This document shows positions 1 to 64,000 of a stretch of DNA of 64,000 bases, piece by piece (position 1 is the first letter of the stretch; each line of letters starts with the position of its first letter). This DNA is from Pseudomonadota bacterium (GTDB taxonomy: Bacteria > Pseudomonadota > Alphaproteobacteria > Rhizobiales > Xanthobacteraceae): positions 505,426 through 569,425 of the forward strand of contig JBFLVM010000003.1 of NCBI GenBank assembly GCA_040758515.1, written 5' to 3'. The translations under genes were made by a program, and so were the position numbers. Below the pieces are notes generated by a model. The model did no database searches and had not been told where the DNA came from. It saw only the letters and a list, made by a program, of their open reading frames with translations.

Positions 1-379
1 GCGCGCCTGTGACGCGCTTGCCGCGGACAATATCGGCGGACGCAAGCAACCAGCTTCCGTGACAGATCGCGGCCACCGGTTTGTCTGCATGTGCGTGCTG
101 AGCCACGATCGAAATCATGGACGGGCTTAGCCGCATAAGGTCGGGAGCATAACCGCCGGGTATGATGATAGCGTCGTAAAGCTCTTTTTCAGCTTCGGCT
201 GCGGCAATGTCTGCGTGGATGGATTGTCCGAGTTTCGACTTGTACTCTTTCTTCTCCGGGCCAATGACTACGACGCGCGCGCCCTCCTCGCGCATTCGAT
301 AGATCGGATACCAGACCTCGTGGTCGTTGTGGTTGTTCTCGATGAACATTGCGACGTGATTTCCCTTGCGGCTTGCCAT
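1..379 (-). CDS. PfpI/DJ-1 family (type 1 glutamine amidotransferase-like) protein, 3' end outside window; missing from ORF track
   Basis: Manual translation from ATG at 379: MASRKGNHVAMFIENNHNDHEVWYPIYRMREEGARVVVIG...YDAIIIPGGYAPDLMR...KPVAAICHGSWLLASADIVRGKRVTG. Has IPGG and the AAICHG nucleophile elbow; RBS GAGGGA upstream. Confidence 0.9.
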   Translation of the reverse strand, partial: MASRKGNHVAMFIENNHNDHEVWYPIYRMREEGARVVVIGPEKKEYKSKLGQSIHADIAAAEAEKELYDAIIIPGGYAPDLMRLSPSMISIVAQHAHADKPVAAICHGSWLLASADIVRGKRVTGA

Positions 380-414
380 TTTGTTTTCCCTCAATTCCGG
401 ATTTCGTTTAGCCA

Positions 415-1467
415 TCACAAATCGAGCACGAGAAGCGGAGACTTCGAACGCGAGCAGCAAACCGTCATTTCCGTTTCATGCTCTTGCGGTTCGAGGACAT
501 AGTCGCGGTGATCCGGCTCTCCTGAAAGGACGCGCGTGCGACACGTACCGCAGACGCCCAGCTCACATGCAGCCTCGACCTGAATGTCGTGCTCGCGCAG
601 AACCTGCAAAATGGTCTGGTCGCTCGGAATATCGAGGGTCATCCCGGATTTTGCCAGTTCGAGCTTGAACGCGGGCCCTAAACCTCCTTCGTGGTGTTCA
701 GCGGTCTTGTCGCCGGAAGCAACCAGCGCCGGATCGTTTGCCGACGGCGTGAAAAACTCACGATGCGTGTTGCCTGAAGGCCAATGCGAAGATGCCGACG
801 CCACGACGGTCATGAAGCCCGGAGGACCGCAGTAGTAGAGATGCGTTCCATCCTCAAAATTTTTCAGCGCGCCATTGATATCGAGACCTTTGCTGGAATC
901 GCCGCCATCCCAATGAACGACAACGCGGCCGCTATTTATGAGAGGGCGAAGGCGATCCAGGAATGCCGTGCGCTCCTTCGAACGCGTGCAATAGTGAAGC
1001 TGATACTCAGACCGATTGCGCTCGAGTTCGCAGATCATCGACATCATCGGCGTGATGCCGATACCGCCGGCAAGCAGCAGATGGCGCTTTGCATTTGGCC
1101 GCAAGGCGAAGTGATTCCGGGGACCGGAAATTGCTACTTCGCTGTTCGCCTGAAGGGTTTCGTGGATCGCCTTTGAACCGCCGCGACCGTTCGGCTCACG
1201 TTGAACGGCAAACGTGTATCGCCCACGATCCGCAGGATCACCACAAAGAGAGTACTGGCGCACACCAAGGCTTCCGCCGGGAACGTGCAGGTCGATGTGA
1301 CTTCCGGCTTCGAACTGCGGAAGATCGTTGCCGGTTGGATCGAAGACTTCAAACGCCTTTATGTCCTCGCCGTATTTCGTGACCGAACGAACTCGCAGAC
1401 GAAGCTCTTTCGCGGACGTCACGTTCGCCGGCTGCAATTCGGCTTCAGATTTGGCGGCGGCATTCAT
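415..1467 (-). CDS. PDR/VanB family oxidoreductase (flavin/NAD(P)H domains plus C-terminal 2Fe-2S)
   Basis: RQYSL, GGIGITP and YYCGP motifs; CELGVCGTC...CCSR plant-type 2Fe-2S motif; RBS GAGGAG. Confidence 0.93.
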   Translation of the reverse strand: MNAAAKSEAELQPANVTSAKELRLRVRSVTKYGEDIKAFEVFDPTGNDLPQFEAGSHIDLHVPGGSLGVRQYSLCGDPADRGRYTFAVQREPNGRGGSKAIHETLQANSEVAISGPRNHFALRPNAKRHLLLAGGIGITPMMSMICELERNRSEYQLHYCTRSKERTAFLDRLRPLINSGRVVVHWDGGDSSKGLDINGALKNFEDGTHLYYCGPPGFMTVVASASSHWPSGNTHREFFTPSANDPALVASGDKTAEHHEGGLGPAFKLELAKSGMTLDIPSDQTILQVLREHDIQVEAACELGVCGTCRTRVLSGEPDHRDYVLEPQEHETEMTVCCSRSKSPLLVLDL

Positions 1468-1523
1468 GGTCCGCTCCTCTCAGTTCAAAATTGCAAGCCA
1501 TCGCCGTTAGCGTTGACGGTCGG

Positions 1524-1727
1524 TCAGTCTGACTCTTCAACAGTGATGGCACTGACCGGACATCCCTCGGAGGCCATGCGAATAACGTCGATTGATTCGT
1601 GCGGCGGGTCGATCGGTTGCGCCTGTCCTTCGCTGTTGAGCGCGAATGCTTTTGGCGCAATGGCCGTGCAGATACGCGACCCAACGCACTTGTGATGATC
1701 GACGCTCGTCTTGATTGTCTTTCCCAT
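1524..1727 (-). CDS. Small ferredoxin, single-cluster (probably 3Fe-4S) P450-partner type
   Basis: MGKTIKTSVDHHKCVGSRICTAIAP...SEGCPVSAITVEE with CxxSxxC...CP. True start is ATG 1727, or GTG 1739 overlapping the P450 stop; the 122-aa ORF-track start is too long. Confidence 0.88.
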   Translation of the reverse strand: MGKTIKTSVDHHKCVGSRICTAIAPKAFALNSEGQAQPIDPPHESIDVIRMASEGCPVSAITVEESD

Positions 1728-1735
1728 CGTGACAC

Positions 1736-2974
1736 TCACTTGAACTTCACGGGCAGCGCCTTTAGCGCGCGGCCTCTGAGGATTGCATGGTACTCGAACG
1801 TATCCGCGGCGAGACGCATGCCGGGGAACCTCTGAGTCAGCGCAAGATAAGTTTCGTGCGCCTCGACGCGAGCCAATGGCGCGCCCAGGCAAATGTGAAT
1901 TCCCTGTCCGAACCCCAAATGCGGATTTGGACGCCGGCTGACATCGACCTGATGCGGGCAGCTGAACTTCGCCGAATCCTGATTCGCGGCCACGTTCACG
2001 AGAAGAACCAAGTCGTCCTTGCGGATCGTCTTTCCCCGAATCTCGACATCCTCGAGCGCGTAGCGAAGCATGCTCTTAATTGCGCCCTCGAGACGAACGA
2101 CCTCCTCAACCGCCAACGGAACGAGCGCCGGTTCTTTACACAGACGATCCCACTGATCCCGATGGCTCAGCAGCATGTGCAGACCGTTGGCCAGAAGATT
2201 CGTAGTCGTCTCGTGTCCAGAAAACAGAAGATTGGCGCAATGGACGATGATCTCGTCGTCGGAAAGACGGGCGCCCTTCCAATCCGCCTTGATCAAAGCT
2301 GAAATGTAGTCGTCCTGCGGATTCGCGCGTCGTTCCTTCACGCGCGGCTCCACGTAGCCGATGAGTCCTTTGATCCCATCGACACCCGACTGCCATCGCG
2401 CCGGATCGGTGCCGCCGCCAAAATGGTAGGTCAGCCAAAGGTCCGAGTATTTCTTGATGACCGTCCAGTCTTCATGCGGAAAGTCCAGAAAATCAAGGAT
2501 GACCTTGATCGGAAGCGGAAGCGTGAAATCCTTGATGAAGTCAATTTGGTCTTTGTTCTGCGACTCATCCAGCAGATCGTGGATGAACTTCCGAATTCTT
2601 AGGCGCCGCTTCTCGACCTGCGACGGCGTCCACACCTGATTCACGACCAGGCGAATATGGTCGTGCAATGGATTGTCCACGGCACTCAGCCAGTGAGGAT
2701 ATGTGTCGTAGATGACGCCGAACCGCTCTCTGTACGAGGCGCGGTCCTTCTCCGGCAGTTCTTTGACGTTGAACCCCAACTTGTCGGAAGAAAACAGATG
2801 CGGCTGCCGGCAAGCCCACACGACATCTTCATACTTCGTGATGATCCACATCTTCCTTTGTTCGTTCCAGTGGACCGGGTCGTTTTCCCGCAAAGGACCG
2901 AAGTAAAGTTCGGGATCTACCAACGCCGCCGGATCCAGAAGATCTGTCGGCTTTGACTGGACTGTCGTGTTCAT
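1736..2974 (-). CDS. Cytochrome P450
   Basis: I-helix LLFSGHETTT, K-helix EEVVR, heme loop FGQGIHICLG; 412 aa. Confidence 0.97.
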   Translation of the reverse strand: MNTTVQSKPTDLLDPAALVDPELYFGPLRENDPVHWNEQRKMWIITKYEDVVWACRQPHLFSSDKLGFNVKELPEKDRASYRERFGVIYDTYPHWLSAVDNPLHDHIRLVVNQVWTPSQVEKRRLRIRKFIHDLLDESQNKDQIDFIKDFTLPLPIKVILDFLDFPHEDWTVIKKYSDLWLTYHFGGGTDPARWQSGVDGIKGLIGYVEPRVKERRANPQDDYISALIKADWKGARLSDDEIIVHCANLLFSGHETTTNLLANGLHMLLSHRDQWDRLCKEPALVPLAVEEVVRLEGAIKSMLRYALEDVEIRGKTIRKDDLVLLVNVAANQDSAKFSCPHQVDVSRRPNPHLGFGQGIHICLGAPLARVEAHETYLALTQRFPGMRLAADTFEYHAILRGRALKALPVKFK

Positions 2975-3015
2975 GCTGGTTCCTCGATTAAATCCGCCTC
3001 AGCGAAACGCTGCGA

Positions 3016-3990
3016 CTACTGCGCTTCGTGAATGAGCGGGATCCATTTTTCGTATTCCGATTTAACCAATTGCTGGAGAGCCTGCGGCGAACGCTCGTCC
3101 GCCGGCGGCGCATCCAACCCAATGTCATTCATCTTCTTCACGAAGGCCTCATTGGCAAACGCCTTCTGAAGCGTTTCATTGACTTTGGCGACGATCGGCT
3201 GAGGCGTTCCCTTGGGGAAAAACAACCCTGTCCAGGCGTTCACAACCAGATGCGGCATTCCCGCCTCAGTCGATGTCGGAACGTTTGGCAAAATCGGAGT
3301 TCGCTTGGGCGAAAGAAGAACGACGGCTTTCATCTGATTCGATTTCACGAACGGGGCCGCAAGACTTGTCCAGTTGAAGACAGCGTCGATGCGATTGCCC
3401 ATCACATCGCGATCCGCCTCGATATCGCCGCGATAAGGAACCTGCGACGCATTGATGTTCGACTGCTTTTTGAAGAGCAGGAACGCCAGATGAGAAATGG
3501 ATCCGATTCCGGCGTGGCCGATCGTCAGCGGGCTTGTTTTGGACTTTGCAAGCGCGATCAAATCGTTCAGCGAATTGACGGGCGAATCCTTGTTCACGAG
3601 CAGGATTTCGGGCGAGTACGCGACCGTCATGACGGGAACGAAATCGGTCAGCGGATTGTACGGCAGTGTCTTGAATACGGCGGTGCTCGCGATTTGAGTT
3701 CCCAGATTGCCTATAAGGATTGTGTACCCGTCAGGCGTTGCCCGCGACACGCGCGTCGCACCGATCGTTCCGCCGGCGCCCGTGACATTCTCCACGACGA
3801 CTGGCTGTCCGATATTGTCGCGCAGCTGTTCGGCGACGAGGCGTGCAACGACGTCGACCGATCCTCCGGCAGCAAACGGCACGATGAGGCTGATTGGACG
3901 TGTCGGGTATGTGCTGTCAGCACTCGCAACGCCGATGTTTGCAGTGAGCAGCGTGGCAAGAAAACTTACAAGAAAAGCGATCCGCGGCAT
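3016..3990 (-). CDS. Bug/TctC family tripartite tricarboxylate transporter substrate-binding protein
   Basis: Signal peptide, YPTRPISLIVPFAAGGSVD, VVENVTGAGG, VPYRG; start moved to ATG 3990 (RBS GAGGGA). Confidence 0.92.
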   Translation of the reverse strand: MPRIAFLVSFLATLLTANIGVASADSTYPTRPISLIVPFAAGGSVDVVARLVAEQLRDNIGQPVVVENVTGAGGTIGATRVSRATPDGYTILIGNLGTQIASTAVFKTLPYNPLTDFVPVMTVAYSPEILLVNKDSPVNSLNDLIALAKSKTSPLTIGHAGIGSISHLAFLLFKKQSNINASQVPYRGDIEADRDVMGNRIDAVFNWTSLAAPFVKSNQMKAVVLLSPKRTPILPNVPTSTEAGMPHLVVNAWTGLFFPKGTPQPIVAKVNETLQKAFANEAFVKKMNDIGLDAPPADERSPQALQQLVKSEYEKWIPLIHEAQ

Positions 3991-4145
3991 TGTTTCCCTC
4001 CCTGAATTCGGAACCGACTCTTTGTTCGGTTTTGCAAGGCTGCGCCGCATCGCAACGTGCTTTTGCGCGCGCGAACGGCTGCCTTGTCGAGACGAATTTT
4101 AAGAGTCCATCGCAAGTAGGAGAAATACCGAATGAGTCCGAGGGT

Positions 4146-4160
4146 ATGCCTCGTTGGCAT
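4146..4160. promoter_or_regulatory. Putative LysR recognition site (ATGCC-N5-GGCAT, contains T-N11-A)
   Basis: Dyad in the divergent bug/lysR intergenic region, about 30 bp upstream of the lysR ATG. Confidence 0.5.
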
Positions 4161-4188
4161 GACCGATCGTTTTTGCTAGCGGTTACGG

Positions 4189-5127
4189 ATGGATATCCGA
4201 TCGCTTAGATATTTCATTGCGGCCGCAAACTTAAAGAGCATAAGTAAGGCGGCCGAACATCTTCATATCGCGCAGCCGGCCCTGAGTCGCCAACTCAGGA
4301 AGCTGGAGGCGGATCTCAAAGTTGAGCTCTTTCATCGTGACGCTCGCGGCGTTCGTCTAACGGACGCCGGCACTCTCCTTCTCGAAAAAGCCGAAAGCCT
4401 TATCAGGCAGTTCGAGCACATCGCAGAGGAAGTCCGCAGACAAAGCCGGAATCCGTCCGGTCACGTATCGGTCGCCCTTATTCCGTCAGTCGCTTCGTTC
4501 ATCGCTTTGCCCCTGATCGAACGAATGCGCGAACGACATCCGAAGATTTCACTGCGCATATCCGAAGGCCTTACAACGGCAATCGTAAGCGGGCTACTTG
4601 AACACAAGTTCGATTTTGGCCTGATCCCGGCGGAGCAAGGCGATGCCTCGTTGATAAGCATTCCCCTACTGATCGAGCCAATGTTTCTGATTGGGCCTGC
4701 CGACAAAGCGTCCACCGACAACAAGCCGCTTTCATTGCAGCAACTCTCTCAATACCCACTGATACTTCCCAGCCGCGGCAATACTCTGCGCGAGCAAATC
4801 GAGTCGGTCGCGAAGCGAAACGGCGTGGCGCTCGATGTGAGAGAAAGCGTCGATAGCGCGATTGTTACGAAGCAGCTGGTGATCGCCGGCCTCGGCTATA
4901 CGATTCACTGCTACAGCTTCGTTCATGCGGAAGTCACGCGGGGGCAGCTGTTCGTTCAGCCGCTCCGCAGTCAGGAACTCGTCCGACAATGGTCCCTTGC
5001 GCGGCCGCGCGACCATTCTCAATCCGAGGCCAGTTCGAAAGCTGCAAAGGTGCTGTTGGAGATTGCGACTGAGTTCTCACAACAGAAGGACTGGTACTTG
5101 CAGGTCAGCCGCAGGCAATCGCTTTAG
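4189..5127 (+). CDS. LysR family transcriptional regulator
   Basis: N-terminal HTH (LRYFIAAA...SISKAAEHLHIAQPALSRQLRKLE...LFHRDARGVRLTDAG); divergent from the P450 operon. Confidence 0.95.
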   Translation: MDIRSLRYFIAAANLKSISKAAEHLHIAQPALSRQLRKLEADLKVELFHRDARGVRLTDAGTLLLEKAESLIRQFEHIAEEVRRQSRNPSGHVSVALIPSVASFIALPLIERMRERHPKISLRISEGLTTAIVSGLLEHKFDFGLIPAEQGDASLISIPLLIEPMFLIGPADKASTDNKPLSLQQLSQYPLILPSRGNTLREQIESVAKRNGVALDVRESVDSAIVTKQLVIAGLGYTIHCYSFVHAEVTRGQLFVQPLRSQELVRQWSLARPRDHSQSEASSKAAKVLLEIATEFSQQKDWYLQVSRRQSL

Positions 5128-5206
5128 CGCCCTGTGCGGCCTCCCCCTTTTTAAGTCCTCGAATTCCGCTATCGTCTCGTCGCTGCCGCGACAGGAGATT
5201 TCAGGC

Positions 5207-5590
5207 ATGTTCAGCCACGTCATGATCGGATCGAACGATCTCAATGCGTCGAAAAAATTCTATGACGCAATTTTTTCATCGATGGGAGGAGATCCGGGAA
5301 CGCTCGATGTCCGGGGCCGGCTGGTCTACAGCAAGGACGGCCACCGGCTGATGATCACCAAGCCGATCAATGGAAAGAAAGCCATTCCCGCTAATGGCGG
5401 CACCATCGGATTTCATATGCAAAGTCCGGAAATGGCGAACGCCTGGCATTCGGCCGGCGTCGCAAATGGCGGGAGAAGCGTAGAGGACCCGCCGGGACGG
5501 CGCGAAAGAAACGGCGATCCGATTTATCTGGCGTACCTGCTCGACCCGGACGGGAATAAGCTCTGCGCCCGCTGCCCAGTCTCGTCGTGA
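5207..5590 (+). CDS. VOC family (glyoxalase/bleomycin-resistance-like) protein
   Basis: MFSHVMIGSNDL...FYDAIF...NGGTIGF...YLAYLLDPDGNKLC; RBS AGGAG before ATG 5207. Confidence 0.9.
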   Translation: MFSHVMIGSNDLNASKKFYDAIFSSMGGDPGTLDVRGRLVYSKDGHRLMITKPINGKKAIPANGGTIGFHMQSPEMANAWHSAGVANGGRSVEDPPGRRERNGDPIYLAYLLDPDGNKLCARCPVSS

Positions 5591-5827
5591 ACGTCGTTCG
5601 CTCGCGGTCGTAAGGTGTCGCGAATTCATCAAGACACCGAAGAGAGATGAACTGACGGTTCGCGCTATCGCGTTCGCGACTGCTATAGACGCCGGCCAGC
5701 TTCGCGCCGCCGATCTGCGTCGGCATCACGGGCGGCGTGAATACTGAACATCGTCAGCGCAGTCGCATGGCCGCAGTTTGTTCTTTGTGCGGATTTTGGG
5801 AAGCACTTGCGCTGCAAGGACTTTGAA

Positions 5828-5903
5828 TGGTGGGCGCACAAGGATTCGAACCTTGGACCCGGTGATTAAGAGTCACCTGCTCTACCAACTGAGCTATGCG
5901 CCC
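5828..5903 (-). tRNA. tRNA-Lys(CTT)
   Basis: GGGCGCATAGCTCAGTTGGTAGAGCAGGTGACT-CTT-AATCACCGGGTCCAAGGTTCGAATCCTTGTGCGCCCACCA; 76 nt cloverleaf with encoded CCA. Confidence 0.97.
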
Positions 5904-6021
5904 GGATCCAGACAAGACCCGTTTAAGAGGGCGTCGTTTAGCAAAGCGATTCTGCCGTGTCCAGCAAACGCAGGCACTTTTCCCGGCAGGAACATGGCGC
6001 ATTCTGACACGCGCCAGATAC

Positions 6022-6049
6022 AAAAAACCGCCGGAAATCCGGCGGTTTT
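6022..6049 (-). terminator. Rho-independent terminator of the Spy/CpxP-like gene
   Basis: AAAACCGCCGGA-TT-TCCGGCGGTTTT hairpin ending in T6 on the minus strand. Confidence 0.8.
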
Positions 6050-6069
6050 CGCTTGTGTGGCGGTGCGGA

Positions 6070-6678
6070 TCAGAGCCGCTCGGAGCCGCCCTGGCCGCCT
6101 GCGCGTCCCGGGCCGTCGTCGCGGCCCGGACCGAAACCGTCACGCGGGCCGAACTCATGATGATGCCAGCCGCGCGGCCCGCCCATGCGTGTCAGCATCG
6201 CAAGGCGGCGCTTCTGACCGTCGTCGAGGCTCTTGTAGAGCGGGTCTGCTGCATCGGCGATACGCTTCAGGCCGGTCGCGGTCGCAACCATGTTGTCGGC
6301 ACGCTCGCGCAGGCGCGCGACGGGATCGAAGTTCGGCGCGGTTCCCGCCTGATCGGGAGCACGATCGCCCAAGCCTTTCTCGTCACGCCCTTTCTGGTCA
6401 CGCTCGGCACGGCGCAGATCGCGTTCAGCGGCGCGCGCATTGGCGCGGTCGATACGCTGCTTGGCGAAATCGCGCACCGCGGTCTCGACCGCCGGCCAGT
6501 TCTTTTCCTGATCGGGCGTCAGCTTCAGCCCGGCATGAACGGAGGCGATCTTCGCGTCGACGAAAGCGGCGCGATCCTCGGCGCTCATGCGCGGATGATG
6601 GAAACGATGCTGCGCATAGACGGCGGTCGAACCGATGACGGCGACGGCTGCGATGGCGGCAATGACGGATTTTCTCAT
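6070..6678 (-). CDS. Spy/CpxP family (LTXXQ) periplasmic chaperone-like protein
   Basis: Signal peptide ending AVYAQ; LKLTPDQEKNW motif; LYKSLDDGQKRRL; RBS AGGAG. Confidence 0.85.
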   Translation of the reverse strand: MRKSVIAAIAAVAVIGSTAVYAQHRFHHPRMSAEDRAAFVDAKIASVHAGLKLTPDQEKNWPAVETAVRDFAKQRIDRANARAAERDLRRAERDQKGRDEKGLGDRAPDQAGTAPNFDPVARLRERADNMVATATGLKRIADAADPLYKSLDDGQKRRLAMLTRMGGPRGWHHHEFGPRDGFGPGRDDGPGRAGGQGGSERL

Positions 6679-6785
6679 GGGGCACTCCTTCTTCGTTCTG
6701 CAACGAAGATGGCAGCAGCCCGCGCGATTTCAAATTACGGTTTGGAAAAGTCCGGCTGTGTTACGAAAATGTAATTCGCCGCCGT

Positions 6786-8234
6786 TCATCCGCCGTACAG
6801 CATTCCCAGCTTGCGCGGCAGCCACAGCGTGATTTCCGGCACATACGTAATGATGACGAGAAATATCAATAGCGTGATGAGCCACGGCATCACCGCCTTG
6901 GTCAAATCCGTGATGCCCATGCGCGCGATACCCGCCGCGACATAGAGATTGAGCCCGACCGGCGGATGGCAGAGGCCCACCTCCATGTTGGCGTCGATCA
7001 TGATGCCGAAATGAACGGGATCGATATTCAAACGCTGCGATGCCGGAAACAGGATCGGCGCCATGATGAGAATGATCGACGACGGCTCCATGAAATTGCC
7101 GGCCAGCAGCAGCAGGATGTTCACCACGAACAGAAAGCCGATCCAGCCGAGGTTCATGTCCATGATCCAGTCGGCGATAGCGTGCGGGATGTTTTCGTTG
7201 GCGAGAATGAACGAGAACACCACGGCGTTGGTGATGATATACAAAAGCATCGCGCTCATATTGGCGGATGCCAGCAACACGCGCGGCACGTCCTTGAACT
7301 TCAGCGCCTTGTAGACGAACAGCGACACGAAGCCGGCGTAAACGGCGCTGACGGCGGCCGCCTCGGTCGCCGTGAACAGGCCGCTGTAAATGCCGCCGAC
7401 GATGATGACGACCAGCATCAGGCCCCAGAAACTCTTGCGGAAGGCGACCCACCGCTCGACCCATGTGGCGCGCGGCATGCTCGGATAGCCGCGCTTCTTG
7501 GCGAGATACCATGTGACGCCGCACAGCATCGCCGACAGCAAAATACCTGGAAGCAGACCGGCAACGAACAGCGCGCCGATCGAGGTGTTGGTCGAGATCG
7601 CGTAGATCACCTTCGGAATCGACGGCAGCATCAGAATGCCGAGCGAACCGGCGACCGTGATGATGCCCGCGCCGAAATGCATCGGATAGCCGCGCCGGAC
7701 CATTTCCGGCAAAATCACGCCGCCGATAGCCACAACCGTCGCGACGGATGAGCCGCAGACCAGCGCGAACATCGCGCAGGCGACGATGCCCGCGAGCGCA
7801 AGACCGCCTGTCAGGTGGCCGACCATCGACGCCGCGAAGTCGATCATCAGGCGCGCGACGCCGCCATGCGTGAGAAAGTTGCCGGCCAATATGAAGAAGG
7901 GGATCGCCATGATTTCCCACTTCTCGATACCGGTAAACAATTTCAACGCCACGACCTGCGGGTCTTCGGCCGTCATCGTGAAGAAGAAGGTCAAAACTGT
8001 CAGACCGAGTGAAATCGAAATCGGCATGCCGGTCAGCATCAGCGACACAAGCAGCGTGAACAGCAGAATGGCGCGCGGACCGGACGGGATCGTCACCAGT
8101 CCGAATTTGGCTCCGAGGCACAGGCAGAACAGCATGATCGGCACGCCGATCAGAACCACGGCGCCGAAAATCTGATTGGACGGCGGCTTCCTGTAGCTCG
8201 GCCCGCCCGTGATCGCGGTGGCTGCGTTGCTCAT
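6786..8234 (-). CDS. dctM: TRAP transporter large permease
   Basis: AIPFFILAGNFL, GGLALAG, GSSVATVVAIG, PPVGLNLYV; short N-terminal extension. Confidence 0.93.
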   Translation of the reverse strand: MSNAATAITGGPSYRKPPSNQIFGAVVLIGVPIMLFCLCLGAKFGLVTIPSGPRAILLFTLLVSLMLTGMPISISLGLTVLTFFFTMTAEDPQVVALKLFTGIEKWEIMAIPFFILAGNFLTHGGVARLMIDFAASMVGHLTGGLALAGIVACAMFALVCGSSVATVVAIGGVILPEMVRRGYPMHFGAGIITVAGSLGILMLPSIPKVIYAISTNTSIGALFVAGLLPGILLSAMLCGVTWYLAKKRGYPSMPRATWVERWVAFRKSFWGLMLVVIIVGGIYSGLFTATEAAAVSAVYAGFVSLFVYKALKFKDVPRVLLASANMSAMLLYIITNAVVFSFILANENIPHAIADWIMDMNLGWIGFLFVVNILLLLAGNFMEPSSIILIMAPILFPASQRLNIDPVHFGIMIDANMEVGLCHPPVGLNLYVAAGIARMGITDLTKAVMPWLITLLIFLVIITYVPEITLWLPRKLGMLYGG

Positions 8235-8908
8235 CGCGATGCTCCGGCGACCGCAACATCGTGAGCGACGATGCCCGGAACGGTGGGCGTATCGTCGGCC
8301 ACGCCTTCGACATGGCCGTGGTCGTGGTGCGGCAGTTCACCGGTTCGGGCGAAGCCGACCATGACTTGCAGGAAGCGGAAGCTCATCAGATAACTGCCGA
8401 GCGGGATGGCGAGATAGATCATCCAGGCCGGCCATTCGAGATCGGGCGAGGTCTGATCGGTCTGCGCCATGTGATAGACGAAATTCGTGCCGAGCGAGCC
8501 GATCACGAAGGTGAAGATCGCGCCGCACAGCAATCCGAAAATGATGACGCGGTACTGGTTTTCCGGAGCGAGCTTCTGCGTTGCCACGTCGACACCGACG
8601 TGAATGCCGGTGCGCACGCCGTAGGCCGCGCCGAACTTCGCCATCCACACGAACATGTAGATGCACAGTTCCTGCGCCCAGGTCAGGTTGATATGCCGCA
8701 CGAAGTTGAAAGCTGCGGTGCCGGCGGCGGTCAGCCACGCGATATCGTGGGCGCGGCCGAATTTCATGATGTCCACCGAAATGGTGGTGCTGTAGCGATG
8801 AACGACGGCGATGAAAATCAGCAGCGTCGCGGCCGCAATCAGCGTCGCGATGATGACTTCTTCGAGCCGGTCGAGAATCCGCAGGATAATTTTCAAGATT
8901 GTCCCCAC
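8231..8908 (-). CDS. dctQ: TRAP transporter small permease
   Basis: WAQELCIYMFVWMAKFGAAYGVRTGIHVGVD; four TM segments; overlaps dctM start. Confidence 0.9.
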   Translation of the reverse strand: MGTILKIILRILDRLEEVIIATLIAAATLLIFIAVVHRYSTTISVDIMKFGRAHDIAWLTAAGTAAFNFVRHINLTWAQELCIYMFVWMAKFGAAYGVRTGIHVGVDVATQKLAPENQYRVIIFGLLCGAIFTFVIGSLGTNFVYHMAQTDQTSPDLEWPAWMIYLAIPLGSYLMSFRFLQVMVGFARTGELPHHDHGHVEGVADDTPTVPGIVAHDVAVAGASR

Positions 8909-8967
8909 CCCATCGGCCGCCTCTGCGTGCGGTCCGAAAGCAAATCTAGCCTAAACAAGTCTAGCTT

Positions 8968-9001
8968 AAAAAAGTGGTCCGGGTCTAATCCCGGACCACT
9001 T
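8968..9001 (-). terminator. Intrinsic terminator-like hairpin between dctP and dctQ
   Basis: 12-bp perfect stem AAGTGGTCCGGG/CCCGGACCACTT running into T6 on the minus strand. Confidence 0.75.
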
Positions 9002-9020
9002 CGAGATTATGGCGAAAGAC

Positions 9021-10022
9021 TTAGTTGGTCTTCGCGTTCGCTTCTTTCTGGAACGATTCGATCAGGTCCTTGCCGACGCGGGTCGCCATCTCGTCGACAA
9101 CCGGCTGGAGGGCCTTTTTCCACTCTTCCTTCTCGGCCGGGGTCTGATCGTGGAACTGCGTCGTACCGGCCTTCTTCATCGCCACGATCGCGTCGTCGTT
9201 TTCCTTCTGCGAAATGCTGTTGGCGAATTCGGTCGCTTCGTCCATCGCCTTCTGCACCTGCGGCTTCACGTCGGCCGGCAGGCCGTCCCAGAACTTCTTG
9301 TTCACGATCACCGCATAGCCGATATAGCCGTGGTTGGAGATCGTGGCGTATTTCTGCACTTCGTGCATCTTCTGGGTGTAGCAGTTCGACGGCGTATTCT
9401 CGTTGCCGTCGATGACGCCGGTCTGCATCGCCTGATAGACTTCGGAGAATGCAAGCACCTGCGGAATGGCGCCGAGCGCGCGGAACTGCGCTTCGAGAAC
9501 CTTCGACGACTGAATACGCATCTTCAGGCCCTGGAAGTCGGCGACGTGGATCATCGGCTTGTTGGCCGTCATGATCTTGAAGCCGTTGTCCCAGTAAGCG
9601 AGGCCGGTGATGCCTTTCGTCTCCAGCTTGGCGAGCAGGCTTTTGCCGATCGGGCCTTTGGTGATGCGGCCGAGCGCGGCCTTGTCCGGCAGAATGTAGG
9701 GAAGATCGAACACCTCGAATTCCTTGACGCCGAGCGGGCCGAATTTCGCCAGCGACGGCGCCAGCATCTGCACGGCGCCGAGCTGAAGGGCTTCGACCTC
9801 TTCCTTGTCCTTGTAGAGCTGCGAGTTCGGATAGACCTCAACCTTCACCTTGCCGCTGGTGTATTTCTCGGCGAGTTCCTTGAACTTTTCCGCGCCCTGC
9901 CCCTTCGGCGTGTTGGTCGCGACGACGTGGCTGAACTTGATGACGATCGGCGATTGCGCCGACGCAGGCCCGACGAGGGCGAGAGCCGCAATCGAGGCGG
10001 CTGCGAGAACGAATTTTTTCAT
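9021..10022 (-). CDS. dctP: TRAP transporter substrate-binding protein (C4-dicarboxylate type)
   Basis: IKFSHVV...TPKGQGA, VYPNSQL, GLKMRIQSS, GVIDGNEN; start ATG 10022 with RBS GGAGG. Confidence 0.93.
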   Translation of the reverse strand: MKKFVLAAASIAALALVGPASAQSPIVIKFSHVVATNTPKGQGAEKFKELAEKYTSGKVKVEVYPNSQLYKDKEEVEALQLGAVQMLAPSLAKFGPLGVKEFEVFDLPYILPDKAALGRITKGPIGKSLLAKLETKGITGLAYWDNGFKIMTANKPMIHVADFQGLKMRIQSSKVLEAQFRALGAIPQVLAFSEVYQAMQTGVIDGNENTPSNCYTQKMHEVQKYATISNHGYIGYAVIVNKKFWDGLPADVKPQVQKAMDEATEFANSISQKENDDAIVAMKKAGTTQFHDQTPAEKEEWKKALQPVVDEMATRVGKDLIESFQKEANAKTN

Positions 10023-10196
10023 GTTTCCTCCGAATGGCTGAGCCGAGCGGTCGTTGATGCCGCGCTTTTCAATTTTGCCAGACCGGACCATCGCAGGCGG
10101 CGGCGGTCAAGGCCATTCGCCGTTCGCAGGGGTTTTGTTTCATGATGCTGCAACGCAAAACGCGGCGCACCGATTTGATGCGCCGCGTTTGCATAA

Positions 10197-10302
10197 TCCT
10201 CATGGTGAGGAGCCGCTCCTTAAAGCGGCGTCTCGAACCATGAGCAAAAGAAAACCCATCCTTCGAGACGCGGTCGCATGCGACCGCTCCTCAGGATGAG
10301 GA
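10197..10302. repeat. REP-like inverted doublet, family A
   Basis: Units 10197-10242 and 10257-10302 are inverted imperfect copies (TCCTCATxxTGAGGAG...CGTCTCGAAxxATG), each folding internally. Confidence 0.85.
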
Positions 10303-10311
10303 ACTGAACGG

Positions 10312-11901
10312 CTAGTGCCCTGCCGCAGCCTTGGGCATTTCTCCGCCCGCGTCGCGCTGCTTCTTCATGACGATCTTGTTCAGCGCGCCGAGATAGGCCT
10401 GCGCCGAAGCCACCAGCGTATCGGGATCGGACGCGCGCGATGTCACCGAGCGGCCGTCCTGCGACAGACGCACGGACACTTCCGCCTGCGCGTCGGTTCC
10501 TGCCGTCACGGCGTGCACCTGATACAGTTCCAGTTTCGCTGTGTGCGGCACCAGCGCCTTGATGCAGTTGAACACCGCGTCGACCGGACCGTTGCCCTCT
10601 TCCTCGGCAATCACGATCTTGCCTTCGACATCGAGCTTCATGGTGGCGCGCTGCGGGCCGCGCGTGCCGGCGACCACCGACATCGAGACAAGATGGATCT
10701 TGTCGTGGGACTGCGCGATCTCCTGATCGACCAGCGCCTCGATGTCCTCGTCGTAGATGTCCTTCTTGCGGTCGGCCAGCGCCTTGAAGCGCACGAACGC
10801 ATCTTCAAGCTGGTTCTGCGCCAGCTTGTAGCCCATCTCCTCCAGCTTGTGGATAAAGGCGTGGCGGCCCGAATGCTTGCCCATCACCAGCGATGTCTGT
10901 TTCACGCCGACGGTTTCCGGCAGCATGATCTCGTAGGTCTGCGCGTTCTTGAGCATGCCGTCCTGATGGATGCCGCTCTCATGCGCGAACGCGTTCCGGC
11001 CGACGATGGCCTTGTTGTATTGCACCGGGAACGAGGTCGCGGCTGAGACGACCTTCGACGCACGCGTCAGCATCGTGGTGTCGATGTTGGTCCAGAACGG
11101 CAATTTGTCGTTGCGGACTTTCATCGCCATCACGACTTCCTCGAGCGCGGCGTTGCCCGCGCGCTCGCCGATGCCGTTGATGGTGCATTCGATCTGCCGC
11201 GCACCGGCACGCACGCCGGCCATCGAATTCGCAACCGCCATGCCGAGATCGTCGTGGCAATGGACGGAGAACACCGCCTTGTCGGAATTCGGCACGTTCT
11301 CGCGCACGCGCTTGAACAGGTCGTAATATTCCTCCGGCACCGAATAACCCACGGTGTCCGGAATGTTGATCGTGGTCGCGCCCGCTTTGATGGCGGACTC
11401 GACGCACTTGCAGAGGAAATCGAACTCGGTGCGCGTGCCGTCTTCCGACGACCATTCGACATCTTCGGTGTGATTGCGTGCGCGCGTGACCTGCGAGATC
11501 ACCATGTCATGCACCGCGTCCGGCTCCATCTGGAGCTTGTATTTCATGTGCACCGGCGAGGTGGACAGGAAGGTGTGGATGCGGCCGCGTTTGGCCGGCT
11601 TGATCGCCTCGGCGCAGCGATCGATGTCCTTGTGCGCGGCGCGCGACAGGCCGCACACCACGGCGTTCTTGGTGCGCTTGGCGATTTCGCGCACGGCCTC
11701 GAAGTCGCCGTCGGAGGCAATCGGGAAACCGGCTTCGATAATGTCGACGCCCATCGTGTCGAGCAGTTCGGCGACTTCGAGCTTTTCCTCGAAGGTCATC
11801 GTCGCGCCGGGGCACTGTTCGCCGTCGCGCAAAGTGGTGTCGAAAATAACGACGCGGTCTTTGTCAGACGCAGTGGCGCCGGACTGTTTCGCGGTGGTCA
11901 T
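10312..11901 (-). CDS. leuA: 2-isopropylmalate synthase
   Basis: IFDTTLRDGEQ, HCHDDLG, GIGERAGNAALEE, AHESGIHQDG, C-terminal regulatory domain; start ATG 11901. Confidence 0.97.
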   Translation of the reverse strand: MTTAKQSGATASDKDRVVIFDTTLRDGEQCPGATMTFEEKLEVAELLDTMGVDIIEAGFPIASDGDFEAVREIAKRTKNAVVCGLSRAAHKDIDRCAEAIKPAKRGRIHTFLSTSPVHMKYKLQMEPDAVHDMVISQVTRARNHTEDVEWSSEDGTRTEFDFLCKCVESAIKAGATTINIPDTVGYSVPEEYYDLFKRVRENVPNSDKAVFSVHCHDDLGMAVANSMAGVRAGARQIECTINGIGERAGNAALEEVVMAMKVRNDKLPFWTNIDTTMLTRASKVVSAATSFPVQYNKAIVGRNAFAHESGIHQDGMLKNAQTYEIMLPETVGVKQTSLVMGKHSGRHAFIHKLEEMGYKLAQNQLEDAFVRFKALADRKKDIYDEDIEALVDQEIAQSHDKIHLVSMSVVAGTRGPQRATMKLDVEGKIVIAEEEGNGPVDAVFNCIKALVPHTAKLELYQVHAVTAGTDAQAEVSVRLSQDGRSVTSRASDPDTLVASAQAYLGALNKIVMKKQRDAGGEMPKAAAGH

Positions 11902-12000
11902 GGGAAAATTCCTTCGGTCAGATGCGCTTGATAAGGCGCTGTGGGTTTCGGTGCTTCGTCGAACCCCCTGAGTGCCCAGGCGCAAATGCCCAGACGGCCC

Positions 12001-12132
12001 TCAGGGGCCGATAAGAAGCAGAAGGCCGCCAAGGAGGCTGCCACGCGAGGAACCCAGCGAAATGGCAGGCGCGCCGAACCCGGCAGCAAAAGCCGCCCTG
12101 TCCTGTCCGCGCTGATCGTCACGAATCGCCAT
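12001..12132 (-). promoter_or_regulatory. leuA leader peptide (43 aa, Leu-rich C-terminus)
   Basis: MAIRDDQ...RGSLLGGLLLLIGP*, six Leu in the last 11 codons (four CTT); RBS AGAGGA; stop lies within an 8-bp helix CCCCTGAG/CTCAGGGG. Confidence 0.75.
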
Positions 12133-12258
12133 TCCACATCCTCTGAAACGCATGTTCGGGCCAAACCGTTGACGGATGGTTTCCAAACCGTTTCGACCGG
12201 CGTTCTAGACGAGAAATGCCAGCCCCGGCAACGCCAAATAACGGTCAGCCGCTCTGAC

Positions 12259-13344
12259 CTATTCCCTGGTCTGCGGCTTCAACTGGCCGAAGCCGGGCGG
12301 GACCGGCGTATCGCCGCCGAAAATGCGCGCGATCATCATGGCGCCGATTTCCGGCCTGAAATGCGCGTAGTCCAGCCAGACGCCGGCCTTGTCGGTGATC
12401 GGCCCCGGCGAAGCGAAATCCCATATCTCGGTGATGCGGTTGATGCGCGCGGCGATGGCGTCGAGTTCGCCCGGCCGGTAGAGATTGATATTCGCGCGCT
12501 GCAACGGCGTCGTCGCCACCGTCAGCTTGATGCCGTGCTCGCGGCAAAGCTCGACAAACAGATAGATCAGCGCGAGCTGACGGTCGATGTCGGGACGGCT
12601 GGTGATCCAGTATTTGCGGAATTGCTCGCCGGGCTCGTCGCTCAACAACGATGCGATGCGGGCATGCGCCTCGCTGACGAACAGCGCCCCAAGACTGGGC
12701 GGCGCGACGCGCGGCAATGAATTCGCCTGGCGCTCGCGGCTGCCGGTGCCCTGCTCCAGCGATGTAAACGAAATGAATTTCGGATCGGGATTTTTCTCGC
12801 CTGACAGCGCGCCCTTGATGCCGTCGCGCCATGTCAGGAATTGCACGGCGGTGAGATAGCGCCACCAGAACCGCACCTTCGAGCCGCCGGTGACTTCCGG
12901 CGGCAGAAAGCAGTCGATGTTCACATTGGTCCATGCCGGTTTGCCGAGCAGATCGGTGTCCAGCATCAGGAACACCGATTTGATTTTCTCGCCGCGCTTG
13001 TCCTTGTCGCGCAGAATATATTCGAGCACCGGCAGATGATCGGAAATCAGCCCATACGGCACGGCCTGATCGTGCAGTCTGGTTGCGCCCATTGCCTTGG
13101 CAAGCTGCGCCTGATCGATGCTGTAGCCGCGCGACGACGAGAAGAACAACGCATCGACCTGACTTGCATTCTTCTGATAGTCGCGCACGCCGAGATAGCG
13201 GTAGTTCGGATGGCGGCGCGGGAATAACTCCGTGCCGAACACAGCCTCGGGATCGATCAGCACATTCGCCAGCGCCGTTCCCATAAACAGCGCGGCTGCG
13301 GCGATCATCAGTCCGATGGCAAATCTGCGCGGCGTCATCGTCAT
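12259..13344 (-). CDS. SGNH/DltD-like periplasmic partner of the MBOAT protein (putative O-acyltransferase)
   Basis: One N-terminal TM (ANVLIDP); block-I-like FSSSRG; C-terminal DYAH (DxxH); 4 bp downstream of the MBOAT gene. Confidence 0.6.
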   Translation of the reverse strand: MTMTPRRFAIGLMIAAAALFMGTALANVLIDPEAVFGTELFPRRHPNYRYLGVRDYQKNASQVDALFFSSSRGYSIDQAQLAKAMGATRLHDQAVPYGLISDHLPVLEYILRDKDKRGEKIKSVFLMLDTDLLGKPAWTNVNIDCFLPPEVTGGSKVRFWWRYLTAVQFLTWRDGIKGALSGEKNPDPKFISFTSLEQGTGSRERQANSLPRVAPPSLGALFVSEAHARIASLLSDEPGEQFRKYWITSRPDIDRQLALIYLFVELCREHGIKLTVATTPLQRANINLYRPGELDAIAARINRITEIWDFASPGPITDKAGVWLDYAHFRPEIGAMMIARIFGGDTPVPPGFGQLKPQTRE

Positions 13345-13348
13345 TCCA

Positions 13349-14866
13349 TCAGAACTGATAATAGAGAAATTCGGTGAAACTGTTCAGATTTGCGAACACC
13401 AGCGCGAACAGCACAGCCAGCAGCGCCAGCCGGATCGGCGTCGGCTGCCACGCGAACAGCCACGCCGAGCGCCGCCAGTTGGAATGCGGCTCGTTCTCGC
13501 GATAGTCCACCATTTCCATCGTGTCGGGAACGAACAGCGCAATCGCCAGCATGCCTGCGGTAATCAGCGAGGCGACCACGGTCCAGTGCGAGCCGAGCCA
13601 CCCCCGCACGAATGCCTCCGTCACGTAACCCTTGCTGATGATCCACGCGTCGGTGTTGACCGCGAGCGCAGCATCCGCCGGCGCGTGACCGAACCCGGCC
13701 ATCGCCTCGATCATGTGCCATGCGGTGGCGAAATTCGGCGCGCGGAAAAATGTCATGCCGACCGCGAACGTCATGAACGTCAGAAACCAGCCGATCAGTT
13801 TTCCGTACCACGCCGGGTCACGCTTGCCGGTGAGCGAGCGCCAGGCGTGATTGATCGTCAGCGCCACGCCGTGCAGCGCGCCCCAGGCGATGAAGGTCCA
13901 GTTTGCGCCGTGCCACAACCCGCCGAGCAGCATGGTCAGAAACAGATTGACCGAGCGGCGTATGGGGCCCGCCTCATTGCCGCCGAGCGGCACGTAAACG
14001 AAATCGCGCAGAAAGCGCGACAGCGTGATGTGCCAGCGCCGCCACAGATCGATGATGCTGGTCGAACGGAAAGGTGCGGCGAAATTCAGCGGCAGACGAA
14101 GGTTGAACAGAAGACCCAGTCCGACCGCCATGTCGGAATAGCCGGAGAAATCGAAATAGAGTTGCAGCGAATAGGCAATCGACGCGCCCCATGCGGCGGC
14201 GGCGGTGACGGGCACACCGGCGGCGGCCGCATCGAACACGAGGCCGACATGCGGCGCGAGACGGTCCGCGAGCAGCACTTTTTTCGTGAGACCCAGACAG
14301 AAGATCGTCAGACCCAGTGCGATATTGTTCCAGTCGGCGCGGTAGCGGATTTTGTCCGCAAGCTGCGGGCCGAGTTCGTTCCAGCGCACGATCGGGCCGG
14401 CGATCAGATGCGGAAAGAACGACACGAACATCGCATAGGTCGGCATGTGAAGCCGCGTCGGCCAGCGCGAGGTCTCGATCAGGAACGCGATCTGCACGAA
14501 GGTCGTGAACGACAGCGCCAGCGGCACGTCCGGCACGCCGGGGTTGCGGCCCTCGAAGATCGACAGCAGAAAATCGAAATATTTGAAATAGCCGAGCACC
14601 AGCAGATTGGCGGTGACGCCCGCGATCACCATGCGTCGCGCGCTGGCTTTGTCGGCCTGCTGGATTTTCTGCGCCAGCCAGAAGTTGAACAGAATGGATA
14701 ACACCGGGAGCACGACGAAGGGCGGCTTCCACCACGCATAGAAGCACAGCGACGAGATCGTCGTCATGATCGCGGCGGCGGCGAGGCTGCGGCGCGCCAC
14801 GAGAAAATGCAGAACGACGGCGAGCGGCAGAAAGACAAAAATGAATTCGGTGGAATTGAAAAGCAT
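13349..14866 (-). CDS. MBOAT family O-acyltransferase (AlgI/DltB-like)
   Basis: MLFNSTEF, FFPHLIAGPIVR, LYFDFSGYSDMAVG, WRRWHITLSRFLRD, GLWHGANWTF. Confidence 0.95.
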   Translation of the reverse strand: MLFNSTEFIFVFLPLAVVLHFLVARRSLAAAAIMTTISSLCFYAWWKPPFVVLPVLSILFNFWLAQKIQQADKASARRMVIAGVTANLLVLGYFKYFDFLLSIFEGRNPGVPDVPLALSFTTFVQIAFLIETSRWPTRLHMPTYAMFVSFFPHLIAGPIVRWNELGPQLADKIRYRADWNNIALGLTIFCLGLTKKVLLADRLAPHVGLVFDAAAAGVPVTAAAAWGASIAYSLQLYFDFSGYSDMAVGLGLLFNLRLPLNFAAPFRSTSIIDLWRRWHITLSRFLRDFVYVPLGGNEAGPIRRSVNLFLTMLLGGLWHGANWTFIAWGALHGVALTINHAWRSLTGKRDPAWYGKLIGWFLTFMTFAVGMTFFRAPNFATAWHMIEAMAGFGHAPADAALAVNTDAWIISKGYVTEAFVRGWLGSHWTVVASLITAGMLAIALFVPDTMEMVDYRENEPHSNWRRSAWLFAWQPTPIRLALLAVLFALVFANLNSFTEFLYYQF

Positions 14867-14961
14867 CGCAGAAATCAGTCCAGACCCGGCGCGCCTGCCC
14901 GCCGCTTCGCCATATCACGGAGGCTTCGTCCCAAGTCAAGTGCGCGGGGCCGTATCCGCTT

Positions 14962-15918
14962 TCAGGCGCCGTCAACCTTCTTCTTTTTCGGCATATTGGC
15001 GGCGGCGCGGCCTTCCTTTTCGAGTGTGTCGCGCGCCTTTTTCAGTTCATCGCCCTTGCCCTTCTCAGGGTCGGGGAATTTCAGGTCGAGGCTTTCCATC
15101 GCAGTCACGATGGCAGAACTGATGACGGTACGCGCGAACCATTTGTGATCGGCCGGCACGACGAACCACGGCGCATGCTTCGCGGACGTGTTGCGGACCA
15201 CATCCTGATAGGCCGCATGATACTTGTCCCACAGCGCGCGCTCCGCAACATCGCCGAGCGAGAACTTCCAGTTCTTGGCGGGCTGCTCCAGCCGGTCGAG
15301 AAACCGCTTGCGCTGTTCTTCCTTCGAGACATTGAGAAAGAATTTGAGGATCACCGTGCCGTTGCGCGCGAGATATTTCTCGAACGCGGCGACATCCTCG
15401 AACCGTTCACGCCAGATGCTTCTGGTGACGAGTTGAGCGGGAATGCGCTCCCTGGCGAGCACGTCGGGGTGGACGCGCACCACCAGCATCTCTTCGTAGT
15501 AAGAGCGGTTGAAGATGCCGATGCGCCCGCGTTCCGGCAGGCAGATCGTGCTGCGCCAGAGAAAATCGTGATCCAGTTCCTTCGTCGAGGGCTGTTTGAA
15601 CGAATAGACCTCGCAGCCCTGCGGATTGATTCCGGACATGATGTTTTCGATGGCGCTGTCTTTCCCGGCGGCGTCCATGCCCTGAAAGATCAATAACAGC
15701 GACCAGCGGTCCTGCGCGTAGAGCTTTTCCTGAAGCTCGCGAATCCGGCCGCGATTTCGGTCGACGATCTTGTGCGCGGCGTCCTTGTCGAGCCCGCCCC
15801 TCTCGCCTGGTTTGTGCGACTTGAGATGGAATTCGCGCGAGCCGTCCACCCGAAACGGATCGACATATGGCTTCACCTGTTTCGCGAGCGGCTGCGATGC
15901 GCTGTCTTTCTTCGTCAT
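14962..15918 (-). CDS. ppk2: Polyphosphate kinase 2 family (class III-like polyP:nucleotide phosphotransferase)
   Basis: FQGMDAAGKDSAI Walker A, IFNRSYYEE, KFFLNVSKEEQ, VPADHKW. Confidence 0.92.
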   Translation of the reverse strand: MTKKDSASQPLAKQVKPYVDPFRVDGSREFHLKSHKPGERGGLDKDAAHKIVDRNRGRIRELQEKLYAQDRWSLLLIFQGMDAAGKDSAIENIMSGINPQGCEVYSFKQPSTKELDHDFLWRSTICLPERGRIGIFNRSYYEEMLVVRVHPDVLARERIPAQLVTRSIWRERFEDVAAFEKYLARNGTVILKFFLNVSKEEQRKRFLDRLEQPAKNWKFSLGDVAERALWDKYHAAYQDVVRNTSAKHAPWFVVPADHKWFARTVISSAIVTAMESLDLKFPDPEKGKGDELKKARDTLEKEGRAAANMPKKKKVDGA

Positions 15919-16022
15919 GAATGGAAACACTCCGAGGGACGCCGCGAAGCTACACGCCGGAAACCGTCCGCGCCAGTGTCGCGGTCATCGACAGCGCAAA
16001 GTGCATGGTTCATCATCGCGTC

Positions 16023-16808
16023 ATGTCCGGTACAGAATCCGCCATCGCGTTTGAGCATGTCAGCAAGAGCTTCGCGCGCGGACAGACCAAGGCCGTCGAT
16101 GATGTGTCGCTTGCCGTCGCGCCCGGCGAATTTCTCGCCATCGTCGGCGGATCGGGTTCCGGCAAGACGACGCTTCTCAGATTGGTCAACCGCCTGATCG
16201 CGCCGGACAGCGGCACGGTGCGTGTGTTGGGAAAAGACGTGCAGAGCCTCGATCCGATTCAGCTTCGCCGCAGCATCGGCTATGTATTCCAGAACGGCGG
16301 ACTGTTTCCGCACATGACGGTGGCGCAGAATATCGGCATCACGCCGCGCCTGTCCGGCGGCGATCCGCAGAAAATTTCCGCACGCGTCGATGAACTGATC
16401 GATCTGGTGCGGCTGGATCTTAGCCATCGCGACCGGCTGACGCAGCAGATGTCCGGCGGGCAGCGCCAGCGCGTCGGCGTTGCGCGTGCGCTCGCGGCTA
16501 GTCCGAAAATCGTTCTGATGGACGAACCGTTCGGCGCGCTCGATCCCTTGACGCGCGACGCGCTCGGCGAGGATTACAAAACATTACACCGCAAGCTCGG
16601 CCTCACCACCGTGATGATTACGCACGACATGGCGGAAGCCGTGCTGCTGGCCGATCGCATCGCGGTGATGGAGAAAGGACATCTCAAGGGACAGGGCACG
16701 GCCGCGCAGCTTGCCAACAGCGGCGATTCCTATGTCGGCCAGTTGCTCGGCACGCCGCGACGGCAGGCCGAACGGTTACAGGCGTTGCTGGCCAAGAGCA
16801 CGTCATGA
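16023..16808 (+). CDS. Osmoprotectant ABC transporter ATP-binding protein (OpuA/OsmV-like)
   Basis: GGSGSGKTT, MSGGQRQRVGVARAL, LMDEPFGALD. Confidence 0.92.
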   Translation: MSGTESAIAFEHVSKSFARGQTKAVDDVSLAVAPGEFLAIVGGSGSGKTTLLRLVNRLIAPDSGTVRVLGKDVQSLDPIQLRRSIGYVFQNGGLFPHMTVAQNIGITPRLSGGDPQKISARVDELIDLVRLDLSHRDRLTQQMSGGQRQRVGVARALAASPKIVLMDEPFGALDPLTRDALGEDYKTLHRKLGLTTVMITHDMAEAVLLADRIAVMEKGHLKGQGTAAQLANSGDSYVGQLLGTPRRQAERLQALLAKSTS

Positions 16809-16818
16809 AGAGCGCGCC

Positions 16819-18378
16819 ATGAATCTTTTTTCCGATCCGCGCTGGGCCGACGCGCTCACCCGCCTGCCGGATTATCTCGGCAATCATGTGCGCGTCAGCC
16901 TCACCGCGCTCGCGCTCGGCCTTGCGATCAGCTTTCCGCTGGCGCTGGTCGTGCGGCGGCGTCCGGTGCTGCGCGATGTGACGCTCGGCATCGCCAGCAT
17001 CGTGCAGACAATCCCCGGCCTCGCGCTGCTCGCATTGTTCTATCCGCTGCTGCTGGCGCTGGCGGCGTTGTCGCTGCAATGGTTCGGATATAAATTTTCA
17101 GCATTCGGATTTTTGCCCGCTGTGCTGGCGCTCGCGCTCTACAGCATGCTCCCCGTTTTACGAAACACCATCACCGGGCTTGAAGGCATCGATCCGGCGC
17201 TGACCGAGGCTGCCGAAGGCGTCGGCATGACATCACGGCAATCTTTAACGATAGTCGAACTGCCGCTGGCGCTGCCGGTCATCATGGCGGGCATCCGTAC
17301 CGCAGCAGTCTGGGTGATCGGCACGGCCACGCTCTCCACGCCCATCGGTCAGACCAGTCTCGGAAACTATATCTTCGCCGGACTACAGACGCAGAACTGG
17401 GTGTTCGTGCTGTTCGGCTGCGGCGCTGCGGCGGCGCTCGCGCTCGCCGTCGATCAATTGCTGGCGCTGGCCGAGAACGGCGTTGCCCGCCGCAGCCGCA
17501 TGCGAATCGTGCTCGGACTTTTCGGAATCGTTGCGCTGATCGTAGCCACGCTGATTCCTTCGATCGGGCGCGCGAAGGCAAGTTACATCGTCGGCGCGAA
17601 AACATTTACCGAGCAATACATCCTCTCGTCGCTGATCGCGCAGCGATTGCAGGCGGCGGGACTTTCCGCAAGCCCGCGCGAAGGCCTCGGCTCCAACGTG
17701 ATCTTCGAGGCGCTGGCAACCAACGACATCGATGTCTATGTCGATTATTCCGGCACGCTCTGGCTCAATCAGCTCAAGCGCACCGACACGCCGCCGCGCG
17801 GCGAATTGTTGAAACAACTCAAATCGGCGCTCGCGGACAAGTATAAAATTTCACTCATCGGCGAGCTTGGCTTCGAGAACGCCTATGCGCTGGTGATGCC
17901 GCGCAGGCGCGCGGAATCGCTCGGCATCAGATCGATTGCCGATCTCGCACCGCGCGCGGGCACGATGACGATCGCGGGCGACTATGAATTTTTCTCCCGA
18001 CCGGAATGGGCGGCGCTGAAACAGAATTACAATCTCGCCTTTCGCCAGCAGCGGCAGATGCAGCCGGATTTCATGTATGCCGCTGTCGCCTCCGGCGAAG
18101 TCGATGTGATCGCCGGCTACACCAGCGACGGGCTGATCGCGAAATACGATCTCGTCGTGCTCGACGATCCGAAGCACGCGATCCCGCCCTACGACGCCAT
18201 CATGCTGGTCTCGCCGAAACGCGCGGATGACAACGACCTGATGAAATCGCTCCAGCCGCTACTGGGCAAGATTTCCATCGCGGCGATGCGCGAAGCCAAT
18301 CTGCGCGCGGCGTCGAACGACGGCACGAGTTCGCCCGACGAAGTCGCGCGCTGGCTGTGGGAGAAGATCGGGAAGTAA
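16819..18378 (+). CDS. Fused glycine betaine/choline ABC permease plus substrate-binding protein
   Basis: Permease with EAAEGVGMT loop fused to an OpuAC-like domain (GAKTFTEQYIL, FENAYALVM, PPYDA); start ATG 16819. Confidence 0.92.
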   Translation: MNLFSDPRWADALTRLPDYLGNHVRVSLTALALGLAISFPLALVVRRRPVLRDVTLGIASIVQTIPGLALLALFYPLLLALAALSLQWFGYKFSAFGFLPAVLALALYSMLPVLRNTITGLEGIDPALTEAAEGVGMTSRQSLTIVELPLALPVIMAGIRTAAVWVIGTATLSTPIGQTSLGNYIFAGLQTQNWVFVLFGCGAAAALALAVDQLLALAENGVARRSRMRIVLGLFGIVALIVATLIPSIGRAKASYIVGAKTFTEQYILSSLIAQRLQAAGLSASPREGLGSNVIFEALATNDIDVYVDYSGTLWLNQLKRTDTPPRGELLKQLKSALADKYKISLIGELGFENAYALVMPRRRAESLGIRSIADLAPRAGTMTIAGDYEFFSRPEWAALKQNYNLAFRQQRQMQPDFMYAAVASGEVDVIAGYTSDGLIAKYDLVVLDDPKHAIPPYDAIMLVSPKRADDNDLMKSLQPLLGKISIAAMREANLRAASNDGTSSPDEVARWLWEKIGK

Positions 18379-18380
18379 CC

Positions 18381-18486
18381 CGTCATCCTGAGGTGCGAGC
18401 CGCTTCGCGAGCCTCGAAGGATGACGACACAATGATGGACGTCGCCCTTCGAGGCCGCCGCTTCGCGTCGGCACCTCAGGGTGACG
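18381..18486. repeat. REP-like inverted doublet (family A variant) between convergent genes
   Basis: 18381-18426 CGTCATCCTGAGGTGC...CCTCGAAGGATGACG and an inverted copy at 18440-18486. Confidence 0.85.
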
Positions 18487-18495
18487 TTCAACGAT

Positions 18496-20232
18496 CTACA
18501 AATTCTTGATAAACCCCGCGTCGATCAGCATGCGGTTGAAGCGCCGCGCCTCCGCGCCGTCATTGCACGAATAGAACAGGCCGTTGCAGCGGAGCATGAT
18601 CTTCTTCTGCTCCTCGAAACTCGGATCGAGCGGAATGCCAGCCGCGTCCTGCACGACAAGCGGCAGATAGGCGGCGTCGATGGTCTCCATCGCCGTCTCG
18701 GCCGCAGCCGGTTTGAAATTCACCGCGTCGATCGTGTAGTAGGTCGCGAAGTAGCGCGGATCGTAGGCCATCAGCCGTTTCGCGACATCGTCCTCCGTCA
18801 GATTCGGCTCGATGATGTTGGTCGAGAATTCCGGCTGATGATCGCCGTAGCGCACAATCAGAAACGGCTCGTTCGGAAACTGCTTCTTGAGCTTCGCGAC
18901 GAACGCGCCGTAATCCTGCACGCTCATGGTCTGGCGGCGCAGATATTCGTCGATCACCGGCTCGTTGCCGGGATTCTTCCAGCCCGGCGTGCGTTCGGGC
19001 CGCAGCGGCGACGCCCACGGAAAATGATTGGCACCGAGATAGACATACATGAACACCGGCGTGCCTTGTTTCTCCTGCGACAGCAGCTTCACCGCGTTGT
19101 CGTAGAAGAAGCCGTCCGGCTCGAGGCCCTTCGCGCCGAGATCCTTCGCGTCGTAGAATTTCTCGATGCCTGTCGTCGCCTGAAACGACCGTTCGCCCAT
19201 GAACGAGCCGTAGGCCGGGTAAAGCGACAGCGTGCTGTAGCCGCAGCGTTTCAGCGCCAGCGGCAATCCGCGTTCGACACGGTTTGCGGCGATGCGCGTG
19301 ACAAAATATGAGAAGCGGCCGAACGAGCGCGACGACAATCCCGTCAGCACATTGTATTCGGTGAGCCAGCTCGATCCGCCGTTGCTCTCGGCGAGAAATT
19401 TGCGCGCCTTGCCGTCGCTCGAAACAAAGTGGCTGCCGTATCCCGGCGGCAGCTTGATCTGCGGCGCCGAGCGGATGTCGTAGCTCGACTCGTCGTGAAT
19501 CATGATGATGTGCGGACGCCGCGCCGCCGGATGACACGAATCCTCCAGCGGCAGTTTCAGCCGGTCGGTGGCAAACGGCGCGGATTCCATGAAACCGTAG
19601 TTGAGAAAATCCGAAACCGCGACGGCGCCGGAGCGGGTGAACTTCGAGACATAGTTGTCGTCGTAATATCCGCGCCAGTCTTCCTGCGGCCAGGCCAGCG
19701 AAAACGACGTCAGCGCCGCCAGACACGACAGCGACATTGCAGCCGCCGGCAGACGGCGAACACGAAACGGATCGAGCCGCCACAGCGCGACCATCAGCGG
19801 CAGAATGAGAAGTGCCGCGGCGACCGTGGACCAGCGCAAATTCGGATAGATGGTGAAGAAGAACGCGATGCTGTCGCGATCGATCATCATCAGATCGACG
19901 AAGTTCACGGTCATCTGCACGATGTCGTGCTTGAGCCGCGACAGCAGCACGAGGATGACGACAATCGTCAGCGACATCGCACCGGACAAAGCGGGGCGGC
20001 GCAGCAGCGTGAGCCAAAAGAAATTCAGGCAGCCCCAGCTCAGGATGAAACACAGCCGCGCGCCGAATTCAGTTTCGGTTTCGAGCAGAAGGCTGAGTGC
20101 CGCGAGATGCGGAACGGCGACCGCAAAGAGACGCCAAAATCCGATGGGAGCGAGAGCGCCCGCGCCGGCATTGGCCATTGGCGCGGGAATGGGCGCGGGG
20201 GTCGGCGGCACTGATGTCTGCGGCGGCGACAT
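18496..20232 (-). CDS. LTA synthase / alkaline-phosphatase-superfamily membrane transferase (sulfatase-like)
   Basis: About five N-terminal TMs then IHDESS, GGSSWLTEYNVLTG, ANHFPW and YGDHQP metal-binding motifs; start ATG 20232. Confidence 0.85.
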   Translation of the reverse strand: MSPPQTSVPPTPAPIPAPMANAGAGALAPIGFWRLFAVAVPHLAALSLLLETETEFGARLCFILSWGCLNFFWLTLLRRPALSGAMSLTIVVILVLLSRLKHDIVQMTVNFVDLMMIDRDSIAFFFTIYPNLRWSTVAAALLILPLMVALWRLDPFRVRRLPAAAMSLSCLAALTSFSLAWPQEDWRGYYDDNYVSKFTRSGAVAVSDFLNYGFMESAPFATDRLKLPLEDSCHPAARRPHIIMIHDESSYDIRSAPQIKLPPGYGSHFVSSDGKARKFLAESNGGSSWLTEYNVLTGLSSRSFGRFSYFVTRIAANRVERGLPLALKRCGYSTLSLYPAYGSFMGERSFQATTGIEKFYDAKDLGAKGLEPDGFFYDNAVKLLSQEKQGTPVFMYVYLGANHFPWASPLRPERTPGWKNPGNEPVIDEYLRRQTMSVQDYGAFVAKLKKQFPNEPFLIVRYGDHQPEFSTNIIEPNLTEDDVAKRLMAYDPRYFATYYTIDAVNFKPAAAETAMETIDAAYLPLVVQDAAGIPLDPSFEEQKKIMLRCNGLFYSCNDGAEARRFNRMLIDAGFIKNL

Positions 20233-20469
20233 TGCCTTTACGCGAACTACACCCGGCTCTGTCCCGAAGCCTTGGCTGGCGGTTGCCAGGAGGCGAACGC
20301 GCGGCCGGAGACCGCAACGTGTCATAAAACTGTAATCGAAGTGTCACAGAGCGCAAGCGGCGCTCCCGCCCATATTTTTTGCGGCGGATTGGAATGTTCA
20401 GAAGGCGTTCAGGCGGGCGGCACACACCGACGCCGACCGCTGGATCCACAGGCCGCCCGCAAAACACGC

Positions 20470-20590
20470 GTCGTCCCGGCGAAGGCCGGGACCCATACTC
20501 CCTAAACGAAGAGGCGACGATGAAGCACAGCAACGGCACAGCTCACTACATCCGACAGGGGTTATGGGTCCCGGCCTTCGCCGGGACGAC
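20470..20590. repeat. REP-like inverted doublet, family B
   Basis: Perfect 28-bp inverted repeat GTCGTCCCGGCGAAGGCCGGGACCCATA at 20470-20497 and 20563-20590. Confidence 0.9.
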
Positions 20591-20629
20591 GAGGAAAATG
20601 CTGTCGCTGCGCTCCTCGCAATGATGGGC

Positions 20630-20657
20630 TTGACATTTCCCGTGACAGGATTATATT
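20630..20657 (+). promoter_or_regulatory. sigma70-like promoter TTGACA-N16-TATATT
   Basis: Perfect -35 at 20630-20635 and near-consensus -10 at 20652-20657, directly before the structured element. Confidence 0.65.
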
Positions 20658-20661
20658 CCTA

Positions 20662-21140
20662 TCCATCCCGTTCACGAGGGGCGCTTCATGAGGCGTCTTG
20701 AAGTGGGGCGGGACGCGGGCCCGCGCGTGACGTTCGCAGCGTCACGTCCGGGAGGTTGAGGGTCGCCGACCGGGCCAACTATGTGGCTCTGCCTTCGGTG
20801 GCTGCACGCGGTGCGGCTGAAGGGCGGCGAAATCCGCCCGGATGAACGAACGTCGCAAGCGTTCGGATCCCGCACCCGGAAGAGCGGTCCCTCCGCCAAA
20901 AGTCCCGCAGCAGTCAAGCTTGCGCAGACTGCGTAAACTTGTCTGCGCGTGGCGCGCCGAAAGGCGATGCGTTTCTCAAACTTCGCTGTCGCAAGCGAAG
21001 CGAGAGAAACGAGACGAGACAATTGCGCCTTTCGGCGCGTCATGCCCCTCACTTGTGAGGGGCGGACTGAAATGCCCCTCACCTCGCCGGTCGCGAGAAC
21101 GCAACGCATGCGCGGAGGAGAAGCTGTCTGAAAATTGAAT
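20662..21140 (+). ncRNA. Candidate large structured non-coding RNA or structured repeat element
   Basis: At least ten helices readable by eye, including a 17-bp helix 20950-20966/21026-21042 enclosing 8-bp and 7-bp stems; no credible ORF; promoter upstream. Confidence 0.55.
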
Positions 21141-21183
21141 CGGGAATTTTGGGAGTGACGCGCGATGCACCAACGCACCCAAT

Positions 21184-21270
21184 CGTCATCACCGGGCTTG
21201 ACCCGGTGATCCACGTCTTGCTTTCGGCAAAGAGAAAACGTGGATGGCCGGGTCAAGCCCGGCCATGACG
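21184..21270. repeat. REP-like inverted doublet, family C
   Basis: 32-bp units 21184-21215 and 21239-21270, inverted, differing only by paired CA/TG versus GG/CC changes. Confidence 0.9.
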
Positions 21271-21317
21271 AATCTTTCAATCACTGAGAAAAGCACAACG
21301 ACCGCCGAAGCGCGCGA

Positions 21318-22373
<1,056 letters not shown>

Positions 22374-22459
22374 TTAGTTATCCCCGGACACGCCGGCCCG
22401 CTTATAATTCCGGCGTTGTCTAATGCATTTCAAGGTGAAGTAAAATCGTGTTTATCGCC

Positions 22460-23065
22460 TCAGGGCTCCCTCAGAACCGGATAGAGCGACGCCAGCAGCA
22501 GCACCGCCATTACGATATTGAAGATGCGGACCGCGCGCGGCGACTTCACCAACGGCTGGAGCGAGGTGCCGAGCAGCACCCATGTGATCGACGAGGCCAC
22601 GCCAACCACAAACAGCAGGATCGACAGCATCGCGACGTTGAGCGGATAGGTCGCAATCGCCGCATAGGCCGTCACCGCGCCCACCGCGATGACCCAGCCC
22701 TTGACGTTGACCCACTGGAACAGCGCCGCACCGATGAACGTCATGGGCTGCCCCTCCCCGCCATCGCCGGTGTCGGCGGGCGCGGACTTGGCGATCATCA
22801 CCGCAAGATAAATAAGATACGCCGCACCGGCATATTTCAGGATCGTGTGCAGCACCGGATAGGCGGCAAACACGGCGCCGAGTCCGAAGCCGATCACGGC
22901 GGCGAGAAACGAAAAGCCGAGCGTGACGCCCGCGACATGCGGCAGCGTGCGGCGGAAACCGTAATTGAGACCCGACACCATCAGCATGATGTTGTTCGGG
23001 CCCGGCGTGAACAGCATCGCCGCTGCGAACACGATGAAGGCAATGGTGAGTTGCTGGGAGACCAT
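22460..23065 (-). CDS. LysE/RhtB family exporter
   Basis: FTPGPNNIMLMVSGLNYG, FQWVNVKGW; start ATG 23065 inside the long ORF-track ORF. Confidence 0.9.
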   Translation of the reverse strand: MVSQQLTIAFIVFAAAMLFTPGPNNIMLMVSGLNYGFRRTLPHVAGVTLGFSFLAAVIGFGLGAVFAAYPVLHTILKYAGAAYLIYLAVMIAKSAPADTGDGGEGQPMTFIGAALFQWVNVKGWVIAVGAVTAYAAIATYPLNVAMLSILLFVVGVASSITWVLLGTSLQPLVKSPRAVRIFNIVMAVLLLASLYPVLREP

Positions 23066-23067
23066 CG

Positions 23068-23952
23068 TCACTCCCCGCCCGCGATTTCGGGAACGTCTCG
23101 CGGTCTCGCGAACAGCACCATGATCGCAATTCCAATGACGACGGTAAACATGCCTGCAAGGCGCAGCGGCCCGAATGTCTCGCCGAACACAACGGCAGAC
23201 GACGCAGCACCGATGAAAGGAACGAGCAACGCGAAAGGCACAACTTGCGCGGCAGTGTAATCGCGCAGCAGCGCGCCCCATGCACGATAGGCGAGGCTTG
23301 TCGTGACCGCGCCGATCAGGAAGACACTGATCGCGCCCGCGAGCGAAATATGCGTCAGCGATTGCCACACGCCGGCGAATCCTTCGGTCGCAAAGGACAG
23401 CACAAAAAGCGGAACGGCGGCGATCAGGCTGAGCCACGAAAACAGCTCGAACATCGGCGCGCCGCGCGCCTTGCGCAACAGCAGATTGCCCATTGCGAAA
23501 CTGATCGGCGAAATCATCAGGATCGCGAACGTGCCGACGGTGAAATCGTATCCGACGGTGAGACAGATCATCAGCAGACCGAGCGTTGCCACGACGATTC
23601 CCGCGATCTGAACTTTCGTCGGAATTTCGCTGAACGCGAGCGCGGCGAACGCCACGGTAAAAAGCGCCTGGCTTTGCACGACGACGCTGGTGAGGCCAAC
23701 CGGAACGTGATGCGCGATGCCGTAAGCCTGCGCGAGAAACTGCGCCAGAAACAGCGTGACGCTGATAAAAATCAGCGTCATCCACGGCACGTTCGGGCGC
23801 CGCAGGAAAACGCACGGCACAGCCGCGATGCCGAACCGCATCGCCGTCATCAGCACGGGCGACAGATCATTCAGCGCAAGCCGGCTCGCGACGAATCCAA
23901 GTCCCCACGTCACCGCGACGCCGATCGCCAGAACAATGTCCTTCGGCTTCAT
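23068..23952 (-). CDS. EamA/DMT family exporter
   Basis: TWGLGFVASR, RFGIAAVP, VVQSQALFT, VVPFALLVP; ten TMs. Confidence 0.9.
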   Translation of the reverse strand: MKPKDIVLAIGVAVTWGLGFVASRLALNDLSPVLMTAMRFGIAAVPCVFLRRPNVPWMTLIFISVTLFLAQFLAQAYGIAHHVPVGLTSVVVQSQALFTVAFAALAFSEIPTKVQIAGIVVATLGLLMICLTVGYDFTVGTFAILMISPISFAMGNLLLRKARGAPMFELFSWLSLIAAVPLFVLSFATEGFAGVWQSLTHISLAGAISVFLIGAVTTSLAYRAWGALLRDYTAAQVVPFALLVPFIGAASSAVVFGETFGPLRLAGMFTVVIGIAIMVLFARPRDVPEIAGGE

Positions 23953-23958
23953 TTGACG

Positions 23959-24522
23959 TCACATGCCATCCGGCCCGCGCGAAATGGCGGCGACGCCGGT
24001 GCGGGAGGTTTCGACAAGCCCGAGCGGCACCATCAGCGAGATGAATTGATCGATCTTGTCCGATCCGCCCGTCAGCTCGAAAATGAAACTTTCCGTCGTG
24101 GCGTCGATCACGCGCGCGCGAAACGCTTCGGCAAGGCGCAGCGCCTCGATGCGCGTGTCGCCCATGCCTTTGACTTTAATCATGGCCAGTTCGCGCTCGA
24201 GCGAACGGCCCATCGTCGTCATGTCGACGACGCGATAGACCGGGATCATGCGGTCGAGCTGATGCTTGATCTGCTGGATCACCATCGGCGTTCCGGTGGT
24301 GACGATGGTGATGCGCGACATATGCTTGGCGTGTTCGGTTTCCGACACGGTGAGACTGTCGATGTTGTAACCGCGCCCCGAGAAAAGCCCGATCACGCGC
24401 GCGAGCACGCCTGGCTCGTTCTGCACGAGCACCGAGAGCGTGTGCGTCTCGTTCGGATCGTGACGCTCTTCGATGAAATAGGCCGAGGCCGGCTGATCTG
24501 CGCTATCCTGTTTCATCGTCAC
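23959..24522 (-). CDS. ilvH: Acetolactate synthase small (regulatory) subunit
   Basis: LSVLVQNEPGVLARVIGLFSGRGYNIDSL ACT domain. Confidence 0.97.
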   Translation of the reverse strand: MTMKQDSADQPASAYFIEERHDPNETHTLSVLVQNEPGVLARVIGLFSGRGYNIDSLTVSETEHAKHMSRITIVTTGTPMVIQQIKHQLDRMIPVYRVVDMTTMGRSLERELAMIKVKGMGDTRIEALRLAEAFRARVIDATTESFIFELTGGSDKIDQFISLMVPLGLVETSRTGVAAISRGPDGM

Positions 24523-26306
24523 ACCAGTGCCTTGCCGCCGGCGAAGGCCGCAGCGGTCGATTCATCGTTGGCTTCCGCAGGCAGAAGCATTTCGTTGTGC
24601 GCCTTGCCGGACGGAATCATCGGGAAGCAGTTTTCCAGCGCCGCCACGCGGCAGTCGAACAGCACCGGCTTTTTCACCTTTATCATTTCCGTAATCGCGC
24701 CATCGAGATCGGCGGGCTTGATCGCCTGCAAACCGACGCAGCCATACGCTTCCGCCATTTTGACGAAATCAGGCAGCGCCTCGGAATACGAATGCGAGAG
24801 GCGGTTGCCATGAAGAAGCTGCTGCCACTGGCGCACCATGCCCATGTACTGGTTGTTCAGGATGAAAATCTTGATCGGCAGTTCATATTGAACCGCGGTG
24901 GACATTTCCTGCATCGTCATCTGCACCGACGCATCGCCGGCGATGTCGATAACCAGCGCATCGGGATGGGCGACCTGAACGCCGAGCGCGGCGGGCAATC
25001 CGTACCCCATCGTGCCGAGGCCGCCGGATGTCATCCAGCGATGCGGCTGCTCGAAGCCGTAAAACTGCGCCGCCCACATCTGATGCTGGCCAACCTCGGT
25101 CGTGATGTAGGTGTCGCGGCCCTTGGTCAGTTCGTACAAACGCTGGATCGCGTATTGCGGAAGAATGATGTCGTCGTTCTTCTTGTAGGCGAGCGAGTTG
25201 CGCGAGCGCCAGCGGCCGATCTCGAACAGCCACGGATCGATCTTCGGCTTCTTCGCTTCGGCCTTGAACACCTGCAACAGATCGCCGAGCACATTGGCGA
25301 CATCGCCGATGATCGGCACATCGACACGGATGTTCTTGTTGATCGACGACGGGTCGATGTCGATATGGATTTTCTTCGAGTTCGGCGAGAAGGCGTCGGT
25401 GCGGCCGGTGATGCGGTCGTCGAAGCGCGCGCCGACGCACAGCATGACGTCGCAGTCGTGCATCGCCATGTTGGCTTCGTAAGTACCGTGCATGCCCAGC
25501 ATGCCCAGCCAGTTCTTGCCCGACGCCGGATAAGCGCCGAGGCCCATCAGCGTGGATGTGATCGGGAATCCGGTCACTTCGACCAGTTCGCGCAACAGCT
25601 TCGACGCTTCGGGGCTGGAATTGACGACGCCGCCGCCGCTATAGATGACGGGGCGCTTGGCCGACGCCATCAGCGCGACAGCCTTGCGGATTTGCGCCGC
25701 ATCGCCCTTCACGCGCGGATTGTAGGAGATGTGCACGTCCGACTTGCGCGGCGGATGATAGGTGCCGGTGGCGAACTGCACGTCCTTCGGCACATCGACA
25801 ACGACCGGACCGGGACGGCCCGTCGTCGCGACGTAGAACGCCTCGTGCAGCACCTTCGCCAGATCGTTGACGTCGCGCACCAGCCAGTTGTGCTTTGTGC
25901 AAGGGCGCGTGATGCCGACGGTGTCGCATTCCTGAAACGCGTCGTTGCCGATCAGGTGAGTGGGCACCTGCCCGGTAATACAGACCAGCGGAATCGAATC
26001 CATCAACGCGTCGGTCAGCGGCGTCACCATGTTGGTCGCGCCGGGACCGGATGTCACCAGAACGACGCCGGGCTTGCCGGTCGAGCGCGCATAGCCTTCG
26101 GCCGCATGACCCGCGCCCTGCTCGTGGCGGACGAGAATGTGCTCGACTTCGCTCTGCTGGAAAATCTCGTCGTAGATCGGAAGCACCGCACCGCCCGGAT
26201 AGCCGAAGATGTGCTTGACCCCATGATCGGCCAGCGCGCGAACGATCATCGCGGCGCCTGTCATCTGGTTGGGGTCGTGGCCTTCGCTCTTCTTCTGGTC
26301 GCTCAT
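24519..26306 (-). CDS. ilvI: Acetolactate synthase large subunit
   Basis: FGYPGGAVLP, RHEQGA, TSGPGATN, TSGGLGTMGYGLP, GDAS...NNQYMGMVRQWQ. Confidence 0.98.
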   Translation of the reverse strand: MSDQKKSEGHDPNQMTGAAMIVRALADHGVKHIFGYPGGAVLPIYDEIFQQSEVEHILVRHEQGAGHAAEGYARSTGKPGVVLVTSGPGATNMVTPLTDALMDSIPLVCITGQVPTHLIGNDAFQECDTVGITRPCTKHNWLVRDVNDLAKVLHEAFYVATTGRPGPVVVDVPKDVQFATGTYHPPRKSDVHISYNPRVKGDAAQIRKAVALMASAKRPVIYSGGGVVNSSPEASKLLRELVEVTGFPITSTLMGLGAYPASGKNWLGMLGMHGTYEANMAMHDCDVMLCVGARFDDRITGRTDAFSPNSKKIHIDIDPSSINKNIRVDVPIIGDVANVLGDLLQVFKAEAKKPKIDPWLFEIGRWRSRNSLAYKKNDDIILPQYAIQRLYELTKGRDTYITTEVGQHQMWAAQFYGFEQPHRWMTSGGLGTMGYGLPAALGVQVAHPDALVIDIAGDASVQMTMQEMSTAVQYELPIKIFILNNQYMGMVRQWQQLLHGNRLSHSYSEALPDFVKMAEAYGCVGLQAIKPADLDGAITEMIKVKKPVLFDCRVAALENCFPMIPSGKAHNEMLLPAEANDESTAAAFAGGKALV

Positions 26307-26369
26307 GGTTCGCTCCGGTGCGCCTTTGGCGCGGGTGGATCAGCTTGTCGTTTAAGTCCGTGCCCCAAT

Positions 26370-26396
26370 AAAAAAGGGCCCGAGAAAGAGGCCCTT
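26370..26396 (-). terminator. Attenuator terminator upstream of ilvI
   Basis: AAGGGCC-loop-GGCCCTT followed by TTTTATT on the minus strand. Confidence 0.85.
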
Positions 26397-26422
26397 GCAC
26401 ATCGCCTTGTCGCGGGTAGCGG

Positions 26423-26485
26423 TCAGCTACCCCCGGCGATGTGCCAGGATACGACAATAAGAAGTTTGGTAATATTATTTCGCAT
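26423..26485 (-). promoter_or_regulatory. ilvIH leader peptide MRNNITKLLIVVSWHIAGGS
   Basis: 20-aa uORF with I-T-K-L-L-I-V-V run; 10-bp helix GCACATCGCC/GGCGATGTGC, inner GGGTAGC/GCTACCC hairpin, then terminator. Confidence 0.85.
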
Positions 26486-26555
26486 TGCGTTCGGACAGTT
26501 TCCAAAGGTTGCGCGGGTTATACGGCCCAACGGCCACAAGTCAACCCTGCATCGG

Positions 26556-27524
26556 TTAACCCATCCTAGCCTGTTCCAGCGCATCCGGCGAGAGCGAAAG
26601 CGCATGGGAGAGCCACGTAGGAGCCTTATCTGGCTCGATCCAGGTGAATTCCGGCAATTGATGCCTGAACCATGTGAACTGCCGCTTCGCATAATGGCGC
26701 GTATCGGCACGGCCGATGCCGATCGCTTCGTCCAGCGGAATCTCTCCGCGAAGATGACGCATCAGCGCCGGGACGCCATGAGCTTTCATGGCAGGCAGCA
26801 GAGGATCGAGTTTCCGCGCAGCCAGTGCGGCGACCTCATCGCGCGCGCCGGCTTCGATCATGCGGGAAAACCGCGCGTCGATGCGCTCGTACAACTCGCC
26901 GCGATCGGGATTGAGAAAAACCGCGACGGTTTCTTCGGGACGCAGCAACGGCGGCAAACCGTCACGATGCCAGTCGCCGAGAGAGCGCCCGGTCGCTTCG
27001 ATGACTTCCAATGCGCGCGCGATGCGCGAACGGTCGCGAACGTTGAGTTTTTCGGCGGAGTCCGGATCGCGCCCGGCAAGTTCGGCATGCAGCACCTCGA
27101 CGCCATCGCGTTCGAGCCGCGCGCGCACGCCGTCTCTGATGCTCTGCGGTATCGGTGGCACAGCCGACAGGCCGCGCGTCAGCGCCTTGAAGTAAAGACC
27201 CGAGCCGCCGGTGAAAATCGGCAGGCGCCGTTCGGACTGCGCCTCGCGCAAGATGTTGGTCGCATCGGCGATCCACGTGCCGGCCGAACAATTCACCGCA
27301 GCATCGCAATATCCGTAGAGCCGATGCGGCACCCGCGCTTCTTCTTCCGGTGTCGGACGCGCCGTGATGATCCGCAGATCGCGATAGACCTGCATGGAGT
27401 CCGTGTTGATGACAGTGCCGCGCAATGCTTCCGCCAGCGCGAGCGCCAGCGCCGACTTGCCGCTGGCCGTCGGCCCTGCGATAAGCATCGCCTTGATCTT
27501 GCTGCCCCTCAGCGTGTCACTCAT
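26556..27524 (-). CDS. miaA: tRNA dimethylallyltransferase
   Basis: [35 protein letters not shown]. Confidence 0.97.
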
Positions 27525-27539
27525 TTCAACCGAATACGC

Positions 27540-28433
27540 ATGTCTCTCGTCGCCACACTGATCTGCAACCCCGCCGAACCCGAACTCGACAGTACGGCGA
27601 TCGATGCCGCGCGCGCGGCGTTGCCGTCACCGGAACAGGCCGAGTGGCTGTTCGAGGGCGTCGCCGCCGACATCCGCTTTAGCAGCAACGACGACATGCG
27701 CACAATTTCGGATGTGCTGCGCGAGGCACTGAAAGAGCTTCGTGTCGATGCGGTGGTGCAGCCCCTGCTCGACCGCCGCAAGAAACTGCTGCTCGCCGAC
27801 ATGGATTCCACCATGATCGGACAGGAATGCATCGACGAACTGGCGGATTTCGCCGGATTGAAAGCGCATGTCGCCGCGATCACCGAGCGGGCGATGCGCG
27901 GCGAGATCGAATTCGAGCCGGCGCTGCGCGAACGCGTGGCGCTGCTGAAGGGATTGCCGGTTTCGGTGGTCGATGAGGTTCTGAAAACGCGCATCACGCT
28001 GACACCGGGCGCGGTCGAACTGGTCCGCACCATGCGCGCGCACGGTGCCTATACCTGCCTCGTCTCCGGCGGCTTCACGCTGTTTACGAATGCGATCGCC
28101 GCAATGACCGGCTTTCAGGAAAATCGCGCCAACACATTGGTTGTCGAAAACGGCAAGCTCACCGGCGAAGTGATCGAGCCGATATTGGGACGCGCGGCCA
28201 AACTCAAAACGCTTTACGACCTGCGCGAGACATTCGATCTCGACAATCTGGATACGCTGGTGGCCGGCGACGGCGCCAACGATCTTGCGATGATCCAGAA
28301 GGCCGGACTTGGCGTTGCCTATCACGCAAAGCCTGCGGTCGCAGCAGCCGCAGCCGCGCGGATCGATCATGGCGATCTCACCGCGCTTCTCTACGCGCAG
28401 GGCTACAAACGTTCTGACTTTGTGAGCGCGTAG
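27540..28433 (+). CDS. serB: Phosphoserine phosphatase
   Basis: [27 protein letters not shown]; true start ATG 27540 at the end of the 1278-aa shadow ORF. Confidence 0.96.
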
Positions 28434-28434
28434 C

Positions 28435-29967
28435 TTACTTCACCGCCAGCGCGACAAAGCGCAGTTCGCCGTTGCCGTTCGAGACCAGCAGCAGAACGGA
28501 CTTCTTGCCGTCCTTCTTCAACTGATCGATGCGCTTCTTGACATCGCCTGCGTTCGATACAGATTCCTGCGCGACTTCGACAATCACATCGCCTGCGCTG
28601 AGGCGTTTTTCAGCGGCGTCCGAGTCATTGTCGACGCCGACGACGACGACGCCTTTCACATTGTCCTTGATCTTGTATTTCGTCCGCAAATCCTTACTGA
28701 GACCGGCAAGATCGAGACCGAGTGCCTTCTGAGTCACGGGCTTGTCGGCTTCCGGCGGCGCGGTGGATTTCAGCGAAGCCTCGACCGGCTTGTCGCCATC
28801 GTCGAGACGGCCGAGCGTGACCTTGCGCGTCTCTTCCTTGCCCTTGCGGATGACGACGACATCGACCGCCTTGCCGACAGCCGTATCGGCGACAGCGCGC
28901 GGCAGATCCTTCATCTCTTTGATGTCTTTGCCGTCAAATTTGATGACGACATCGCCCGCTTCGATGCCGGCCGGTTTCGCCGGACCTTTTTCATCGACGC
29001 CGGCGATCAGCGCGCCGCGGGGCGGCCTGATGTTGAGGCTTTCGCCGATCTCGTCCGTGACCTGCTGAATGCGCACGCCGAGCCAGCCGCGGCGCACTTC
29101 CTTGAACTGACGCAATTGTTCGACGACACCGACGACCGTCTTTGACGGCACGGCAAAACCGATACCGATCGATCCACCGGACGGAGAAATTATTGCCGTA
29201 TTCACGCCGATCACGTCGCCATCGAGATTGAACAGCGGGCCGCCCGAATTGCCGCGATTGATGGCGGCGTCGGTCTGAATGTAGTTGTCATAGGGGCCGG
29301 AATTGATGTCGCGATTGCGCGCCGAGACGATGCCAGCCGTCACCGAACCGCCGAGACTGAACGGATTGCCGATCGCAATCACCCATTCGCCGAGACGCAG
29401 CTTGTCGGAATCGCCGAACTTCACTGCCGTCAGTTTCTTCTCCGGCGGCGTGAATTTCAGCACGGCCAGATCGCTCTTCTTGTCGCGGCCGACGAGTTCT
29501 GCCTTGATCTTGGTCCCGTCGTTGAGAATGACGTTGATCTCGTCGGCATCGGCGATGACGTGATTGTTCGTCACAACGACGCCCGAGGCGTCGATGATAA
29601 AGCCCGACCCGAGCGAATTCACCTTATGCGCGGTATTGCCTTTGGAGTTCGGGCCCCCACGGCGATTCTTGAAAAACTCGTCGAAGAATTCGCTGAACGG
29701 CGAATCCGGGGGGAGCTGTGGATTTGCGCCGCGCTTGCTGCCGCGATCCTGACCGCCTTTGCTGTCGTCGCTCTTGTCGTTATCCGACGTCTTGGAATCG
29801 ACGTTCTGCGACGTGGAAATATTCACGACGGCGTCGATAACCTTCTCCGCAACATCCGCGATGCCATCGGGTCCGCGCGCCTGCGCCGGCGCGGCAATCA
29901 CGGCAAGACTGATCGCCGCAGCAAAAGGCAGCAGGCGGCGGGTCAGAGTTTGAATCGCGTCGGACAT
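28435..29967 (-). CDS. degP: Do/DegP-family periplasmic serine protease with two PDZ domains
   Basis: GSGFII, TNNHV, QTDAAINRGNSGGPL, GWLGV; signal peptide. Confidence 0.95.
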   Translation of the reverse strand: MSDAIQTLTRRLLPFAAAISLAVIAAPAQARGPDGIADVAEKVIDAVVNISTSQNVDSKTSDNDKSDDSKGGQDRGSKRGANPQLPPDSPFSEFFDEFFKNRRGGPNSKGNTAHKVNSLGSGFIIDASGVVVTNNHVIADADEINVILNDGTKIKAELVGRDKKSDLAVLKFTPPEKKLTAVKFGDSDKLRLGEWVIAIGNPFSLGGSVTAGIVSARNRDINSGPYDNYIQTDAAINRGNSGGPLFNLDGDVIGVNTAIISPSGGSIGIGFAVPSKTVVGVVEQLRQFKEVRRGWLGVRIQQVTDEIGESLNIRPPRGALIAGVDEKGPAKPAGIEAGDVVIKFDGKDIKEMKDLPRAVADTAVGKAVDVVVIRKGKEETRKVTLGRLDDGDKPVEASLKSTAPPEADKPVTQKALGLDLAGLSKDLRTKYKIKDNVKGVVVVGVDNDSDAAEKRLSAGDVIVEVAQESVSNAGDVKKRIDQLKKDGKKSVLLLVSNGNGELRFVALAVK

Positions 29968-30027
29968 CGTCGAATGGTCTCCGAAATAAGGCCCGTATTG
30001 TTGAGCGCAGAGTGCGCCCGAAAAGGA

Positions 30028-30053
30028 TACGGACGCAAGCGCCGCATGGTTCC
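30028..30053 (-). promoter_or_regulatory. Putative ECF-sigma promoter of degP (GGAAC-N17-CGTA)
   Basis: Close to the alphaproteobacterial EcfG-type GGAAC-N16/17-CGTT pattern; about 60 bp upstream of the ATG. Confidence 0.4.
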
Positions 30054-30117
30054 GATTAGTTCACGGAATGCGGCGGAAACGCGGTTTCGCGCATAACAAC
30101 CTCGTCAGCGCCGCGAA

Positions 30118-30321
30118 CTATCGCCGCATCAGCCATATCAGGATCAACCCCGCGACCGCCGAGATCAGTCCGACGGCGCGCAGGAAATTATCGGGCGATG
30201 CCATTGCAGATTGCATCGCCTTGCGCATCGCGTTCGGGAATGCCGCGAACAGCAATCCTTCGAGCACCAGCAGCATGCCGAAGCCGACCAGAAAATCGTG
30301 AAATCCGACGGATTTAATCAA
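30118..30321 (-). CDS. DUF2065 family small membrane protein
   Basis: GMLLVLEGLLFAAFP...LRAVGL; conserved position after hflC. Confidence 0.85.
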   Translation of the reverse strand: MIKSVGFHDFLVGFGMLLVLEGLLFAAFPNAMRKAMQSAMASPDNFLRAVGLISAVAGLILIWLMRR

Positions 30322-30355
30322 ACGGTTTTTCCCGGCGCTTCAAAGGCGCGAATCG

Positions 30356-31243
30356 TCATTTCGATCCAGCCGGTTTGCCCGATGGATTGGCAAAAAAGCG
30401 GAAGAATTCCGAATCCGGCCGGAGCAGAAACCGTGTGTCGTTACCCTTGAGGCTGTTCTCATAGGCAGACATCGCGCGATAGAACGCGAAGAAATCCGCG
30501 TCCTTGCCATAGGCTTCAGCGAACAGCCGGTTGCGTTCGCCGTCGCCCTCGCCGCGGATTTGCTCGGCTTTGGAATTTGCCTCAGCGACGATGACGGTCG
30601 ATTCGCGATCCGCCTTGGAGCGAATTTCCTGCGCCTTTTGACCACCCTGAGCGCGGAATTCGGCAGCCTCGCGCTGACGTTCGGTCTGCATGCGCTGATA
30701 GACCGCCTGACTGTTCTGTTCCGGCAGATCGGCGCGGCGGATGCGAACGTCGATGACTGAAATGCCATAGGTGGCTGATTCACGATCCAGCTGATCGCGA
30801 ATTTTGGTCATTAGCGCATCGCGGTCATCACGAACGACGGTGATAAAAGTGACTTCGCCGAGCACGCGGCGCAGCGATGCGTTGAGCAGCGTCGTCAGCT
30901 GAATGTTGGCCGCCTGAATCGAACCGATGCTCTGATAGAAGCGCAGTGCGTCCTTGATGCGATAGCGCGCGAATGCATCGACCACGAGACGCTTCTGGTC
31001 GGATGCGATCACTTCCTGCGCGGGATTCTCGAGGTCGAGAATGCGCTTGTCGATCGTGATAACAGTGTCGATGAACGGCGCCTTGAAGTTTAGACCCGGC
31101 TCGGTGATGACGCGGATCGGATCGCCGAGCCGCACCTGTAACGCCTGATCGGTCTGGTTGACGATGAAAATTGAGCTGTAGCCGACGATGATGGCGACCA
31201 GCAGAACGAACAGCGCGGCAATGCCTGCGAAACCGTTTCTCAT
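30356..31243 (-). CDS. hflC: FtsH protease modulator HflC
   Basis: SPFH domain; DVRIRRADLP, MQTERQREA, FFAFYRAM. Confidence 0.96.
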   Translation of the reverse strand: MRNGFAGIAALFVLLVAIIVGYSSIFIVNQTDQALQVRLGDPIRVITEPGLNFKAPFIDTVITIDKRILDLENPAQEVIASDQKRLVVDAFARYRIKDALRFYQSIGSIQAANIQLTTLLNASLRRVLGEVTFITVVRDDRDALMTKIRDQLDRESATYGISVIDVRIRRADLPEQNSQAVYQRMQTERQREAAEFRAQGGQKAQEIRSKADRESTVIVAEANSKAEQIRGEGDGERNRLFAEAYGKDADFFAFYRAMSAYENSLKGNDTRFLLRPDSEFFRFFANPSGKPAGSK

Positions 31244-32370
31244 CGGTTACCTCCGCCCTGCGATGCCGGTGGGTTGCGGCGGCCCAATTCGTTCAGAGGC
31301 AGATACGGCACAACGCCCTGCCCGCCCGATCCCTGATCGAGGACGAGTTTGTCGGAGCCGCCGAGAACGTGCTCGAGCGTTTCGAGATAGATGCGCTGGC
31401 GCGTGACGTCCGGCGCCTTCTTGTATTCTTCATACACCTTCAGGAAGCGTGCGCTCTGGCCCTTCGCTTCTGCGACGGCCTGCTGCTTGTAACCTTCCGC
31501 GACCTGAAGAATCTGCGCCGCGCGGCCGTTGGCTTCCGGCACGACCCGATTTGCATAGGTCTGCGCTTCATTCTGCAACCGTTCGAAATCCGCGCGCGCG
31601 GCCTGCACGTCGCGGAATGAATCGATCACCTGCGACGGAGGATCGACCTTCTGCATCTGCACCTGCTGAACGAGAATACCCGATCCGTAATTGTCGAGCG
31701 TCTTCTGCATCAGTTCGAGCACGGCGGCTTCCGTCGTCGTCCTCGCGCCGGTCAGGATCGGCTGAATGTTGGAACGGCCGATCACGTCGCGCATCGCGCT
31801 TTCGGCAACGGCTTTCACCGTACCTTCGGGATTCTGGATGTTGAAAAGGAAATCGCCGACGCCGTCGGGCTTAATGCGCCACAACACGGTGAAATCCACA
31901 TCGACGATGTTCTCGTCGCCGGTCAGCATCAGGCTCTCTTCGGGAACGTCGCGAATGGTCGTTCCGCCGCCGCGGCGCGAGTCGTCGATAATGCGCATGC
32001 CGATGCTGAGAGTCGAAACGCGCAGCGCCTTCGGCAGCAGCACGGTCTCGACCGGATAAGGCAGATGATACTGCAAGCCGGGGCCGACGGTGCGGACATG
32101 TTTGCCGAACCGTAGCACGACGCCGAGTTCTTCCGACTGCACGCGGAAGAATCCGGACAATCCCCAGATCGCGAGCGCGGCGACGACGATCAGCGCGATG
32201 CCCATGCCGCTGAAATTGCCGCCGGGCAAAAACGTCTGGAGCTTGTCCTGTCCGCGACGAAGCAAATCTTCAAGATCGGGCGGCCGCGATCCGGACGGCT
32301 GCGGACCTGAGCCCCACGGCCCCTTCGGGCCGGACCCCCACGGGCCTCCACCTTGATTCTGCCACGGCAT
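31240..32370 (-). CDS. hflK: FtsH protease modulator HflK
   Basis: MPWQNQGGGPW, MLTGDENIVDV, YKKAPDVTRQRIYLET. Confidence 0.96.
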   Translation of the reverse strand: MPWQNQGGGPWGSGPKGPWGSGPQPSGSRPPDLEDLLRRGQDKLQTFLPGGNFSGMGIALIVVAALAIWGLSGFFRVQSEELGVVLRFGKHVRTVGPGLQYHLPYPVETVLLPKALRVSTLSIGMRIIDDSRRGGGTTIRDVPEESLMLTGDENIVDVDFTVLWRIKPDGVGDFLFNIQNPEGTVKAVAESAMRDVIGRSNIQPILTGARTTTEAAVLELMQKTLDNYGSGILVQQVQMQKVDPPSQVIDSFRDVQAARADFERLQNEAQTYANRVVPEANGRAAQILQVAEGYKQQAVAEAKGQSARFLKVYEEYKKAPDVTRQRIYLETLEHVLGGSDKLVLDQGSGGQGVVPYLPLNELGRRNPPASQGGGNR

Positions 32371-32418
32371 TGTCAGTCTCCTCCGTGCGGGCTTTTGCCT
32401 CGCAGCATTTGCAGGGCT

Positions 32419-32457
32419 TTATAGGGGACGGCTTGGATCGTTACAACGCGCGTTGTA
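32419..32457 (-). promoter_or_regulatory. Possible sigma32-like promoter of hflK overlapped by a perfect 16-bp palindrome
   Basis: GTTGTA-N15-CCCTATAA on the minus strand; TACAACGCGCGTTGTA at 32442-32457. Confidence 0.45.
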
Positions 32458-32516
32458 TCTCACGAAAGAGCTATGGTGCGGGGCAAATATGTCAATGCAA
32501 ACATCGGCGAATGCGG

Positions 32517-33059
32517 TTAATGCCGCGCTCTGCGACGATAGGTGACATAGGAATAGTCGGCGCTTTCGCCTTCGGCCTTCGTGTGCCGTTCGCGTGCAAC
32601 TTCTTGCCATTTCGCCGCATCGACAAGATCAATCCGCGTATCGCCGTCGGGCTTGGCGTGAACTTCCGTCACTTCGAGCCGGTCTGCGAATTCCATCCAC
32701 TGCTTAAAAATTTCCGCGCCGCCAAGCACCATGATCTCAGTGACGTTTCGCCGCAGCGCGTCTTCGGACGCTAGCTTGCGCGCATCGTCAAGCGATGCGG
32801 CAACGACAATGCCGTCGGCTTTGAAACTTCCGTCGCGCGTGACGACAATATTGGTGCGATCAGGAAGCGGCCTGCCGATTGACTCAAACGTTCTACGGCC
32901 CATGACGACCGGCTTGCCGATCGTCATTTTTTTCAAACGCTGAAGGTCGGATTTAAGGCGCCACGGCAGCGCATTGTCGCGGCCGATCACGCCGTTTTCG
33001 GCGACCGCGACGACAAAAACAATTTCAGGAATGTTGGTGGAAGCAACGCCTGCGGTCAC
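32517..33059 (-). CDS. folA: Dihydrofolate reductase
   Basis: [34 protein letters not shown]. Confidence 0.95.
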
Positions 33060-33850
33060 ACCGCGACCTCAGCCTTGATGTGCGGATGCGGATCGTAATT
33101 CTCCAGCGTGAAATCTTCGTACTTGAATCCGAAAATATCCTTCACGGCGGGATTGATCTTCATCGCCGGCAAAGGCCGCGTCGGACGCGTCAATTGCAAG
33201 CGAGCTTGCTCAAGATGGTTGGAATAGAGATGCGCGTCGCCGAGCGAATGCACGAAATCACCGGGCTTCAAGCCCGTCACCTGCGCGACCATCATCGTCA
33301 GCAGAGCATATGACGCAATATTAAACGGCACGCCGAGAAACACGTCGGCCGAACGCTGATAGAGCTGACACGACAGTTTTCCGTTCGCGACGTAAAACTG
33401 AAACAGACAGTGGCACGGAGGCAGCGCCATCTTGTCGACTTCGGCAGGATTCCATGCGCTCACGATCAGGCGGCGCGAATCCGGATTCTTGCGGATCATC
33501 TCGATGACATTCGCGATCTGATCGATCGTGCCGCCGTTCTGTGCCGGCCATGAGCGCCACTGCGATCCATAGACCGGACCGAGTTCGCCGTTCTCGTCGG
33601 CCCACTCGTCCCAGATGCGCACGCCGTTGTCGTTCAGATATTTGATGTTGGTGTCGCCCGCGAGAAACCAGAGGAGCTCGTGAACGATCGATTTTAGATG
33701 CAGCTTCTTCGTCGTCAGCATCGGAAATCCGGCGGCGAGGTTGAACCGCATCTGATGCCCGAAAATCGACAGCGTTCCGGTGCCGGTGCGGTCGTGCTTT
33801 TCCGCGCCGTCGCTGAGAATTCGCTCGAGAAGGTCGTGATACTGGTTCAT
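33056..33850 (-). CDS. thyA: Thymidylate synthase
   Basis: [36 protein letters not shown]. Confidence 0.98.
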
Positions 33851-33930
33851 CGGGCCGCCGGGATGGAATGCGACGACTCAGGACGCCGCTGCCGGGAATA
33901 TACACCCGGAAAGATGGCTTTCCGCGACCC

Positions 33931-33962
33931 AAACAACAAGGGCGGGACTTTAAGTCCCGCCC
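33931..33962 (-). terminator. Terminator after tctC
   Basis: GGGCGGGACTT/AAGTCCCGCCC inverted repeat followed by TTGTTGTTT on the minus strand. Confidence 0.7.
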
Positions 33963-33993
33963 CGTTATCAGCGCTGTTCAGAAGTCCGCTAAA

Positions 33994-34962
33994 TCAGTTG
34001 GTTACAGGCTTCAGAACCGGAGTCCATTTCGCGATTTCGCTCGTGACCAACGCGCCCAATGCAGCCGGGGTGCGTTCCGCAGGCGACGGGATCACGCTGC
34101 CGAGTTCAAGCAGACGCTTGCGAACACCCTCATCGTCGAGTGCCTTGCTAAGCGCCGCGTTGAGCTTGGCGACGATCGGAGCCGGCGTGCCTTTCGGCGC
34201 GAAGATCGCGTTCCATGCCTGCGCCTGGAACGCAGGCAGGCCTGCTTCCTTCGTGGTCGGAACGTCAGGCAGCGACGGATTGCGCTCCGGCGTTGCGATT
34301 GCATAGGCCTTGATCGTGCCGCCCTGAATCTGCGGCACCGCGTTGACGATCTGGTCGCACATATAATCGACCTGTCCGCCGACCAGTGCGTTCATCGCGG
34401 GGCCCGTGCCGTTGAACGGCACGCCCGTCGGCTTGATGTCGAGAACCGCGTTGAGCAACTGACAGGATGTATAAGACACCGAACCGACGCCGGCATGCGC
34501 GACGTTCAGCTTGTCAGTGTTCGCCTTCACGTAAGCGACGAATTCCTTAAGATCCCTCGGCGGGAAATCCTTGCGGCCGAGGATCAGGATCGGCGTGCCG
34601 GCGATCAGCCCGACCGGCTCGAAGTCCTTCGAGGGATGATAGGCAAGGTTCGGATAGAGCGGCACGGACGCCGCGTGCGTGCCCATGTGGCCTGTTATGA
34701 GCGTGTAGCCATCCGGCGCGGCCTTCGCAGCACGGGTCGATGCCGTCGTGCCGCCTGCGCCGACAACGTTTTCGATGATGATCGGCTTGCCTAAAGTCTG
34801 CTCCATGTGACCCGACACGATACGTGCGATGACGTCGGTCGGACCGCCTGCCGCGAACGGCACGATCATCGTGATGTTGCGGGTTGGATAGTCCTGCGCC
34901 TGCGCGGAAGAAATTGCGGCAAGTGCCGTCAGCGCACCCGCCAGAAAAACTCGCCGTTTCAT
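33994..34962 (-). CDS. tctC: Tripartite tricarboxylate transporter substrate-binding protein
   Basis: YPTRNITMIVPFAAGGPTD, IENVVGAGG, PDVPTTKEAG. Confidence 0.92.
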   Translation of the reverse strand: MKRRVFLAGALTALAAISSAQAQDYPTRNITMIVPFAAGGPTDVIARIVSGHMEQTLGKPIIIENVVGAGGTTASTRAAKAAPDGYTLITGHMGTHAASVPLYPNLAYHPSKDFEPVGLIAGTPILILGRKDFPPRDLKEFVAYVKANTDKLNVAHAGVGSVSYTSCQLLNAVLDIKPTGVPFNGTGPAMNALVGGQVDYMCDQIVNAVPQIQGGTIKAYAIATPERNPSLPDVPTTKEAGLPAFQAQAWNAIFAPKGTPAPIVAKLNAALSKALDDEGVRKRLLELGSVIPSPAERTPAALGALVTSEIAKWTPVLKPVTN

Positions 34963-35028
34963 TGTTGTCCCCATTCTTGTTGGTTCTGAACCTGCTTTAG
35001 CGGACCGTGGAGCACATCAATACCGGTC

Positions 35029-35277
35029 TTAACGCCGCACCAGGTCATCCGGGTCCGGGCACTTCAGCGAGTACGTGCGAAGGATGTCCCAGCCCCTGGC
35101 GTTCTGAAGGCAATCAGGGGCAGGCTTGGAATCCATCACATTGACGAATGTGACGAAGGCGATGCCGGCCACGAAACCGGCGAGCGCCGATCGAAGCGGC
35201 GGCCACCCGGCGAAGGCCGAGAAGATCAGGCCCGCCAGCAACCCCAGATATCCAAGCCAAGTGTACCAAATGTCCAT
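35029..35277 (-). CDS. Hypothetical 82-aa membrane protein between tctA and tctC
   Basis: MDIWYTWLGYLGLLAGLIFSAFAGWPPLRSALAGFVAGIAFVTFVNV...; two hydrophobic segments then a C-x16-C tail; fills the intergenic gap. Confidence 0.55.
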   Translation of the reverse strand: MDIWYTWLGYLGLLAGLIFSAFAGWPPLRSALAGFVAGIAFVTFVNVMDSKPAPDCLQNARGWDILRTYSLKCPDPDDLVRR

Positions 35278-35308
35278 CAGTCGAATTCCCTGCGAACGAT
35301 AGCCGGCA

Positions 35309-36823
35309 TCAGTTTTCCGATTCCACGAATACTTCATCGCGGCGCTTGCGCATGTTCGGAAGCAGCGAAACGACCAGCAACAGAATCGCAATCTGCAACA
35401 GAATGGCCGACAGCGGCCGCACGGTGAACACCGTCCAGTCGCCGCGCGAGATCAGCAACGCGCGCCGCAGATTTTCTTCCATCAGCGGACCGAGCACCAT
35501 GCCGAGCAGCAGCGGCGCAGGCTCAAAGTCGTGCTTCACCAGCCAATAGCCGAGAAGTCCGAATGCGCCCGCGAGCACGACGTCCATCGGAGCGTTATTG
35601 ATCGAGTAAATGCCGATGGCGCAGAAAATCACGATTGACGGGAACAGCAGCCGATACGGCACGCGCAGCAGCCGCACCCAGATGCCGACCAGCGGCAGAT
35701 TGATGACGAGCAGCATGAGATTGCCGATCCACATCGACGCGATCATGCCCCACACGAGATCGGGCTGCTTCTGCATCACCTGCGGTCCCGGCACGATGCC
35801 GTGAATGGTCATCGCGCCGACCATCAGCGCCATCACCGCATTCGGCGGAATGCCGAGCGTGAGCAACGGAATAAACGACGTTTGCGCGGCGGCGTTGTTG
35901 GCGCTTTCCGGCGCAGCCACGCCTTCGATCGCGCCGCGCCCGAAACGCGATGGGTCTTTCGCGATTTTTTTCTCGAAAGTGTAAGCGGCGAACGACGCGA
36001 TCACCGCGCCGCCACCGGGCAGAATGCCAAGAATCGAACCGAGCACCGTGCCGCGTGCGATCGCGGGGGCCGAGTCGATCATGTCCTTCCTGGTCGGCAT
36101 CAGGCCGGTGATCTTCTGCTGAACCAGATCGCGATCCATTTCCGCTCCCGCATCGAGATTGCGGATGATTTCGGCAAAACCGAACACGCCCATCGCGACG
36201 GTCGCAAAGCCGAGACCGTCGGCTAATTCAGGAACATTGAAGGACATGCGCGATGCGCCGGTCTCGATGTCGGACCCGACCATCGACAGCAAAAGGCCGA
36301 ACACGATCATCGCAATCGCCTTCAGAACGGACCCCTTGGCGAGAACAACCGCGAAGATAAGGCCGAGAACCATCAGCGAGAAATATTCGGCAGGTCCGAA
36401 CGCAAGAGCGAGTTTCGTCAGCGGCGCACCAAGTACGGCGATCAGGACCGTTGCGACACAGCCCGCGATGAATGAACCGATTGCCGCGATGGCCAGCGCC
36501 GGGCCGGCGCGGCCGCGCTTGGCCATCTGGAATCCGTCGAGCGTTGTCACGACGGATGTCGCTTCACCGGGAATATTGACGAGGATCGACGTCGTCGAAC
36601 CGCCGTACTGGGCGCCATAATAAATTCCGGCGAGCATGATGAGCGCGCCGACGGGAGGCAGCCCAAAGGTGATCGGCAGCAACATCGCAACGGTCGCGAT
36701 GGTGCCAATACCCGGCAGCACACCGACGAGCGTTCCGACGAGCGCGCCGACGAGACACAGCAAAAGATTGATCGGCGACATCGCGACAACGAAGCCGTGG
36801 GCAAGGTTTGCAAAGAGTTCCAT
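35309..36823 (-). CDS. tctA: Tripartite tricarboxylate transporter large permease
   Basis: GVLPGIG, YYGAQYGGS, NIPGE, APESANNA, LTLGIP. Confidence 0.95.
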   Translation of the reverse strand: MELFANLAHGFVVAMSPINLLLCLVGALVGTLVGVLPGIGTIATVAMLLPITFGLPPVGALIMLAGIYYGAQYGGSTTSILVNIPGEATSVVTTLDGFQMAKRGRAGPALAIAAIGSFIAGCVATVLIAVLGAPLTKLALAFGPAEYFSLMVLGLIFAVVLAKGSVLKAIAMIVFGLLLSMVGSDIETGASRMSFNVPELADGLGFATVAMGVFGFAEIIRNLDAGAEMDRDLVQQKITGLMPTRKDMIDSAPAIARGTVLGSILGILPGGGAVIASFAAYTFEKKIAKDPSRFGRGAIEGVAAPESANNAAAQTSFIPLLTLGIPPNAVMALMVGAMTIHGIVPGPQVMQKQPDLVWGMIASMWIGNLMLLVINLPLVGIWVRLLRVPYRLLFPSIVIFCAIGIYSINNAPMDVVLAGAFGLLGYWLVKHDFEPAPLLLGMVLGPLMEENLRRALLISRGDWTVFTVRPLSAILLQIAILLLVVSLLPNMRKRRDEVFVESEN

Positions 36824-36830
36824 TACATCC

Positions 36831-37613
36831 TCACCGGAAGACGCGCGGGAAAAGTTCGAGCGGTAGCCCGAGCGCATAAGGGAATAGAAGACTGCAACCG
36901 ATCGTCAGCAGAATTCCGACGATGATCGTCTCTGTCCATTTGGTTTCCGCCGTTCCCATCGCGGCGATCACGAAACTCAGCATCGCCGAGATAATGAGTC
37001 CCAGGGGCCGGATCGTCAGCGAGAACGACAGGATCGCGGCCGTCACGAAAAACGGCCCGCGAATTCCATATTTTTGAAGCGGCGGTCCTTCCGTCAGCAA
37101 TCCCGTGACCGCGACGCCCATTCCAAGGAGCATTAGCAAGACGCCGAACATGCGCGGCGCCGTTCCGGGACCGAACGAGAAACCCTTCATGCCTTGCAGG
37201 TCGCTCGATGCCCAGAGCGCGAACAACGCGATCGCCATCAGGACGACGCCGCCGAAGTAATCCTGCGGGGCGCGCAACTTGACCAGCAGCGTCAGCAACG
37301 CGACAGCGAGCAATGGATAAGTATAGATCAGGGCCAGCAGAACGCTCGATCCGAGCGACGCCAAATGATCCGGCCCGAATTGCGAGACAGTAAATTTTGT
37401 CAGGTTCGGCAACGCAAGCACGAGCGCCGACACATGGTCGGTCACAACCGTGATCGGGCTGCGCGCAGAAGTATGAAAGAACAGCGCGCCGATCGAACCG
37501 ATGAATTCGAGAATCTGCGGCGCAAAGGCGAGGAGAACCACGGCAATCGCGCCGCGTTTATTCGAGCCCGACGCCTGCGACTGGTCAGCCGCATGCCCCA
37601 ACGTGTCCGCCAT
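36831..37613 (-). CDS. tctB: TctB family small permease with N-terminal extension
   Basis: C-terminal ~150 aa typical of TctB (RAPQDYFGG, FGPGTAPRMF, LPLELFP); start ATG 37613 with RBS GGGGAGG. Confidence 0.8.
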   Translation of the reverse strand: MADTLGHAADQSQASGSNKRGAIAVVLLAFAPQILEFIGSIGALFFHTSARSPITVVTDHVSALVLALPNLTKFTVSQFGPDHLASLGSSVLLALIYTYPLLAVALLTLLVKLRAPQDYFGGVVLMAIALFALWASSDLQGMKGFSFGPGTAPRMFGVLLMLLGMGVAVTGLLTEGPPLQKYGIRGPFFVTAAILSFSLTIRPLGLIISAMLSFVIAAMGTAETKWTETIIVGILLTIGCSLLFPYALGLPLELFPRVFR

Positions 37614-37699
37614 TGCCGCCCTCCCCCGCGACCGGTTCCGGTCTGCTTTTTTCTGGCCGGATTTTTCCGGCTGCTTTCGGTCTTGCCTAGCGATTTTTG

Positions 37700-38233
37700 T
37701 CAGAGAACGCCAGCGAAACCAAGAAGGCCGCCTGCGGCAAGCGCCCAGATCGGGTTGAGACGTGTTGCGATTGCGAGAGCGGCGGCAATGAGCGTAATTG
37801 CCGCAGCAACCCATGAGCGATCAGCCGTCAATGTCAGGATTAACCCGCTGGCGCACATCAGACCAATTGATAAGGGCACGAGCGCCACCTGAAGAAGCGC
37901 CGGCCAGGGCGAGTGGCTCGAACGCATCAAAAGATTGCTGACATAATAGGCAAGAAAAGCGGACGGACCGCACATCGCGAACGTCGCGATCAGCGCGCCG
38001 ACGACGCCAGCGACATGAAAGCCGATCAAGGTGACGATCAGCACGTTCGGCCCCGGCGACAATTGCGAGATCGCGAACATGTCGGCGAACTGGGTATCGT
38101 TCATCCAATGATTCACGTCGACCGCGATGCGGTGCATTTCGGGAATCGTCGAATTTGCGCCGCCGATGGCGAGCAGCGACATCAGCCCAAACGTCCACGC
38201 CAGCGTGAAGAGCATCGAGACGGGCGAGTTCAT
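37700..38233 (-). CDS. chrA: Short-chain chromate transporter (CHR), second half
   Basis: LLAIGGANSTIPEM, FAISQLSPGPN; ATG 38233 overlaps the upstream stop. Confidence 0.88.
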   Translation of the reverse strand: MNSPVSMLFTLAWTFGLMSLLAIGGANSTIPEMHRIAVDVNHWMNDTQFADMFAISQLSPGPNVLIVTLIGFHVAGVVGALIATFAMCGPSAFLAYYVSNLLMRSSHSPWPALLQVALVPLSIGLMCASGLILTLTADRSWVAAAITLIAAALAIATRLNPIWALAAGGLLGFAGVL

Positions 38234-38832
38234 GCCGCGCTCCTTCGCCGCATCGCGTAGGTGATCGCAACACTGAGAGGCACCGCGATCAAGAGCACCC
38301 AGGTTAGGGGCAACCGCAGCAATCCAGTTGCAATAAAGACCGCGACCAAGAGCGTCATCTCGACGGGATTTCGCCGCTTCAAAAGCGGAATCGTCATGCG
38401 GAAAATAACTGCGAGAAAAAGACCGATCGCCGCGCATGACACACCGGCCAGCGTCCGCTGGAGCGCCGGCACATTTCCATAGTGCGCGTAGATCGCAGCA
38501 AGAACGGTGACGAGCACCATCGGCGGCCCGAGCAGACCGAGGAAAGCGGCGATCCCACCGGCGAGCCCGCGAAAGCGCGAGCCGAACACCATCGACAGGT
38601 TGACGATGTTGGGGCCGGGTAAAAAGTGACAAAGCGCGAATGCCTCGTTGAACTCGTCCGCCGTCATCCATTTATGCTGATCGACGATGGCGCGGCGCGC
38701 CCAGACCAGAACGCCGCCGAAGCCCGCAAGCGACATCTTCGCGAAGGCCCAGAACAACTCAAACAGTCCCGGCGGCGCGGCTTTCAGATCGGATGGCGAG
38801 GACGAACCGGCTGGAGAAGAATCGGAGGCCAT
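38230..38832 (-). CDS. chrA: Short-chain chromate transporter (CHR), first half
   Basis: AKMSLAGFGG, ALCHFLPGPNIVN. Confidence 0.88.
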   Translation of the reverse strand: MASDSSPAGSSSPSDLKAAPPGLFELFWAFAKMSLAGFGGVLVWARRAIVDQHKWMTADEFNEAFALCHFLPGPNIVNLSMVFGSRFRGLAGGIAAFLGLLGPPMVLVTVLAAIYAHYGNVPALQRTLAGVSCAAIGLFLAVIFRMTIPLLKRRNPVEMTLLVAVFIATGLLRLPLTWVLLIAVPLSVAITYAMRRRSAA

Positions 38833-38977
38833 GATGCTGAATAGAATGGCGGTTCCGCCGCGCCAACCTCCAATCACAGTTGCCGCATATGCATGAGAGG
38901 CAATTCCACCGGAATCGGTGCCGGACGGCCCGAAACCAGACCTTTTTTCGTTAGCTTTTGCGGCCTATATTGAGCGT

Positions 38978-39303
38978 GCCGGCTTGCCGGCTATGGAAAT
39001 AAATTGCCGTCGCAATAAACCATTCGGACCCGGGGGCAGCACCCGGCGCCTCCACCAAAGCCCGGACTTGCCGCCAGCATCTGGCGGGCTTCGGCGGGGG
39101 CGAAACAGGATCGACGAGGGCGTAAAGGGCGTGTTTTTCCCGGTATTGTTCCGCCGTTATCGGGCTATGCAATAGTTGCAAACGACAACTATGCTCCGGT
39201 TGCTCAGGCTGCGTAACGCAGTTTGAAAGACCAAGTCTAAAGTCCTGATGGATTAAGCCCCGTCAGGCGGGGTTCGGAGGCACCTGGCAACAGAAGCCTC
39301 CAC
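38978..39303 (+). ncRNA. ssrA: Circularly permuted two-piece tmRNA
   Basis: Acceptor piece ends CGCCTCCACCA at 39057; 38-nt intervening hairpin; coding piece begins GGGGGCG at 39096 (7-bp stem with G3-U70); tag frame 39178-39216; -10 TATATT at 38966. Outer ends approximate. Confidence 0.95.
39178..39216 (+). other. tmRNA tag reading frame (A)ANDNYAPVAQAA*
   Basis: GCA AAC GAC AAC TAT GCT CCG GTT GCT CAG GCT GCG TAA. Confidence 0.93.
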
Positions 39304-39454
39304 TTTCATCTCCGCTGGGAAACTGCCTGATCTGCACCCTCGCCTGCTGACCTTGCCGGTCCGGCGGGATACCATCGCCCAAACGGCGCGAGTCGCGACT
39401 TTGAGGCTGCGCAGCAATTTCATTCGGCAGAATTGGCCTGCCCGAGGACAGCGA

Positions 39455-39952
39455 ATGGCGACCGATCTTATCCGTTATGACGTTCTTGCGCGCGATGCGC
39501 TTCGCGGCGTGCTGCGTCAGGTTTTGAAGGACGCCGCGGAGAATGGCCTGCCGGGCGAACATCACTTCTACATCACCTTTCTCTCGACCGCGCCCGGCGT
39601 GAAGATTTCACCGCGCCTGCTGTCGCAATACCCGACGGAAATGACCGTCATCCTCCAGCATCAGTTCTGGGATCTGGTTGTGACCGAAGATCGCTTCGAG
39701 GTCGGCCTGTCGTTCAATGGAATCCCCGAGCGGCTGGTGATCCCGTACAGTTCCATCAAGAGCTTCTTCGATCCGTCAGTGCAGTTCGGACTGCAATTTG
39801 AAACAGCGGACGATTCTGCGGAAGCCACACCGCCCGCCGAACAGCTTGCGGTCGCAAAGACCGCCGATGAGGGCGATACGGCATCCAGCGACGCTTCGCA
39901 GAAGAGCGAAGGTGCCGAGGTGGTGCGCCTCGACCGGTTCCGCAAAAAATAA
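39455..39952 (+). CDS. sspB: ClpXP adaptor SspB (alphaproteobacterial type)
   Basis: GLPGEHHFYITF, YPTEMTVILQHQFWDL, C-terminal VVRLDRFRKK; directly after ssrA. Confidence 0.93.
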   Translation: MATDLIRYDVLARDALRGVLRQVLKDAAENGLPGEHHFYITFLSTAPGVKISPRLLSQYPTEMTVILQHQFWDLVVTEDRFEVGLSFNGIPERLVIPYSSIKSFFDPSVQFGLQFETADDSAEATPPAEQLAVAKTADEGDTASSDASQKSEGAEVVRLDRFRKK

Positions 39953-40055
39953 TCACGTTCAGTCGATCAGTTGACACCTACTTTGTTGCGACGGTTGCGC
40001 GCAGCAACCGCGCAGTCATAAGCTCCGCCGTCGAGGTCTTATCGCAGGTGGCAGC

Positions 40056-41459
40056 ATGACCGATTCAACAAAACCGACACGCACCGAAACCGACACGTTC
40101 GGCCCAATCGAGGTCGCATCGGGTCGCTACTGGGGGGCGCAGACCGAAAGGTCGCGCAGCAATTTCAAGATCGGCGTCGAGACGATGCCGATGCCGATCG
40201 TGAAGGCACTTGCAATCGTCAAACTCGCATCCGCGAAAACCAATCTCGACTTGCGCCTGATCGACGACAAGCGCGCGCGCGCGATTTCCCTCGCCGCCCG
40301 CGAGGTGATCGACGGAAAACTCGACGATAATTTTCCACTGGTGGTCTGGCAGACCGGCTCCGGCACGCAGACCAACATGAATCTCAACGAGGTGATCGCC
40401 AACCGCGCCAGCGAACTGATGGGCGGCGAACGCGGCACCAAGAAGCCGGTGCATCCGAACGACCACGTCAATATGAGTCAGTCGTCGAACGACTCGTTTC
40501 CAACCGCGATGCATATCGCGGCGGCTGAACGCATCGTTCACGATCTCGTTCCTGCGCTGACAATCCTTCTCACGGCGCTTCGTCAAAAAGAAAAAGCGTT
40601 TGCGAAAATCGTCAAGATCGGGCGGACCCACACGCAGGACGCGACTCCGCTCACGCTTGGGCAGGAATTTTCCGGCTATGCCGCACAGGTCGAAAGCGGA
40701 ATCGCGCGCATCCAGTCGGCGCTGAAAGAGCTTTATCCTCTCGCGCAAGGCGGCACGGCCGTCGGAACCGGACTTAACTCGAAGCCGAAATTCGCAAAGC
40801 AGTTCGCCAAGCACGTCGCCGCGATTACAAAGCTCCCCTTCACCAGCGCGCCGAACAAATTCGAGGCCCTTGCGTCGAACGATGCTTACGTGTTCGTGCA
40901 TGGCGCAATCAACGCGATGGCGACGGGACTTTTCAAGATTGCCAACGACATTCGTCTGCTCGGCTCCGGTCCCCGCTCAGGACTGGGCGAACTGATTTTG
41001 CCGGAGAATGAGCCGGGCTCGTCGATCATGCCGGGCAAAGTCAACCCGACTCAGTGCGAGGCTGTCACGATGGTGTGCTGCCAGATATTCGGCAATCACA
41101 CCGCGATCACGGTCGCAGGCAGCCAGGGCCACTTTGAATTGAACGTCTACAAGCCCGTGATGGCGCATTGCATGCTGCAATCGATCCGGCTGATGTCGGA
41201 TGTTGCGCGATCATTCACAGAGCATTGCGTCTTGGGAATTCGCGCAGACGAGAAACGTATTCGCGAACTGATGGAACGTTCGCTGATGCTCGTTACCGCG
41301 CTTGCACCGAAGATCGGTTACGACAACGCCGCGAAAGTCGCAAAGACCGCGCATGCCAACGGCACGACACTTAAGGAAGAAGCGGTGCGCCTCGGTTTCG
41401 TTTCTGCTGGCGAATTCGACAGACTCGTGCAACCGGACAACATGACGCATCCCGGCTAG
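40056..41459 (+). CDS. fumC: Class II fumarate hydratase
   Basis: [39 protein letters not shown]. Confidence 0.98.
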
Positions 41460-41609
41460 TGAGATGCGGCGAAATTTCCACTAAGAATTTTCATTGCCAA
41501 AATTTCATGTTGCGTTCCGTCTAAAGACTTAGATGGAACGTCTAGGATGCGCCGCGTGACGCATGCTAGTTGAATCCTGTGCCACTGAATCAGACATAAC
41601 GGAGCGACG

Positions 41610-41798
41610 GTGGGCGACCTGGTAAACTTAAAACGATTCAAAAAACGCGCGTTGCGCGATCAGGCTGGGAAGAACGCAGAAACCAATCGTGCGCTATTCG
41701 GTCGCACCAAGGCTGAGAAACAGCGAGACGAGTTGAAATCCGATTTCGCAAAAAAATCCCTCGACAACCATCGCATCGATAACGGGGCCTCGAAATGA
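41610..41798 (+). CDS. DUF4169 family small basic protein
   Basis: LVNLKRFKK...AETNRALFGRTKAEK; RBS GGAG; GTG start. Confidence 0.85.
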   Translation: MGDLVNLKRFKKRALRDQAGKNAETNRALFGRTKAEKQRDELKSDFAKKSLDNHRIDNGASK

Positions 41799-42067
41799 AG
41801 TCACCCGTCGTTAAACGATCCATCGTCGTCGCAAGCCACAAGACGAGCGTGAGCCTCGAAGAGGCTTTCTGGAACGGAATGAAGGAAATCTCGTCGGCGC
41901 GAAACATGACGCTCTCCGAATTGGTCGGCGAGATCGACGGCAACCGGCAGCAGGGCAATCTGTCGTCGGCGATACGGCTGTTCGTCCTCGACTACTTCCG
42001 TTCTCGCGCATCCGGACCTCTGCATGGCGATACTTCGCGTCATCGCTCCGAAGAGCATCGTCAGTAG
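41795..42067 (+). CDS. Ribbon-helix-helix domain protein (RHH_4 type), copy 1
   Basis: KRSIVVASHKTSVSLEEAFW...NLSSAIRLFVL; ATGA overlap with DUF4169. Confidence 0.9.
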   Translation: MKSPVVKRSIVVASHKTSVSLEEAFWNGMKEISSARNMTLSELVGEIDGNRQQGNLSSAIRLFVLDYFRSRASGPLHGDTSRHRSEEHRQ

Positions 42068-42288
42068 AATACCTGACCGCATCCATACGATCGTGACTCT
42101 GCCGTAGGTTTTCGACCGAATACCGCCGGCAGCTCCGATCAGTTACTATGTACCCGTGACTTGGCGAAGAGTACGCTGAGACATGGCGCGCTGAAGCGCC
42201 GCCTAAAATCCTAGAAATGCATGCGAACCGCACAACGTTCGGCAAAGCCGCCGCGCGCGCCGGGTTTGCACGCCCAGAGGAGAAGACG

Positions 42289-42609
42289 ATGCTGATCGAT
42301 CAGACAGGCGCAATGAATGAAAATTCGAGCGTGAAGGAATACGCCGTGGTGAAACGCTCCGTGGTCGTCGGCGGCCACAAGACGAGCGTCAGCCTCGAAG
42401 ACGCGTTCTGGACGAGCCTCAAGGATATCGCGACGCGACGCGGCATGACGCTATCGAGCCAGATCGACACAATCGACCGTGACCGCAAGACCAACAATCT
42501 ATCGTCGGCGATCCGGCTATTCGTGCTGGATCATTTTCGCACGCGCGCGATCAGCACAATGTTCATCGGCGAGCGCCGGACTTCGCCGAGCATCGTTCCG
42601 GCGGAATAG
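42289..42609 (+). CDS. Ribbon-helix-helix domain protein (RHH_4 type), copy 2
   Basis: KRSVVVGGHKTSVSLEDAFW...NLSSAIRLFVL; RBS GAGGAG before ATG 42289. Confidence 0.88.
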   Translation: MLIDQTGAMNENSSVKEYAVVKRSVVVGGHKTSVSLEDAFWTSLKDIATRRGMTLSSQIDTIDRDRKTNNLSSAIRLFVLDHFRTRAISTMFIGERRTSPSIVPAE

Positions 42610-42610
42610 A

Positions 42611-45600
42611 TCAGAACGACGAAGTCCCAGACGCCGGCGGCGTCAGCACGACCGGGGGACGGGGCTTCGCAGCGCCGGATGCCGGCCTGATCGTTGTCGC
42701 GGGCGGCAAAGGCGGAACAGCGGCTGGTGCCGACGGCTGTTGCACAGACGCGTTCGGCAATCCAGATGATGGCGCGCTTTTCACATTCAGGGCGCGCCGA
42801 GGATCGCGCTTCGGAATTCTCACTTCGCCTTTCGGGATAGGTTCGATCTGCGGCAGCCCTTCATCAAGCGACATAGGCTGCGGTTCCGGCCTTGAAGAAT
42901 CGCCGCTCTCCAACCGATCGAGTTGCTGGGTCTGACGATCGATCGCGCGCATGACCAGCCATGACGACAGCGACGAGACATCAACAGATCGCATCGGACT
43001 ATCGGGCGAACCGTTGAAATCGATTCGGATTTCGGGTCGGCGCGTCGCGGGTTTCAGCACGGCTGCCGACAACACGATACGCGCATCCATTTGATCGGCA
43101 GCCAGATCGAGTCCGCCGGACACCGTCGCGTGCGTTCGCAGCGCCTCGAGCGCCGTCGGCTCGACACGCACTCGCCCATCCTTGATCGTGAATAGAATTT
43201 GGCCGGCGGGAACCACGAGCGATCCGTTCGTCAGCACCGGTTCGACGACCGTTTTCAGATTTACATCATCAATCTGCTGCCCGCCGTCGCTCGCACGAAC
43301 TGCGGCCTCGAATGCGCGAGGGTCGAGTCCCGCGATGCGCAAATCCTTCAACGTCACGACACCGGCACCGGACAGTGCGCCGCTTAACGCAGCCGCGCTG
43401 CGGCCCTGTGTCGTGAACGACACCAGAAACGATGCTTTGCCTTCTGGAAACAGAAGGCTTCGATAGCGTAGCGCAGAACCATCGACATCCGTTGCATTCG
43501 CACTCGCGCGGATCGACGTTCCCTCGGGCGTCTGACGCGCATCGGCATTCGCCGAAATCTCGCCGCTGCCGAAACTACCCTTCCCTTCAAGCGCGAGCGA
43601 TTGGCCGTTCGCGCGCAGCTTTCCGCCAAAATTCTGAACCTCGCTTCCGCCAGGCAGATTTATCTTCGATGCTTGAAAGGACATCAAACCGCGCCAGCCG
43701 CTCAGAAGTCCTCGCCCGGAAGGTTCGGATACACCTCGTCCCGCAATTCCGAGCGCAGCCGCAACAACCGGCGAAAGATCGAGTGCATCGATGCTTAGTT
43801 CGGCATCGACGTTCAAATTGTCACCACGGACAATCGCGATCTTCCCGCGTGTCCGCGAACCGCCGAACACTGCATCAAGGTCTTCAAACGCAAATGTCTT
43901 TCCCGCCACACTCAGACGCGACGACAGGTTTTCGATGCCGACGCCAGCCGGCTTCAGATCGAACAAGGTCGATGGGTCCATCTTGCGAAGAGCGAGATTC
44001 AAGTTTGCCTTCGGAGCATCAAGCCAGGGATCGATTGTGCCGTTGACATCGCCGTCGATACCAGCCGCCAACAATCTCGCGTCCACTCGCAACGGTCCGT
44101 TCAGCGCGCCGCTCAGCTTTGCATCGAATTTTGCTTCGCCATCCTGCGCTGAAAGAATCCGATCGAGACCAAGCAACGACAGCATCGTGGACGATTTGTC
44201 CGATGCCAGCTTGACGTCCAAATTTCCGTCGCCGCGCAGCAGTGCTGTCAGATCTATATTTCGCGACGCCTCGCGAGACTGCTTCGATTGCAGTGCTATC
44301 GCACCTTTGATCTGCGGGGCCTCCACATCGATAGCAACGCTCGCATTGGTCGCCGCCTGATTTTGCTCGGGATTGAGACTCACCGACATCCGAACACGCG
44401 CACCGCCTTGCGCTTGTGGCACCGACTTTATTCGCTTCACAATTTCTGGAAGCCAGGGCGTAATCGCCACTCCCATGCGCTCGAGCGACTCCGCGCTTGC
44501 ATCGAGCGACAGCTTGCCGCTTCCGCCCTCAAGATCAAGCAAGCCGGAGCCCGTTACGCTGACGGATTTGGCATCGCCGATGTTGAGCCGATTGAGCGAG
44601 ATCGATTTGGCACTCGTTTCAAGTTCAAAAGCGACGGGCCGAACATCCAGACCGGCAAGAATTGCCATTCCAGCGTCGATCGAGATTTTCGTCTCATCTG
44701 GCCACTTCGATCCGATGTCACCGAGCAGACTCGTGACCCCGCGACCTTCATCGAAATTGAGCCCGTCTGACTTGAGTGCGGCATCGAGCCGCGTTTTTCC
44801 ACCTGTCAAATCCGAAACAGCAACGCTGCCTGTCACAACTCCCCCGCCGAGATCGGCATTCAAGGCCTCGACGGCAATCCGTTCGGCGGCAATCTTCACG
44901 GCGCCGCTCAGCTTGAACGGCATCTGCGAGTCGGGAGATGCATCGGCGCGACCCTTTAACCAGGCAAAGAACGAACCGGGGTCGGCAGATTCCAATGAAA
45001 CAGGCCCCACAAAGGACGCAGCAGCGGTGCCCGCCGACGAAATTGTGCCCGTTGCCGCAATCTGGGTCGCACCCGGCGCGCGCATCTCGAATTTTGGAAT
45101 GGCCCATGTGCTCTTGTCGGAGCGCAATTCCACGACAAGATTTTGAATCGGACGGCCGCCAAGCGCCGCCTGATCCACATTGACTTCAAGCTGCGTCGCA
45201 ATCGGTGCAGGCGGTACGAAGCGAAGAGCACGGCGCAGTCTTGAGACCGGATCGATCGACTCTGCGCTCGTCGTTTTTGCCAGCAAACGATCAGCATCGA
45301 GCTGACGCGTGGAGAGGGCCAGATGGAGCAGCGGCGATACGCCAAAACGGATATCGCCCGTTCCGGAGAAACGCAGCGCGCTGTCTTCGGGGCCATAGAC
45401 GAACTCAACTTGCTCGAAAGTTGCGGATGCCGGACCAATGGATGTCTTCGACACTATCCGCCACGGAATGGCTTCCTCGTCACGGCTATCCGCCGTTCGC
45501 GCGACCGTTACGGTTCCGTCGAACTTTGGAACCAAGGCATCGAAGCTCAATGTGCCGTCGAAATCGGAAAACGGCGCGCGATCGCCGGGGTCGAGGCTGA

Positions 45601-46216
45601 GCCGCACCCGCGTTCCCTTGCCGTCGGTACTCTGCCCCGACGACACACGATAGAGTACCGGTGCGCCTGCAACGTTGAACGAGCCCTCTCCGCGCATCGT
45701 GCCGGCAAGTGCGCGAACATCGCCGCTGAATTTGAAATTGTCGAGTTGCAGTGAGGCTCCGCTCGAAGCATCGTGCAGCTTCACTTGTCCATTCAGATTC
45801 AGGCGGTCAATAGTCAGCGCCCCGAAATTGAATTGACTACTCCTCAATGGACTTTCGAAACGACCCTGCTTGTCGATGCCGAAACCGACTGCGAAGCCAT
45901 CGATGGACAATTCGCTCGCACGCCATTCGCCGCGCATCGCGGAACTCAGGCTGAATTCCACATCGAGCCTTTCGGCGCTGATTCTTTTCGGATCGTTAGG
46001 GCCACCGACGGCAACCGACCGCAAATGCAGCGTCGGCGTCGGAAGCAGCCGCGCATCGAGCGAACCATCGACGCGTACCGGCGCGCCCAGAACGCGGCTG
46101 GCTTCGGCCTCAAACTGTGGACGGAACTGATTCCAATCCACGAAATGCGGCCCGACCAACGCCGCGACCAGCGCGATGATAAAGGCTATCGCCAATCCAA
46201 GCAGAGTCGTCTGCAA
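42611..46216 (-). CDS. AsmA family protein
   Basis: N-terminal anchor, GPHFVDWNQFRPQFEAEAS, LLPTPTL; 1201 aa; C-terminal AsmA-like region. Confidence 0.85.
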   Translation of the reverse strand: MQTTLLGLAIAFIIALVAALVGPHFVDWNQFRPQFEAEASRVLGAPVRVDGSLDARLLPTPTLHLRSVAVGGPNDPKRISAERLDVEFSLSSAMRGEWRASELSIDGFAVGFGIDKQGRFESPLRSSQFNFGALTIDRLNLNGQVKLHDASSGASLQLDNFKFSGDVRALAGTMRGEGSFNVAGAPVLYRVSSGQSTDGKGTRVRLSLDPGDRAPFSDFDGTLSFDALVPKFDGTVTVARTADSRDEEAIPWRIVSKTSIGPASATFEQVEFVYGPEDSALRFSGTGDIRFGVSPLLHLALSTRQLDADRLLAKTTSAESIDPVSRLRRALRFVPPAPIATQLEVNVDQAALGGRPIQNLVVELRSDKSTWAIPKFEMRAPGATQIAATGTISSAGTAAASFVGPVSLESADPGSFFAWLKGRADASPDSQMPFKLSGAVKIAAERIAVEALNADLGGGVVTGSVAVSDLTGGKTRLDAALKSDGLNFDEGRGVTSLLGDIGSKWPDETKISIDAGMAILAGLDVRPVAFELETSAKSISLNRLNIGDAKSVSVTGSGLLDLEGGSGKLSLDASAESLERMGVAITPWLPEIVKRIKSVPQAQGGARVRMSVSLNPEQNQAATNASVAIDVEAPQIKGAIALQSKQSREASRNIDLTALLRGDGNLDVKLASDKSSTMLSLLGLDRILSAQDGEAKFDAKLSGALNGPLRVDARLLAAGIDGDVNGTIDPWLDAPKANLNLALRKMDPSTLFDLKPAGVGIENLSSRLSVAGKTFAFEDLDAVFGGSRTRGKIAIVRGDNLNVDAELSIDALDLSPVVAAALGIAGRGVSEPSGRGLLSGWRGLMSFQASKINLPGGSEVQNFGGKLRANGQSLALEGKGSFGSGEISANADARQTPEGTSIRASANATDVDGSALRYRSLLFPEGKASFLVSFTTQGRSAAALSGALSGAGVVTLKDLRIAGLDPRAFEAAVRASDGGQQIDDVNLKTVVEPVLTNGSLVVPAGQILFTIKDGRVRVEPTALEALRTHATVSGGLDLAADQMDARIVLSAAVLKPATRRPEIRIDFNGSPDSPMRSVDVSSLSSWLVMRAIDRQTQQLDRLESGDSSRPEPQPMSLDEGLPQIEPIPKGEVRIPKRDPRRALNVKSAPSSGLPNASVQQPSAPAAVPPLPPATTIRPASGAAKPRPPVVLTPPASGTSSF

Positions 46217-46315
46217 AGCGTTCCCCGGCGAAAATGTCTGCGTGCCGATGCTACGGCGACTTCGCCGTCAATTGAAAGACAAGTGTGGCGAAGTCGCAGC
46301 AGTCCAAATGGCCAT

Positions 46316-47731
46316 CTAGCCCTGCGGCAGTATTTTACCCGGATTGAGAATGTTGTACGGATCGAGCGCCTGCTTCAGCGCCCGCATGGCTTCCACGGCT
46401 TCCGGCCCCAGTTCTTTCACCAGGTATTTCTGCTTGCCCTGCCCGATGCCGTGTTCGCCGGTGCAGGTGCCATCCATCGCCTGCGCGCGTTCGACAAGGC
46501 GATGCAGAAAGTCTTCGACGCGCTGCATCTCCTCGGGGTCGTTCACGTCGCACAGCAACGAGCAGTGGAAGTTGCCGTCGCCGACATGACCGACGATCGG
46601 TGAGACAAGTTTACTGGCCGCGATATCTTTCTCGGTTTCAGCCACGCATTCCGCCAGCCGCGAAATCGGCACGCAGACATCCGTCGCGACCGCCTGCGCA
46701 CCGGGGCGCAGACCACGCACCGCCCAATACGCATCGTGGCGCGCCTGCCATAGCCGCGTGCGGTCTTCCTGCTTCGTCGTCCACTCGAAGGCCCCGCCGC
46801 CGCATTCCTTCGCGATCTCGCCGAACATTTTGGATTGTTCCGCAACGTCCGCTTCGGTGCCGTGAAATTCGAGCAGCAGCAGCGGCGTTTCGGGCAGAGA
46901 TAATTTTGAGTACGCGTTACATGCAGCAACCTGCGCCGCGTTGAGCAATTCGATGCGCGCCAGCGGGATGCCGGTCTGGATTGCCAGAATGGTCGCGTTG
47001 CATGCGCCTTCGACTGTTTTGAACGAACACGAACCTGCCGCGATGCTCTGCGGAATGCCGCGCAGCTTAAGCGTGATTTCAGAAACAATTCCGAGCGTGC
47101 CTTCCGCACCGATGAACAGATGCGTGAGATCGTAGCCGGCGGATGATTTCTTCGCGCGCGTACCGGTCGAGATGATCTCGCCGTCGGCGCGAACGATCTT
47201 CAGCGCAAGGATATTGTCTTTCATGGTGCCGTAGCGCACGGCATTGGTGCCTGAAGCACGCGTCGAGGCCATGCCGCCGATCGACGCATCGGCGCCGGGG
47301 TCGATCGGGAAAAACAATCCCTGATCGCGCAGATGTTCGTTGAGGGCCTTGCGCGTGACGCCCGGCTCGATCACGCAATCCAGATCGTCCGGGTGAACGG
47401 CGATGATCCGATTCATCTCGCGCAGATCGATGCACACGCCGCCGGCAGGAGCATTCACCTGCCCTTCCAGCGACGTTCCGGTGCCGAACGGAATGACCGG
47501 TACGCGCCGCTCGGCACAAATCCGCACCACGTCCTGAATGTCGCTCGTCGATTGCGCCATCACAACTGCATCCGGCGGCTGCATCGGCAACCAGGTCGTG
47601 GTGTGGGAATGCTGCTCGCGCACGGCCTGCGAGGTTATGAGATTGTTGCCAAACCGCGCGGCAAGTGCCTCGACGGCGCTAGCGACGGCGGATGGCGCGG
47701 GACGCTTGAGAGCGGTATTGGAGAATGCCAC
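46316..47731 (-). CDS. FAD-linked oxidase (D-lactate dehydrogenase/GlcD-like)
   Basis: PFGTGTSLEG, PIDPGADASIGG, SSAGYDL, GHVGDGNFH, TGEHGIG. Confidence 0.92.
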   Translation of the reverse strand: MAFSNTALKRPAPSAVASAVEALAARFGNNLITSQAVREQHSHTTTWLPMQPPDAVVMAQSTSDIQDVVRICAERRVPVIPFGTGTSLEGQVNAPAGGVCIDLREMNRIIAVHPDDLDCVIEPGVTRKALNEHLRDQGLFFPIDPGADASIGGMASTRASGTNAVRYGTMKDNILALKIVRADGEIISTGTRAKKSSAGYDLTHLFIGAEGTLGIVSEITLKLRGIPQSIAAGSCSFKTVEGACNATILAIQTGIPLARIELLNAAQVAACNAYSKLSLPETPLLLLEFHGTEADVAEQSKMFGEIAKECGGGAFEWTTKQEDRTRLWQARHDAYWAVRGLRPGAQAVATDVCVPISRLAECVAETEKDIAASKLVSPIVGHVGDGNFHCSLLCDVNDPEEMQRVEDFLHRLVERAQAMDGTCTGEHGIGQGKQKYLVKELGPEAVEAMRALKQALDPYNILNPGKILPQG

Positions 47732-47823
47732 GGCAGATCGCTTCTATAAGGACGGTGTGGCGCAAACCGTCGCAAAGGTTGTATAGCGGGTCAAGTGAAC
47801 GAATGACTCCCTAAGGAAATGAA

Positions 47824-48348
47824 ATGACGATGCAAGCGGGGAACGCGCCGCAACAAACCGCAGCACCCTTTCTGACCACGATCATGCAAATCGAACCGCA
47901 ATGGATCGACTACAACGGCCATCTCAACATGGCCTACTACAATGTGCTGTTCGATCGCGGCATCGATCAGATGTGGACCGAATTCGGCGTCGGGCCGGAC
48001 TACATGAAAGAGCGCAACTGCTCCACCTTCTCGGCCGAAGCGCACATTCGATACCTGCGCGAGGTTCACCTCGGCGATCCGGTCGTGGTTGCGGTGTACA
48101 TGCTGGAAGCCGACGACAAGCGTATTCACACCTTCGAGGAATTGCGGCATGCGACCGAGGGCTGGCTTTCGGCTACATCCGAGGGCATGTCGCTCCACGT
48201 CGATATGAGCACACGAAAAACGGCACCGTGGCCCCCCGACATTGCCGCGCGAATCCGCGCGATCGTTCAGGCTCACGGCGCCGTTAAAAAGCCGGATGGC
48301 ATCGGCAGGCGGATCGCCATGCCTACGCCGAAGAGCTCAAGCGGTTAG
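47824..48348 (+). CDS. Thioesterase family protein (hotdog fold)
   Basis: [28 protein letters not shown]. Confidence 0.88.
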
Positions 48349-48518
48349 ACCGGTCCCCGGCCGCGCGCCAGACCCACAACGGCCGAAATCAGGAACAGTA
48401 CGATCGCGACGAAGAACACGATCTTGGCGATTTCGATCGACGCGCCGGCGATGCCGCCGAAGCCCAAAAGGCCCGCTACAAGCGCCACAATCAGAAATGT
48501 AACAACCCAGCTCAACAT
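48345..48518 (-). CDS. DUF1328 family small membrane protein
   Basis: [35 protein letters not shown]; RBS AGGAG. Confidence 0.92.
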
Positions 48519-48585
48519 GAACCGCTCCTGCGTTTTGTTTTCCTTTGAAGCGCCGAATGGATTTCGGCACCCGATACGCAGAAAC

Positions 48586-48610
48586 AATCCGACTGCGGAT
48601 TGAATGTTCC
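48586..48610 (-). promoter_or_regulatory. Putative EcfG/RpoE2-type promoter of the DUF1328 gene
   Basis: GGAAC-N18-TT on the minus strand, about 70 bp upstream of the ATG. Confidence 0.45.
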
Positions 48611-48801
48611 GTCCCGGCGTGGGTCGTGAAAGCCACAAAAAGCCGCGATTTCAGGGAACAAATTGGTGCAAGCCATTTGGGTCCGCTTCAGTCAATGCGC
48701 CTGTCGAAACCGCTTCCTAACGCCTATATCTGCGACAATCCTGTTATGAACGCTCCCTTTTGAGTCCCCTCGATGCCATCGTGGGATACAAGCCGAATCG
48801 C

Positions 48802-51243
48802 ATGACCGAACCGAACAAACTGCCGCCTCTCGACGTGCCGAGCCATCAGCCTGCCGCTGGCGGAATCGCGGCCCGTGCGCGCGCAGCATTGGCTCCGCAA
48901 TATCTGACCGCACTCAACCCCGAGCAGCGCGAAGCGGTCGAAACGCTCGATGGGCCTGTGCTTGTGCTGGCGGGTGCAGGCACCGGCAAGACGCGCGTTC
49001 TCACATCGCGCATTGCGCATATTCTTTCGATGGGCCGCGCGCGGCCGAACGAAATTCTCTCCGTCACCTTCACCAACAAGGCGGCGCGCGAGATGAAGCA
49101 TCGTCTGGGCGAAATGCTGGGACAAGCGGTCGAAGGCATGCCGTGGCTCGGCACCTTCCACTCCATCGGCGGAAGAATTCTGCGCTATCACGCCGAACTC
49201 GTGCAGCTTAAGTCCAATTTCACCGTGCTCGATGTCGATGACCAGATCCGCCTTCTCAAGCAACTGCTGCAAGCAGAGAACATCGACGACAAGCGATGGC
49301 CGGCGCGGATGCTCGCTGGTCTCATCGACGGCTGGAAAAATCGCGGACTGACGCCGTCACAAGTCCCGTCCGGCGAGGCCGCCGTCTTCGGTAACGGCAA
49401 GGGCGGCAAGCTCTATGCTGCCTATCAGGAACGGCTGAAGATTCTCAACGCAGCGGACTTCGGCGATCTGCTGCTCGAGAACATCCGGCTGTTCCGCGAA
49501 CATCCCGACGTGCTGCGGCAATATCAGAACCGATTTAGATTCATTCTGGTTGACGAGTATCAAGACACCAACGTCGCACAATATCTCTGGCTGCGGTTGC
49601 TGGCGCAGGCGCCGTCATCACCTGTCGCAATTGCAGACGGTGCGTCAGCCCCTTCGCTGTCCGCGCCGAAGAACATCTGCTGCGTCGGCGACGACGATCA
49701 GTCGATCTACGGCTGGCGCGGCGCGGAGGTCGATAACATCCTGCGCTTCGAGCACGACTTTCCCGGCGCGAAAGTCATTCGTCTCGAGCGCAACTATCGT
49801 TCGACCGGTCACATCCTGGCGGCAGCCTCGCATCTGATCGCGCATAACGAAGGCCGCCTCGGCAAGACTTTGCGGACTGAGGATGTCGATGGCGAGAAAG
49901 TCACCGTTACCGGCTCTTGGGATTCGGAAGAGGAAGCGCGCGGCATCGGCGAGGAAATCGAACAGCTCCAGCGCGCGGGCAGCAAATTGAACGAGATTGC
50001 GATTCTCGTGCGCGCCTCCTTCCAGATGCGCGAGTTTGAAGATCGCTTCGTCACGCTGGGCATGCCCTATCGCGTGATCGGCGGACCAAGGTTCTACGAA
50101 CGCGCTGAAGTGCGCGACGCACTCGCTTATCTACGAGTCATCAACTCACCGGCTGACGATCTCGCCTTTGAGCGCATCGTCAACGTGCCGAAGCGCGGAC
50201 TTGGCGACGCGACGCTTCAACTGCTTCACGACATCGGGCGAAAGCGCAAAATCCCCCTGATGGAAGCGGCACGCTCGATCATCGAAACCGATGAATTGAA
50301 GCCGAAGCCGCGTGGTAGTCTGCGCGAGGTCGTGACGAATTTCGACCGCTGGCGCGCGCAGCGCGATGTGATGCCGCACACTGAGCTGGCCGAAATCGTT
50401 CTCGACGAATCCGGCTACACCGAGATGTGGCAGAAAGATCGCTCCGCTGACGCGGCGGGACGACTCGAAAACTTGAAAGAGCTCGTGCGATCGATGGAGG
50501 AATTCGAGAACCTGCATGGATTCCTCGAACACATCTCTCTCGTGATGGATCGTGAAGGCGGCGCGGATGAGGATGCCGTATCGCTGATGACGCTCCATTC
50601 GGCGAAGGGACTCGAATTCGACAACGTATTTCTTCCGGGCTGGGAGGAAGGCCTGTTTCCGCATCAGCGTGCGCTCGACGAACAGGGCCGCGCAGGGTTG
50701 GAAGAAGAACGCCGCCTCGCTCATGTTGGCATCACGCGCGCGCGCAAACGCGCCAAACTGTTTTTCGCCACCAACCGCCGCATTCACGGCTCATGGTCCA
50801 CAACAATTCCGTCGCGCTTTCTCGATGAATTGCCCGCCGACAATGTCGAGATCACCGAATCCAAAGGCGGCTCGGGATGGGGCGGCGCTGGCGGCTACGG
50901 CGCCTCGCGTTTCGACAATGTCGAGTCGTTCGGATCGAGCTATTCAACGCCGGGCTGGCAGCGCGCGCAGGCCAATCGCGGTCGCAGCGGCTTCGACGAA
51001 ACCGGTGGACGTTACGATGCGGGCGGACGCAGCGCCCCCGGTGGCCGCAAGCCGATGACGATCGAAGGCGAACTAATCGCGAAATCGACCGGCACCGAAT
51101 CGGATTTCACGCTAGGCGACCGCGTGTTTCATCAAAAGTTCGGCTACGGCACGGTCGCCAAGATCGACGGCAACAAGTTGACCATCGCCTTCGAGAAAGC
51201 GGGCGAGAAGAAGGTCGTCGATAGTTTCGTCACAAAAGCATAG
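48802..51243 (+). CDS. uvrD: UvrD/PcrA family DNA helicase
   Basis: [58 protein letters not shown]. Confidence 0.96.
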
Positions 51244-51323
51244 AAGCTGCGCGTGGGCGAAACGCCCTTGTGCACGGCGGTTTGCGCCGCTATCTGTGCA
51301 ACCCTTCCCGCATCAGAATTATC

Positions 51324-52241
51324 ATGCCCATTATCTCTGTTTCAAATCTGACCAAGACTTATGCGTCCGGGTTCACAGCTCTCAAGAACGTCAACCTCGA
51401 CATCGAGCGCGGCGAAATTTTCGCGCTGCTCGGTCCGAATGGCGCGGGCAAGACGACTTTAATTGGAGCGATCTGCGGTCTCGTGATGCCAAGTAGCGGC
51501 ACGGTGACGGTCGGCGGATACGACAACATCAAGAACTACCGCGAAGCACGCTCGCTGATCGGACTTGTTCCTCAAGAGCTTCACACGGATGCATGGGAGT
51601 CGCCATTCGCGACAGCATCGTTCAGCCGCGGCTTGTTCGGAAAGCCGAAGAATTCCGCGCTGATTGAGAAAATTCTCAAAGATCTTTCGCTGTGGGACAA
51701 ACGCAAGAGCCAGATCATTACGCTGTCCGGCGGCATGAAGCGCCGCGTGATGATCGCTAAAGCGCTGGCGCACGAGCCGCAGATTCTGTTCCTCGACGAG
51801 CCGACCGCAGGCGTTGACGTCGAACTGCGCAAGGCGATGTGGGACGTTGTGCGCGAATTGCGCGAGGCCGGTGTCACGATCATTCTCACGACTCACTACA
51901 TCGAGGAAGCCGAGGAGATGGCGGACCGCGTCGGCGTCATCAACAAGGGCGAGATCGTTCTGATCGAAGACAAAAAGAAGCTGATGCAGAAGCTCGGCAA
52001 GAAGCAGCTGAGTCTGCATCTGCAACAGAAGCTCGCGGCGATCCCGTCCTCGCTTGCCGCATATAAACTCGAACTCGCCGAAGACGGCCACGAGCTTGTC
52101 TATACCTACGACACCAAGGGTGAGCGTACCGGCATCACAACGCTGATGAACGATCTGCGGCAGGCCGGAATCGCCTTCAACGATCTCAACACCAAGCAAA
52201 GCTCGCTGGAAGAAATCTTCGTCAGCCTGGTGCACGCATGA
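51324..52241 (+). CDS. ABC-2 type transporter ATP-binding protein (YadG-like)
   Basis: [27 protein letters not shown]. Confidence 0.92.
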
Positions 52242-52999
52242 ATCTTTACGCCGTCCGCGCGATCTATAAATATGAAATGGCGCGCACCCTGCGCACGCTG
52301 ATGCAGAGCGTCATCTCGCCGGTGATCTCGACGGCGCTGTATTTCGTCGTATTCGGCGCGGCCATCGGCTCGCGTATACAGCAGATTGACGGGATAACCT
52401 ACGGCACGTTCATCGTGCCGGGCCTCATCATGCTGTCGCTTTTGACGCAGAGCATCGCCAACGCATCGTTCGGCATTTATTTTCCCAAGTTCACCGGTAC
52501 CATCTATGAGCTGCTGTCCGCGCCGGTCTCGTCGTTCGAGGCGGTTCTTGGTTATGTCGGTGCGGCGGCCACCAAGTCGATGATCCTCGGTCTCATCATT
52601 CTCGCAACGGCTGGGTTTTTCGTCCCGTTGAAGATCATGCATCCGTTCGTGATGCTCACATTCCTGATCCTCACGAGCCTGACCTTCAGCCTGTTCGGAT
52701 TCATCATAGGTATCTGGGCGGACGGCTTCGAGAAATTGCAGGTGATTCCGCTGCTCGTCATTACGCCGCTGACGTTTCTTGGCGGCAGCTTCTATTCGAT
52801 CAACATGCTTCCGCCAATCTGGCAGACCATCGCGCTGTTCAATCCGGTTGTGTATCTCATCAGCGGGTTCCGCTGGAGCTTCTTCGAGATCGCCGATGTC
52901 AGCGTCGGCATCAGCCTCGGCATGACGTTCGCTTTTCTCGCGATATGCATGATCGCCGTGTGGTGGATCTTCAAGACCGGCTATCGGCTCAAAACCTGA
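52238..52999 (+). CDS. ABC-2 type transporter permease (YadH-like)
   Basis: [33 protein letters not shown]. Confidence 0.92.
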
Positions 53000-53011
53000 A
53001 GCGAAACGAAG

Positions 53012-53033
53012 CACGCCCCGCGAGCGGGGCGTG
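53012..53033. terminator. GC hairpin between convergent genes
   Basis: CACGCCCCGC/GCGGGGCGTG inverted repeat; no clear U-tract. Confidence 0.35.
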
Positions 53034-53058
53034 AGACGATCGATCCGAATTCGAATCC

Positions 53059-53361
53059 TTACTGCGGGTGATAGACACCCTTGCTGTCGAAATATCCGCG
53101 GTTCTGCGGCGGCGGCACAGGGACCGGCTCGACAACACGCTCGGTCGTTCCAACCACGCCATTGACCGTTCCGCTGACTGCGCCGAGGCCGGCACCAAGC
53201 GCGCCGCCGACAACGCTTCCGACTGGACCGGCGGCCCGGCTGCCTTCATATGAACCCTGCGCGGCACCGCCGACGGCGCCGCTGACCGGATTGTTTTGCG
53301 CGAAGGCTGCGGCGGGAATTGCCAGCAACACAACCGCAAAAATGGACGATTTGATTTTCAT
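53059..53361 (-). CDS. Small secreted Gly-rich (glycine-zipper-like) hypothetical protein
   Basis: Signal peptide MKIKSSIFAVVLLAIPAAAFA/Q, GAVGGAAQG...GGALGAGLGA; RBS GGGAGG. Confidence 0.75.
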   Translation of the reverse strand: MKIKSSIFAVVLLAIPAAAFAQNNPVSGAVGGAAQGSYEGSRAAGPVGSVVGGALGAGLGAVSGTVNGVVGTTERVVEPVPVPPPQNRGYFDSKGVYHPQ

Positions 53362-53496
53362 TTGAGAAGCCTCCCTGCACGGCCGACGCCCGACCGGCTT
53401 CACGCGAACGCGACCCGCAGGTTGCTTCAACTCCAGAGAAATTACAACGCGGTTCGATTGCGCAGCGAAACGCCCCGCAAACGGAGCATTCGCCGT

Positions 53497-53744
53497 TCAC
53501 GCGGCTGAACGGTCAATAGCGCAGACAATAACGCCCGCGCCGGCTGCCCCTCCGAAAACCCCGCCGACCGGCCCGGCAACCCGGCTGCCTCTGTAAGAGC
53601 CTTCGGCCGCGCCGCCTGCCATGCCGTTGAGTACACCCCGCGCATGAGAAACACTTGGTACCGCAAGAAATGCCAGCGCCACGCCAATTAAGGCAAAGCG
53701 CCGTTGCGCGGCCGCGAAAGTCGTCGAGAAATCACGGCGTTCAT
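53497..53744 (-). pseudogene. Probable frameshifted paralogue of the 53059-53361 protein
   Basis: AGGAGG plus ATG 53744 reads 18 codons to TAA; another frame carries a signal-peptide-like stretch and GGAAEGSYRGSRVAGPVGGVFGGAAGAG matching the neighbour. Confidence 0.55.
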
Positions 53745-53951
53745 CTTGGGAGGCCTCCTGTGCGGTGCCTCGGCCCGCTGGACAACATCCGAAACACGCG
53801 AAGGTTGCCCTGATGCAAGAAGATCCCCGTGGCGTTTCCTTCTGTTCACGAAAGAGCTACCGCCGTTCATCAACCTTAAGATCGCCTGGCGGTTAAAAAG
53901 CCATCTTCGATGTTCTACTTTGGAGCTGTAGTAACGGGTGAGGCCGAAGTC

Positions 53952-54785
53952 ATGCGTTCGACGCTGATTCCAATTGCCGGACTGATGCTGCTCGCGACGA
54001 GCGCGGCGCAGGCCGCTGTCGACATCACCGTGGACAAGAACCAGCAACGCATGACCGTCGCCGTCGATGGCGTGACCAAATACAACTGGCCGGTGTCGAG
54101 CGGCAATCCTTCGCATGAGACGCCGAACGGCAGCTTCCGCACTTTCCGCATGGAAGAGGATCACTACTCGAAGGAATTCGACGATGCGCCGATGCCGCAC
54201 GCGATCTTCTTCACCAAGCAGGGGCACGCAATCCACGGCACGGACTCCGTGAACCGTCTCGGCACGCCCGCCTCGCATGGCTGCGTGCGGCTGTCGCGCG
54301 CGAATGCGCAGACGCTCTGGGATCTTGTCAAAGAGCAAGGCGTGCTGAACACCACCGTCACGCTGACGGGATCGTCGCAGGTCGCGCTGGCGCGAAATCC
54401 GAAACCGAGTGCGGTGGCTGCGGCGCGCCCGGCACCAACCTACGATGCCTACGGCCAACCGTTGCAGATCGCGCCGCAGCAGCGCGCCAATCCGCAATAT
54501 TCAACCAACGACCAATACAGCGAGGATATTTACAGCAACAATCGTGCCCGCACGCCCTCGCCTGATCGCGACTATGCCAGCCAGACCTATCAGGATCAGA
54601 CCTATCAACCTGAAGTTCATCCGCGCAGCTATTACTACGGGTCGAACGAACAACGCTGGCCGCAGCAACAACAGCGGCGCATCTATGTCGATTCGCAAAC
54701 CGGCCAGCAGTATTACGCGCAGGACGACGACGACGGCGAACGCTATATCCGTCCGCGTTACTACTACGGTCAGCGCGGCTATTGA
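53952..54785 (-). CDS. placeholder-corrected strand entry: see plus-strand L,D-transpeptidase
   Basis: No minus-strand gene is supported here; disregard this entry, the gene is on the plus strand. Confidence 0.
53952..54785 (+). CDS. L,D-transpeptidase (YkuD) with Gln/Tyr-rich C-terminal tail
   Basis: Signal peptide; WPVSSG, AIHGT...GTPASHGCVRL catalytic motif; start ATG 53952. Confidence 0.93.
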   Translation: MRSTLIPIAGLMLLATSAAQAAVDITVDKNQQRMTVAVDGVTKYNWPVSSGNPSHETPNGSFRTFRMEEDHYSKEFDDAPMPHAIFFTKQGHAIHGTDSVNRLGTPASHGCVRLSRANAQTLWDLVKEQGVLNTTVTLTGSSQVALARNPKPSAVAAARPAPTYDAYGQPLQIAPQQRANPQYSTNDQYSEDIYSNNRARTPSPDRDYASQTYQDQTYQPEVHPRSYYYGSNEQRWPQQQQRRIYVDSQTGQQYYAQDDDDGERYIRPRYYYGQRGY

Positions 54786-54798
54786 TCCGAACGTGCGA

Positions 54799-57078
54799 TC
54801 AGTCTTCGTCGCCGTTCTTCAGCCGCCGCCAGACCGCTCCCAGAATATTCGAGTAGTCGTCCGTCCACACGCGCTGGCCTTCGGTTGCTTCCGTGAGATA
54901 CCATTTGTCGTCGGACGCGAGCTTGCCGACATCGGCTTCCTCGCGCGCGGAGATCACCACCTCTGTCGTGAAGATGTATTCGCTGTCGCGGCCTGAGTCC
55001 TCGTTATACACCCAGCTCTTCAAATCGTTCTCTTCGGCGATGCCGACGACAACGCTGACGAGATCGAGATGCCGGTTGGAGACGTGCATCAGCACAGCGC
55101 CGTGCGGCGCGAGCTTGGATTTGTATATTTCCATCGCCTCTTCGGTCGCGAGGTGAATCGGAATAGCGTCCGACGAATATGCATCGACGATAATCAGATC
55201 GTAAACGCCGTCCGGCTCTTTTGCGAAAGTCAGCCGCGCGTCGCCGATCACCGGCTTCATGTCCGGCTGGCATGACTGGATGTAGGTGAAATATTTCGGG
55301 TCGCGCGCGGTATCGACCATGGTCTGATCGATCTCGAAGAATTTCCAGGTCTCACCGGGCTGCGACTGGCACGCTAGCGTTCCGGCGCCGAGGCCGATCA
55401 CGGCAACGCGAAGCGGCGCACCCTTGCGCTCGCGGATGGCGGTGATCGCGCGGCCGATGCCGCCGTCATTGTGATAGTAACTGATCGGTTCCGGCCGGCC
55501 CTTGGTAGGTGAACCATCGTCTTCCTGGAATTTCTCAGCGCCGTGGATCGTCGTGCCGTGCATCAGAACGTGATACTGGCCGTGTGGCGTGACAACGATT
55601 TTGTGCACGCCGAAGAAGCTGCGAACCGTATCGACGCGACCCTCGTCCGCCGGATAGAGCCGGATGAGAACAAGCCCGAGCGCAACGACGCTCGCGAATT
55701 TCCAGCGATCGATGCTGAACAGCACCGCAAGGATCATGGCGGCGATGGCGACCGATGTGACCACCCACACGCGATTCGTTTCAAGATAGTCGGCGATGCC
55801 GCCGCTTCGATATGAAAATGCAACAAGTGTCAGCGCGGCGACGACAGCAATCAACCACAACCAAAGGCCTGCGCGCGAATTAGACGATCCCGCCGGACGG
55901 CAGAGTGCCGACAGTGCGAGCAGGATCGGATACTCGGCAATCCAGGAAAAAATATACGGCGCGAGCAGGCCTGCGAACAATCCGCCGACCATGCCGCCGA
56001 ACGACAGCGCGACGTAGAAGCCTGTGAGGTATTGCGCCGCCGGGCGCGTGCGCGCGAGTTCTCCATGGCAGGCCATTGCGATCAGGAAAAAACACAGCAG
56101 ATGGCCGCCGAGTGTCACTAAAAGATTCTGCTCGCCGGAAAACGCCAACAACACGACACCGCCGGCGATGGCCAACGGCTGCACTCTCAGCATCCAATCG
56201 TGCGGCAGCAGCGGACGTGACTGAAACACCAGCACCCATGTCAGCAAATAGAGCGACAATGGCAGTACCCACAGCAGAGGCGCTGCCGCTACGTCGGTCG
56301 AAATATGGGCCGTAACCGCGATCAGAAGCCCCGATGGCACGGCGGCAAGGAAAATCCATCTTGCACGCGTGACCGATGTGGGCGGAGGCGCATCGCCATC
56401 GCTTGCTTCGATGGCCGCGACCGACATCGGCGGAGAACGGACAAGAAGGAAGCCGCACGCGGCGATCAAAACGATCAGCAACCCGTAACCGGCGGTCCAC
56501 ATCAGATTCTGCGTGCGCAGCGTGAATATCGGCTCAAACAGAAACGGATAGCTCAGCAGCGCGAGAAAGCTGCCGATGTTCGACGACGCATAGAGAAAAT
56601 ACGGATCGGGCCCATCCGGATGGCCAGTACGAACGAACCATGCCTGTAGCATCGGGTTGTTCGCCGCCAGCGCAAAGAACGGAAGGCCGATCGAGACGGC
56701 GAACAATCCGAGCAGCCAGAACGCGTAACCGCTCGCCGGCGATTCGCCCCATCCGTTCGCAATCGAGAGCGGCAGGGTCAGCATCGCGACGGCGAGCAGC
56801 GCGAGATGAATGATGACCGGTGCGACGCGGCTCTTGAGCGTCATCAAATAATGCGCGTATGCGTAACCACCGAGCAGCAGCGACTGGAAGAACACCATCG
56901 CTACCGACCACACCGCCGGCGATCCACCGAGACGCGGCAGCACCATTTTTGTGAACAGCGGCTGCACAGAGAACAGCAGCAGTGCGCTCGTAAAAATGGA
57001 TGCCGTATAGACGACGAGAACAAGCCTGTTACGCGCGCCGGATGACTGGCTCGCGATTTCGGACGGCATTGCTGACAT
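54799..57078 (-). CDS. Fused multi-TM membrane domain plus spermidine-synthase-like SAM-binding domain
   Basis: LLFSVQP..TKMVLPRLGGSPAVW N-terminus; HGTTIHG, VIGLGAGTLA, IIVDAYSSDAIPIHL, WTDDYSNI. Confidence 0.88.
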   Translation of the reverse strand: MSAMPSEIASQSSGARNRLVLVVYTASIFTSALLLFSVQPLFTKMVLPRLGGSPAVWSVAMVFFQSLLLGGYAYAHYLMTLKSRVAPVIIHLALLAVAMLTLPLSIANGWGESPASGYAFWLLGLFAVSIGLPFFALAANNPMLQAWFVRTGHPDGPDPYFLYASSNIGSFLALLSYPFLFEPIFTLRTQNLMWTAGYGLLIVLIAACGFLLVRSPPMSVAAIEASDGDAPPPTSVTRARWIFLAAVPSGLLIAVTAHISTDVAAAPLLWVLPLSLYLLTWVLVFQSRPLLPHDWMLRVQPLAIAGGVVLLAFSGEQNLLVTLGGHLLCFFLIAMACHGELARTRPAAQYLTGFYVALSFGGMVGGLFAGLLAPYIFSWIAEYPILLALSALCRPAGSSNSRAGLWLWLIAVVAALTLVAFSYRSGGIADYLETNRVWVVTSVAIAAMILAVLFSIDRWKFASVVALGLVLIRLYPADEGRVDTVRSFFGVHKIVVTPHGQYHVLMHGTTIHGAEKFQEDDGSPTKGRPEPISYYHNDGGIGRAITAIRERKGAPLRVAVIGLGAGTLACQSQPGETWKFFEIDQTMVDTARDPKYFTYIQSCQPDMKPVIGDARLTFAKEPDGVYDLIIVDAYSSDAIPIHLATEEAMEIYKSKLAPHGAVLMHVSNRHLDLVSVVVGIAEENDLKSWVYNEDSGRDSEYIFTTEVVISAREEADVGKLASDDKWYLTEATEGQRVWTDDYSNILGAVWRRLKNGDED

Positions 57079-57207
57079 GAAGACTCCGGCGAATCCCGGC
57101 AAATCGCCGGAGGCACCAGATAGGAGCATAGCCACCGGCAGCGGGCAAGAACATGCGCGTGATAGAAAATCCTCGCGCGCTCCGCTCTGCGCGACTATGA
57201 CAGACCT

Positions 57208-58809
57208 ATGCCGGATTGCGATGCACTTATCATCGGCGCAGGCCACAACGGCCTCACGTGCGCGGCCTATCTCGCGATGAACGGGCTTCGCGTGAAGGTG
57301 ATCGAACGGCGCAAGGTCGTCGGCGGCGCGGCGGTGACGGAGGAGTTCCACCCCGGATTCAGAAACTCGGTCGCCGCCTATACCGTCAGTCTGCTGAATT
57401 CAAAGGTGATCGACGATCTCCAGTTGCATCGCTACGGTCTTCGCATCGTGGAACGGCGCGCGCAGAATTTCCTTCCCGCGCCGGACGGCAGCTATCTCCT
57501 CACCGGCGAAGGACGAACGCACCAATCGCTTGCCAAACTCAGCGAGCGCGATGCGCTTGCCATCGACGGCTTCAATGCCGAACTGGAAAGCATCGCCGAC
57601 GTGCTGCGGCAATTCGTTCTGCGTGCGCCGCCGGATTTGGTCGAAGGATTCGGGCCGCGCGCGATCCGCGAGTCATTGAATGCGCTTGGTACCGCAAACA
57701 TCCTGCGCGGACTTGATATTGAGAGTCAGCGCGTGCTTCTCGATCTTTTCACGCGCTCGGCCGGCGAAATGCTCGACGAGCGTTTCGAGAGCGATCTCAT
57801 CAAGGCGCTGTTCGGTTTCGACGCCATTGTCGGCAACTACGCCAGTCCCTACGCGGCGGGTTCGGCTTACGTGATGCTGCATCACGCCTTCGGCGAAGTG
57901 AACGGCAAGAAAGGGCTGTGGGGCCACGCCATCGGCGGCATGGGCGCGATCACGCAAGCGATGGCGCTCGCGGCAAAAGCGCGAGGCGCCGAGATCGAGA
58001 CCGATGCAGGTGTGCGTGAGATCATTGTCGAAGGTGATCGCGCAGTCGGTGTTGTCGCCGAGAACGGTAAAGCTATTCGCGCGGACTACATTGTCTCGAG
58101 CGTCAATCCGAAATTGCTATACACGAAACTCGTTCCCATGAACGCTTTGCCCGAACCATTTCTGAAACGCATTTCAAACTGGAAGAACGGCTCCGGCACA
58201 TTCCGAATGAATGTCGCGCTTTCCGAACTGCCGTCGTTCACGGCGCTGCCCGGCCAAGGCGATCATCTCACCTCGGGAATTATTCTCGCGCCGTCGCTCG
58301 GCTACATGGATCGCGCATGGCTCGACGCCAAGCAATTCGGCTGGAGCCGCGAGCCGGTGGTGGAAATGCTGATCCCTTCCACACTCGACGATACGCTCGC
58401 GCCCGAAAGCAAGCACGTTGCCAGCCTTTTCTGTCAGCACGTCGCGCCTCAACTGCCAGACGGCTCATCGTGGGACGAGCATCGCGAAGAAGTCGCGGAC
58501 CTGATGATTGCAATGGTGGATCGTTACGCGCCGGGTTTTGCGCGAAGCGTGATGGGGCGACAAATTCTGACGCCGCTAGATTTGGAGCGTGATTTCGGGT
58601 TGCTCGGCGGCGACATTTTCCACGGCGCACTGTCGCTCAATCAGCTGTTCTCGGCGCGGCCGATGCTCGGCTACGCAGGTTATCGCGGGCCGCTGAAGGG
58701 CCTTTATCATTGCGGTTCGGGCGCGCATCCCGGCGGCGGCGTCACCGGCGCTCCGGGACATAACGCGGCGAAAGTCATTCTCGGCGATCACCGCTCGTTT
58801 TTCGTATAG
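57208..58809 (+). CDS. Phytoene dehydrogenase-related FAD oxidoreductase (COG1233-like)
   Basis: IIGAGHNGL, GGAAVTEEF, GGMGAIT, TPLDLE, CGSGAHPGGGVTGAPGHNAA. Confidence 0.88.
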   Translation: MPDCDALIIGAGHNGLTCAAYLAMNGLRVKVIERRKVVGGAAVTEEFHPGFRNSVAAYTVSLLNSKVIDDLQLHRYGLRIVERRAQNFLPAPDGSYLLTGEGRTHQSLAKLSERDALAIDGFNAELESIADVLRQFVLRAPPDLVEGFGPRAIRESLNALGTANILRGLDIESQRVLLDLFTRSAGEMLDERFESDLIKALFGFDAIVGNYASPYAAGSAYVMLHHAFGEVNGKKGLWGHAIGGMGAITQAMALAAKARGAEIETDAGVREIIVEGDRAVGVVAENGKAIRADYIVSSVNPKLLYTKLVPMNALPEPFLKRISNWKNGSGTFRMNVALSELPSFTALPGQGDHLTSGIILAPSLGYMDRAWLDAKQFGWSREPVVEMLIPSTLDDTLAPESKHVASLFCQHVAPQLPDGSSWDEHREEVADLMIAMVDRYAPGFARSVMGRQILTPLDLERDFGLLGGDIFHGALSLNQLFSARPMLGYAGYRGPLKGLYHCGSGAHPGGGVTGAPGHNAAKVILGDHRSFFV

Positions 58810-58817
58810 ATCGCAGC

Positions 58818-58838
58818 TGTGGATAAGCCCGTGGATAA
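58818..58838. promoter_or_regulatory. Tandem DnaA-box-like 9-mers
   Basis: TGTGGATAA (reverse complement of TTATCCACA) at 58818-58826 and CGTGGATAA at 58830-58838. Confidence 0.55.
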
Positions 58839-58966
58839 GCGCCGCATAAGTCCGGGGAAATCCGCTTCTAAAGCCGGTATAACGTGTCTGAATACTCAAG
58901 CGAAACGCATGGACAGGCTGTGAAAGCCGCGCGATACAGAGCTTAAATTCAGCACATTAGAACCGC

Positions 58967-59860
58967 ATGACTCCGCAGGACGCATCTCCCACAACCCAAG
59001 CAACATTCGCCATTGGCGACGAACATACCGCCAGCCGCGTTGTGGACATCATCACCGAAACATACCCGTCGCATGATCTTGCGGTTGCGGCCTTCGAAGC
59101 GCCCGGCGGACGCTGGGACATCACCATGCATTTCGCGGAGCCGCCGGATGAGGACATCATCCGCGCGCTGGTAGCGCAAACTGCGGGCGATGCCGCCGCG
59201 AAGACCATCGTCTTCAGTCCCGTGGAGACGAAGGATTGGGTGAAAGCGAGCCTCGCCGATCTTGTGCCCGTGCAGGCCGGACCCTTCATCGTGCACGGCC
59301 ATCACGACCGCGAGCGGATTCCTCCGAACAAAATCTCGATCGAGATCGAAGCCGCGCTCGCATTCGGCACGGGACATCACGGCACGACGCGCGGCTGTCT
59401 CACGCTGCTCGATCTCGTGCTGCGCCAACGCACGCCGAAACGGATTCTGGATTTGGGAACCGGCACCGGCGTTTTGGCGATTGCTGCGGCCAAAAAAATG
59501 CAACGGCACGTTCTGGCGAGCGACATCGACGCGCAATCTGTTCTGGTCGCGCGAGAAAATGCCAAACTCAACGGCGCCGGGAATCTCGTGCAGACAATTC
59601 ATGCGACTGGATTTCATTCGGCAGCCTTTAGCGCGAACGGCCCGTTCGGGCTCGTCCTTGCGAACATTCTGGCGAAACCTTTGCGTGCACTCGCGCCCGC
59701 GATGGCAACGCACCTCGCGCCATCCGCATTCGTCATCCTGTCGGGGTTGCTGCCGCCGCAGGCGAGCAGTGTCGTCGCGGCCTATCGTTCTAGCGGTCTG
59801 AAGCTGATCCGGCGCATCCAGATCGACGGCTGGACCAGCTTGCTGATGCAGAAGTGCTGA
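58967..59860 (+). CDS. prmA: 50S ribosomal protein L11 methyltransferase
   Basis: ALAFGTGHHGTT, LDLGTGTGVLAI, ANILAKPL, ILSGLL. Confidence 0.94.
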   Translation: MTPQDASPTTQATFAIGDEHTASRVVDIITETYPSHDLAVAAFEAPGGRWDITMHFAEPPDEDIIRALVAQTAGDAAAKTIVFSPVETKDWVKASLADLVPVQAGPFIVHGHHDRERIPPNKISIEIEAALAFGTGHHGTTRGCLTLLDLVLRQRTPKRILDLGTGTGVLAIAAAKKMQRHVLASDIDAQSVLVARENAKLNGAGNLVQTIHATGFHSAAFSANGPFGLVLANILAKPLRALAPAMATHLAPSAFVILSGLLPPQASSVVAAYRSSGLKLIRRIQIDGWTSLLMQKC

Positions 59861-59867
59861 GGTCCCG

Positions 59868-60086
59868 TCAGGTCGGGCGCGTTCTCATCGGCGTGATGTC
59901 GGCTTCGGTGAAACTGACCTCGTTTTTCGCCCGGCGCATGGCGCGCGCTTCGCGCTCCAGACGGTTGGCGGTGAGCCGATCAAGCATCTGAACGATGACG
60001 CCGCGCGGCTCGTTCACCGCGATGGCCTGAACCTGAGCCAACCGGCGAGCCGGCGGCGCAATCTTCTCAAACATAAACGTCGGCAT
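59868..60086 (-). CDS. Small hypothetical protein (72 aa)
   Basis: MPTFMFEKIAPP...PRGVIVQMLDRL; RBS GAGGGG; fills the prmA-pepP gap. Confidence 0.65.
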   Translation of the reverse strand: MPTFMFEKIAPPARRLAQVQAIAVNEPRGVIVQMLDRLTANRLEREARAMRRAKNEVSFTEADITPMRTRPT

Positions 60087-60213
60087 GTCCTATTCCCCTC
60101 GTCGTTGAGTTGAAAAACACACCCCTCTGCATTTCCGTGAGGCCTTTAATTCCAAGCATTTTCGGTCGCAAAAGGTTCCTCAGCACAGCCTTCCCTATAG
60201 GCAGCAATTACTA

Positions 60214-60229
60214 AGCACAGATCGTGCCA
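60214..60229 (-). promoter_or_regulatory. sigma54 (-24/-12) promoter TGGCACGATCTGTGCT
   Basis: Exact GG-N10-GC spacing with a perfect TGGCACG -24 element, oriented towards the 72-aa gene. Confidence 0.6.
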
Positions 60230-60300
60230 GTCCCTTTTCGCGGATCACGGCCGCAAGCCCGGCGATTGCCGCCCCTGCTCCGCGACCCTAATGTCCACGC

Positions 60301-62139
60301 ATGTTCGAGGCTCAATTCCAGACATTTGAAGAGCCGGAAGGCGGCGTGGCGCTGACCGCGCGCCTGTCCGCTTTCCGCGAAGAATTAGTGCGGCGAGGGC
60401 TGACGGGGTTCATCGTTCCCCGCGCCGATAGCCAGCAAAACGAATATGTCGCCCCTTCCGAAGAGCGGCTGGCATGGCTGACGGGCTTTACCGGCTCGGC
60501 AGGCTTGGCGGCGGTTCTGCCGCTCAAGGCAGCGGTGTTCGTCGATGGGCGCTATACGCTTCAGGCGGCCAAGCAGGTGGACACCGCGGCATGGGATGTC
60601 GCCTCGCTCATCGATCCACCGCCGGAGACATGGCTAGCGGAAAATCTTAACGCGGGCGACCGCCTCGGATTTGACCCCTGGCTGCACACTTCGGCGGCAG
60701 CCGAGAAACTCGCCAAGGCCTGCAAGAAAGCCGGTGCCGAACTCGTCGCTGTCGAGAGCAATCCGGTCGATTCGATCTGGACGGAGCGCCCTGCTCCGCC
60801 GCTCGGCCCTGTCACCGTCCATGGACTTCAATTCGCCGGCGAAAGCGAAGAGGACAAGCTCAAACGGATTCGTACAGAGATCGCCAAGCTCAGTGCCGAG
60901 GCGCTGGTGCTGTCCGATTCGCACGCGGTGGCATGGACCTTCAACATTCGTGGCGCGGATGTCGCGCACACGCCGCTGCCTTTGTCCTACGCGATGATCC
61001 CGAAGGATGGCCGCCCGACAATCTTCATCGATCATCGCAAACTGTCGAACAGTGCACGCGATCATCTCGAAAAAGTTGCGGCCGTCGAAGAACCGGACGC
61101 GATGATGCCGCGCCTTTCGCTGTTGGCGAAGACGGGTGCGGCCATCGCGCTCGACGCGGCAACTGCTGCTGATTCCCTCTCGCGACTCGTCACCGCCGAA
61201 GGCGGCAAGCCGCTGCGCGGGCCCGATCCTGTTGCGCTGCTCAAGGCCGTGAAAAATCCGGCTGAAATTTCCGGCACGCGAAACGCGCACAAGCGCGATG
61301 GCGCGGCACTCGCGACATTCCTCGCGTGGATCGACCGCGAAGCACACAGCGGCACATTGACCGAGATCGATGCGGTCGAGGCATTGGAAAGTTTCCGCCG
61401 CGATACTGGCGCGCTGAAGGATGTTTCATTCCCCACGATCGCCGGTACCGGCCCAAACGGCGCCATCGTCCATTACCGCGTCACACGCAAATCCAACCGC
61501 CGCATCGCACCCGGAGATCTGCTGCTGATCGATTCCGGTGCGCAATACGAAGACGGCACGACCGACGTTACGCGCACCATCGCGATTGGCGAGCCGACCG
61601 ACGAAATGCGCGACCGCTTTACGCGCGTGCTGCGCGGGCATATCGCCATTGCCCGCGCCGTTTTTCCCGACGGCACGACAGGCGCGCAGATCGACACGCT
61701 CGCGCGTCAGTTCCTCTGGCAAGCGGGGATCGACTTCGATCACGGCACCGGCCACGGCGTCGGCAGCTATCTATCGGTGCACGAAGGCCCGGCGCGCATT
61801 TCAAAACTCGGCACCACGCCACTCAAGCGCGGAATGATTCTTTCCAACGAGCCGGGCTATTACAAAACGGATGCGTTCGGCATTCGCATCGAGAATCTCG
61901 AACTTGTCGTCGAGGCAAAGATCGACGGCGCGGAAAAATCGATGAATGCGTTCGAGACGCTGACGCTCGCGCCGATCGACCGGCGGCTGATAAACCCAGA
62001 TCGCATCAGCAAGGTAGAATTGCGCTGGCTCAACGCCTACCACGCACGCGTGCGCGACGAAATTCGTCCCCTGGTCGATGAAGCCACAAAAGTGTGGCTC
62101 GACCGCGCCACGGAGCCGATGCATCACATACGACCATAA
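60301..62139 (+). CDS. Xaa-Pro aminopeptidase (aminopeptidase P family)
   Basis: LTGFTGSAG, DSGAQYEDGTTDVTRT, HGTGHGVGSYLSVHEGP, SNEPGYY, GIRIEN. Confidence 0.95.
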   Translation: MFEAQFQTFEEPEGGVALTARLSAFREELVRRGLTGFIVPRADSQQNEYVAPSEERLAWLTGFTGSAGLAAVLPLKAAVFVDGRYTLQAAKQVDTAAWDVASLIDPPPETWLAENLNAGDRLGFDPWLHTSAAAEKLAKACKKAGAELVAVESNPVDSIWTERPAPPLGPVTVHGLQFAGESEEDKLKRIRTEIAKLSAEALVLSDSHAVAWTFNIRGADVAHTPLPLSYAMIPKDGRPTIFIDHRKLSNSARDHLEKVAAVEEPDAMMPRLSLLAKTGAAIALDAATAADSLSRLVTAEGGKPLRGPDPVALLKAVKNPAEISGTRNAHKRDGAALATFLAWIDREAHSGTLTEIDAVEALESFRRDTGALKDVSFPTIAGTGPNGAIVHYRVTRKSNRRIAPGDLLLIDSGAQYEDGTTDVTRTIAIGEPTDEMRDRFTRVLRGHIAIARAVFPDGTTGAQIDTLARQFLWQAGIDFDHGTGHGVGSYLSVHEGPARISKLGTTPLKRGMILSNEPGYYKTDAFGIRIENLELVVEAKIDGAEKSMNAFETLTLAPIDRRLINPDRISKVELRWLNAYHARVRDEIRPLVDEATKVWLDRATEPMHHIRP

Positions 62140-62152
62140 GAGTCCGGATAAC

Positions 62153-63427
62153 GTGACCGACAACGAGATCGCAGCCGCAAAGGCCGCCACCAGCACATCG
62201 TGGAAATTGCTTCTGCTGCTCGTCGCGATGAACGGCATCGCGCCGGTGTCGCTCTACATTCTCGTCCCTGCCCTTCCGATGCTGGTCAAGGTCTTCAACA
62301 CTGACGTCACCTCGGTACAATTGAACGTCTCGCTGTTCATGGTCGGCCTTGCAAGCTCGCAGCTTGTGACCGGGCCGCTTTCCGACAAATTCGGACGGCG
62401 ACCCGTTCTGCTCGCGGGACTTGTTATCATGACGGCCGCAACGATTGCGTGCGTCTTCGCGCAGACCCTGCCGCAACTGATCGGCGCGCGATTTTTTCAG
62501 GCGGTAGGTGGCGGCACCGGGATGGTGATGGCCCGCGCGGTGATCCGCGATCTCTATCCGCGCGAGCGTGTCGGCGGCATGCTCAGTCTCGTTATCGGCG
62601 TGATGATGATTGCACAACTTCTCAGTCCGCTGATTGGAGGACTGATCGAGACGAGTTTCGGCGGGCGCGCGATTTTCTATTTCATGGCCGCAACCGCAAT
62701 CTTCGCCACCATCAGCATCGCGGCGGGTCTGCCCGAAACACGCGTCGTCATGACCAAAAGCGGCGACACCGGCTTCTTCAACGACGTGCGCGCGCTGTCG
62801 TCAAACCCTGCGTTCATCGGTTACGTGCTTTGTCAGATGCTGGCGTCGGCGATCATCTTCACATTCGCGGGCGGCGGACCGTACATCGTCGTTAACCAAA
62901 TGGCGCGCTCCACAGCCGAATATGGCCTGTGGTTTGCGACATCGGGCGTGGCGTACATGCTTGGAAATTTCGTCTCGGTGCGGCTATCGCCGAAACTGGG
63001 ACTCGACCGGACGATATGGCTCGGACTCGCGCTGCAAATTTTCGGCTCGATCGCCAATTTGATTTGGGGTTTCACCGGACTGAACCGGCAGCCCGAATGG
63101 CTGTTCGGCACGCACATGATCGTCATGTTCGGCAACGCCTTCGCGATGTCGAACGCGTCGGCTGGCGCGATCAGCATTCGCCCGCAGGCAGCGGGTACCG
63201 CCTCAGGCGCGATGGGATTTCTCCAGATGGGATTCGGATCGCTCTGTTCGCAGCTCGGCGCGTTTCTCGGCGGACAATTCGCGACGCCGCTTCCGCTCAA
63301 CATAGCCGTGCTGACGATTTCGGCGGCATGCGCAGCCGTGATCTACTTCCTTGTTCCGCGAACAAACAAGTTCATCAGCGAAGACGAAATGCTCGACGCG
63401 GAAGAACAAGAGTCAGGAATTCTTTAG
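62153..63427 (+). CDS. MFS transporter, Bcr/CflA (DHA1) family
   Basis: GPLSDKFGRRPVLL motif A, GARFFQAVGG, IRDLYPRE; probable GTG start 62153. Confidence 0.9.
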   Translation: MTDNEIAAAKAATSTSWKLLLLLVAMNGIAPVSLYILVPALPMLVKVFNTDVTSVQLNVSLFMVGLASSQLVTGPLSDKFGRRPVLLAGLVIMTAATIACVFAQTLPQLIGARFFQAVGGGTGMVMARAVIRDLYPRERVGGMLSLVIGVMMIAQLLSPLIGGLIETSFGGRAIFYFMAATAIFATISIAAGLPETRVVMTKSGDTGFFNDVRALSSNPAFIGYVLCQMLASAIIFTFAGGGPYIVVNQMARSTAEYGLWFATSGVAYMLGNFVSVRLSPKLGLDRTIWLGLALQIFGSIANLIWGFTGLNRQPEWLFGTHMIVMFGNAFAMSNASAGAISIRPQAAGTASGAMGFLQMGFGSLCSQLGAFLGGQFATPLPLNIAVLTISAACAAVIYFLVPRTNKFISEDEMLDAEEQESGIL

Positions 63428-63428
63428 G

Positions 63429-64000
<572 letters not shown>

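Follow-up and report, generated by a model that had tools for sequence, protein, structure and literature searches.

The first 5590 nt of the window, which is the whole 64,000-nt stretch of DNA analysed here, carry a horizontally acquired gene cluster that probably represents a LysR-controlled operon for the import and oxidation of an acidic organic compound. The cluster is genuine, if fairly unremarkable as accessory gene clusters go, and its conserved cassette consists of the genes for a cytochrome P450, a ferredoxin, and a reductase of the phthalate-dioxygenase-reductase (PDR) type.

Gene Organization of the Cluster

The features of the cluster are the following:

Window <1–379, minus strand: PfpI/YhbO-type DJ-1 family gene, partial (Pfam DJ-1_PfpI, E 8e-33)
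C3:505262–505804 (contig coordinates), minus strand: full PfpI gene, 180 aa, extending 163 nt beyond the left edge of the window
415–1467, minus strand: PDR-type reductase (Pfam FAD_binding_6, NAD_binding_1, and C-terminal Fer2)
1524–1727, minus strand: small ferredoxin (Pfam Fer4_13 and Fer4_15)
1736–2974, minus strand: cytochrome P450 monooxygenase, 412 aa (Pfam p450, PF00067)
3016–3990, minus strand: orphan Bug/TctC periplasmic binding protein, 324 aa (Pfam TctC, PF03401, E 7.5e-59)
4146–4160, no strand: candidate LysR operator, palindrome ATGCCTCGTTGGCAT (T-N11-A), in the divergent promoter region
4189–5127, plus strand: LysR-type transcriptional regulator, divergent from the operon (Pfam HTH_1 and LysR_substrate)
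5207–5590, plus strand: small VOC gene (glyoxalase/bleomycin-resistance fold), downstream of LysR (Pfam Glyoxalase, 27.6 bits)
5828–5903, minus strand: tRNA-Lys(CTT) (ARAGORN)

Open reading frames and Pfam searches bear out every gene named in an initial annotation of this DNA, namely Bug, P450, ferredoxin, PDR, and PfpI on the minus strand and LysR and VOC on the plus strand, and all seven are intact at the coordinates proposed there. This includes the PfpI gene cut by the left edge, which is confirmed by its Pfam match and completed by the sequence to the left of the window, where the co-oriented gene run goes on beyond it. The five minus-strand genes are separated by gaps of 41, 8, 56, and 35 nt.

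The Cytochrome P450

The P450 has a Pfam score of 77.9 bits against a cut-off of 22.8, and its translation contains the haem-thiolate motif FGQGIHICLG, the ExxR motif in the form EEVVR, and the I-helix acid-alcohol motif SGHETT, all of them in columns that are invariant across a 43-sequence alignment; its AlphaFold2 model has a mean pLDDT of 91.8. The closest sequence and fold matches among solved P450s are CYP109, CYP107H1 (BioI), CYP125, and CYP142, with TM-scores of 0.82–0.89 and E-values of 1e-65 to 1e-50, and these enzymes act on fatty acyl chains, steroids, and sterol side chains. However, the identity is 28–33%, below the 40% line, and the genomic context is another one. By custom, a P450 is placed in a CYP family when it shares >40% amino-acid identity with a member. 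The protein falls below 40% to the members with structures of CYP107, CYP109, CYP125, CYP142, and CYP116, and shares no more than 33% identity with any solved P450; thus, the sub-40% identity to named CYPs that the initial annotation regarded as a sign of a new family is found in this comparison, which was made with the PDB and leaves room for the protein to carry a CYP name already.

The P450 is rare, occurring in 1 of 24 genus genomes and 0 of 400 family genomes; it reaches no NCBIfam equivalog, and a search of plasmids found no orthologue of it, the top match being 37.6% identical. At about 30% identity, the closest solved P450s (BioI, CYP109, CYP125, and CYP142) name no substrate.

Conservation of the Cassette

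Ten other orthologous P450 loci (L008, L009, and L011–L018) formed the comparison set. The P450, ferredoxin, and PDR genes are adjacent in L008, L009, L012, L013, L014, L015, and L016, with PDR orthologues of 57–65% identity adjoining the P450 in nine loci. In 8 of the 10 loci, the P450 gene is followed by that of the ferredoxin. The same pair occurs in an outgroup of P450s with 44–47% identity, which argues that the P450–ferredoxin pair is ancestral; in this outgroup, the ferredoxin is kept and the PDR is absent.

The Bug gene precedes the cassette in four loci including this one (in L011, L012, and L015, its orthologues, with 62–66% identity, immediately precede the P450), and a LysR orthologue lies beside it in three, again including this one (70% identity in L011 and 61% in L012). 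In L008 and L009, an SsuA-like ABC importer takes the place of Bug. Since the loci without Bug have such an importer, polar-substrate import is a constant feature. The SsuA-like importers of the sister loci, with 39–61 bits against a cut-off of 163.5, point weakly to sulfonates over carboxylates; for the SsuA-like binding protein of the genome G014, no relative was found in the PDB. PfpI orthologues share the P450 operon only in L008 and L009 (72–74% identity) and are missing from L011–L018. Some orthologous loci are in decay, with a truncated PDR gene in L011 and a split binding-protein gene in G014, and L017 and L018 are flanked by IS elements.

Redox Partners

The reductase has the domain order of the PDR family, with flavin-binding, NAD-binding, and C-terminal plant-type [2Fe-2S] domains, and its cluster motif CX4CX2C...C reads CELGVCGTC...C. 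The PDB entry closest to it is 2pia (E 7e-74, residues 22–350), and the reductase domains of CYP116B fusion proteins (6kbh and 6laa) come next. In these class VII self-sufficient P450s, the P450 is fused to the PDR-type reductase, whereas here the two are encoded by separate genes with the ferredoxin gene between them. The small ferredoxin, with the motif CxxSxxC...CP, is predicted to carry a [3Fe-4S] cluster.

Class I bacterial P450 systems consist of an FAD-containing ferredoxin reductase, a ferredoxin, and a P450, and some of those in actinobacteria use [3Fe-4S] ferredoxins. The present cassette resembles these three-component systems in having a soluble P450 beside a small ferredoxin of the Fer4_13 type with the same CxxSxxC...CP motif. 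However, their usual reductase is a Pyr_redox_2 FAD enzyme, whereas the one found here is of the PDR type with a [2Fe-2S] cluster of its own, and two sister loci (L017 and L018) have lost the ferredoxin altogether. Since the cassette occurs without ferredoxin in these two loci, electrons may pass straight from PDR to the P450, without an obligatory three-step chain.

Binding Protein, Regulator, and Candidate Operator

The Bug/TctC protein scores 199.9 bits in Pfam and matches 6hke, BugD, AdpC, and TphC in the PDB. Its open frame reaches position 4050, with the likely start at 3990, preceded by the ribosome-binding site AGGGAGGG and followed by a signal peptide. Both clamp loops, PFAAGGxxD (PFAAGGSVD) and GxGSxxH (GIGSISH), which bind the carboxylate in solved Bug proteins, are kept. 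The genome has five TctBA membrane units, of which the nearest belongs to the same island, about 6 kb further downstream.

The palindrome ATGCC-N5-GGCAT (T-N11-A) has a single match in the window, with 0.09 expected by chance, and among 30 loci its other occurrences are confined to L011 and L012, upstream of the orthologous TctC and LysR genes. In all three loci with LysR, it lies 162–176 nt upstream of the Bug start; L012 has a displaced LysR gene, and there the palindrome is also found 30 nt upstream of this gene. Since it is common to the three LysR-bearing loci at nearly the same spacing, the palindrome is likely the LysR operator. Scans for promoters and terminators returned sites no more often than chance.

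The original proposal of an accessory P450 module for uptake and oxidation, with a dedicated binding protein and a divergently oriented LysR, is thus upheld by its recurrence elsewhere, Bug–P450–ferredoxin–PDR and a LysR orthologue co-occurring in other genomes, and by the operator-like palindrome that they share. The proposed extent of seven genes stands for this part but not for VOC, present in 0 of the 10 other loci, or PfpI, present in two of them.

A Probable tRNA-Linked Genomic Island

The cluster forms the right-hand end of a low-GC island of 41.5 kb. The 3' 47 nt of tRNA-Lys (5828–5874) are repeated 41.5 kb leftward, at C3:469710–469756, with 45 of 47 bases identical, which sets the right border at the tRNA. 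GC content is 0.52–0.58 within the island and 0.60–0.63 outside, and the island as a whole has 0.55 versus 0.60 for the genome. The insertion at the 3' end of tRNA-Lys, the 47-bp direct repeat, the lower GC content, the accessory metabolism genes, and a content that varies between relatives are in keeping with a tRNA-linked genomic island. On the other hand, no match to the tyrosine-recombinase integrase family PF00589 was found in the island or anywhere on contig C3, so that it does not qualify as an active integrative element. No mobility genes were seen, and the island therefore appears to be fixed in place.

Most of 40 genus genomes retain the tRNA-Lys and the right flank, and the left flank is variable. 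In the closest relative, both flanks are present with unrelated DNA between them, and in another genome (G013) about 119 kb separate the repeat from the tRNA. A clean empty site was sought in the 40 genomes by joining the flanks, and none was found because the left flank is itself variable.

Proposed Function and Alternative Readings

In the proposed mechanism, the orphan Bug/TctC protein would capture an anionic compound in the periplasm, most likely a carboxylate-bearing one, and pass it to a TctBA membrane unit. Once the compound is in the cytoplasm, the P450 would insert one oxygen atom, leading to hydroxylation or, where the attacked carbon adjoins O or N, to dealkylation. Electrons would flow from NAD(P)H through the flavin and [2Fe-2S] cluster of PDR and the [3Fe-4S] ferredoxin to the P450 haem, and LysR would bind ATGCC-N5-GGCAT and turn on the operon in response to the substrate or the product.

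The initial annotation did not recognise this combination as a described pathway, but a characterised precedent of the same logic exists in ohpR–ohpT–ohpA, the 2-hydroxyphenylacetate 5-hydroxylase system of Cupriavidus pinatubonensis JMP134, which is inducible, acts on an organic acid, and is laid out as a divergent regulator, a Bug/TctC binding-protein gene, and a P450 gene close behind (PMC8449657). As in the cluster described here, the P450 of ohpA is fed by a PDR-type flavin/[2Fe-2S] module; however, P450 and reductase are there joined in one polypeptide (CYP116B) and a separate ferredoxin is lacking, whereas here the three components have separate genes, and OhpR is an IclR-type rather than a LysR-type regulator (PMC8449657). 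Moreover, the present P450 is not CYP116-like, being nearest to CYP109, CYP107, CYP125, and CYP142. A literature search for a P450 with PfpI or TctC in one operon returned nothing specific except the ohp system.

A bolder proposal, to which we give only tentative credence, is that the P450/[3Fe-4S] ferredoxin/stand-alone PDR cassette is an undescribed redox arrangement, in which an ancestral P450–ferredoxin pair recruited a PDR in replacement of the FAD reductase and a new CYP family acts on an imported anionic compound. Since Bug or SsuA-like importers, PfpI, and M20 amidohydrolase or amidase genes are recurrent neighbours, this compound may be amide-linked, for example an N-acyl amino acid or N-acyl taurine, a guess made from the neighbours.

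The seven genes might instead form one pathway in which the P450 performs O- or N-dealkylation and a glyoxalase-III-like PfpI, together with VOC, removes the released aldehyde. The best PDB matches of PfpI are AtDJ-1D (Arabidopsis DJ-1D, at the top) and PH1704, the former being known as a glyoxalase III; its gene lies 35 nt downstream of that of PDR, and its orthologues share the operon in L008 and L009. PfpI also has the nucleophile Cys-His motif AICHG and reaches 164 bits in TIGR01382 (cut-off 139). Nevertheless, it falls below the cut-offs of the more specific equivalog models, both deglycase PfpI (139 versus 330 bits) and DJ-1 glyoxalase III (64 versus 131), and belongs to a very large and continuous family (5306 matches) in which genes 70–73% identical to it, thus equally similar, occur alone without any P450. 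The VOC gene (best PDB match 4qb5, E 3e-37) has no relation to the conserved unit. None of the ten orthologous loci contains it, it is an additional paralogue of a core-genome gene (paralogue at C1:993593), and none of its homologues in the genus adjoins tRNA-Lys. The built-in aldehyde handling suggested originally therefore rests on weak linkage, the single seven-gene pathway is unlikely, and we infer that PfpI is a lineage-specific passenger or helper. In a reading that we consider similarly improbable, the P450 operon would be an arm of an organosulfur pathway of the island, acting with choline sulfatase, TctCBA, and a SoxCD sulfite dehydrogenase, for example by hydroxylation next to a sulfonate or sulfate ester that releases sulfite or sulfate. 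The co-oriented run indeed continues past PfpI into choline sulfatase (TIGR03417, 590 bits against a cut-off of 433) and, further left, TctC, TctB, and TctA, SoxC (TIGR04555, 615 against 420 bits), and a SoxD-like CAACH cytochrome; elsewhere the island encodes a TauE sulfite exporter, NMT1/SsuA-type binding proteins, HcyBio, and a PhsA/DMSO-reductase-like complex, and SsuA-family importers occur in the sister loci. However, those importers score far under the cut-off, none of the 10 orthologous P450 loci has sulfatase or Sox genes, a gap of 164 nt with a weak hairpin splits PfpI from the sulfatase, and choline sulfatase yields sulfate, not sulfite.

Both the lack of an integrase in the island and the decay described above for L011, G014, and the IS-flanked L017 and L018 would fit a P450 that is not catabolic but a biosynthetic tailoring enzyme, or a fortuitous silent remnant in a decaying island. 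This is very improbable, since all five genes of the operon are intact with their catalytic motifs and no synthase, NRPS, PKS, or terpene genes are nearby; moreover, the combination of a periplasmic binding protein with a substrate-type regulator argues for the use of an external compound. Two specific routes were considered and rejected. Glycine-betaine/choline demethylation had been prompted by the choline sulfatase and by GbcB/DmmA-like reductase matches, but these matches are generic and far under the cut-offs, and no other locus ties the cassette to choline genes. An Ipu-like gamma-glutamylation route was discarded in view of the lack of a glutamine-synthetase-like gene.

Without a substrate, the LysR-controlled import-and-oxidation operon counts among the numerous accessory oxidation operons that have yet to be characterised, with no bearing on a long-standing open question. 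The palindrome common to the LysR-bearing loci is a basis for an inducer screen with a LysR reporter, and the PDR-type reductase with the predicted [3Fe-4S] ferredoxin makes up a compact native redox set that could serve biocatalysis. If the substrate were found, a functional role could be assigned to a small mobile group of related P450s with a scattered distribution among soil Alphaproteobacteria.

Gene Organization and Protein Resemblances

The arrangement described in the initial annotation, five co-oriented genes opposite a LysR and a VOC gene, is borne out at window positions 1-5590 by the ORF list and the Pfam scan.

Features at the left end of the window (C3:505426-569425; C3 is contig JBFLVM010000003.1)
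<1-379, minus: PfpI protein, cut at the window edge (full gene 180 aa, C3:505262-505804; ORF list and Pfam scan)
415-1467, minus: phthalate-dioxygenase-reductase-type (PDR-type) reductase (Pfam FAD_binding_6, NAD_binding_1 and C-terminal Fer2)
1524-1727, minus: ferredoxin, 67 aa (Pfam Fer4_13)
1736-2974, minus: P450, 412 aa (ORF list and Pfam scan)
3016-4050, minus: TctC/Bug periplasmic binding protein (ORF list and Pfam scan)
4189-5127, plus: LysR regulator (ORF list and Pfam scan)
5207-5590, plus: VOC protein, 127 aa (ORF list and Pfam scan)
5828-5903: tRNA-Lys(CTT)

The gaps from PfpI through PDR, ferredoxin and P450 to Bug are 35, 56, 8 and 41 nt, and the Bug start codon most likely lies at 3990, where a AGGGAGGG ribosome-binding site is followed by a typical signal peptide. 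Motifs are intact in the P450 (FGQGIHICLG, EEVVR, SGHETT), the reductase (CX4CX2C...C), PfpI (AICHG) and the ferredoxin, whose CxxSxxC...CP pattern is indicative of a [3Fe-4S] cluster.

The AlphaFold2 model of the P450 (mean pLDDT 91.8) finds its top fold matches in BioI with acyl-ACP, CYP125, CYP109 and CYP142, with TM-scores of 0.82-0.89 and an identity of only 28-33%, and the protein corresponds to no NCBIfam equivalog. In the PDB, the reductase is most similar to phthalate dioxygenase reductase 2pia (E 7e-74), and the reductase domains of CYP116B fusions come next. Bug resembles solved binding proteins of the TctC type for malate, aspartate, adipate, glutamate or terephthalate, and both carboxylate-clamp loops are kept in its sequence. 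The genome holds 12 TctC and 5 TctA genes, so the Bug of the cluster would be a typical orphan that uses a shared membrane unit. Further TctA and TctC genes lie in the window at 35504-36766 (C3:540929-542191) and 34012-34830, respectively. PfpI passes the PfpI/YhbO subfamily model and corresponds to no equivalog model; it belongs to an extensive family, with 5306 hits, and genes 70-73% identical to it occur on their own, without a P450, in Acidocella-like contigs.

Conservation of the P450 Cassette

A P450 orthologue occurs in one of 24 genomes of the genus (G014, 77% identity), in none of 400 genomes of the family and, in a plasmid search, on no plasmid. A large protein collection contains about 33 P450 clusters with identities of 61-86%; most come from soil metagenomes and one is labelled Pseudolabrys, and the next proteins below them stand at 44-47%. 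These outgroup P450s keep the ferredoxin and lack the PDR, which suggests that the P450-ferredoxin pair is ancestral and that the PDR-type reductase was recruited later, in the present clade.

Ten orthologous loci were compared. P450, ferredoxin and PDR are contiguous in seven of them (L008, L009 and L012-L016), and L011 keeps P450 and ferredoxin with a reductase cut down to residues 237-350, the C-terminal part that includes the 2Fe-2S domain. This remnant (L011:11450-11791) follows the ferredoxin immediately and may be an assembly artefact, many genes being fragmented on that contig. P450 and reductase are present and ferredoxin is absent in L017 and L018. Both loci belong to the 63% identity clade, and their P450-PDR-SDR cassette (L017:486-4217, L018:4748-5889) lies between IS elements (rve, Transposase_mut), which fits a cassette moving as a unit. 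Across the 63-68% identity clade, the cassette is accompanied by SDR, Zn-dependent alcohol dehydrogenase, IclR, TctC and AcoAB-like TPP enzymes, neighbours that suggest hydroxylation, then dehydrogenation, then C-C cleavage.

A Bug orthologue (62-66% identity) lies immediately upstream of the P450 in L011, L012 and L015, and a LysR orthologue adjoins the cassette in L011 (70%) and L012 (61%). Among the ten loci, PfpI accompanies the cassette only in L008 and L009 (72-74% identity), both of which have an SsuA-like ABC importer in place of Bug; a scan of the flanking genes of L009, the locus of G014, also showed a GntR regulator in place of LysR and an adjacent M20 amidohydrolase. The SsuA-like binding-protein gene of L009 (12363-13367) consists of two separate reading frames (12363-12977 and 13026-13367) and may be frameshifted or a pseudogene. 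The VOC gene is found in none of the ten loci; a core paralogue of it lies on a different contig of the same genome, and its homologues in the genus (52-64% identity) never adjoin tRNA-Lys. The seven-gene module of the initial annotation is thus upheld in its recurring core and not in its two outer genes: by comparison of loci, the true unit appears to be LysR/Bug-P450-ferredoxin-PDR, with PfpI as an occasional companion and VOC as a bystander at the island edge.

Candidate LysR Operator

Aligning the DNA between LysR and Bug with its counterpart in L011 revealed the palindrome ATGCC-N5-GGCAT, a T-N11-A dyad, which has a single match in the 64-kb window (4146-4160; 0.09 expected by chance). 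In a scan of 30 loci, it recurs beyond the window's own site (L001) only at L011:8750-8764, L012:8803-8817 and L012:13502-13516. The first site of each locus precedes the Bug start codon by 162-176 nt, and the extra site of L012, where the LysR gene has moved to the opposite end of the operon, lies 30 nt upstream of that gene. This is good comparative evidence that LysR controls the Bug-P450-ferredoxin-PDR operon and its own gene through the putative operator.

A tRNA-Linked Island

GC content is 0.52-0.58 over C3:469.4-511.2 kb, as against 0.60-0.63 on either side, and the 3' 47 nt of tRNA-Lys are repeated in the same orientation at C3:469710-469756 (45/47 bases); these features place the P450 cluster at the right end of a 41.5-kb low-GC island (C3:469710-511328) in this 3.5-Mb genome, between tRNA-Lys(CTT) and the repeat. 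No tyrosine-recombinase gene or pseudogene was found on contig C3. Most of 40 genomes of the genus conserve the tRNA and its right flank, and the adjoining DNA varies: G010, the nearest relative, retains both flanks (86-90% nucleotide identity) around unrelated DNA, and in G013 about 119 kb separate tRNA-Lys from the same 47-bp repeat. The tRNA-Lys thus appears to be an insertion hotspot in the genus, and the present island seems to be lineage-specific. Elsewhere in the window, a permuted two-piece tmRNA gene, a form typical of Alphaproteobacteria, lies at 38962-39307 (tag ANDNYAPVAQAA).

Inspection of the DNA left of the window, as the initial annotation had advised, revealed that the co-oriented run continues beyond PfpI.

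Minus-strand genes left of PfpI (island stretch L006:13000-19672, C3:498470-505097)
Left of PfpI, minus: choline sulfatase (TIGR03417 equivalog, 590 bits against a cut-off of 433)
Left of choline sulfatase, minus: TctC, TctB, TctA
Left of TctCBA, minus: SoxC sulfite dehydrogenase (TIGR04555 equivalog, 615 bits against a cut-off of 420)
About C3:498470-499060, minus: SoxD-like c-type cytochrome (CAACH motif; missed by simple ORF calling)

A sulfate-ester hydrolase beside a sulfite dehydrogenase is an odd pairing. A second, unrelated P450 cluster (L006:950-7811, C3:486375-493236) contains a P450 28% identical to the first, scoring 499 bits on a SolI-like model, under that model's cut-off, with a divergent FAD ferredoxin reductase, an alpha/beta hydrolase, a Zn-dependent alcohol dehydrogenase and a GlcF-like CCG iron-sulfur protein as neighbours. 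The left half of the island (L005:4444-18866, C3:469869-484291) carries DUF2478, a PhsA/DmsABC-like molybdoenzyme complex whose 1015-aa catalytic subunit corresponds to no equivalog, OsmC, a TauE sulfite exporter, an NMT1 binding protein, a 706-aa molybdopterin oxidoreductase and two HcyBio-like genes. Beyond the co-oriented run, the content of the island also includes a ROK regulator, a methyltransferase, regulation of the IclR type and an NMT1-type ABC system, and two molybdopterin enzymes are counted there; its gene content points to organosulfur and accessory oxidation chemistry as its theme.

Proposed Function and Known Systems

The combination of genes had been regarded as unlike any described pathway, but ohpR-ohpT-ohpA of Cupriavidus pinatubonensis JMP134, in which 2-hydroxyphenylacetate is both inducer and hydroxylation substrate, is a precedent for the regulator/Bug/P450/PDR logic and the closest described system (PMC8449657). 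The two systems share a divergent regulator, a binding protein of the Bug type and a P450 driven by a PDR-type reductase; however, the ohp reductase is fused to a CYP116B P450 without a ferredoxin and its regulator is of the IclR type (PMC8449657), whereas the present operon has three separate redox genes, a LysR regulator and a P450 of an uncharacterised lineage. Because its reductase is not an FAD ferredoxin reductase, the operon is also unlike the usual class I P450 systems, and a far from exhaustive search of the open literature turned up no description of a P450 set with a stand-alone PDR and a [3Fe-4S] ferredoxin.

The initial annotation had proposed that the P450 performs a dealkylation and that PfpI and VOC remove the released aldehyde, which seems improbable; these two genes, on which the idea was built, are the least conserved parts of the cluster. 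Cooperation of the operon with the adjacent sulfatase and Sox genes also seems doubtful, as its sole basis is adjacency in one genome. The components agree most likely with a LysR-controlled uptake-and-oxidation operon, in which periplasmic Bug would capture an anionic compound for import by a TctBA unit and the P450 would add oxygen to it. NAD(P)H would supply the electrons, which would reach the haem by way of the PDR flavin, the PDR [2Fe-2S] cluster and then the [3Fe-4S] ferredoxin. We infer the anionic class of the substrate, the requirement for ferredoxin and the co-transcription of the operon; the identity of the substrate is the one point worth finding for this P450 operon.

Follow-up and report, generated by a model that had tools for sequence, protein, structure and literature searches.

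To our knowledge, few bacterial RNAs are large and intricately folded, and those that are understood are mostly ribozymes or ribonucleoprotein cores. Like the element reported here, the OLE, GOLLD, ROOL, raiA, and HEARO RNAs are several hundred nucleotides long and have many covarying helices, conserved junctions, and GNRA loops; they were likewise discovered by comparative sequence analysis, with a function not evident from context. HEARO and the other omega RNAs, which belong to IscB, IsrB, or TnpB, resemble the element in being ornate and sometimes multi-copy, in that they can stand apart from the protein gene, and in their spread within genomes. Independent, promoter-driven RNA genes with several imperfect copies per genome are also represented by BjsR5, BjsR6, BjsR7, and BjsR10, which are 60-160 nt long, occur in 2-4 copies, and are found in Bradyrhizobium only (Hahn et al. 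2016, PMC5082802). REP and BIME repeats, including Br-REP1 and Br-REP2, share with the element an intergenic location, repetition, and palindromic segments; the REPs are hairpins of 20-120 nt, present in tens to hundreds of copies and readable on both strands (PMC5082802). Finally, tRNA and tmRNA genes that anchor islands provide a further parallel, i.e., a conserved structured RNA gene that forms the sharp one-sided border of acquired DNA.

Here, we report that positions 20630-21146 of the window (the whole 64,000-nt stretch of DNA that was analysed) may be read as a stand-alone gene encoding a large, structured, non-coding RNA, about 480-500 nt in length, and as one paralogue of a multi-copy family, a reading in which we place somewhat better than even confidence. 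The copy in the window is called c0 and the other copies of the same genome c1 and onward. Its parts are as follows.

20630-21146, + strand: whole element, copy c0, promoter plus predicted structured RNA gene; borders from the homology limits among own-genome copies and relatives.
20630-20657, + strand: sigma-70 promoter TTGACA-N16-TATATT; hexamers conserved, spacer variable in all copies.
20664-20715, + strand: helix P1 (20664-73/20706-15), enclosing GAGGGG (20676-81) and hairpin P2 (20682-85/20692-95); from covariation.
20715-20908, + strand: core domain, closed by helix Pc (20715-19/20904-08); from covariation.
20720-32/20740-52, + strand: P3, in the core domain, loop UUCGCAG.
20759-62 and 20765-68 with 20885-92, + strand: P4, in the core domain.
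20772-77/20784-89, + strand: P5, in the core domain, loop ACUAUG.
20791-93/20800-02, + strand: P6, in the core domain.
20807-16/20870-78, + strand: P7, in the core domain.
20822-27/20834-39, + strand: P8, in the core domain, GAAA loop.
20847-52/20860-65, + strand: P9, in the core domain, GCAA loop.
20910-20948, + strand: optional hairpin module GCAGTCAAGCTTGCGCAGACTGCGTAAACTTGTCTGCGC, 39 nt; by alignment present in c0, c1, c5, and c6 and missing from c2, c3, and c4.
20949-21043, + strand: long helix P10 (20949-66/21026-43) with a lineage-variable distal hairpin (20970-21011); from covariation.
21045-21050, + strand: CCCCUC, proposed long-range partner of GAGGGG 20676-81; in c0 also the 5' arm of a hairpin at 21044-63.
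21123-21146, + strand: A/U-rich 3' tail motif GCTGTCTGAAAATTGAATCGGGAA; family consensus GGCTGTTTGA(A/C)AATTGAATCGGAA.

The element sits in a 1-kb gap between the gene of a sulfatase-family membrane protein (18496-20325, minus strand) and the 3' end of ilvC (21318-22337, minus strand); it is thus convergent with ilvC, as the first-pass annotation had described. Three distinct repeat families share this gap: a REP-like sequence at 20469-20591, the element itself from 20630 to about 21146, and a second REP-like sequence at 21183-21271. The two REP-like palindromes have arms of 35-37 nt and belong to separate families, each with tens of copies in the genome; they resemble the repeats termed Br-REP in Bradyrhizobium, and the one at 20469-20591 gives a weak BjrC68-like match in Rfam. 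Relatives have a GC-rich terminator hairpin after ilvC; it is missing here (21272-21317) and appears to have been replaced when the REP-RNA-REP block was gained. Elsewhere in the window, Rfam recognises a two-piece alphaproteobacterial tmRNA gene (38939-39304) and one tRNA gene (5831-5903).

Homology among the copies has its left limit exactly at the -35 box and its right limit after the tail motif. The promoter, which had been proposed on first reading, stands: it has 11 of 12 matches to the sigma-70 hexamers and is the sole such site in 20300-21400, where 0.2 would be expected, and the extended -10 region, GATTATATTCCTAT, is conserved. Because the hexamers are kept in all copies while the spacer varies, the site behaves like a real promoter, from which transcription would start at about 20664. 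Two promoter classes precede the same RNA in the family, one of the form TTGACA-N17-TATATT and another in which TTATCCCCGC replaces the -35 box and the -10 box is TATCAT-like. The second class has the layout TTATCCCCGC, about 13 nt, then CTTATCAT (L019, L023, L026, L028, L222-L228, and other loci), and both classes sometimes occur within one genome. At the other end, the annotation had stopped at 21140; the conserved tail motif, the sequence of which is kept across genera while the helices vary, extends the element to about 21146. No intrinsic terminator is evident.

The RNA strand of 20664-21150 folds at -253 kcal/mol (z = -6.9 against shuffles), and the minus strand of the same interval at -230 kcal/mol (z = -5.3). 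Covariation among the homologues is very strong. In the core, 96.6% of the alignment cells from 100 distinct sequences hold standard pairs, compared with 33-58% if the partners are slid, and 36 of 46 pairs have compensatory changes; the core covariation score was matched by 0 of 500 shuffles, controls that correct only partly for sequence relatedness. P1 and P2 behave in the same way, with 94.7% of cells paired in 107 sequences (35-54% with slid partners) and compensatory changes in 7 of the 10 P1 pairs. For the closing helix Pc, full complementarity was found in 76 of 110 sequences against 22 ± 3.7 in a control where partners were taken from sequences with a different 5' strand, and there are clean compensatory variants, e.g., GTGGCG/CGCCAC. 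The core of P10, GCGCCG/CGGCGC, is invariant, and three of the P10 pairs covary (A-U/C-G, A-U/C-G/U-A, and A-U/G-C).

Most of the pairings proposed from the single sequence proved to be real in that they covary across 56-107 homologues. CGTGACG (20726-32/20740-46) is the distal part of P3, GGGCGG (20822-27/20834-39) corresponds to P8 and CGAACG (20847-52/20860-65) to P9, and the 17-bp helix placed at 20950-66/21026-42 is P10, now 20949-66/21026-43. The helix that we call P1 had been placed at 20666-75/20703-13; the helix itself holds, with its coordinates shifted to about 20664-73/20706-15. One pairing was wrong: GGCCCG (20718-23) does not pair with CGGGCC (20771-76), since the former pairs with 20749-52 and the latter lies in the P5 hairpin. 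The hairpin at 21044-63 is present in c0 as annotated, but it is copy-specific; it was created by a 30-nt tandem duplication (direct repeat 21042-52/21072-82), and its 3' arm is missing from the sister copies c1-c4. A panhandle joining the 5' and 3' ends, which the single-sequence minimum-energy fold contains, is ruled out by the tail being invariant while P1 varies; the complementarity of the two ends in c0 has no covariation in the family.

The sequence GAGGGG in the P1 loop is invariant and can form at least six contiguous pairs with CCCCUC in 105 of 135 sequences. Double changes are few (AAGGGG/CCCCUU and CCGGGG/CCCCGG), and we regard a long-range pairing between 20676-81 and 21045-50 as probable. 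GNRA tetraloops are found on P8 and P9 and at the P10 base, and the nucleotides of the junctions do not vary; such loops together with invariant junctions are typical of compact tertiary folds.

Mismatch tolerance further indicates which strand, and which molecule, is constrained. G.U pairs outnumber A.C by 369 to 46 in the core and by 256 to 30 in P1/P2, about 8 to 1 overall, and this excess points to selection on the RNA of the promoter strand rather than on duplex DNA or on the opposite strand. The helices are thus kept by compensatory changes and on one strand. Taken together, the comparison of homologues shows that the fold of the predicted transcript is under selection, a fold made up of P1/P2, a multi-junction core with its closing helix, and the long helix of the 3' part. 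The structured RNA suggested on first reading is in agreement with this strong compensatory covariation and with the tolerance of G.U on the RNA strand.

These same data bear on whether the locus is only a repeat at the DNA level (REP, BIME, or MITE) or a small-protein or type I toxin locus. The element is indeed intergenic, repeated, and palindrome-rich, and it contains a 60-codon ORF at 20949-21131. The ORF, however, varies in its start codons, frame, and stops, with frameshifts and stop codons among 25 copies, and no small ORF is kept in frame in those copies; the coding reading was therefore rejected, and the earlier statement that the stretch has no credible ORF is upheld, since the roughly 490 nt after the promoter contain no conserved one. 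Against a DNA repeat, the copies are homologous over more than 400 nt that are not palindromic, and the true REPs that flank the element are separate families. With the one-sided G.U excess and the broken ORF, we regard both the DNA-repeat and the small-protein readings as refuted, and give them next to no weight.

Might the RNA be a cis-regulatory leader, i.e., a riboswitch or attenuator of the gene downstream? Its multi-junction fold, its conserved junction nucleotides, and the alternative pairings possible around CCCCUC would suit such a role. Gene orientation refutes it: a co-directional gene lies downstream in only 29 of 68 loci, the downstream genes are unrelated to each other, and c0 faces the 3' end of ilvC. 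Neither a terminator nor a Shine-Dalgarno switch was found, and a leader is in our judgement most improbable. More generally, no protein family recurs in the neighbourhood beyond orthologous synteny, and by orientation as well the gene is independent of its neighbours.

The family is wide in its distribution. The 3.5-Mb assembly that contains the window has about 11 copies, seven near-full and four partial, at 76-91% identity by BLAST, and all of them retain the -35 and -10 hexamers. Within the genus, BLAST matches were obtained in 24 of 24 sampled genomes, with up to 26 in each. With the covariance model of the core (R1, 189 positions), 66 of 151 genomes from the same bacterial family gave matches, representing 33 of 62 genera, and the number of copies per genome in Afipia and its soil-dwelling relatives ranges from 2 to at least 17. 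Hosts that can be named from a pattern scan are Afipia (broomeae, clevelandensis, and massiliensis), Rhodopseudomonas, Tardiphaga, Pseudolabrys, and Xanthobacteraceae MAGs. The occurrence of multi-copy elements of this kind in Bradyrhizobiaceae, which the first-pass annotation had mentioned, is upheld. In the rest of the order, weak matches were found in only 4 of about 200 genomes, from three other families; these loci (L235-L238) are true homologues in reduced form, the core of which measures about 120-230 nt. The promoter is unchanged in them, and P1/P2, P3-P6, and the long 3' helix are retained, while some are without the P7-P9 branch; what they share delimits a minimal conserved core. Plasmid and phage collections gave no match to the element.

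It had been claimed that the element lies outside the known RNA families, and the covariance-model search agrees: Rfam 15 has no match on it at the gathering threshold, and at E<=10 there were only chance microRNA matches far below threshold, for c0 and likewise for 16 diverse members. The literature, searched by topic and with sequence strings, yielded nothing on the element; the Br-REP repeats and BjsR RNAs of Hahn et al. 2016 are distinct from it. On this comparison, the predicted RNA family is an uncatalogued, multi-copy one in Xanthobacteraceae/Bradyrhizobiaceae. Rfam has missed it although about half of the genera sampled have it, and this in a well-studied family that includes Rhodopseudomonas, Afipia, and relatives of Bradyrhizobium.

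Since HEARO RNAs can be as large, ornate, and multi-copy as this one, the Rfam result also touches the idea of a stand-alone OMEGA guide RNA (omega/HEARO) whose TnpB, IscB, or IsrB is encoded elsewhere. There is no HEARO match among the hits at E<=10. PF07282, the TnpB zinc ribbon, had 0 matches in 41 genomes and is absent from all 25 of the genus, while 8 of 14 control genomes were positive; PF14239 (RRXRR) also had 0 matches, with its control set likewise at 0. No nuclease is found among the neighbours. Moreover, the conserved P1 begins within about 10 nt of the -10 box, so close to the promoter that a 5' guide would have no space. The OMEGA reading is thus largely refuted by the missing TnpB and guide segment, and it is highly improbable.

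The main rival to a cellular RNA gene is a non-autonomous mobile or selfish element, in which the fold would serve the element's own spread or retention with no direct gain for the host, e.g., as a ribozyme or as an RNA that a trans-acting recombinase or reverse transcriptase recognises. The copy 3' of ilvC is present only here and in three relatives, the two closest (ilvC 98-100% identical) and one further away (94%); at least six other members of the genus with the same synteny have a short gap with the ilvC terminator alone. Likewise, in a Rhodopseudomonas-like genus, a REP-element-REP block in genomes G048 and G110 stands against 141 nt in G158. From such filled and empty sites between species, copies have evidently been gained and lost. 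G048 has seven copies that are 93-96% identical over 540-650 bp in unrelated flanks, with no internal gene. These near-identical copies, the filled and empty sites of congeners, and the embedding of the element among REP repeats all speak for the selfish reading, and so do truncated copies and the contig breaks and rearrangement that run through copies. Three copies of the own genome are located at contig ends, showing that the repeat breaks the assembly. The copies c1 and c3 (C4:117-540 and C2:518150-518516) have identical 3' halves, and their outer flanks correspond to the two sides of a single copy in the relative G019, an arrangement that implies rearrangement or insertion through recombination between copies.

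On the other side, some copy sites are orthologous across distant species of the genus. Neither terminal inverted repeats nor target-site duplications were seen, and the left border of the unit is precisely the -35 box; please note that for filled versus empty sites the divergence of the flanks limits resolution and the exact boundaries are unreadable. There is no transposase inside the copies or recurrently nearby, and the genus is without TnpB. An upstream promoter that is part of the repeated unit also argues against copying via RNA. We therefore consider a selfish element unlikely, although the near-identical G048 copies, the REP embedding, and the strong one-sided link with foreign DNA described below are no less compatible with a selfish or mobile element than with a cellular RNA.

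What is new here is the low-GC, defence-rich DNA upstream of the -35 box. GC content below 0.56 was found in the 1.4 kb upstream of the promoter at 35 of 145 loci and in the 1.4 kb downstream at 1 of 142, and the median GC of the flanks is 0.608 upstream and 0.638 downstream. By crude gene calls, the largest ORFs in the low-GC upstream flanks mostly encode defence proteins: BglII, DpnI, DNA methylases, AriA/PtuA/GajA-like ATPases, AbiEii, TIR, NACHT, dCTPase, DUF5131, and HigB, as well as a DUF3732 protein that is part of a three-gene ABC-3C system. As types of system, these are restriction-modification, GmrSD/HEPN, ABC-3C, PARIS/Septu/Gabija-like ATPases, AbiE, TIR, NACHT, and dCTPase. In the own genome, defence genes lie directly upstream of 4 of 11 copies (GmrSD with HEPN; MT-A70 with BglII; an Eco57I/MmeI-type enzyme; and a RelA_SpoT protein); example flanks are C2:515000-518150, C2:848900-850560, and C3:624910-627750. 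The reduced homologues of other families adjoin a C5 methylase, a reverse transcriptase, and a PNP-family gene. Foreign DNA directly abuts the -35 box: at locus L146 (3450-7140), a 3.6-kb cassette with three ABC-3C genes and 47% GC ends within about 30 nt of it. At the far border of this cassette there is a duplicated fragment of the RpoD C-terminal end (L146:3330-3423), 1 kb from the intact rpoD, and this 3' fragment reads as the footprint of recombination rather than of an integrase. No recombinase was found in the 3.6-kb cassette, and no integrase is among the 25 of 29 families listed for the 46 largest ORFs of the low-GC upstream flanks.

We consider the association of defence islands with the promoter side to be real. 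It may stem from recombination for which the conserved, multi-copy gene provides the anchor, from counter-selection of insertions on the downstream side, where the gene lacks a terminator, or from a genuine link in function. The last possibility would make this a defence-linked RNA, which either takes part in or regulates anti-phage defence or whose 5' edge is the landing site of a possibly RNA-dependent capture of cassettes. The asymmetry of GC, the defence ORFs (including those beside own-genome copies and reduced homologues), and the direct abutment of foreign DNA all favour such a role. However, about 70% of copies have ordinary core genes upstream, among them c0, which lacks an island of this type. 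The adjacent systems have no mechanism in common, the junction has neither an integrase nor a recombinase gene beside it, and the rpoD 3' fragment duplicated at the edge of one island speaks for ordinary homologous recombination. A defence-linked RNA is on balance quite unlikely. The more specific proposal, that defence cassettes are inserted or exchanged at the -35 edge without an adjacent integrase, with the RNA being part or target of the capture system and its fold needed for capture or for controlling the captured genes, is in our opinion very unlikely.

Returning to the stand-alone RNA gene, which we prefer, the following course of events may be envisaged. The RNA would be made constitutively from its own promoter and would fold into a compact tertiary structure, for which the invariant junction nucleotides, the three or four GNRA tetraloops, and the probable GAGGGG/CCCCUC pairing are the grounds. 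It would then probably act in trans, as an RNA or RNP; antisense pairing seems less probable than a role as a scaffold or the binding or sequestration of a protein. Our analysis found neither a partner protein nor a target for the RNA, and a scan of the own genome for sequences complementary to the tail gave matches at chance level only. Several copies and two promoter classes could provide dosage and differential control. The left (-35) edge is also a recurrent junction with horizontally acquired defence cassettes, which we read as arising either from recombination at a gene that is conserved and multi-copy or from insertions tolerated next to it. With up to 17 or more promoter-bearing copies in a genome, the RNA is predicted to be abundant in cells, and it offers a tractable new RNA for studies of structure and function. 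The one-sided association with defence genes, in turn, is a handle on the placement of defence islands without integrases in alphaproteobacterial chromosomes.

Set against the systems with which we began, the element resembles each in part. The islands lie at its 5' (promoter) side and not at the 3' end as with tRNA and tmRNA anchors, and unlike at those anchors, neither an adjacent integrase nor a duplicated 3' gene fragment was seen. It differs from HEARO and the other omega RNAs in that the genus lacks TnpB and in having no HEARO match, no variable 5' guide, and no IS200/IS605 ends. In contrast to OLE, GOLLD, ROOL, raiA, and HEARO, it has no sequence or structure match in Rfam 15, is confined to one alphaproteobacterial order, and is without prophage association, and it carries a consensus promoter in each of its 2 to at least 17 chromosomal copies. 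Compared with the REPs, it is 4-5 times longer, strand-specific, and promoter-bearing. Unlike the BjsR RNAs, finally, its predicted RNA is about 500 nt long, has a multi-junction fold, and is family-wide.
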